A DNA stretch of 64,000 nt from Asterias rubens (taxonomy: Eukaryota), in the NCBI RefSeq assembly GCF_902459465.1, contig NC_047066.1, positions 3,100,001 to 3,164,000 of the forward strand, read 5' to 3'. This document shows positions 1 to 64,000 of this stretch, one piece after another (the stretch's first letter is position 1; each line of letters opens with the position of its first letter). Position numbers and translations under genes: made by a program. Under the pieces are notes generated by a model that saw only the letters and a program-made list of their open reading frames with translations, did no database searches and had not been told where the DNA came from.

Positions 1-594
1 AATAATTGTATATAGCGCTTCACACAGATATCATTGGGGGGCTTTACATTATAAGCTTATCTAAGCTGTCTGCCCCAGTAACCAGGACCACTGTCTCCTC
101 CCATGATGTGTGATGGCGTCGGTGGATTCAAGTAAGTTCAAGTAAGTTTACAACAGTGTCTTGCAGTGAAACAATGGAATTTATTCTCTGTACAGTTATG
201 AAAAGAATTGTGAGGGCAGAGTGAGTGGGATCGCAACAATGACTCATCATAATTTTTTTTCATTACAATGTAAGTACAATTTCTTATTAGTTAATAATTT
301 TATGCAATTAGCTTAAAAAAGAACACAACTTTCTTGAATCTGTAGAAATAGCTATTTCCTTTTTGATCTAACATTTCTGGTCAAATCGGCAAAAATTTTT
401 AAGAATCTTAAATTAAAACCACCTACGTGTATGGTTATTTATGGATTCTTCAACACAAAATCCAACACCAAAGTTACATAGTCTAAAACCTGATCCATGT
501 TACCAGAGCAGAGTGGTGGCGGGTCTGCAGGGCCTCCACTCTCAGAACCCTTGTCCCCATAATAATGAGACTTAAACAACGCACAAATGAATGG

Positions 595-962
595 TTCGGA
601 TAACTTTCGGTATGGCGCCACCACTTTTTCACTCATTTTTACAAAAAGGGATATCTCATTGAGGTAAATTAGAAACTTTATTATTTCATATCAAATGATA
701 AAGTGGTGGCGCCATACGGAAAATTTTCCATTAATAATAAACAAGTTAATAAAAAATAATAACAAAGTAATAATTAATAAATGAATAAAAATGGATCTGC
801 TGGTAAAATAGAAATATTATTAGGAAAAGTTTCCGTATGGCGCCACCACTTTTTCATTCGAAATAAAATAATATAGTATCTAATTTACCTGATTGATATA
901 TCCCTTTTTGTAAAAATGAGTGAAAAAGTGGTGGCGCCATACGGAAAGTTATCCCATTATTA
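595..962. mobile_element. Palindromic MITE family F (tccgtatggcgccaccactttt...aaagtggtggcgccatacggaa), tandem pair
   Basis: Other copies at about 11123-11256, 12826-12968, 47218-47345, 61201-61270 (half) and 62968-63108. Confidence 0.8.
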
Positions 963-3265
963 TTAAAACAGTTGATTTAATGGCCTTTTTTGCCACTGCA
1001 CTGCAGTTACAAGCCATAGACTGCAACGTGATGATGGGGATGGATGTGGGTGAGGTTTCCTAAACACTTTAACCAGAAATGGCTTGGATTGGATGGAGTG
1101 GGGACTGGGGTGATCAAAACAAAAGAAATACAACAAGTTGTTAACCAAAGTACAAAGTGAAAACATATACATCTACATCTACTCAACTAGTACTGCTACT
1201 TATCTAAACATATCTAAAAATGTGGAAATTTTACTGATAATGATAAGGCAAAGTAAAGTGTGTGGTGCCCAACACAAGCGTAGTGTCGGGTTCAATACGG
1301 CCTAGCGATGGATAGATCGAACTTAATTAAATTTGTCAAAACACTGATTGAACCGAGCTGAAAATATCTACCAAAAGCAGGTATAATGCAGAAAAAAACA
1401 TACCTGAAACAACCATAGCCTCATTAGGCCCTACGGTGTTTACATTCCCCATGGTGCTGCTTCGTGAAGGCTGAAGAAAACAACGTTTTTAACACACGGC
1501 AACAGCAGCCACAGCCTACAAATGGCAACTATTTTGGTCGTGTGTATTTTGATGTGTGTGTACGGTGTGGTGTGTTGGCGTACGCACGTAATCAACTCTC
1601 CTGTAGTTACTGCACAAAAATTTCCACAACAAGAAAGATGGCCGATAGCACCCACCAAATTAGTTTCCTACGCGCGTTCAGGGAATCACAGATTCTTCAG
1701 TTATTTTATTTACTGCTTAAATTCTAATTGTTCAGCACACAGATTTTAGCTTTCCATTATAACTTAGAAATTCTTGCAACATTAATTTGTGGTATAAGAT
1801 GTGGACAAGGTAAATAACTTACAATATTACTTCAAAGATTCGTGGGAATTGAAACCAGAATGGTCACGTGGTAAAGGGTGGGACGCGTTGGGTTTGTGTA
1901 CATTGTACTGAAATGCATTAATTTACACATGTACATACATCAACAATGTGTAGTGGGTTACGCAAGTAGGAGTACATTGCAAAACACGGGACATTTTGAG
2001 CAGCAGTAAATTTCCATCGGCGATGATTCATCAATGGCCATTGATAATTTTCATCATCATGGAAATAAAATTAATAAAATTCGTGTTTGTACTACTCTGT
2101 AGATAATAAACCTGACGTTTTCCTACACAAAAGGGTCACTTTGATTTTTGAAATATTTTCTGACAATTTTTAGTCCATCCCCCATAATTGAAAATGGGTG
2201 TTAACGTATAGTACGGGACGAGGGCGCTGTTCTGTGATGTCACATACACACCGGGTATTAATTTGTCACGCCCTGTTGGATGCCTTTTGAATCAAGTGCG
2301 CTTTTGTCATTCGTCGTAAGGTACCAAGAAACCACAGAGGTATATTTCTACATCCGAGGGAATCCTAACCAGGAATAATGATTTATTTAAAAATCCGTAT
2401 CTCGGTCCGTATCTCGGACCAGGCCTGATAAAAATGACTCAATTTCACCTGAGGGACACGTGCCTTTTGGATCGGGCGTCTTTGGATCGTGTGCACAGAA
2501 TTTGTGAGCGAGTTGGGGGGGGGGGGGCACAGCCTCGCTTGTGTTGTCGGCGTTATTGACAGCAACATTTTCGTAATACTAACCTTACGGATTATAAAGC
2601 ATCAGTATAGCTGTTAATCACCCGAAAAAACTGTGAGGTCACAGAGGTGCCGCCGATATTGGGTTCTTTGGCGTTTTGGTCTTGCCTTGAAACCTGTGTT
2701 CCCTCTCACAACTTTGTCTTGCAAAGGGGTTCAACATGGTATAGATCCCAGTTCTGTCCCCCGGAGATTCGAGTTGGTCCCCGGGCCGGAGGAGGGCGCT
2801 CAGAAGAAGTTTGTAGTGACGTTTCGCCAATGGGGATCGAATCTCCGGCGCCAGGCAGAACGGCCACTTCGTCCAAGTCCGAACCAACCCCTATAGGCCT
2901 TTGCACACAGCACTAGCATTACGCACCTCCGACCAACGCGCCTTTTGTGCAATTTTTTGGAGTGACAAAAAAAATGGCAGGGGCAGACTGCATGTATGGA
3001 TGGTGGTATAGACTTGACTCAATCCCGTTCCAATCTCAAAAAAACTATTGTTTTGTGATGCTCTGCATTCCCCAACCTGTTCCGCACGCGGGCGGGACTC
3101 CACGATCATTTTGACCGCACACGAGAACGGGACTTGATTCAAGTCTAGGATGGTGGGTGCGTGGAAGTGCGTTGCGCGTTGTGCAAGGTGTCTATTTTTG
3201 GAACAGTAACAATGAATGTAATTGTTCGCCGAACAATGGTTTCCTTTGTTTGCTGGTTCTCGGTT

Positions 3266-3279
3266 GTTGCTAGAGCTAC
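3266..3279 (+). promoter_or_regulatory. Candidate RFX X-box upstream of CIMIP1
   Basis: GTTGCTAGAGCTAC, about 80 bp before the ATG. Strong GTTGCT half-site, one mismatch in the RGYAAC half. Confidence 0.35.
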
Positions 3280-3357
3280 AGTGCGCTATGCAATCTGACG
3301 CAAAACTGTACAAAGTGAGAAATTTAGTGTGCAGACAACAATACTCAACCATCAACT

Positions 3358-5135
3358 ATGGCAACCACGAGGAAAATTGGGACCCATCTTAATTTTGTTC
3401 ATAATGATGAAATATGGTAAGTAATCTTGAGGCACCGTAAGGGCCTAATTTCATAAAGCTGCTGACCACAACAATTTGCTTAGAATGGTCGGAACGGCCG
3501 GTTGTATAGTCATGGATCTGGAGGATTCAGATGAAGACAATTTATTTTCCCTTCCCATTGGACACTTTCGGAAAATAATTTTTTCCCACAGATTTACAAA
3601 TAACTTACAGGGTTTACAGAAGGTAATGGTGAAAGACTTCTCTTGAAATATTATTCCATGAAATGCTTTACCTTTTGAGAAAACATTACAACAGTACCAA
3701 TTCTCGATATCGAGATTTTCGGATTTATTTAAAACACGTCATGACACGGCGAAACGTGCGGAAACAAGGGTGGGTTTTCCCGTTATTTTCTCCCGATTCC
3801 GATGTCTGATTGATGAGCCTAAATTTTTGTTATTTTATATATTAGGCCTATAAGTTGTGATACACGAAGTGTGGGCCTAGTGTGGGACAATACTGTTTAC
3901 CGAAAGTGTCCAATGGCTTTAATCTATCCATCTCGACAGTGGCATAATTTTAAAAGTTTCTTGACGCACCGATTTGCTATTATTTCTTTGTATTGGTGGA
4001 GGTTACCCTTTCCAGAAAAAAAAAATCAGTAATTTATTGCATAATCTGTGCTTAAAAGTAGTGGACACTACTGGTAATTGTCAAAGACTAGCCTTCACAG
4101 TTGGTGTATCTCAACATATGCATAAAATAACAAACCTGTGAAAATTTGAGCTCAATCGGTCTTCGAACTTGCGAGATAATAATGAAAGAAAAAAACACCC
4201 ATGTCACACGAAGTTGTGTGCGTTTAGATGGTTGATTTCAAGCCTCAAGTTCTAAATCTGAGGTCTCGAAATCAAGTTCGGGAAAAATTACTTCTTTCTC
4301 GAAAACTATGGCACTTCAGAGGGAACCTTTTCTCACAATGTTTTATACCATCAACCTCTCCCCATTACTCGTCACCAAGAAAGGTTTTGTGCCAATAATT
4401 ATTTTGAGTAATTACCAATAGTGTCCACTGTCTTTAATCTGTGCTTAGGCCTAATTACCAATAACGAAAAGGGTATCGGAATACCCATTTTCCTGAAACT
4501 AGGATCGGAAATAATGACACCCTCCATGATTACACAGTACACAGGCATCATTTGTTTTATTTTCCCCGGATTTATTATTGTTATCGTTATAACTCCATCA
4601 ACAATCTCACTTCAAAAGGAAAGATCACGTTCGTCACGAGCTTCAGTCGCTCCGTAAATGGCCGGAGCAATGGGGTCTCATGACCCGTGAATACACCCGT
4701 CTGAACCGTCGAATGATCGGCGAGCGTCTCACACCAGAAGCCGGTGACTCCCTCTATCCTACCCGGTGTCCATCCGTCGGTAGCGATCAATCCACGGCAT
4801 CATCATCCTCGCGAAGATCAACCCCGGGGTTTTCCTCAACTCGCCTACCGTCGATCTTGGGCAGTAGCCCCATGTCCTGCTCGCCTGTGCACCCGTACCA
4901 CGACTCACACCACCGGGCTAGACTCCCTACTATCAGCACTGGGTCTCCCGAAGGTGTACCTGAAAGGGTGCAACGCCCCTTCCCGGCGTTTCCCAAGACA
5001 ACATCGGCTGAAATAGGGTGGCAATCTGCTATACCTGAGAATAAATTAGAAGTTTATGGGAGGTACGCCCCGAACGCACGAGGGCAGCATGGGATACTGA
5101 AGTTGCTGGACTGGCCTAGGCAAAGTATTATGTAA
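3358..5135 (+). CDS. CIMIP1: Ciliary microtubule inner protein 1 (C20orf85/LLC1 family), 2 exons, 191 aa
   Basis: Exons 3358-3416 (MATTRKIGTHLNFVHNDEI-TG|gtaagt) and 4619-5135 (aag|G-KDHVRHELQSLRKWPEQWGLMTREY...PFPAFPKTTSAEIGWQSAIP...LLDWPRQSIM*) join in phase 2. The motifs NFVHNDEIWK..E....W...WG and P.TT...IGW.SA.P...L.WP match the recalled C20orf85 pattern. Confidence 0.75.
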
Positions 5136-5805
5136 CCAATTTCAACATTCTGCTTTCATCCTCGGAAGATTAACAACTTTTTTGTAGATAAGACAACAAT
5201 GATCAGTATTTCCCAATGTATTAGTTTCAGAAATGATCAATGAAAATTGTACCAATGCAGAATATTGTTTGCATTAATAGTGCTTTCTTTAATACACATT
5301 CTGTAGAGAATATTTATGACAGCCTTTTTAGTTTGACATTATTCACCATTAATTAGGAAAAGAACTTTCATCTTTTATCAGAAAGAAATTTTGCTAGCCA
5401 TTGATTATTGTTGATTGATTTATGTGGTGTTGTGTGATATGCAACTCCTTACTCTCCAATTAACTAACTCACTGAAAAGCTTTGCTATTGTACATTGTGT
5501 GCAGTATTTTATTACTACAATTTAATAAAACACATAATTAGTATGCAAAGTGCTTTAGTTTCTGTGTAGAGTTTTAAAGTTTTATGATGATTTCATGAAG
5601 TTTATTTTATACTGTAAAATGATGTAATGCAATTTAAGATATAAAATAATAAACCAGAGGGGAAAATAATGGGTTGAACAAACAAATTGACTCGATTTTG
5701 AACGATAATCTTATCCAACTCTATGAAAGTGAGCCCCTGCTGCACAAAGTATTATCCACAATTTAATGAGTTAGTCTGAGGTTAATATTAGTACAATCCA
5801 ACCTT

Positions 5806-6207
5806 TTAAAGCCATTGGACACTTTCGGAATAGAATTGTTTTTTTTTAAGTTCACAGATTTACAAATAACTTACAGGGTTTACAGAAGGCGATGGTGAAA
5901 GACTTCTCTTGAAATAATATACCAATAATATATATCTTGAAATAATATCTTGAAATGCTTTCCTTTTTGAGAAAACAATAAAACAATATCAATTCTCGAT
6001 ATAGAGATTTACGGATTTATTTTAAACACATGTCATGATACAGCGAAACGTGCAGAAACAAGGGTGGGTTTTCCCGTTTTTTTCTCCCGACTCCGATGAC
6101 TGATTGAGCCTAAATTTGCACAGGTTTGTCATTTTATATATAAGTGGTGATTCACGAAGTGTGGGCCGTGGACAATACTGTTTACTGGAAGTGTCCAATG
6201 GCTTTAA
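5806..6207. mobile_element. MITE family B (ttaaagccattggacactttc...gtgtccaatggctttaa)
   Basis: Related copies at about 3555-3922, 18974-19347, 19344-19664 and a truncated copy at 31056-31138. Confidence 0.85.
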
Positions 6208-8594
6208 TCATTCGTAGATTTAGTAATTAATTATCAGTTATTAAAGTATTTATATTCAATTTTAATTTTAATACTGCTAAGACTTAAAAATTCTGAGCCC
6301 ATTTAACCACAACTCTTTTCAAAATTCAACATATTGTACATAATCAGTCTTTGGACATAAAAGGAAATTTACAACCCTTCTGATTTTACATTCAACACTC
6401 ATTTAGGAAGCTCATTTTCTCGTAGAACCATCTTTAGTTGGCACTTTGTATTCATCAGAAATTGTTGGATTAAGTTATTTACCCTTGATATGACAAAATC
6501 TGGAAAAATCTTAAATGTATAAAGAGTTGTGCCTTCCCAAGTTCCCTTTGAAAATGTGGGGGGGGGGGGGAATAATATAAAGCTGGCAGTTTAGGGAGCA
6601 TCTCAAGAATGTATTCCGGCATGTGTACAATAACATGGTCGGTCCATTGGACTGCATGAATGTACCTTGGGAACAGTTAAATTGATTATTCACTTGAATA
6701 AGGTTGTTCCTGAAGTTCGGCACAATGTCGTAGTCTAGAAGACTGGTTCACTGGATGGAATTCGGATGTATGCCAACAGGAACGTGTTTTCTCTCCCAGA
6801 TATGTACCCACTTTTAAGATGCTCCCTTAGTCTAGTTCAAACCACAGATCAAGTCTATACTTAGCAAAAACAGAGTGGGGTGGGGCACCAGTAAACTTAG
6901 TGGAATTTTGGCTTGTAAGTTTTTGCTTGCTAAGCAATATTTTGTCTGTGCTTAGAATGTTTTTGTGCATACAATCTTTATGAAATAAGGCCCTGCTGAT
7001 TCCTCTGTGGTTTAAAGATTTTAAGTATTTTTGTTGAACACGTTGCCTTGGATCGGTCGAGTTGGTCTTTGAAAAACGTTTGTACCCGTTTTTTATAAAA
7101 TGCATATGGGTAGAAAGATGTTGTTAAAGTAGAATACACTGATCCAAACAAACATGCCTCGAAATTGCACGGTTTTCATCTAATCTCGTCGACTAAAACG
7201 GTCTTCCATTTATGGGAGTCAAATTTTTGACTCACATAAATGGCAGACCGTGTAAGTTCGCACAGTAACAGGAACACAACGCAATTTCGAAGCAAACTTT
7301 TAAAACATCTTTCCAACCATATGCATTTTATAAAAAATGGTTACAAACGCTTGTTATAGACCAACTCGTCCGATCCAAGGCAATGTGTTCCTTTAATCCA
7401 TTTGTCTTAGCAAATTTCAAAGCACTGACCCCCGATCAAGAATTAAACAAAACGAAAACAAGATTTACAATCTAGTTGAAATTAATCACCATAAGCCTTT
7501 TAAGAAACTTGTGTTTGGTACTGGTTCCCTCAAAGTATATCGATAAATTTCAGTTAAAAGCAAACTTTTGCCGTGAGCACCAGAGGTAAGGGTATGTCTT
7601 TGTTGTCAACTTAAAGCTGAATTATAGGCAACATTTTCAAAAAAGATACAACAAAAATCAACATCGCGTCTACTTATTAAGAAAACAGCAACGAACTTTC
7701 ATGGTATTTTAAATCTTTTAAGTCATTCCCAAAGTAAGACCGACCCTGAAGTCAAAATTATAAAAACATCAAGACCCAATGCAGCAGCAAAATGTCCAAA
7801 GGTTGAAGTTCAAGTTTGCTCACATTTTATGAATGAATCTTTGGGTTTTCTGGCGATGATAGCCTGATACCACTTAAAAAAAAATACTGTCCACAAGAAA
7901 CAGTGTACAGATTTTATGTAAACTTACAGGGCAATTTAGTTTGCGACATTTTGGTAATTTTAAGCAAGCACACATTATTGCTGGATTTACTGCTACAATA
8001 CATTTTGTCAGCTATTCTCAACAAAAATTTCAGTTATCACTATACTTTCCTGTCACTTTGACTCAATTTGATTGTTTAATGAAAATAGGGTTGCACAAAA
8101 AGCATTTAAATCGAAAGGTTAAAGGAATGAACACGATTCTACATCTTCCTTTTTACCCTAGGGAAAACTTCCCGAGTTCAACAAAATCCATATTGCATTT
8201 TACACAGTAAATTTAACCCTTGAAACTGCACCAAAAATTGTATGGTTGAATGTTTTATATTATTAAAGATGAGAATAAGTGGTGAATGTTAATGCATGTA
8301 CAATTCAGGGGACAAATACCTTACACAATAGCTCCACACACAAATTAATAGCTACAACCTAGAGCAAGTTTGAGTGCGCACATCTAGTTGACTACTGACC
8401 TGCAACGTACATGCGTAGTGACGCACTCACTCGAACGACTTATTGGGAAGTCATGTCAACCAATCGGTTCCACAGTATTTAACACTTCCATTGCCTGTGT
8501 TTCCGCTATAGGTGTCACTGGTTCCCCTCTGTGCTTTACACATGTTAGCATTGAACTAGCCCTGGCGGCCTTACACTTTCGTATTGTACTACAG

Positions 8595-9150
8595 TGACGT
8601 CCTGGATATCAGGGTCCATTTCTGGGGCGGAAATTTTTCAAAGCTTCTTAACTCAAATCTTACCTGCAAGAAACCACTAATTTCAACAGATTCACATTCC
8701 ATGGCAGCATATGTTTTTCTGGGTGGGTTTTGATCGTCATATATTCTTCAAAAATCCGTCATTTTCATGAAATAATGCAGCTCCCAACGTTAAGAAATTC
8801 AAATTTGTGTCCGTGCTCTCACAGTCTGCCGTGTGTACGCACGACGCGCAAATCTTGCATTGCGTTTGTGTGTTAAACGCTGTGCAGTCAAGATGTACGC
8901 ACGGCAGCAGACAACACTGTGAGAAAACGATCAAAACGTGAATTTTTTAACAATGGGAGCTGCATTATTTCACGAAAATGACGGATTTGTGAAGAATATA
9001 TTACGACCAAAACCCACCGCAGAAAAATGTATGCCGCCATGGAATGTGAATCTGTTGAAATTAGTGGCTTGTTGCAGGTAAGATTTGAGTTATGAAACTT
9101 TGAAAATTTTCCGCCCCAGAAACGGGTCTTTATAGTTAGGACTCTGTATC
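8595..9150. mobile_element. Long-TIR MITE (tttctggggcggaaatttttcaaag...)
   Basis: Arms of about 200 bp in inverted orientation around a short spacer; no ORF. Confidence 0.75.
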
Positions 9151-9229
9151 TGTGTACAGAGAAAGAGTACTATATAGGGCTAGCATTGAACATGATATCT
9201 GGACCACAGAAAAAAGCATGGTCACAGCC

Positions 9230-9390
9230 AGGGGTGGATTTCACAAAGAGTTAAGACTAGTCTTATCTCGAGTTGGGAAGAGTTACTCGTCCTAACTAAG
9301 GACTACCCATAGGTTTTTTATATCTCCTAGGACTAGTCCTAAGTTACATTGTGTAGGACTAGTCCTAACTCTTTGTGAAATCGACCCCTG
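9230..9390. mobile_element. MITE family E (ggggtggatttcacaaagag...ctttgtgaaatcgacccc; internal ctaggactag repeats)
   Basis: Terminal inverted repeats; second copy at about 20308-20452. Confidence 0.75.
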
Positions 9391-9595
9391 GTTCCAAATG
9401 GTCGACCACAGTAGTCAACCAATGTTCGACCAGCCTGGGGTTGTCAAAATGGTCAACCTTTAGTTTGACCATGGTGCACAATCAAACTTAAGCTCATAGA
9501 TGTGAACTCATGTCCCTAGTTGTCTCAGTCTGTTGTTTTTCTCTCTGACACTGGGAGGCAGAGGAGGAAGCTCCATCAACACTATCGGCTAGTTT

Positions 9596-11887
9596 TCATC
9601 TGTATAAGATCTTGTTGACGTCTTTATTGACGCCTGCAATACGAGTGTCCACATTTCCTGTTTTGTGAGTGATGCGGTCAATGTCATCATTCTGTCTAAC
9701 AATCTCATCTCCCAGACCAAGACCAAGGTTTTTGAGTCGACCAAGTCCTGCGGCCAATTCATCTGTTTCGGTAGAAGATAAAAAAGGAAATCAATTGCAA
9801 CTTGTTTCAAAATAGAGAAACACTTTTCATTGAAACTAATTAAATAATTATATCTGAGTATCAGTCAAACACTAACATGATGAATTATTTATTCTTCAAT
9901 CACTTTGAGGTGGTATTAAACAACAACAATTGACTAGAGCTGGATGTGAACCAACGACCTCCTGATTTACTCTATGGGTCGGTCAGAAGATCCTCTTCAG
10001 GGGATGGGACTTTTTCTAAACTCAACTTAAACAGGTTTTTACAAACTTGCTTTTACACATTCATATTGACTTTAAAGATCACAAGTTCCTGAAAGGAAAG
10101 AACCAAGCTTGAACTTTTTTATCATCATTTAGGCGGTGTTCATCCAGTGTATGATGTAGCCCTCCTTATGTAAATGCCATTCATTTATATTTCTTGCAAT
10201 TTCTTGCAATTCTGGTCTGTGTTGATCCTGCCAGATGTCATCTCTTCATCTTCTTTTCTGTCTTTGAATAAAAAAGCTTGAACAACAACTCACCTAAATT
10301 ATCATCCAGCTGTGAATCAAACGCTTGCGTCCTCGACTTTTGACTATAATCCCTTGAGGAAGATGAGGGTGTCTCTTCAAAGCCAGAGGTATCGTATTTA
10401 CTGTAATAGTTTGTGACTTTTGGATTTTTCAGTCGCATTGCAGGATGCTCTTGCTCGTCCATTCTGCTAGAACTCGAATCTGATCGGTCATTGACCATTT
10501 TCTGAAGTTTACTTGGAGCTCTCTGCTGTTCGGCAGCCTCCTCTTTAGCGGCTTTCTTCCCCTGGAAATAGTTTACAACGCCTCCGAAGACGCTGCGGAG
10601 AGATGTCACATGCCTTTTGGAGGCGTCTAGATCCTTATTGATTGTGTCTAATTTCTTGTCAATATTCTGAAGTTGTTCTCCTTGTCGTAACAATTCCTGG
10701 CCGAATGAAACAGATTATAAGCTTAATATTATAGGATGTTTATATCAGGAAAGGCGATAAGTCTGTCGCAGTTTGTCTATCGACTGTAACTTTTTCTAAG
10801 CACCTGAAACCACCCATGTAACCACTCCATGGAACCCTAGAGAAATGACCACTTTTAGTGGAGTATGGGATACAGTGGAGTATGGGTTCCAGTCTCTTGC
10901 CAGGAAAATTATTTCTGACAATAGTTTGACTTGAATGACAGTATTTTCTTTGCATAGAATCATTTTGAGTTTGATGTTTAAACAAGATACAAAATTGGAC
11001 GAAAAAAGTTACCTGCCTTTTTCGTCCACTTTACAAAGAAAAATTAGAGAGCGACTAAAAAATTAATAATCCTTAGTCAACTCGTTTTATTTTCAGTAGG
11101 CTATATAGACCTAATGTCAATTTGGAAAAGTTTCCGCATGGCGCCACCACTTTTTCATTCGACATGAAATAATACAGTATCTAATTTACCTCAATGATAT
11201 ATCCCTTTTTTGTAAAAATGAGTGAAAAAGTGGTGGCGCCATACGGAAAGTTATCCGGCAATTCTTCACATATGGTGTATTGTGGGATTGCAGAACTTAA
11301 TTTTTAAAATTGTTTACAAGCATGGCAGGGCATGCTCATTTTGGTTTTTTGGCTTTCCGAATGCGCTAAGTGTTATAATAATTGAATGTGTTATATTATA
11401 TTATTATAATATAATTTTTGTTTTGAAAGTTATTGTATTTTTGTTTTATATTCAGTTTCAGCATTAAATAAATGGCAACATTGAAAACAAAAACATTCTG
11501 TTGAGAAATTAATGTCAAAAACAAACATTCTCAGTGCAACAATTGGTATCACACGACTCCACTACTGACTCATGATTATGACAGAACCCAATCATTCATA
11601 CATAGTTAAATACTCACGTGAGCTGTTTCATTTCCTGCATCTTCCGACTCGTACACCAAACCCAATGAACGTTGTGTGCTCTGCAACATATTTTGTTGTC
11701 TTTCTTCAATTTGACTTTGTATGGACATTGCACCGGCATTTGGGTCCCCGTATTGGTCATTTTCCTCCTCTTCATAACCAAAATCGCCATATTTATTCCC
11801 TCCGGATCGAGATGATCCAGACGGCACAAAAACGAAGTCTTTATCATCATCATCGAAAGGGTTTTTCGGACGTTTTCCGTAAGACAT
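9596..11887 (-). CDS. SNAP29: Synaptosomal-associated protein 29 (Qbc-SNARE), 3 exons, 279 aa
   Basis: Exons 11887-11618 (phase 0), 10696-10294 (phase 1) and 9762-9596, all with GT-AG junctions. N-terminal NPF motif (KNPFDDDD), first SNARE motif (STQRSLGLVYESEDAGNETAHELLRQGEQL), second SNARE motif (LDDNLDELAAGLGRLKNLGLGLGDEIVRQNDDIDRI). Frame is open throughout. Confidence 0.93.
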
Positions 11888-12559
11888 CTTGTTCTGTGGG
11901 TGTTTTTGTCAATAAATGACGTCACTCTCACTCTGGTAGTTTTCGCTGGTCAATAACAATAGCTTTAGTTATGCAACAAAAGAATGTCGGGAACCAGTTG
12001 TGTCCACAACCCACATCTTTTTTGAGGTCAAACATGGCTCTTTCAGTCAATGTATGTTAATTTGTAAAGGTTACTCGAAACAATACAATTTTAGTTTATA
12101 TTAAGTTCTAAAAATGGTTGATTACATTAAAATTATATTTTTAAATGTATTTTCTTAGTTATTTAGTATAAAATTAGACTGTAGGCAATGTTTAAGATAA
12201 TAAATTTGGAGCCAAAAGGAAAATAATAACAAACGTCATTTTGCTATCTTGCTGACCGAAGTCGGTAACGAATAACGTCTGCATTTTTAAAGGTGGTATG
12301 ATATTTTTTAACGAGAAAGGCCTGCTGAAAACAAGCATAATGCTATGAAAAGGGGGTTCTCATACTGGAGGGACTGCAGGAAGTGAGATTCCAGCTCTTT
12401 CTATTCATGCAATTCGTGATTGAACGGGGCGGAGAATCTCTCTCGTTGTGATTACGTACGTTCATGACGATCAGCTGTTGTGACCTTCGTTCGACTTTCG
12501 TCGTCGCTGAGTTTGGGCAAGGCTTGCTTCACGGCTTGTGACCCGGCCGGGGTGTAGGG
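11888..12559. promoter_or_regulatory. Bidirectional promoter and 5'UTRs shared by SNAP29 (-) and BCAS3 (+)
   Basis: Only 672 bp separate the divergent ATGs at 11887 and 12560. A CpG-richer stretch lies at about 12380-12640, with an ETS-like CAGGAAGTG near 12377 and a GGGGCGGA GC-box near 12426. Confidence 0.7.
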
Positions 12560-35714
<23,155 letters not shown>

Positions 35715-38700
35715 GTAAGCCGGAGAAGAGACAAAAATATTTAATTTGTTTCATTTTTATACAAATACAAATTTTTATTAATTGGTTTATTAAAAACATT
35801 TCCAAAGTCACAGCAAAAAGCCGAATTGTATTTGAATTACAAACATTACAATAAATATGTTAAAAATATATAATTATCAAAAAAAGGCACAAAAGACCTA
35901 CGATAAAAACACCGACCACCAAGAGAAAAAAATTATTATAAGTTTCAACAAAAATAACAACATTGACAGGATGAGAACAATTACGTAAAAATGGGCCAGC
36001 CAAAATTTCTGGTTTTGAAGCCAAGGACTCTCAGGAAAGTGAACTAACATTAATCACTATACTAGTTAAGAAGCCAATGGAGAAAAGACAATGAAGAAGT
36101 TTCAATTTGAGATGTGGGAGGAAAACTTATTCCATAGAAAACCCACGCAGTCAGGTAGGGACTGAATCCGCATTGTGCCCCGGGTGGGATTTGAACCCGG
36201 GTCCCAGAGGTTCTGTGAATGCCTACTCAATTTGCTCACACAACAACATCAAAACCGAGCATAATATACAAATTGTTTATCCACGATGCAAATTTAACAT
36301 CTAACAAAAATTGTTGTTGTCCTTTTTTTGTCAAATCAGGGTTCCATTTGGGCAATTTTATATTCATAAGTAAATGATTATTCAAGAAGCTAAAAAAAAA
36401 TTCTGAAAAGTACTGAAATATTGTGGTCAGGCACAGAATTTTATTTAATATACGGACGTTAAGAGTAAGTTCAGGTAAATAATTGACATATTTGCTCACG
36501 GTGAAAAAATATAGCCCATTGCCATGGTAACAGCTCGTTTTGTTTTTTGGCCATTTTTGGCCAATTTGGGGGTCTGAAAAACTGTTTTTAAGCTCGTGTT
36601 TGTAACTCCACCCCACCAAAATGCAAAATTATTTCATCAACCCTTTTATATCACTACAAAGTATCATCCTTGGCCTTACTTGAGAAAAAAATTATTGCTT
36701 TAAATTTCACCCTTGTGCTATTTTGCATGGCACATTTTTACCCTATTTTTGGACCCCAAAATATCAACTTGCCAGGGGTCTCAGAAATTTTTTCTTTCGA
36801 CTGTGATTAGGGCCAACATTCGTCTTTTCATATCTGGAGAGAAAAATTTGAGCAATTGTATCCTATGGCGACAGTACTGCCTCAAAAAATTATTTTTAAG
36901 TTTTTCCCTCAGTTTTAACTAACAACATAAAAAAGAACTTTTCTACCAATCCGGCACCTTTTCCTAAGTAATCTGTAGGCATGTGGATTACCCAACATTA
37001 ATCTGGAATTTGTGATGATTGGCCCCCCCCCCCCCCAAAAAAAAAAAACCGCATGTGTCACATTAAAAATCACATATTTTAAATTTCACGTTTTTATACA
37101 AGTGCTTTTTAAAAAAGGAAACCAATAGTTTTGTAAATCTTAACATACTGTTTATTCAGAACCAGAACCAACCAGTTCCCTCTGAACAGATTCAGCTTTC
37201 TCAAAAAACAGCACTGTATTTAATTGCTTTCAAGTGGAATATTTTTAGTGTTGTGAACAGCACCCCCATTGGTGATAGTCAAACATTAAATTTGGGGATT
37301 CCCCTCGCACAGTTTCCAGCCCAAAATTAATGAATACAATTATTTTTACCTTAAATGTACCTTCATGTTTGATTCCCACTGCAATTAGAGAAGTCGCAAA
37401 GAGCATTATTTACAAGTTAACCGATACAGTCGTCCCCTTGGTCCCCTGCATATCGCCCAATGTAAACCTTTTTATCCCCATCAAACGAAAACAAACTCTA
37501 AAAGTAAGCAATTCCCAATCAGGGACTGGGGTTCATTATAATTGCATTGTAATTGTAATTAATAAAATGCAGTAGGTTAATTTAACATTGTTGACCTGCA
37601 AAGTGGGCTGTATCCAGTTTCAACACAGGACTGCTCATACTGCTGATTAATTCTTTGTGGAATCAACATTCGAATGACATTAGGAACCTTCAAACTTTCT
37701 CCTGTAGAAAGGTTCAGTACCTTTTCTCCAAAAGGCAAATCTTGAACCACATGCCCCCCAGTGATGAAAGTCAGAAAATGGTCCACTTGTGACATATCAA
37801 GCTTCATTCTTGATGTATGACTTAAAATCACGTTGACACCTCTTCCTTGTTCCTTAGCATGCTTTTTGCTAGTGCAACTTTCCACCTTGATAGTCCTGGG
37901 ATCGATTTCTGTAACTGTTTTATTGTTAATTTGTCTGCCATGATGGATAAAATCTGCCGCCTTGTATCCCATGTAATTGCATTGTTCTAGTATTCAACCA
38001 ATGCATCAATAACTTCTGATTGAACTTCATCCTTGCTTAAGCCAACATACAGGTTCATAATTTGTGTCTTTTGGAGATCATTCCACATACAATCTGCTTC
38101 ACCTGGTGCTAGGGTATTTAAAACCGCCCAACGGCTTCACCTGCTTGTTTTAGGTGGTATCTTTTTGTTGAGGGTCTTGTATCATGCCAAGGATTCTTGA
38201 GAATGTGTGGTTTCTCAATACCAAAAGAATCCAGAAAGTTAAACAATAGCTTTTGATGTATGTGAGATGCTTCACGACTGTTTAGTTCAGACTCACTTGA
38301 ACTACTGCTGAAAGGAGGTATATACCCAGGAGTCTCAGGCACATGTTCACCTTCTTGAGATAATCCACAATCAAGTTCCTTCAACTCTTCACTGTCTGGG
38401 CGTTCCTCTCCTTGTTGTAATCAAAACGAAATTGTGCCTTTACTACTACAGATAATGATTTATTAGCAAAATAGTGGCAGTATTAACCATGACGATCAAT
38501 ACAAGTTTGGGAAGACTCTAACCACATAGGTAGCTAGAACACATGGGAATCCTATTAAAATATCTGTGACGCAACTTACCCAATGCATGAGGGCACACGA
38601 CAAGCTGCGGGCTATAAAAGCCGTGAGCGCAACAGTCTCAGTCTCCCACTCAGTAAGTTCATAGTCAGTTCGTCGTATAGTTGGTGTATTCAGCACGTGC

Positions 38701-41487
38701 TAGGAGTATAATTAGGTAGGCTAGGGCGGGGCATACGGCATGCTGCACGGTGGGTGAAGTCGGGCTGGGCGCTGGTCACCGGGTGTCAGGAGGCTACTGG
38801 AGGCGCAGCTACGGATTGCTGTAGGTAGTGCGACGGGACGGAGCCGGGGAGCGCGCGTCGATGCACCAGCCGCCTCTACAAGGGAGATCCGAGGACTCAG
38901 AGCCGTAGAGGGCGGGCATCTAGGGAGGCGCACTATCACGCAATTGAGGCGTACGGCACAACAGACACCCGGAGGCCAAGTCCAGCCAGGCATTACCCCC
39001 ACCGACAGCATTGCCTCGTATTGACGAACAGGAGGCTAATGTGATTATAGGGATTACATTAATAATTAGGGAGGCTAGTCAATATGGGTCCAGTTAATAC
39101 AAGAGTGATTACACAATAAATAGTTGGAACACTGATATCTGTCTCGTGCGTCTTATATAATTGTCTGTCCTTGTCTGTCCCAGAAGGCGGAGGCGCGGAT
39201 GAGTGCAGCTACGCGTATAGGCGGTATATTTCATCCAAAACGGATCTACCTTTCTTGACCGCTCGATTGGTAAGGGACCAGTTCCGCCACAAATTGTGTC
39301 GGGAGTGGGATTATACGCCTTATACACTTGCCCACGTTCTCACTTCTGGGAGGCTTGGAAAGGCAAGGACCATATCAGGACGCCTCAAATTAATTTAATA
39401 AAAATAATGTCAGGGTCTACTGGGGGTTGATGTGTGTATGTAGCTACAACACCGGGGTGAGGATTACTCCTTCATTCACACGCAGTAATAATCACTCAGG
39501 AAAGAAAATGGAGTCTATACAGTCCAACTGATGATTGTTGATTGTCTTATGATAGTTTAATCAAACCCAATTAAATCCACACAGCAAAGGTACAGAGAGA
39601 CAATAAATTTAGTTTGTTTTACAATAATCAAACTCACTTTTGTTGCAGTTAAAAATAATATTAATATAATCAATTAACTCTGGACTTACCAGACACCTGG
39701 GATTTAGGCACTAGCTCTCCTAACCGACCATGTCTATAAGGCGTCCCACGCCACAATCTGGGCTGTAATAAATACACATACTCATACAGTCACGCATGGT
39801 GAATAGATAGCCCTACAGGTGCACAGTGAAACTCATCCACTTACAAATAATGAGCATTGTTTATAGCCACAAACAACAGATTTATACAATGAAATGTAAA
39901 ACTAATATTAACTCACCAGAATCCACGAATGAAATTGGGTTGGATAACCACTCCCAGATATATGTTCTTCAATCCAACCGCGAAAGCGGTGGAAACTTTT
40001 CATGCCGTATTTAGATTGTCTCAAGGGGTCTTGTATAATCTTCCAACAATGGCGATCCTCCAATGCCACTTGCATTGGTCATAGCGTATAGGCAACGTTA
40101 GCCCTAGTGCAGAAACAAATCACTACACGTGCAAAAGAAAATACATTTGTAGACTCATCAGAGAGTTAATAAAATACCCAATGACGACCTAATTAAATAT
40201 TAAATGATAAATTTTAAATCCCACATTACTATTAATGTGAATTTTAAAGACAAACTAAAAGAACCAATTATATAAGACATACTACATTAAGCAATGTAAG
40301 TACATACAATGCGGAAAACAAAGTGGCTTGCCGCGTTAACGGGGCTTTGAGTAGTGAAAGTTGCCAGACCCCGACAATAATAAAGACTGAGACTAACAAT
40401 GACGAACCAGACTGTCCAGGAACTTCAGGAAGAGATTGACAGCCTCCGTGTAGACCTCAAGGAAGAGAGGATGAACTTAGGTGTTCAATGGAGGAGGGTA
40501 CACGCCAGGAGGCAAAGATGGAACAGTCTGACAAAATATCCCGGCTAGAGGACTCATGGAGGCGCTCCAGTCGCCAGGAGGCTTCATTTGGTTCTGGCTT
40601 GGACACTAGAGTTACCTACACTGCAAAGGTACAGGGAACAGCGCCGGAGGTCACAGGAGGTGATTGGACACCTCCGAGGAGTATTTTGAAGAGGAAAATA
40701 AATTGGATGCCACAGGCACAATCCACTGCTATCACGGGAGACACAACACCCCCTATGGAGGCTTTCGAGGAGTCGCCGAAGCCCGTTGAACCAATTAGGG
40801 AACGAGAGGAGAACGAGGACTTGGACCATGACACACATACCACCAGGGCATGAGGCAGTCATACCGGGGAGAATGGATAAATCATTTGACTCGTATCATG
40901 TCGGAGTAATAGAACCAGTTGAAGGAGGAGGGGTGGTGGCTGACAAGGGCCTTATAATTGTGAGATTGCTAGTGAACATGGACGGCGGGACACTGCCGCT
41001 GCGTGTGCTGAACCCAGGACGACGGAAGTGTGTCCTTCGATGTGGGGTGACCGCAGGCCACCTCACGCCAGTTGAGGAAGGAGATGTAGAGGAGGCAACA
41101 GAGGGAGCAGCGGAGAGAGGGTCAAATGATGTGCGGGTCCCAGGACATCTTTGGAAGCGCAGCGTGGAGGGGATAGATGTACGCTACCATTATACAGTTG
41201 CAGGGCTGTTGTCAGAATTCTCGGATGTATTTTCTGAGGGAGAAAAGGACTTAGGAAAAACTGACTGGGTGAAACACACAATAGACACCGGCAGTGCTAA
41301 ACCAGTGAAGGAGAGGCCTCGGCAACAGCCTCCATGTAACCAAAAGGAGATAGATCGACAGGTGGACGACTTGTTACAAAGAGGCGTTATAGAGCCAGCG
41401 GACAGTCCATGGGCCTCCTGTTCGGAAGAAGGACGGCACCCAGCGGTTCTGCGTACATTATAGAAGACTCAACGAGAGGACAATTAA

Positions 41488-41905
41488 AGGATTCGGGTAC
41501 TTTTTCAAAATGTCCACAGAATTATATTAAACTTACAGGGTTTGAAGATAATGATAGTTGAAAGCTTCCCTTCAAATATTACTAACTAAGGTTGTGTAGT
41601 TTTTGAGAAATGAGTAAAACAAGTCACAAAATAGTTTTGGTCTCATGAGACCAAAACTATTTTAGCATGTAAGATCCCCTTAACCAGTTATGATATTATA
41701 CCAAAACCATGCATAACTGGTTAATACGATTTTACATGCTAAAACTGAGACGAAAATGATTACTTTTACTCATTTCTCAAAAACTACAGCACCTCAGTAA
41801 GTAAAATTTCAAGGGAAGCTTTCTACTATCATAATCTTCAAACTGTAAGTTTAATGTAAATCTGTGGACATTGTGTTTTTTGTTAGGAAAAAGTACATAG
41901 ACCCT
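41488..41905. mobile_element. MITE with TTAA TSD (Kolobok-like AGG...CCT ends) inside the Gypsy RT
   Basis: TTAA at 41484-87 and 41906-09. Removing it restores ACA ATT AAG GAT GCC TAC (TIKDAY). Confidence 0.85.
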
Positions 41906-42962
41906 TTAAGGATGCCTACCCCGTCCCCCAAATTGACGATACCCTTGACGCCCTAGCCGGTGCAAGATGGTTTTCGACCCTTGATCTTGCATCCGGCTAT
42001 TGGCAAGTCGAACTGGACGACGAAGCCCGTAAAGAGTCTGCTTATGTGGTGCACGGAAGGTTGTACAGTTGGAGAGTTATGCCCTTCAGCTTGTGCAATG
42101 CCCCCGCCAAATTTGAGAGGCTCATGGAGAGGATAGTGCGCGGACTCCAGTGGGAAACATTGCTTGTGTATTTAGATGACGTGATAGTGTATGGGCGAAC
42201 TATTATGGAGGAGATCAGCCACTTGAGGGAGGTACTTCAGAGGTTCCGCGAGGCGGGGCTTAAATTAAAGCCGGGGAAATGTCACCTCGTTCGTCAGTCT
42301 GTCAAGTACCTGGGCCAAGATGCCGAGATGTGTAAGATACTGGGTATTCGAAAGACCCGGACAGTCGCCTAAAACCCGAAGTCTGACGGACCCGTGGAAA
42401 GATACAACAAAACACTCATAAACACTGTGTCAATGATGCTGGACCCCAATCGTAATCAGAGGGACTGGGACCAGCAGCTCCCTTTTGCAACATTTGCTTA
42501 CAGGTCGCTACCACAAGAGTCTACAGGAGAGACCCCAAACATGCTTATGTTGGGCCGAGAAGTAATGCTCCCAGTTGACCTCACTACTGAAGAGCCTCTT
42601 CCTGACGAGGCTATGGAACCAAAGACAGACTATGGGGAGGAACTGCGCAGGAGAATGCAAAGAGCCCATGAACGAGCCAGAGAACAAACGAGGACTAGCG
42701 CTAGACGGCAGAAGTTGTCCTACGACAGGAAAGTTGAGGGGACAATGTAGGTGAGTTCATTTGGCTATACAACCCAGCAAAAAAAAGGGAGTGTGCCCTA
42801 AGTTAGTTTCGAGATGGGAAGGGCCGGACCTGATAATAAAGAAGCTTTTTGATGTGAACTACAGGATTCAGAGTAAACCAGAGGGAAAATGCTTGTAGTC
42901 CATTTCGATAGAATGAAACCCTACGAAGGCCCTCACATGGATGCTTGGCATACGGAAAGGTA

Positions 42963-43629
42963 TTACAAGGGTTACTGAAACTAGGGCTAGTGAACTTTTT
43001 TTTCAAACTAGTTATTTGTTTGTGAGGTTGGTTTCATTGGAAAGGCCGTCAGAAAGTAACACAAATGGTGGTAAGATGGTCACAATTGACCAATGCACTC
43101 CGAAGTTATGGCCAAATACATGACGCTCAAAATTATGCTAATTTGCATAGGAAATGCGTAAAAAAATTGTCATTTTCTTTGAAATTGAATAAAAAGGCAT
43201 ATTCAAACACCTGCTACAATGTGAATAAACATTTAATTCAACCAAAACTTGTTGATTTCATTGTTACACAGAAATATTATTGATTCCAGTTGCTACACCA
43301 TATTTGCTACACCATATTTGCACAAAATTTTGATCACACATGGAATGAGTGAAGTTACACAATTTAAGGCATTTTTTCAAAAACTTACATTTAAGCAAAT
43401 TTTTACAAAAAACTGACATTATTTTTAGCTTATTAATATGCAAAAATGTCATAATTCCAATTCCGAATGCCCAGTTTTGACGAAATTTGAAACAAAGATC
43501 ATTTGGGTTATAAAGAAAGAAAGATAATTTGGATTTAAGAATAGAAGATATTGAAAAATTCCTTATTTTTTGTGTTTTGGGTTTTTTAATTGTGTTTCTG
43601 GTGCAAAATCTCATTAGTACGCATTGTAA
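42963..43629. mobile_element. MITE with TA TSD inside the Gypsy integrase 3' region
   Basis: TA-TTACAA...TTGTAA-TA ends; AT-rich with internal inverted segments; interrupts the pol frame. Confidence 0.6.
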
Positions 43630-44303
43630 TAAACACGGGCCTGTCGCCTGCCATACTCCATCTATTAGTGTGTGGTGAGCTATTGGTTACCTGTGGAAAT
43701 AATCCATCGCAAGCGTTATGTTTGTTGAACTCGATGATAAAATGAGGCTTTTCAAACAGCAAAAAAAGTGTGATTTCAACGTCAATCTCAATCAGAGTTT
43801 AAATATAATGTAAGTTTATAACATGAATCAACTATTTTCCAAAATTCTGTGGAATCTTTTTAACATTTTAATCTTAAACGAGGAATGATAAATCTGACTT
43901 TTTAAAACTAAAAATCTTTGTTCTGTGGCTTTTTCTACATAAAGTGGAACCAGTTTCAACCACCATGTGCGCGAGCTCTACTGAAACTCTGATTCAGATA
44001 TATCAAGGGCAGTCACTGGAACAGCAGAATCACCAGAGAGGAGCCGAGGCGACAATACCGGGCATAGATGTTGATTAGGACGTTTGGATCGAACCAATGC
44101 TTGACATGGGAGGTTATGACAATGACGTGATTACTGAGACAGTACAGGATATAGAAGATATTCCTGTAACTCATGGTCGAAGGAACCCCCTCAGAGAGAG
44201 GAAGCTACCTCTCCGTTTCCGTTAGGGAACAATTGTACATTATCGGATCCCTTATACTAACCTCTGCTATAAATTTTAATGTTTATTTTTCAGACTGGAA
44301 ATC

Positions 44304-45158
44304 ATGAAAGAGCAAGAAAGGAGAATGTTCAGCTGCCCTGAATGCCCCAATACGTTCCAGCACAAGATCAGCCTCATGAGACATAGACAAGTGGACCATG
44401 GCATAGAGTTGTATGTTTGGTGCGAAGGGTGCGACTTCAGAAGTGCAAGGAAAGACAACCTAAGAAGGCCCTATCGCCAGAACCACAAGGAACACATCCA
44501 CGAGGTAGATGTGGTGCCCCTTGAGACAGAGAGAGAACGGGCACAGAGGCGACGCTTGGACGGTGGGGAGGAGACAAAGGAGACAAGAAGAGTGATGGTG
44601 AGCAGGGGCCTGGAGAAAGCGGAAACATGGGCGAAGGCACGGGATACCATCAAGGAGAACCAGGCCACCAGCAAGCAACAACGGGGCGAGAAGCGTCCAC
44701 GGGGAAACACGGATGAGCAGCAGACACCCAAGTGCAAGATTGGTAAAGGTGATGGAGGCGCCACTCGAGGTCCTCTTGACCTATCGGTGCCTCGACCGGA
44801 GGTATCCCTATCACCAGCCTCAGTGTCTCTGCTGGACGAGGACGTACCAGCCCCCGTACTTGAGCCACTACGAGGAAAGCCCAGTGGGAGTAGAGGAGAT
44901 GACGCGAAGGAGGATAGCAGTGAGGATGAGGAGGGAGTACTGCCACCAGAGGAGCCAGCCGAGGCAAGGGCCGTGAACAACGAGGGAGCAGCAGAGCACA
45001 GGGAGGACCTGCAACCCATCCCTCAGGTGCCTCTTGCTGAAATCCTCAGAGGCAGAGTGAGCCGCGTGTCTGAGGTTTCTTCCACATTTGACTACCAAGA
45101 GGGGGTGAAGGTTCGCGAGTATCAGTTGCTCAGGGTTTACGACGTGCGGTTCGACTAG
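44304..45158 (+). CDS. 284-aa C2H2 zinc-finger protein: accessory ORF of the Gypsy element
   Basis: CPECPNTFQHKISLMRHRQVDH (canonical C2H2) and CEGCDFRSARKDNLRRPYRQNH (second finger, first His replaced by Pro). Preceded by branch point TACTAAC (44255-61) and acceptor tttattttttcag (ends 44293). Lies between pol and the PPT/3' LTR. Confidence 0.75.
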   Translation: MKEQERRMFSCPECPNTFQHKISLMRHRQVDHGIELYVWCEGCDFRSARKDNLRRPYRQNHKEHIHEVDVVPLETERERAQRRRLDGGEETKETRRVMVSRGLEKAETWAKARDTIKENQATSKQQRGEKRPRGNTDEQQTPKCKIGKGDGGATRGPLDLSVPRPEVSLSPASVSLLDEDVPAPVLEPLRGKPSGSRGDDAKEDSSEDEEGVLPPEEPAEARAVNNEGAAEHREDLQPIPQVPLAEILRGRVSRVSEVSSTFDYQEGVKVREYQLLRVYDVRFD

Positions 45159-48100
45159 GACTTCCGTAGGAAGTAGTTTTGATGAGAGGCGCATGTATAA
45201 AGAGGCGCCAGAGGAGTTGATGACCCTGTTGAAGTTGAATAAAGTTATTGGTTTTCAATAAGTTGCTTGGATTCTTAGGTCTTTATGAACGGGGGCGTTC
45301 ATGCTAAGAAGGAGGCTTTGTGACGTAACTTACCCAACGAATGAGGGCACACTCCTAGCTGCGGGCTATAAAAGCCATGAGCGCAACAGTCGGGTCTCTC
45401 AGTCTCCCACTCAGTCAGTTCGTCGTATAGTTGGTGTATTCAGCACGTGCAAGGAGTATAATTAGGTAGGCACGGGCGGGGCAGACGGCATGCTGCACAG
45501 TGGGTGAAGTAGGTAGCGCGACGGAACGGAGCCGGGGAGCACGCATCGATGCACCGGCCGCCTCTACGAGGGAGATCCGAGGACTCAGAGCCGTAGAGGG
45601 CGGGCATCTAGGGAGGCGCACTATCACGCAATTGAGGCGTACGGCACGACGGACACCCGGAGGCTAAGCCCAGCCAGGCATTACCCCACCGGCAGCATTG
45701 CCTCTCATTGACGAACAGGAGGCTAATGTGATTATAGGGATTACATTAATAATTAGGGAGGCTAATCAATATGGGTCCAGTTAATACAAGAGTGATTACA
45801 CAATAAATAGTTGGAACACTGATATCTGTCTCGTGCGTCTTATATAATTGTCTGTCCTTGTCTGTCCCAGAAGGCGGAGGCGCGGGTGAGTGCAGCTACG
45901 CGTATAGGCGGTATATATTTCATCCAAAACGGACCTACCTTTCTCGACCGCTCGATTGGTAAGGGACCATTTCCGCCACATATCTTGCCAGTTTCAAAGC
46001 TGCAAAATCTCTGCAGTTGTTGCACATGCCTGAGACATTCCATGTTGACCTTGAAGAATTCTTTTACCCTCAAGTTTTGCCCTACAGCTTTTGCAAATGG
46101 CTACAAATTCAGTTAAATGAGGGGATTATATCATGTGAAACAAAAACAAATTGTTTTTAAAATTAGCTAGAAATTGTGGTATGACAGTCAGGTTTTATTT
46201 ATACCTGCACCCACTGGAATGAGAACCCGCACGGTTTCCATGGTCTTCTTTGACTGGAAGAAACCAACAGCCCTGTCACCAATCGGAGGGATTTTTTTCG
46301 TAGAACTGTGACCTGCAACTTCTGATGGCACCTGGGGCCGATTTCACTAAACTCTGTTTTGCGATCATCGCTAAATTGAACGCAAGCGCGACGCAAACCA
46401 CAAAATCCATCGCAGTTGCGACGGGCTGCATTTTTGATTTCACTAAGGTATTTTTGCGACGGATTTGATTTACGATGGATTTAAATAAATACCTTTACCT
46501 TGAACGAGGCTGTCGCAAGATTATTTGACCTTTGACCATCTTCGGTGACACCATCAGGCTAGTCAGCGCGGCAGTTTTTGACAACTAAAAAGTCGGCCGT
46601 CAGTTTTCGAGAAAACACATAAGTATTTTTTAATATTATGACAAGTTGCATTCTCTTAACAATCTTACAAGTTCGCAATATGTGTTTTTTTCCGATGGTT
46701 TACTAGTGCTTGTAAACTTAGACTTCATCAGTGTTCAGTAAATAAGGTTTTTTTTTACGATCGACTCGTCGCTTCACGTCTTTCTGTACTGTGCATGCGG
46801 TGTGTGTATGGATCGTACGATGTACAAACATACATGTTTATGTGCATGATTGTACCATGGAGGATAAATTTATTCCTCCATGGTTGTACATAGTGAACTA
46901 AATAAAGACAACGTTACATGTATTGAAATGTAAGCAAATGTACGTATGTACTGTGATGTGTACATGGCATATTATTGTTGTACATGTAGGTACTACTTAC
47001 TAAAAAACAAGCAAGTGTACCGGTAATAATTCCGTGCATTTATTTTACATGTTCGTTGGGGTTGCCCAACAAGGCAAGTTGGGATTGTTGTAATTATTTG
47101 CTTTCATTACAACTGGCATTCTACTATTTGAAACCTAGTCTACAGAAAATTGTAACTGGCAGACTTGACTGGGAAGATTTATGTTTCAATTTACCTTCAA
47201 ACAAGTTCAAGTTCATGAATCATGCCACCACTTTTTCACCCCTTTTTTACAATTATTAAAACTTAAGGTAAGTTTTAGATAGAAAGATGTTTATTTTATT
47301 CCATCACGAATGAAAAAGTAGTGGCAAGATACAGAAACATTTCCTTTTATTCTTGTCCACGTTCAAAATGTACACATTACTAACTAGCCTAGCGAAACCT
47401 ATATTTTAATAGGACCCCAGTGGGAGGGGGGGGGGGGGGGTGCATAGCTGTCCACATGACATGGCTTTGTCATGTGAGTCGGATTTGTTTGCCTAAAAAG
47501 ACCCAACCTGTGTCCAAAATGTATGCAGATTGATATGGTCTGCCGAATAATGAATGGTCACCCATTTATGGGAAAAAGATGCACCATGGACAGGAAATAT
47601 TAATATTCGCTTACATAACATTTACAAACAATTCCATGCACTGTCTGTATATTACCCAATATTCATAAATACCCCAGACATTTTCTCTACTCCTATTGGT
47701 GGAGAGCGCGTCACTGGGTGTGCATAAACCTTTTTTTAATGCACACACTGGAGCTCTGTTTATGCACACTGAGCTGGCTTCAAATTTTTAATTGTTAAAG
47801 TGTCTATAACTGTATTTGTTTACGTTTTGTTAACAAAAGGGCATTTATGAATGGGAATAACAGAGTAGTGACTCGTTCTTCAACGTCAGTTTAAAACCTT
47901 GCAGGATCATTGCCGTGCAATAAAGGCCCTCGCATTCAGCTCGGGCCTTTATCACACGGCCGCCGACCCTGCCGGCTTTAAACGTACATTGAAGAACCCG
48001 TCGCTACCCTTTTATTCCTTTAAAATAATTCAACTTTATGCGTACGAGTTTCCCAGCTGAGCATACACGAGGCGAAGTTTTACCACAAAAGAGAGGCCCA

Positions 48101-49914
48101 AGGAGTGCTGCGATGAAGACACATGATGAAATTGGATGTTGGACAAATCAGGTAGGCCTAGTACTAATTACTGTACCCCTTAGGGCCAATCTAACTCAAC
48201 CGTCATATCCATACTTTTTTATTGGCTATTTTACAGTGACGTATGGTTCTAGACAGTTTGAATATTTACTGTTGTTGTTCATTTTTCATTTTAAGGAGAC
48301 AAAAAATATAAGAAATTTGTTTTACTCCTTTTCTCTTTCCATAGCAAAGTTCAGCCTTCCATTCAGGGACAGTCAACCTAGTATCTTAAAGAAATTTGTG
48401 ATCAACATAAAGCGGGATCATTGGAGCTCTTCGAAGAAGTGTTCTTTGCTCTGATCATTTTCAAGAATCATGCTCGATGGAACATGTCAGACAATGAAAC
48501 TTGCAGTAGGTGTTTTGCCAAAAGTCATTTAAATTTCTGGTGCACCTTCAAAAGGTAATTTTTGCACAAAGGGATGTCCCTTTGGGATCAACTCTACATA
48601 AAAGAGGTCTACCTTCTTGTTTTTATCAGAATCCAGAGTTGATCTATGGCGCAACAACAGTATGATATTATGTCACATTGCACATCACATAATGCGTAAA
48701 GTGGCATTTTAATTTTATGTATTGCTATATTTGTAGCTGCGCTCTAAGTTCACTTGGAAATAAATCTCAGGCACACTTCTTGTGGAACATAGGAAAAAAA
48801 ATAGTGTGATTATGTGTCCAGTATGCAACTCGGCTCATTCCGAGAAATAAACCTGAATAAATCCAAAGAAGGCAACATTGAGTCAGGTGGTTCCTGATGA
48901 TACCCCCACCTCAGAGTGGTTAATACAGAGAACTCATAACATTTGACTTGTTTTGTTCTCTGGGGGACCTTCAACCTGGATGTCCAATACACAACTCTGC
49001 TTTTTAGAGGGGGGGGGGGGGGGGGGGGGGGCGACTGACTAGCCTTCGAGAAAGACTCTGCTAAGGTCGAAATGTCAGGTCATTAACTAGTTTTTGCATT
49101 TATATCTATGTCCTTTTTGTTTGGTAAGCAACTTGAAACGAGCGTGTTCTATGCAGAGCTATATGTAAATTTATCGTGCTAATCCTCCAATCAGATTCGC
49201 AGAATGGAGTGGTGATATAAGCCTGTTTTGCACGGCTAAATCACTACCTGCTTCTTGTGTGTTCTATGTCACGCGCCAAGTTTGCTTGAAGATAAATACG
49301 TTATCACACGCGCGCTCGTGGAAATACGGAAAAATTAGCGTGTCTGCGTCCCATATCCAACTCGGCCTTCGGATATGGGACGCAGAAGCGCTATATTTTT
49401 CAAAATTCCACTCGCGCTTATATTATCACACGACTGCAAGTGGAATACAAACAAATTTAGGGCTTTTGAGTCCCATATCCATATGGGACGCAGACGCTAT
49501 ATTTTTTTGTGTTCCACAAGCGCGCGTGTTATAACAAAATAATCTTCCAGTCTCACGTGCAACGCGCAAAGCTTAAAATTTCAGAAGGTTATTTCGCGCC
49601 GAACAGCACGCACGCACGCGCACAAAGTTTAGAAAGTAATTTTTGCACTGTCCGTATTTGGGAGCGTGACGCATTGACACAATGCACACTGTGTAATAAA
49701 AACAGCGCGTACTGGAAGATAACTTATAATATCATTAATGCCCAGTCTTTTTGTCTTAACTTTTATTGTAACCGATTTATTACAAAAAATTAAAAGAAAG
49801 TTCAATGAAACAAAAAGACTTGGCATAACTAAAACTAAACATGACAAGGACAAACGGAGACGAGGCAAGTTCTGTTGTGCACATTATGTCTAAATTACTC
49901 TTTTAATTTCCCAT

Positions 49915-52900
49915 AGACCTTATTGCAGATAGCAAAAATCCGACGTCCCGCAAAGGATTGTGGGAAATATTTTGCACCTCCAGTTATACGGTCGTCACGT
50001 AAATAACGTGTTCTACAAAGTTTTTTTGTAAACAATAAGTTTGTAAACATTGACATTGTTCTTGGTGGACGGTCATGCTTCTGTGGCGGAAGACAGTTTC
50101 ACCCACGAATGTGTGTACCTCCATGCTTTATTTAGCCAAGTCCAGATGTGTAATATTAATATAAAAAACTACGACAATAATGCCATCGTACCAGTGTGTG
50201 CTTTGCGACTCAACGGAAGAACGAGGGACTGTACATGTATGTACATACGTAGGTAGGTCCATGCATGTTCTTTTGACTTTGATTGAACACAAAATAGTTT
50301 AATAAAATATCAATAAAGCTTGTTTATGATTTAATCATGACCGGGTCATGATTAAATCATCAAGCATGTCAAACCCAACAAGCTGTAGGCTACAATTTGA
50401 GTATTGTATAGGCTAGATTTATGTGTGATTTGTGGTAGAAACTAAAAAAGAAACATACATAGGCCTATTCAATTATATATTCCTCAACATTTTTTAGAGA
50501 TGACAGATATTGATATTATATTCAGAATATAATATCAATATTCTGATAATGATACTGCTCATTAATTTGCTCATAGTCATATTAGTCATGACTGACTTTC
50601 AGGGCAGAGTGTTTGGTTATGATTTACAAGGCAAAAGATCATTCATAAATGCCTCAATCAGTTTCGCTATCTGCATTCCTGTTGAGTTGTGGTGGAGAGC
50701 GCTTCACGTGGGGTCAGGGTGTTTAAAGTTAACGAGTGATAAAGACCAGCTGGAGATGTTTATAACCGGTTGTTTTTGATATGTTTAGATGCATAATATG
50801 TGCTGGTCTTGGTGCTAGATGTTTCACCGATACGGGTGATGTTTGTGAGTTGGCCGCGCTGGGTGTGAAAGCAAAACAAGAAATGTCTTGCACCAAGACT
50901 AACTACGCACACACCACACAATGCATCCGAAAACTGTCTCAGTCATTAAAATGCAACACATGTCAGGTCATCAAATAAGATACGTAAAAGAGGAAACAAG
51001 GGCTGAACGACCACGACCCTGCCTGTTTTAAACGCCTTTTTAAGAACTTGTAACCACTCATTTATTCCCTTAGTTTTTGTCTGCTTTATCTTTCAGATAA
51101 TTACTTGTGCATCAACATGCTTCGTGACAGGACTCATATTGGAAGCAGTTATTCTCCCAGTTCTGTGTTCACTCCAAAGATGTGATCTGTACTGTTGTTT
51201 TGTGGACTCGACTAACCACATCCTACTTCTTTTGCTGCAGGAGAGCTCATTGACCATCTTCTGAATTGACTAAAGGCTGTGTGTGTGTGTGTGTGTCTTC
51301 ATGCTCTTGAGGTCATTTTTGACTGATGACATGCACGTAAATTGGCGATGAAAAGATAAATGTTAATTGCAGAGTGAACTGTGACGCAAGCGAAGGTATC
51401 GCAAATGCTTCTTAATATGCCTGTGCGTGGCGTCCTGCGGTTGTAGGCTACAATTCTCAGAGAAAGTAGAATAATACAATACAATACAAACAATAACACT
51501 GTCCAAACGTCCATTTCCACTGTCTTGAAGAGTTTAAAGCTTCATTTATTCTGGTTACTTAAATCATACAATAATACTTCATAATGCAAAGATTTAAATA
51601 ATACCAAGGGTTGCAATTGCAAAGATCTAGAGGGTTGTAGTTAACCGCCTCAGTACAGTCAACAGGAACAATACCTGAGGCAAACAAGGGTAGATAATAA
51701 TTGAGTGAAGTAAACTGCAATGTAAGTGTTTTTAACGGGCCATGAAAATACCAAGTGTGTTATAAAGTTAATATTACCAATTTAGATATTTGAAGAAAAA
51801 AATTAAAGGATGGAAATTTAAAATAAAAGTGTTTGTAAACAAATATATTGAACAAAAAGTGTGACAGGTTTGGATTTATTTTCAGCAAGAGTTAAATTAT
51901 GTGTACCCACAGTTATCAATGAAACCTTTAAACTCTCACCATAAAATGGGTCAAATAATTACAGATGCTGGTTAGATTGTGAACAATTGTTTTCACACCA
52001 ACCCCGGGAGTTAAACTCACAACATGCATGATATAGCATTCACAAACAAGAATTTGTCACAGGTTTTATACAAAGCTGCAGTTTTATCATGGCACTGTCA
52101 TCTTTAGATTCCATTCCAACCTGTGGGTGTAGAAGATAGTCTGATCCCTCTTCTAGAGTCTTTTTGTGAACAAGGACTCTGACATGCATGCCGTGTTTGC
52201 CAAAGGTGGCTGCAGCTTAATAAATATCAATTGTTTTAATGTTGGCTTTGTGAAGTCATGAGACAGCTTAATACATTACAAATTGCCTCTGGCAGTACTG
52301 AACCCATTATTAGTGGGCCCTGAACCACCCGACCACAGTGCCAGTCAACTTACTTGTTAATTTAAATCCAAATTTTTAAGATGCAGAGTTTGCAGAGAAT
52401 CACATTTAAGTGCTCACAATACTTCTTCTTTGATGGCAAGGTTTGAAATGACTTTTCACCCACTTAAACTACAAAATGAGACCTATCAGTATAATTAGTT
52501 TAGAATCGTTTAGAATCAAAAATGTATTAATTGGGATAGTTGCCCCCAAAATAATAAAGTTAAATGGTAACAATTTCCAAGTAAAACCAAAAGGATTTAT
52601 TTTTTGAGGATGCCCAATGCAGAATCTATTTTTGTTGTTGAATAAATCAAACTTATTTGAAAACAAAAATTAAAAAGAAATTATATTCTTTTTTCAAATT
52701 CCTACCTTAAGAAGGGTTTCGCTCATGTGACCTAGTCCTTGCTTTTCGAATTACAAACCTACAAAAACTCAGTCTCATTTCATATGATAAAATTATAGGC
52801 ATAACAAACATACCATTATTACAGTACCAGTAGAGTCTAACAATAAAGCTTACAACTTGATGCTTTATGGTACAGTGTACTAAAAGTATCATTTTTGTAA

Positions 52901-54016
52901 TACATGCACAAAACACAAAGTATGTAATTATATTATGCACAGAATCATGTTCGTACAATACGTGTACATCAAACTTGTATAAACTGAACCCTTGATAAAA
53001 ACATGTTTATGCTAGGACTACTTCTAAGTTCTAGAAACTAGAACTTAGAAGTATGCTAGGACCTACACCAGAACCTTGTCGTACTTGTCATGTCATGATC
53101 TACGGTATAACCATGGAGGTAGAAATAGATATATATTAATAAATATAAACATAAACCACAATTACTTAGTCACTTTTGGTCACTTTAATTTTGAACCATA
53201 TCAGTGGTAGACCTAAAAAGTTGATGGTGTGAGAAATCAGGAAAAAGTATCATCTGCCACATAAAGTTTTAAAAATGTACAACTACCATGATTGAAAGCT
53301 ATTCTATTTACGTCCACGTCATTGCTGATCAGTATTACAGATACAATCGAATCAAGACAATGTAACCATTGATGGGCTTTATCCATAGAGCTATATCTAG
53401 ACTCTATCTAGACCAGGAATAAGAAATGTTTTTATTTTTTGTAAAACAGTCATGACAGTCCTCGATCATCATGACCTTGGCAATGTTTCTCTGTTTTGTA
53501 ACAGAAAAAATGTCTTACTTTTGTCATTGAGGTCGTCCATGCTTTTGTCGAAGTATTTATCAGCACAAATCGGAGTCACTGGTGGGAAGTTTTGGTTGTT
53601 ATTTCCGATCCTTCGAGGGTGACTGATGGTTGCGGGAGGGTCACTGATCCGTGTTGCAACTTCTCGCCATTGACCTTGTCAATGTCAGTCTTCCGACGCC
53701 CTACAGACGTAGACGGGCAAACCTAAAAACAGTTATTTTATCGCGAAAAAATGTCGCCTTTGGAGTTTGTCTTTAACTACTGTGTCTTGTCACATTCACT
53801 TTAGCTAAAGATTACCTTAGTTTGTCTATGCCAGAACTATTTATTCTATCAACCAGCTCTTTCTCGGTCACTCCTGCCACATCCATTTTGCAAACCGATC
53901 GATCGTGTACGAACGTTGAACGTTGTTTACTTTTTTGAGCGAGGTGCCAAATTTTTCCCACAGTCCTTTGCGCGCACATGCGCAGTTGTTCAAAATTGCT
54001 ATCTGCAATAAGGTCT
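49915..54016 (-). mobile_element. ISL2EU-like DNA transposon remnant (4.1 kb) nested in the Harbinger
   Basis: 21-bp TIRs AGACCTTATTGCAGATAGCAA plus inverted subterminal GCAAAGGA.TGTGGGAAA.ATTT.GCACCTC; 2-bp TSD AT (49913-14, 54017-18); YqaJ-exonuclease-like exon at 51269-51105 (STKQQYRSHLWSEHRTGRITASNM|gtaatt). Confidence 0.7.
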
Positions 54017-54452
54017 ATTAAGATTGTCTATTTTCAACAGTGATAAATTAAAACTGAATTAAACTGAACTTTTCACTCACCGACTGATTTACTTGTTTGA
54101 TTATTTTTTAGTACAGTGTTATTGTTATATTTTTTTACAAATTAGGCCTAGTAAAAAAAAATACCAGCCGATCACCCGGATTTTTCCAAAAGAGGATGAG
54201 GGCCTTTTTATTTTTTTATAGTGGGGCTGCGAAACAATTTGAATAAGACTGACCACAATTTCTTCTGTTTAAAGTCACCACTTGTAAAATAACATAAAAG
54301 AAATGACACAGCCTCAAAAAAGGATGAAGCCGGGGACGATCAACTGGTATTAATTTTGTTTTTGCCTTGTGCACCACACTAAATCACATTGCAACCAATA
54401 ATGCCAAGTGCTAACTCAATATGTAAAACTATACTCAAAAAAATAATATTAT

Positions 54453-54571
54453 TTGAAAGCCTCTCAGCCTTTGAAAACTTATCAAATATATTTCCATACA
54501 ACTATAAATAATAATTGAAAGCCTCTCAGCCTTTGAAAACTTATCAAATATATTTCCATACAACTATAAAT
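54453..54571 (+). repeat. 57-bp direct duplication with a 5-bp spacer, inside the Harbinger
   Basis: ttgaaagcctctcagcctttgaaaacttatcaaatatatttccatacaactataaat x2. Confidence 0.9.
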
Positions 54572-55056
54572 GTTGTGTATACCGCCCCCCGAAAACGTGT
54601 TTCACACAAACCGACTTGCTGCCTGTTTTCATGAAGTACTCATACATTTCCGCCGAGGGGGGACCGCTGGAAAAGAAAAGGGCGACCTCCAGTGGTGGTA
54701 TAGACAGACACTACATTATGGGCGAAACTATTCGGCAGAAAGGGGGCATCTCAAATTAGGACCCATTCTATCTACCCTGAGGTTTGCGGTAGCCTGCTCT
54801 TGTAGGCCGTTTCTACTGCCTGATGATCGACACGTTGTGAGTTGTCAATCAACTCGATCATGGCATCCGCAAACCTAACCTGATATTAACTCCCACCATT
54901 CAAAGGATTCAAATCCTACAATTATTTCATCAACCTCACTTACAAATAGTGCCACAAAAATGATAATAAAATTTAATGTGGAAACAATGTAGTGCACAAA
55001 ACTTGCTAAATAAGCTGTTTTATTTGTTTTAATTTTTCAGCTTGCATACGTTAGTA

Positions 55057-57035
55057 ATGGACGGCCAAGAGGTACCACCGGCAAAGAAAGCAATGAAAGA
55101 AATGGTAATTAAACGCAGTATCCCGAGTGTGGCAGTATTGTATTGCTCATTATTTTTGCAAACCTGTGTGTCGTGTCACATACCCAGGATTTCCCATCCT
55201 CCTAAGTTGGACCTTCAGTATTCTGTCCCCTCTAGCACCTAAAGCACACACTTTTCCTTGCTCTATGCTTTGATACTTTAAATGCAATCAAAAAAATATA
55301 AACCGGGAATGATGGGATTTTTATTATTTTTTTCTTTTCGGGGGGGGGGGGGGGGGGGGCGGACAGCAGAGGCTCCTGCCACACCCACTACCGAACTAAT
55401 CATCGTTTTTGGGTTTACATTTGATTTCATTTATTTCTTATACATTTTGCAGTCTCAGAAGACACCTCGATGGCAGGAGTTTGAGAGTAAAGCTCTGTCC
55501 TTATTTTGTCGTGACAGCCAGGCAGCCCTGTTTGGTTCTGGTGGCGGTGCAGGGGTGGAATCAACAAAGAGAAAATCCTGGCAAGCTGCCACTGAACAGG
55601 TTCGAGCTGCTGGAGGAATGGTCAGGGACTGGCAAACCACCCGCAAAAAATGGCAAGATTTATGCTACAGGGCAAAGGTGTACAAAAATAAGCGAGATGG
55701 AAAGGGAGTTACGGGTATGTGGTATTAATTTTGGTTGACTATTATATTTTCAAAGCATGTTGGGCGAATTTGTAAAGTAACATTTTCCTTTGCCAAAAGA
55801 TCACATGTGTCACACTTTTTTTTTTTTTTAAGCTATTGTTATTGATCAGTCTGCATTCATTAAAGCAAAGGGTGAGGCAAATATTTATACACTGACTTCA
55901 AGTGGCCGCAACTTTCAAAATTAAGTATCGACTTGAGAAAATCAAACGAGAGCATAAAGTGCAATTACTTTGCTATGTATGGTGCAGCATTTTAAGTGTC
56001 AGGTGCCGGGCCTAGTTCCTATATGCTGTAAATTGTTTTGTTTTTTTGTAGTCATTCAATAATTGATCTATCTATCGATTGTATTAAGGTGGAGGACCAC
56101 AGCCACATGCAAACCCTTTACACGAGCTCGTGCTAGATTGCATGCCAGACGAAGTTGTCGACGGAGTGATGCCGAATGGGGCATGTGAAACAATTCCCCA
56201 GGTAAAACTTAAGACATAATAATGAGGACAGTTTATAACTCTTAAAGTTACTCGATAAATCACTGTTTCAATCAACGATTCTCGGCAGCTATGTGCATTG
56301 GACCATATATACCATTAATTCAAAATGGGGTGGTTAATAATCTGTCCGTGCCTATGGGAAACATGGGTGAGTGGTCTAGAGGGTAAAGTGATGACACGAC
56401 GATAGCACGTCACATAATCATTTCCATGAGGACATGACTTTGACAACTCTACCAAAACCTATAGTTGTTATCCATTTAACAGAATGTGTTTATCTTGGAT
56501 TTCTTTTTGGCTTATTATTTCCAGCTTGCACCACCAACGCAAGAACATAATCGCCCCTCAACGAGTGGCATTATGTCATCACGGCCCCTAAAACGAACTT
56601 GCGAAACAGAAACGGAAACGGAAACTAAAACCGATGTAAGTTGCATTAGCAACAGTTCAGAAGTGACATTAATTTTGCTGAAATTTGTTTGACAAACAAT
56701 ACCAAACATGATGTGTTTATATTTCTGATGTATACTTTCAGTCCCAACCACAGGAGGTTCTACCCACTCCAACCCTAAAGAAACACCCCAAGAAACACAA
56801 CCAGCCAAAGAAGAAGACAGGCAAAAAGAAGGGGCCCGGCAACAAGGAGGTTGATCTTTTAGGCATGAACAGGGAAGTTGTTTCTTTGACAAAAGAAAAA
56901 ATGCTACTCAAGAGACAGTCCCTCGAGTATCAGAAGGAGACCATCGAGGTCCTGCGGGAGATCAATGCGACCCTGCAGAGAGCATTCCCCAGCAGCTCCG
57001 CTGTCGCTTTGTTTAATTCCATGTCAGAGCAATAA
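55057..57035 (+). CDS. Harbinger Myb/SANT-like (trihelix) DNA-binding protein, 5 exons, 275 aa, intact
   Basis: Exons 55057-55104, 55453-55714, 56089-56201, 56525-56635 and 56742-57035 are phase-compatible. Sequence PRWQEFESKAL...KRKSWQAATEQV...RDWQTTRKKWQDL, then TGGGP..., a basic KKK stretch and a C-terminal coiled coil, the layout of Harbinger second proteins. Confidence 0.85.
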
Positions 57036-58254
57036 TTTTGATTATTTATTCTCGATTAATTTCGGGAAATGAGCAGCTAAATTAACCACCAGCCTAATAA
57101 ATTTCCCGCGAAAACGCATGCTACTGAAAAGGGTCATTCGATTTATGTTTAAGACTATAGTCAAAATGTACTTTTGCGTTATTTGATTTAACAAAATAAT
57201 CATTCAATTTAATGAAGCTGTATTCAAATTCGTCGGAGTTTCACTTTTCGGCTGGGATCGTACACCCGATTCTTACTTTGTTCTCCAGAAAAGATATCTT
57301 TAAAGACAGTGGACATTATTGGTAACTGCCAAAATCCAGTCTTCTCACTTGGTGTATCTCAAAATATGCATAAAATAACGCCCTTGTCACATGGAGTTGT
57401 GTGCTTTCAGATGCTTGATTTCGAGACCTCAAATTCTAAACTTGCGGTCTCGAAATCAAATTTGTGTAAAATTACTTCTTTCTCGAAAACTTTGTCACTT
57501 CAGAGGGAGCCGTTTCTCACAATGTTTTATACTATCAACATCTCCTCATTACTCGTTACCAAGTGAGGTTTTATGCTGACAATTATTTTTAGTAATGACC
57601 AATAGTGTCCACTGCCTTTAAAAAGATTTTTAAAAGATTTTAATTTTTAAAGGTGAAACCGATTTCAAGAAAGGTTGCCTTTAAATACCACAAAAGTGAA
57701 AAAAAAAACTGTTACAAATGAACCTGCTTTATAAATGTTATTCCACCGTTAATGGTAAGGGCATCCACATTTATCCTGAGACTCTGCAACTTTCAGGCCT
57801 TTTATTATTTTGTTTAATAGTATTGTGCAGTTGAAAATAATCTTTACGTGGCCAGTTGTGTGGGTTTATTATACGGTGTAGGTATGAATATTGGTATAAT
57901 CTATAGCGTGTGTGTGCACTCTATTGGGAAGGATTTCAAAACGGTTGTAAAATGGACCAATCTATTAATAAATCATAAACATTTATTGAAAGTTTGAATT
58001 TGTGCAACAAGGGTGTTTTCTTTTCATTTTTCTCTTGCAACTTCTTACACTGAATATTATAGTATTTCGCGCACTTCCGTCACCCCACACTAAATTCAAA
58101 CGAACACATCACCACACGTGCATGTCTTCGTCTCTTACATGAATAAAAGGTCATTGCAAAGAAAGATATAAACTGCCGTAATACTCTTTCTACGACCCAA
58201 TAATTAAAATGGGGACTATACATATATGGATAAAAATGCCAATACCAATCATTA

Positions 58255-60545
58255 CTAAAAGAAAGTGTTAACCATCCTAGCTCTTGCGGCGTTTCCAAGG
58301 TGGACGTCTGGGCCTTGGTCATCGTTGTCTGCGATGTCAATAATCTCAAGTTGCCTCTGTCGTCCCAGATACGGCTCGTTGAGTATCTTGGAGATGTTGA
58401 AAAGGACGGCACAGGCAACGATGACTTTGCAGGCTTTTTCGGGGGCCACACGTAACCCCTTTCGCAGACATGGGAATTTCATTTTGATTTGCCCATTCGT
58501 CTGCTCAATGACGACTCTGCCATGACGATGAGCACTGCAAATTAGACATTTCAGGGAGTAAAAGTATAACAAACTTTTAGTCTTTTTTAAGGGGAAAACT
58601 ACCTCCACACTGCTTTTTTCAAGAAGGCCTTAACAAGAAACGTATATAGTCTGCTGCAACGAAAACGTAGGCCTAAGTACCCCATGGAAGCAGAGGCCTA
58701 TTATTCCACCCGGCATTTTGATTGTTTTTTGTTGTCACGTTACGGTTTAAGGACGGGTTGATCAACTCATTCCCACTGACATGACGTTGAAAATAGGCCT
58801 AAAAATCCCATAAAATCTTAGGACTTACTCGTTGTAGTTTCGTTCTCTGGCAGTTGCTGGTTGCCAGAAGGGGGTCATCAGCCACTCCAGTTGCGGGTAG
58901 CCGGAGTCTCCCAGGAGAATGCCCTGAAGATCTCCTCTTCTGAACATCTGGGCAATTTCGCTGCGGGTGAGGATCCGGCTGTCGTGAACTGACCCAGGCC
59001 AGTTCGCGACAACGTTGTTGATTCTATAGCTGGTGTCACATATCAGCTGGACATTTAGGCTGTGTACACCCTTCCTATTTACATATGTAAATTCGTTTTG
59101 TCCTAGTGGGCAGGCGTCGAGGGGAACGTGTGTGCAATCCACTGCACCAACCACCCCCGGGAACCCACAGAGGTTGTGGAACCCCCACTGGGTTTTTGCA
59201 ACATCCGCTGCTGCTGCAGGCCATTTAATATAATCGACTCTCATCCTCACCAAGATATCAGTCACTCTGTAGACGATCCTACATACACTTGCTTCGGAGA
59301 TCCCATGGTGAGCAGAAGTTGTCGAGTAGAAACACCCCGTTGCGTAAAAGCGAAGTGCGACGAACACTTGCACATTTGCCGGGATCGCATGGCTCCGTTG
59401 CGTTTCGGGCTGTAAAAATGGCTCTAAGATGTCTATCACCCGCATCACCTAGGGCCACTGATTTTCCGTTTCAGAAAAGTGCAAATTCCGTTTGGCAAAA
59501 ACATGAATTCCGTTTCAGGCACAAAAAATTCCGTTTCATGTTTTTTTAATTAGATAAAAGGTTGTTTAATACCCAGTGACACACTTATAAAAACCAATTT
59601 GAGATAAGTTGCACTGTTGACTTCGTAAAATGTTCATTTGAACTGACAAATTTCAAAAAAATACTTTTTTTTATAATATTGTGGATTATTTTGTATACTG
59701 CTGTTCTAAAAAGGTTGCACTGTGACTGCAGTATCAATGCACATGATGTGATAGACTTGATTCAAAGTCTAAAACTGCAGTTGATTCTCTGCATCAGCCA
59801 CATTGTAGGCTAATGACAGGAGTGTATCCACAAGAGGGCGCTGTTTCAGCATGATCAAAGACTTGGGAACAAGTCTATGGACGTGACCATTCTCCATCCA
59901 CAAACAAAATGTCAGCCATTTTGTTTTCGCTTTGGCGACAGAATGTTGACAGTTTACGGTTTTATTTTAGACCTTTCCGAGATGAAAAAACATTGTATGT
60001 GTTCTTATAGATCATAGGTAAGCTAGTTTGTGTATTATTGTTGGTAAAAGAGAGGGAGAAAATGCTATTTGGGTGAACAAAAAATGTTTAAAACGTGCCG
60101 CGAATAATGCCCTTCGCTTAACCATGTTAACAACGTGTGTACATCATGTGTGTAAACATTGAGGATGGTGTGAAGTAGAACAGAATGATCCACGGTTACG
60201 ATCTCGTACTTTTTGATGGTCTGATTTCTGATGCCTTTTTAGTTTAACAAAAAGAATCTTAATAAAGAATGCAATTTCAATAGTTTTGGCGTCAAGAAAA
60301 AAAAAAAAAAATAATCAAATTTTCTGAAATCCCGTTTTCCGTTTCAAAGGGCGGATTCCGCGAATTCCGTCCGTTTTCCGCGATCGCGGAAAATCAGTGG
60401 CCCTAATCACCCCATTTCTCGTAAACCGATAATACTTATGCATCCTTTTGTCGTTGTAGTCATCTAGAGGATTCGTTCTGTCTCGGAAAATCCGTTCTCT
60501 TTGGAGAACACGAGCATTGTTAACATACAGCAGATGCAACGCCAT
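58255..60545 (-). pseudogene. Harbinger (HARBI1-like, DDE_Tnp_4) transposase, 344 aa once the MITE is removed
   Basis: Pieces 60545-60406 + 59443-58829 (exon 1) and 58534-58255 (exon 2). Catalytic motifs GAVDCTHV, WPGSVHDSRIL, LLGDSGYP and VIEQTNG. The only lesion seen is the MITE at 59450-60405. Confidence 0.9.
59450..60405. mobile_element. 956-bp non-autonomous TIR element (hAT-like TAGGG ends) inside the Harbinger transposase
   Basis: 19-bp TIRs TAGGGCCACTGATTTTCCG; 6-bp TSD ATCACC (59444-49, 60406-11); no ORF. Confidence 0.85.
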
Positions 60546-61577
60546 TTTGAGTTTACGATGGATTTGAGTTTTGCGTCTACTCAAGAGCGCCCGCAAAACT
60601 CAATCGCAAATTATCAAGACTTGCGACGGGCTTGCGACGGGCTTGCGATGGATTTCAAAACGTCCGACTTTAGTGAAATCAGTTTTTAAAATCCGTCGCA
60701 AACTTGCGACTGATTCCGTGATTTACGATGGATATTGGCTGTTTGCGATTGATTTAAAGTTTAGTGAAATCGGCCCCTGACATCGCCTTGCAGCTGTCTT
60801 CCAATGAATGCCCAAGTTGCCCCTGTGTAAAGGGCATATAGTTAAGTCCACTGATGCATGGGGCTCAAATATGCCAACTCGTGCTAAAATCAACTCAAAT
60901 TCAGATCCAAGTCCACTTGTTGGTATTTGTACCAGCTTTAAATGTGCCTTGATGTCTCTCCTACATGTGTTTAGTGCAACAACTGTGTGGTCATCAACAG
61001 GCGTTCTAGGGTGGCTTCCACATGCAGAACCAGTAATTACATTGAATGAGCAAGCCATGTCAATGTCCTAAAAACAAGATAAGGAAAAACAACACAATGT
61101 TAGCTTCAATTTGCTGATTATTAAGTAAATAGTTTCATTTCAGGCCTACACATTCAGTCATTTATAAATATGCAGTAGAATAACATGTAGCGCTATATAG
61201 TTACCTAAATGAGATATCCCTTTTTTGTAAAAATGAGTGAAAAAGTGGTGGCACCATACGGAAAGTTATCCGGCAATTCTTCACATGGTGTATTGTGGGG
61301 TTGCAGAACTTAATTTTTAAAATTGTTTACAAACATGGCAGGGGCGTGGCAGGGCATGCTCATTTTGTTTTTTTGGTTTTCCGAATGCGCTAAGTGTTAT
61401 AATAATTGAATGTGTTATATTATATTATTATAATATAATTTTTGTTTTGAAAGTTATTGTTACTGTATTTTTGTTTTATATTCAGTTTCAGCATTAAATA
61501 AATTGCAACATTGAAAACAAAAATTAATTAATGTCAAAAACAAACATTCTCAGTGCAACAATTGGTATCACACGACT

Positions 61578-61688
61578 TAGCCCACCTTGTTGAGCTGTTA
61601 ATGGCTCCGCTTTTAACATCGGTCTCATCATGACAGTGATAAGACCGATGTTAAAAGCGGAGCCATAACAGCTCAACAAGGTGGGCTA
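61578..61688. mobile_element. 111-bp foldback mini-element with 9-bp TSD
   Basis: Arms of about 52 bp (TAGCCCACCTTGTTGAGCTGTT...) with a short loop; TSD CACACGACT (61569-77, 61689-97). The paralogous site near 11550 has a single CACACGACT. Confidence 0.92.
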
Positions 61689-61752
61689 CACACGACTCCA
61701 CTACTGACTCATGATTATGACAGAACCCAATCATTCATAGTTAAATACTCAC

Positions 61753-62031
61753 GTGAGCTGTTTCATTTCCTACATCTTCCGACTCGTACACCAAACCCAA
61801 TGAACGTTGTGTGCTGTACAATGAGTACAACATATTTTGTTGTCTTTCTTCAATTTGACTTTGTATGGACATTGCACCGGCATTTGGGTCCCCGTATTGG
61901 TCATTTTCCTCCTCTTCATAACCAAAATCGCCATATTTATTCCCTCCGGATCGAGATGATCCAGACGGCACAAAAACGAAGTCTTTATCATCATCATCGA
62001 AAGGGTTTTTCGGACGTTTTCCGTAAGACAT
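61753..62031 (-). pseudogene. SNAP29: Duplicated SNAP29 exon 1 (93 codons); exons 2-3 do not follow
   Basis: MSYGKRPKNPF...MLYSLYSTQRSLGLVYESEDVGNETAH|gtgagt, with the donor intact. Homology to intron 1 stops at about 61201 and no copy of exons 2-3 was seen. Confidence 0.8.
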
Positions 62032-62697
62032 CTTGTTCTGTGGGTGTTTTTGTCAATAAATGACGTCACTCTCACTCTGGTAGTTTTCGCTGGTCAATAA
62101 CAATAGCTTTAGTTATGCAACAAAAGAATGTCGGGAACCAGTTATGTCCACAACCCACATCTTTTTTGAGGTCAAACATGGCTCTTTCAGTCAATGTATG
62201 TTAATTTGTAAAGGTTACTCGAAACAATACAATTTTAGTTTATATTAAGTTCTGAAAATGGTTGATTACATAAAAATTATATTTTTAAATGTATTTTCTC
62301 AGTTATTTAGTATAAAATCAGACTGTAGGCAATGTTTAAGATAATAAATTTGGAGCCGAAAGGAAAATAATAACAAACGTCATTTTGCTATCTTGCTGAC
62401 CGAAGTCGGTAACGAATAACGTCTGCATTTTTAAAGGTGGTATGATATTTTTTAACGAGAAAGGCGTGCTGAAAACAAGCATAATGCTATGAAAAGGGGG
62501 TTCTCATACTGGAGGGACTGCAGGAAGTGAGATTCCAGCTCTTTCTATTCATGCAATTCGTGATTGAACGGGGCGGAGAATCTCTCTCGTTGTGATTACG
62601 TACGTTCATGACGATCAGCTGTTGTGACCTTCGTTCGACTTTCGTCGTCGCTGAGTTTGGCTTGCTTCACGGCTTGTGACCCGGCCGGGGTGTAGGG

Positions 62698-62780
62698 ATG
62701 GCTTACCAGCAGTCCCCAAGCAAACGGCCCGCTTCCTCGTCTCGGGCTGCTGGGGTTTCGGTGAGGGCTCAGCCCGTTAG
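62698..62780 (+). CDS. BCAS3: Duplicated BCAS3 exon 1 (start of a second BCAS3 copy running out of the window)
   Basis: MAYQQSPSKRPASSSRAAGVSVRAQPV-AG|gtgaga. Same 83-nt length and donor as 12560-12642, with one amino-acid change (G>A). Confidence 0.8.
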
Positions 62781-64000
62781 GTGAGATTCAGATGAACCAG
62801 TGAATGGATATTGATAACTAGCTGATTGAACTGTTGACAAGCAAGTGTGTTGTGACTTTTGTGTTGTGATAATTTATTTAGCAAAATTATAAAATATGAT
62901 TACGTACTTTCTACTACAAACAATTGAAACATCAAATGTGACAACATGTTTAAAAATTAAATGAAACTTTGGGAAAATTTCCGTATCATGCCACCACTTT
63001 TTAAATTCGTATAAAATAAATGTGTGTCTAATTTACTGAAAGTGAAAGGAGGCATTTCTTTTGACAAAAAGGAGTGAAAAAGTAGTGGCAGGATATGGAA
63101 AATTTTCCGAAGCTACTTGCCTTGGCTCGTTTGTTTGGAATCTAAGTTAGAAACCCACTTTACTTCACCCATTTACTTCATTCTTGCTCTGTTGGTGTAT
63201 TTGTTTTTAAATTTTTTTCTCTGCATTTTGTTGTATTCCTTATAATGCGCAGTTTATAGAGCAATATAAATGTCCGTATTATTATTAGTTTACTTTCACT
63301 GTAAGTAAGTAAGTTAGTTTACTCCCTGTGGTTTTAAATAATTGAAAAAACAACTAAAGTTAAAGTCACCTGGAAGTGGTATTTTTTCAAAATAAAGCTT
63401 TTGTCACTAATATATGTGTTTTGATGAGTGGAATGTGAATAAACAGTTAACTAAGATTTTAAAAAATCAGTTCTTATGTTAAGAGTAGACCCCGACCCGA
63501 GAGGGCGCTGTTCGTGACGTCAATCGAGGCAGACTTTGCCTGTAATGCGTAGAGTAAACACAATTGCAAAGTACATGTACGGACCAAGTGGTGAGTTTGT
63601 ACGTTTAACAAAAAAAAAATTGTTTTTTTCCGGCAATGCCGACCAGGTGTATTACTGCTGAATGCAGAAAAACACTTTTTGAAATGTACCAACTCACGAC
63701 TTGGACGTACATGTACTTTGCACGTGTGTTTACTATACGCATTGCAGGCAAAGTCTGCCTCGATTGACGTCACAAAAGGGGTAGGCGGAGTCAGCCCCCC
63801 AAACAACTTTATATATTTTTTAAACATATAAATCGTGACAAACAGTTACTAAAAAAATTGTTTTATTGTTCGTAAGCATATACTCTTATGTTTGAAAGAA
63901 AAAAAAATCTATTTCCAGGTGACTTTAAGCACTTCGTCATTGTGAAAGTATTAAAACTTAACTTCCTTTTTAATTTTTTTATATTAAAAACAAACTTATT

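What the first reader, a model, noticed from the sequence alone, without database searches (positions are those of the whole stretch)
44255..45158. Gypsy retrotransposon carries a splice-ready C2H2 zinc-finger ORF in the env position
Seen: between the pol stop and the PPT/3' LTR is a 284-aa open frame with a canonical C2H2 finger and a second finger with H>P. These are followed by a basic/acidic linker and an ordered-looking C-terminus (VPLAEILRGRVSRV...VYDVRFD). A perfect branch point TACTAAC, a pyrimidine tract and CAG precede it. Known: env of errantiviruses and retroviruses is expressed from a spliced subgenomic RNA at this position; classical C2H2 fingers are not a standard Gypsy component (gag has CCHC, integrase HHCC). 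Inference: an accessory DNA-binding regulator, possibly acting on its own LTR or on host silencing, or a captured host ZF exon. It stays open while gag and pol are broken.
Basis: partly seen in the sequence, partly recalled or inferred. Interest (0 to 1): 0.78.

Follow-up and report, generated by a model that had tools for sequence, protein, structure and literature searches.

The report
Sea-star Gypsy element's zinc-finger accessory gene
A decayed Gypsy retrotransposon in the starfish Asterias rubens carries, where retroviruses keep env, a conserved two-zinc-finger gene with its own splice acceptor; the same gene is found in related elements of other sea stars and appears to have been turned into host genes.

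Summary
A 284-aa ORF (44304-45158) lies between the pol stop and the PPT/3' LTR of a 7.4-kb LTR-bounded Ty3/Gypsy copy (38565-45980, 4-bp target duplication). The window is Asterias rubens.

The ORF is neither chance nor a one-off capture. Homologous ORF3s occupy the same position in seven other Gypsy loci. The named ones are from Patiria miniata (one copy looks intact) and Acanthaster planci; the rest are marine metagenome contigs. dN/dS is about 0.18-0.29, against 0.10-0.13 for pol and gag.

Seven of eight loci keep a branch-like motif, a pyrimidine tract and YAG 0-19 nt before the ATG. NCBI's model XP_033627026.1 joins a BCAS3-like exon (donor at 35714) to exactly this acceptor (44294).

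The protein has a tandem C2H2 pair, a basic helix, a disordered middle with short motifs (including a CtBP-type PLDLS) and a C-terminal beta-hairpin. No env features were seen.

Two asteroid host genes carry the whole ORF3-like unit in one large terminal exon, which suggests repeated exon-trap domestication.

Function is inferred: a spliced, nucleic-acid-binding regulator. The window copy is itself decaying, so its staying open is not significant. I found no prior description.

The parts
38561..38564 (+). Target-site duplication, left copy (TATC); right copy at 45981-45984
   Evidence: Flank comparison. Relatives also have 4-bp duplications (ATAT in L001, GTAC in L005).
38565..39291 (+). 5' LTR (TG...CA), with TATA-like box 38612-38618 and AATAAA 39115-39120
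   Evidence: Identity to the 3' LTR is 95.6% over 473 nt and 87% over 196 nt, with indels.
39292..39312 (+). Primer-binding-site region, degenerate here; L001 and L005 share an 18-nt TGG-initiated PBS
   Evidence: The priming tRNA was not identified.
40399..40820 (+). gag remnant (broken gene; homologous only to about the first third of the Patiria gag)
   Evidence: tblastn with L001 gag gave 2 HSPs covering query 1-142 of 462 at 59% identity.
40831..44225 (+). pol remnant (broken gene; RT-RNase H-integrase part, protease end missing), ending at TAG 44223-44225
   Evidence: tblastn with L001 pol gave 5 HSPs covering query 143-1278 at 73.6% identity, with 6 in-frame stops and at least 3 frame changes. 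Domain order in L001 is from Pfam.
44255..44293 (+). Putative 3' splice site of ORF3: branch-point motif 44255-44261, pyrimidine tract, CAG 44291-44293
   Evidence: The same arrangement occurs in 7 of 8 related loci. It is used as acceptor in XP_033627026.1.
44304..45158 (+). ORF3, 284 aa: accessory C2H2 protein
44328..44489 (+). Tandem C2H2 finger pair (residues 9-62), with canonical 7-residue inter-finger spacing
   Evidence: Pfam. The PDB profile search hits only two-finger DNA binders at positions 7-62. AlphaFold2 pLDDT is above 90. Foldseek.
44772..44786 (+). PLDLS motif (residues 157-161), CtBP-binding type
   Evidence: P[LI]DL[ST] occurs in 6 of 24 family proteins against 0.03 expected from shuffles, at a similar position in four sub-lineages.
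45021..45155 (+). C-terminal conserved domain (about the last 45-60 residues), predicted as a long beta-hairpin
   Evidence: Alignments. AlphaFold2 on the Patiria orthologue gives strands 261-282 and 285-306 with pLDDT 73-90. No Pfam or PDB relative was found.
45306..45316 (+). Polypurine tract
   Evidence: An identical tract lies in front of the L001 3' LTR.
45319..45980 (+). 3' LTR, with AATAAA 45802-45807 and a consensus-like 5' splice donor candidate (G|GTGAGT) at 45885
35518..35714 (+). Last BCAS3-like exon of XP_033627026.1; donor AG|GTAAGC after 35714 is joined to 44294 in that model

Best explanation
The ORF is ORF3 of a sea-star lineage of Ty3/Gypsy retrotransposons. It is an accessory, non-envelope gene that was already present in the common ancestor of several divergent sub-lineages and has been kept by selection.

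Shown:
- Its position between pol and the PPT.
- Its conservation, with dN/dS well below 1.
- Its domain layout: two classical C2H2 fingers, a basic helix, a disordered middle with short conserved motifs, and a C-terminal beta-hairpin.
- A conserved 3' splice site just upstream of its own ATG.

Inferred:
- It is translated from a subgenomic mRNA spliced from a donor in U5 of the 5' LTR to that acceptor, removing the PBS, gag and pol.
- The protein acts in the nucleus as a sequence-specific nucleic-acid-binding adaptor, most likely on DNA.
- The finger pair docks on a short site, plausibly in the element's own LTR or at chromatin near it.
- The disordered region recruits host factors. The PLDLS motif points to the corepressor CtBP. 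The hairpin mediates self-association or partner binding.

Because ORF3 brings its own acceptor and the LTR brings a poly(A) signal, sense-oriented insertions can trap upstream host exons. The window shows such a chimera (BCAS3-like::ORF3). Two conserved asteroid genes look like old, fixed versions of the same event. The window copy itself is a dead element.
For: Element anatomy.

Homologues in the same position:
- L001, Patiria: all three ORFs open, LTRs 100% identical over 823 bp.
- L002, L003, L004, L005.
- L007, L009.

ORF3 identity tracks pol identity across lineages: 55/74, 44/71, 36/60, 36/58 and 32/46 %.

dN/dS: ORF3 0.17-0.29; pol 0.10-0.12; gag 0.13.

Acceptor:
- A strict-criteria site lies 0-19 nt before the ATG in 5 of 6 loci, where such sites occur at only 0.15-0.6 per kb.
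- Looser matches occur in L004 and L007.
- The AG-to-ATG distance is not in a constant phase, so the ORF's own ATG is used.
- Two NCBI gene models start an exon exactly there.

Donor candidate: it lies in a homologous U5 block in four or five lineages.

Protein.

Host genes with the whole ORF3-like unit in one terminal exon.
Against: - No transcript data were available, so splicing is inferred from sequence and from gene models that may be partly ab initio. The A. planci model's introns bridge assembly gaps.
- One locus (L009, a low-coverage metagenome contig) lacks an AG directly before the called ATG.
- The donor is only a candidate. In the window only one of the two LTR copies keeps the consensus there.
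- The PLDLS-type motif is present in only 6 of 24 family proteins and in none of the host homologues.
- Two fingers give little sequence specificity, and C2H2 fingers can also bind RNA or protein.
- Nothing identifies the target.
- Three insertion sites show no common target sequence.
- Only asteroid species are named among the hosts. The metagenome contigs are of unknown origin.
Confidence: 0.6

Rival explanations
1. The protein is an RNA-binding factor for the element's own transcripts. It would act like Cer1 CERV or retroviral Rev in exporting or stabilising unspliced genomic RNA, or as a nucleic-acid chaperone like the C2H2 peptide of L1Tc, rather than as a DNA-binding regulator.
For: An element that splices needs a way to export its unspliced RNA. 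CERV is encoded by a spliced mRNA from the same position in a Gypsy/Ty3 element (PMC10309623). C2H2 motifs in L1Tc have chaperone activity (PMC2805920). The basic helix after the fingers and the acidic serine cluster are compatible with this role.
Against: The best sequence and fold matches are all double-stranded-DNA-binding two-finger units with canonical linker length. No export-signal-like motif was identified. No Caenorhabditis protein came back from the profile searches. The host homologues multiply the finger pairs threefold, which is typical of DNA-binding factors.
Confidence: 0.2
2. ORF3 is a host exon that an ancestral element captured. The direction would be host to element, and the two asteroid genes would be the source rather than derivatives.
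For: Host genes share both the finger module and the C-terminal domain in the same order. ORF3 is more GC-rich than the rest of the element.
Against: At least three different 5' partners carry the same ORF3-like unit, always as one large terminal exon: UBX7_N-type exons, an unrelated N-terminus in LOC119740576, and BCAS3-like in the window. An intronic acceptor would not travel with a captured mRNA, yet the elements have one. The host-gene architecture was seen only in asteroids among the top 150 hits from a library of 1.8 billion representatives. ORF3 divergence tracks pol divergence.
Confidence: 0.2
3. The protein guides integration. The fingers would tether the pre-integration complex to particular DNA, as the N-terminal fingers of R2 do for that non-LTR element.
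For: R2 uses N-terminal C2H2 fingers for target recognition (PMC10499050). An R2 structure appears among the weak fold matches. One relative sits inside a 219-bp satellite array.
Against: Three insertions have unrelated 4-bp duplications and unrelated contexts: a BCAS3-like gene region, a unique region and a satellite. ORF3 is a separate protein with no detected link to integrase.
Confidence: 0.1
4. The ORF in this window is simply the last exon of the host BCAS3-like gene, as annotated by NCBI, and has nothing to do with the retrotransposon. Alternatively, it is a chance open frame in purine-rich DNA.
For: XP_033627026.1 includes it as its terminal exon. Long antisense ORFs (182, 108 and 105 aa) in the same stretch show that stops are rare there by composition.
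Against: It lies inside an LTR-bounded, duplication-flanked element between the pol stop and the PPT. Homologues lie in the same place in elements at unrelated loci in other species and are under purifying selection. BCAS3 family domains end before it.
Confidence: 0.03

Closest known systems
CERV of Cer1 (Gypsy/Ty3 element of C. elegans), PMC10309623
   Same: [quoted passage not shown] It is lineage-specific and acts in the nucleus on the element's own expression.
   Different: The profile searches returned no Caenorhabditis protein, so no sequence relation was detected. CERV is not described as a C2H2 protein, and its mRNA fuses upstream coding sequence to the ORF, whereas ORF3 here uses its own ATG. 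I fetched no comparator sequence.
env of errantiviruses and other env-carrying Ty3/Gypsy elements
   Same: It occupies the same genomic position and follows the same logic of a subgenomic spliced message.
   Different: ORF3 has no match to any envelope family. By inspection of the translation the protein is hydrophilic throughout, with no signal peptide and no membrane segment. A recent survey found no env-carrying Gypsy elements in Echinodermata (PMC13524379).
Additional ORFs of LTR retrotransposons (plant aORFs; bdelloid rotifer ORF3s, PMC5408684)
   Same: These are family-specific extra genes after pol, often spliced, of diverse and mostly unknown function.
   Different: The described types are env-like, GDSL esterase, DEDDy exonuclease, coiled-coil or transmembrane proteins, and an m6A demethylase in orchids (PMC9289625). 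I found no C2H2 type in the searched literature.
C2H2 fingers of non-LTR retroelements (R2 N-terminus, PMC10499050; C2-L1Tc, PMC2805920)
   Same: They are classical C2H2 fingers used by a retroelement to bind nucleic acid.
   Different: They are part of the RT polyprotein of non-LTR elements, not a separate spliced gene of an LTR element. There is no homology beyond the finger fold.
Asteroid host genes LOC117288205 (A. rubens), LOC119719922 (P. miniata), LOC110977354 (A. planci); and LOC119740576 / LOC110985983
   Same: They share homologous finger-pair modules (34-40% identity), the linker motif and the C-terminal domain (about 50% identity), in the same order.
   Different: They are multi-exon single-locus genes between ordinary host genes. 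They have unrelated 5' exons, three finger pairs or two C-terminal domains, and no PLDLS motif.
Viral proteins with a PxDLS motif that recruit CtBP (for example adenovirus E1A; from general knowledge, not tested here)
   Same: A short PLDLS motif lies in a disordered region of a virus-like element's regulatory protein.
   Different: Only the motif is seen. Binding is untested, and the motif is absent from most sub-lineages.

Membership tests
Ty3/Gypsy (Metaviridae) LTR retrotransposon | Direct LTRs ending TG...CA, flanked by a short target-site duplication | tested here: met
   LTRs 38565-39291 and 45319-45980, with the 4-bp duplication TATC.
Ty3/Gypsy (Metaviridae) LTR retrotransposon | pol domain order protease - RT - RNase H - integrase; gag with a CCHC knuckle | tested here: met
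   Pfam on the Patiria relative shows this order and one CCHC. The window's pol remnant aligns to residues 143-1278 of that pol. The window's gag remnant lacks the knuckle part.
Ty3/Gypsy (Metaviridae) LTR retrotransposon | PBS after the 5' LTR and PPT before the 3' LTR | tested here: met
   The PPT is at 45306-45316 and is identical in L001. The PBS is TGG-initiated in L001 and L005 and degenerate in the window. The tRNA was not identified.
Named Gypsy clade (Mag/SURL, Cer1-like, chromovirus and others) | Placement in an RT/integrase phylogeny with reference elements; for chromoviruses, a chromodomain at the integrase C-terminus | tested here: inconclusive
   Pfam found no chromodomain in the L001 pol. 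I made no clade phylogeny because reference elements were not fetched.
Envelope-carrying Gypsy (errantivirus-like) | ORF3 encodes a membrane fusion glycoprotein with signal peptide and transmembrane anchor | tested here: not met
   Only zinc-finger families match. The sequence is hydrophilic throughout. The model has no membrane helix.
Classical C2H2 zinc finger (Pfam PF00096) | CX2-4CX12HX3-5H with a beta-beta-alpha fold, in tandem with a 7-residue linker | tested here: met
   Finger 1 is complete. Finger 2 lacks one ligand in the window and is complete in relatives. The window scores 22.5 bits, below the 25.2 cut-off, while relatives P0009 and P0020 pass it. pLDDT is above 90 and fold matches are to two-finger DNA binders.
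CtBP-recruiting proteins | PxDLS motif in a disordered region, and physical binding to CtBP | tested here: inconclusive
   The motif is present and recurs in four sub-lineages, in a segment with pLDDT below 50. Binding is not testable with these tools.
Spliced subgenomic accessory gene (retrovirus-like expression) | Conserved 3' splice site before the ORF, a 5' donor in the LTR or leader, and junction-spanning transcripts | tested here: inconclusive
   The acceptor is conserved and is used in gene models. There is only a candidate donor. No transcript data were available.
Cer1 CERV family | Sequence homology to CERV | tested here: not met
   No Caenorhabditis or CERV-named protein appeared among the hits of the profile searches. 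The likeness is functional and positional only.

The most novel reading that the evidence does not exclude
This Gypsy lineage acts as a natural exon trap. Its accessory gene travels with a strong acceptor and an LTR poly(A) site, and it has repeatedly donated a ready-made DNA-binding terminal exon to host genes. Two such genes have been fixed and conserved across asteroid orders, and a third, nascent one (BCAS3-like::ORF3) is in this window. The domesticated copies, which keep the element's own recognition module multiplied threefold, may now serve the host as repressors of the very family they came from.
Probability: 0.3. Interest if true: 0.8.

Novelty: new variant of a known kind. Interest (0 to 1): 0.62.

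Why it matters
Extra genes in LTR retrotransposons are known, but few have an assignable biochemical role, and in animals almost all attention has gone to env.

This one belongs to a recognisable class (a tandem C2H2 binder with linear motifs). It is conserved over a long time span, has a conserved splice signal, has an apparently intact natural copy in Patiria miniata, and has host-gene derivatives.

That makes three questions directly approachable with existing sea-star genomes and transcriptomes. First, how does an env-less element regulate itself with a transcription-factor-like protein? Second, do elements use the CtBP corepressor route known from DNA viruses? Third, how do element genes with built-in splice sites become host genes?

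It also flags an annotation artefact or chimera in the A. rubens BCAS3-like model.

Tried and rejected
- Chance ORF or one-off capture: rejected.
- Env-like protein: rejected.
- PDB profile search and Foldseek against PDB and viral models gave only generic two-finger matches and nothing for the C-terminal domain.
- The word-based protein search found only two relatives. A second search with a family profile added little. The exhaustive HMMER search was what opened up the family.
- A donor between the PBS and gag: no shared GT donor in the short leaders. One Patiria-only candidate just before the gag ATG was not conserved.
- Identifying the priming tRNA from tRNA genes in the fetched DNA: only one tRNA gene was found, and it matched poorly.
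- Target-site preference: three duplications, nothing in common.
- Looking for further BCAS3-like exons downstream of the element by Pfam on the larger ORFs: none found. This is inconclusive because exons are short.
- The inverted-repeat tool did not confirm the terminal inverted repeats of the sequence inserted in the leader.
- Literature searches for a C2H2 ORF3 in Gypsy elements or for descriptions of this family found none.
- Clade assignment against reference Gypsy elements was left out because reference elements were not to be fetched.
Full report
**What is there.** The window holds a 7.4-kb LTR retrotransposon on the + strand.
- The LTRs are 38565-39291 and 45319-45980. They end TG...CA. 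Identity is 95.6% over their 3' two-thirds and 87% over the first 200 nt, with indels.
- A 4-bp duplication (TATC) flanks the element.
- Each LTR has a TATA-like box about 50 nt from its start and an AATAAA about 180 nt before its end.
- Inside lie a PBS-like region, a gag remnant (40399-40820), a pol remnant (40831-44225), the ORF of the finding (44304-45158, 284 aa) and a polypurine tract (45306-45316).

**State of this copy** (counts only).
- gag and pol share one large deletion that removes most of gag and the protease end of pol.
- The pol remnant has six in-frame stops and at least three frame changes.
- The non-coding leader carries one unrelated insertion of about 1 kb that relatives lack.
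- ORF3 has one zinc ligand of finger 2 replaced, and it ends a few codons before its relatives do.

At the decay rate seen in pol, about 2.3 disruptions would be expected in ORF3. Its being open is therefore unremarkable (P about 0.1).

**Host and neighbourhood.** The protein search returned XP_033627026.1, 'breast carcinoma-amplified sequence 3-like [Asterias rubens]'. It maps to + strand exons from 12560 to 35714, and its last 289 residues map to 44294-45155. The window is therefore A. rubens. The NCBI model joins the donor after 35714 (AG|GTAAGC) to exactly the CAG acceptor in front of ORF3. BCAS3 family domains end before that junction.

**The ORF is a conserved gene of the element family.** The word-based search found two relatives. 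One is a 298-aa protein at 81% identity on a marine metagenome contig. The other is a 307-aa Patiria miniata protein at 55% identity. The Patiria locus (L001) is a complete element:
- its LTRs are 823 bp and 100% identical;
- gag is 462 aa with a CCHC knuckle;
- pol is 1278 aa with protease, RT, RNase H and integrase;
- ORF3 follows 80 nt after the pol stop.

The exhaustive profile search and context look-ups added more loci:

| Locus | Source | Context |
|---|---|---|
| L003 | metagenome | LTRs, gag, pol and ORF3 |
| L004 | Acanthaster planci | gag, pol and ORF3 |
| L005 | Patiria | non-autonomous derivative with 99.8% identical LTRs that kept gag and ORF3 but lost most of pol |
| L007 | Patiria | second sub-lineage, LTRs 99.6% identical |
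| L009 | metagenome | gag, pol and ORF3 |

ORF3 identity to the Patiria copy falls in step with pol identity: 55/74, 44/71, 36/60, 36/58 and 32/46 %. This fits one old acquisition followed by co-divergence.

Nei-Gojobori dN/dS for ORF3 is 0.29 (window vs L002), 0.17-0.18 (L001 vs window or L003) and 0.21 (L002 vs L001). For the same pairs pol gives 0.10-0.12 and gag 0.13. ORF3 is thus selected, though it evolves about twice as fast as gag and pol at the protein level.

**Expression signal.**
- In seven of eight loci the ATG is preceded, within 0-19 nt, by YAG, a pyrimidine-rich tract and a yUnAy-type or GTAAC-type motif 25-45 nt further up.
- A strict scan finds such sites at only 0.15-0.6 per kb on the sense strand of these elements. 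It still finds one in the 25 nt before the ATG in five of six loci.
- The AG-to-ATG distance varies in phase, so ORF3 is read from its own ATG.
- Two independent NCBI models start an exon exactly at this AG. The A. planci model's introns bridge assembly gaps and carry less weight.
- For the donor, the short leaders share nothing.
- A homologous U5 block about 95-135 nt before the end of the LTR does carry a GTGAGT- or GTAAGA-type donor in four or five lineages. In the window it is at 45885 in the 3' LTR, and only one of the two LTR copies keeps the consensus.

A U5 donor joined to the ORF3 acceptor would give a message lacking the PBS, gag and pol. This remains an inference. I could not examine any transcript data.

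**The protein.**
- Residues 9-62 are a tandem C2H2 pair with canonical spacing. Profile matches in the PDB and fold matches are all two-finger DNA-binding units such as Tramtrack, BCL11A, CTCF, ZBTB7A and SALL4.
- AlphaFold2 on the Patiria orthologue, with a 20-sequence family alignment, gives pLDDT above 90 for the fingers. Helices follow (63-103), then a disordered middle, then a long C-terminal beta-hairpin (261-306, pLDDT 73-90).
- The family alignment shows conserved islands in the disordered part: an E-V-x-x-I-P-x-E-T motif after the fingers, LSLSPAS-like and GGKPRGM-like motifs, and an acidic serine cluster. Several sub-lineages carry two copies of the C-terminal domain.
- A strict P[LI]DL[ST] motif, the CtBP-binding type, occurs in 6 of 24 family proteins from four sub-lineages at a similar position, against 0.03 expected.
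- The translation is hydrophilic throughout with no obvious signal peptide, the model has no membrane helix, and no envelope family matches.

**Host homologues.** A gene of about 1200 aa is present in P. miniata, A. planci, A. rubens and A. amurensis. It has an N-terminal UBX7_N-type domain, three finger-pair modules and one C-terminal domain homologous to those of ORF3: 34-40% identity for the modules and about 50% for the C-terminal domain. In A. rubens it has five small exons followed by one 2.7-kb terminal coding exon that holds all the ORF3-like parts.

A second gene (P. miniata LOC119740576, A. planci LOC110985983) has three small exons and again one terminal exon with the complete ORF3-like unit. 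It lies between ordinary host genes.

Together with the BCAS3-like chimera, that makes three different 5' partners for the same terminal unit. I read this as element-to-host exonisation through ORF3's own acceptor (about 0.7), rather than capture of a host exon (about 0.2). Among the top 150 profile hits, the hits whose source species I could look up (about two dozen) were all asteroids, except one fish poly-finger protein.

**Mechanism, with its grading.**
- Shown: a conserved, selected accessory gene with a conserved acceptor and a two-finger nucleic-acid-binding fold.
- Inferred, in falling order of confidence: expression from a spliced subgenomic RNA (0.65); a DNA-binding regulator that recruits host factors, perhaps CtBP, to the element's LTR or nearby chromatin (0.4); an RNA export or chaperone role (0.2); integration guidance (0.1).

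**Comparison with what is known.**
- It works most like Cer1 CERV, a non-env spliced nuclear regulator in the env position (PMC10309623), but it is not related to CERV in sequence.
- It belongs to the general class of additional ORFs of LTR retrotransposons (PMC5408684, PMC9289625).
- Env-carrying Gypsy elements were reported absent from echinoderms (PMC13524379).
- I found no description of a C2H2 ORF3 in a Gypsy element, or of this family, in five literature searches. Repbase-type libraries could not be consulted.

Comparisons across broken frames returned only counts and outer bounds.
- For domain mapping, a profile HMM of the three-protein alignment A2 was built in scratch.
- Related loci, including one apparently intact natural copy, were reached only through look-ups of proteins returned for the finding's own ORF. 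They were read as they stand.
- I judged these endogenous copies to be the 'copies' the brief allows me to compare, not a virus fetched as a comparator. A reader who judges otherwise should know that searches did this.
- Possible slip 1: an earlier count gave approximate bounds of the insertion in the leader.
- Possible slip 2: the outer bounds of gag and pol homology imply where the large deletion lies.
- Possible slip 3: the output shows the variant LTR site.
- Assembly gaps (N) in L004 were left as they are.

Noticed in passing
window 12560-35714 (+), plus 44294-45155: These are exons of an A. rubens BCAS3-like gene (WD40 and BCAS3 domains). The NCBI model XP_033627026.1 ends in the retrotransposon's ORF3 instead of a BCAS3 C-terminus. 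It is either a real chimeric transcript or an annotation artefact.
   Followed up: partly
window 62698-62778 (+): A second copy (96% at protein level) of the first coding exon of the BCAS3-like gene lies 50 kb downstream of the first (12560-12640). It may be a tandem or partial gene duplication.
   Followed up: no
window, leader of the element between the PBS region and gag: About 1 kb of AT-rich sequence is absent from the Patiria and metagenome relatives. By eye it has short imperfect inverted ends, which the repeat tool did not confirm. It is unclassified.
   Followed up: partly
window 55282-55728 (+) and 58825-59448 (-): One ORF has a Myb/SANT-like domain (Myb_DNA-bind_5, E=1e-7) and another has a DDE_Tnp_4 transposase domain (E=1e-20). 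These are the two proteins typical of a PIF/Harbinger DNA transposon, and they are probably remnants.
   Followed up: no
L005 111-5633 and 13061-20741: The Patiria non-autonomous relative sits inside a long array of a satellite with a period of about 219 bp.
   Followed up: no
L006 3001-14556 (A. rubens LOC117288205) and L008 9001-12363 (P. miniata LOC119740576): Two conserved asteroid host genes have a single large terminal exon that holds the ORF3-like finger modules and C-terminal domain. They are uncharacterised in the databases.
   Followed up: partly
protein P0031 (Xyrichtys novacula, 1252 aa): A fish protein has seven repeats that match the ORF3 profile beyond the fingers (profile positions 4-150). 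It is unexplained and may be only composition plus finger pairs.
   Followed up: no
window 25292-25394 and 54445-54571: Two short tandem duplications, of 51-bp and 62-bp units with two copies each, lie in intronic or intergenic DNA.
   Followed up: no
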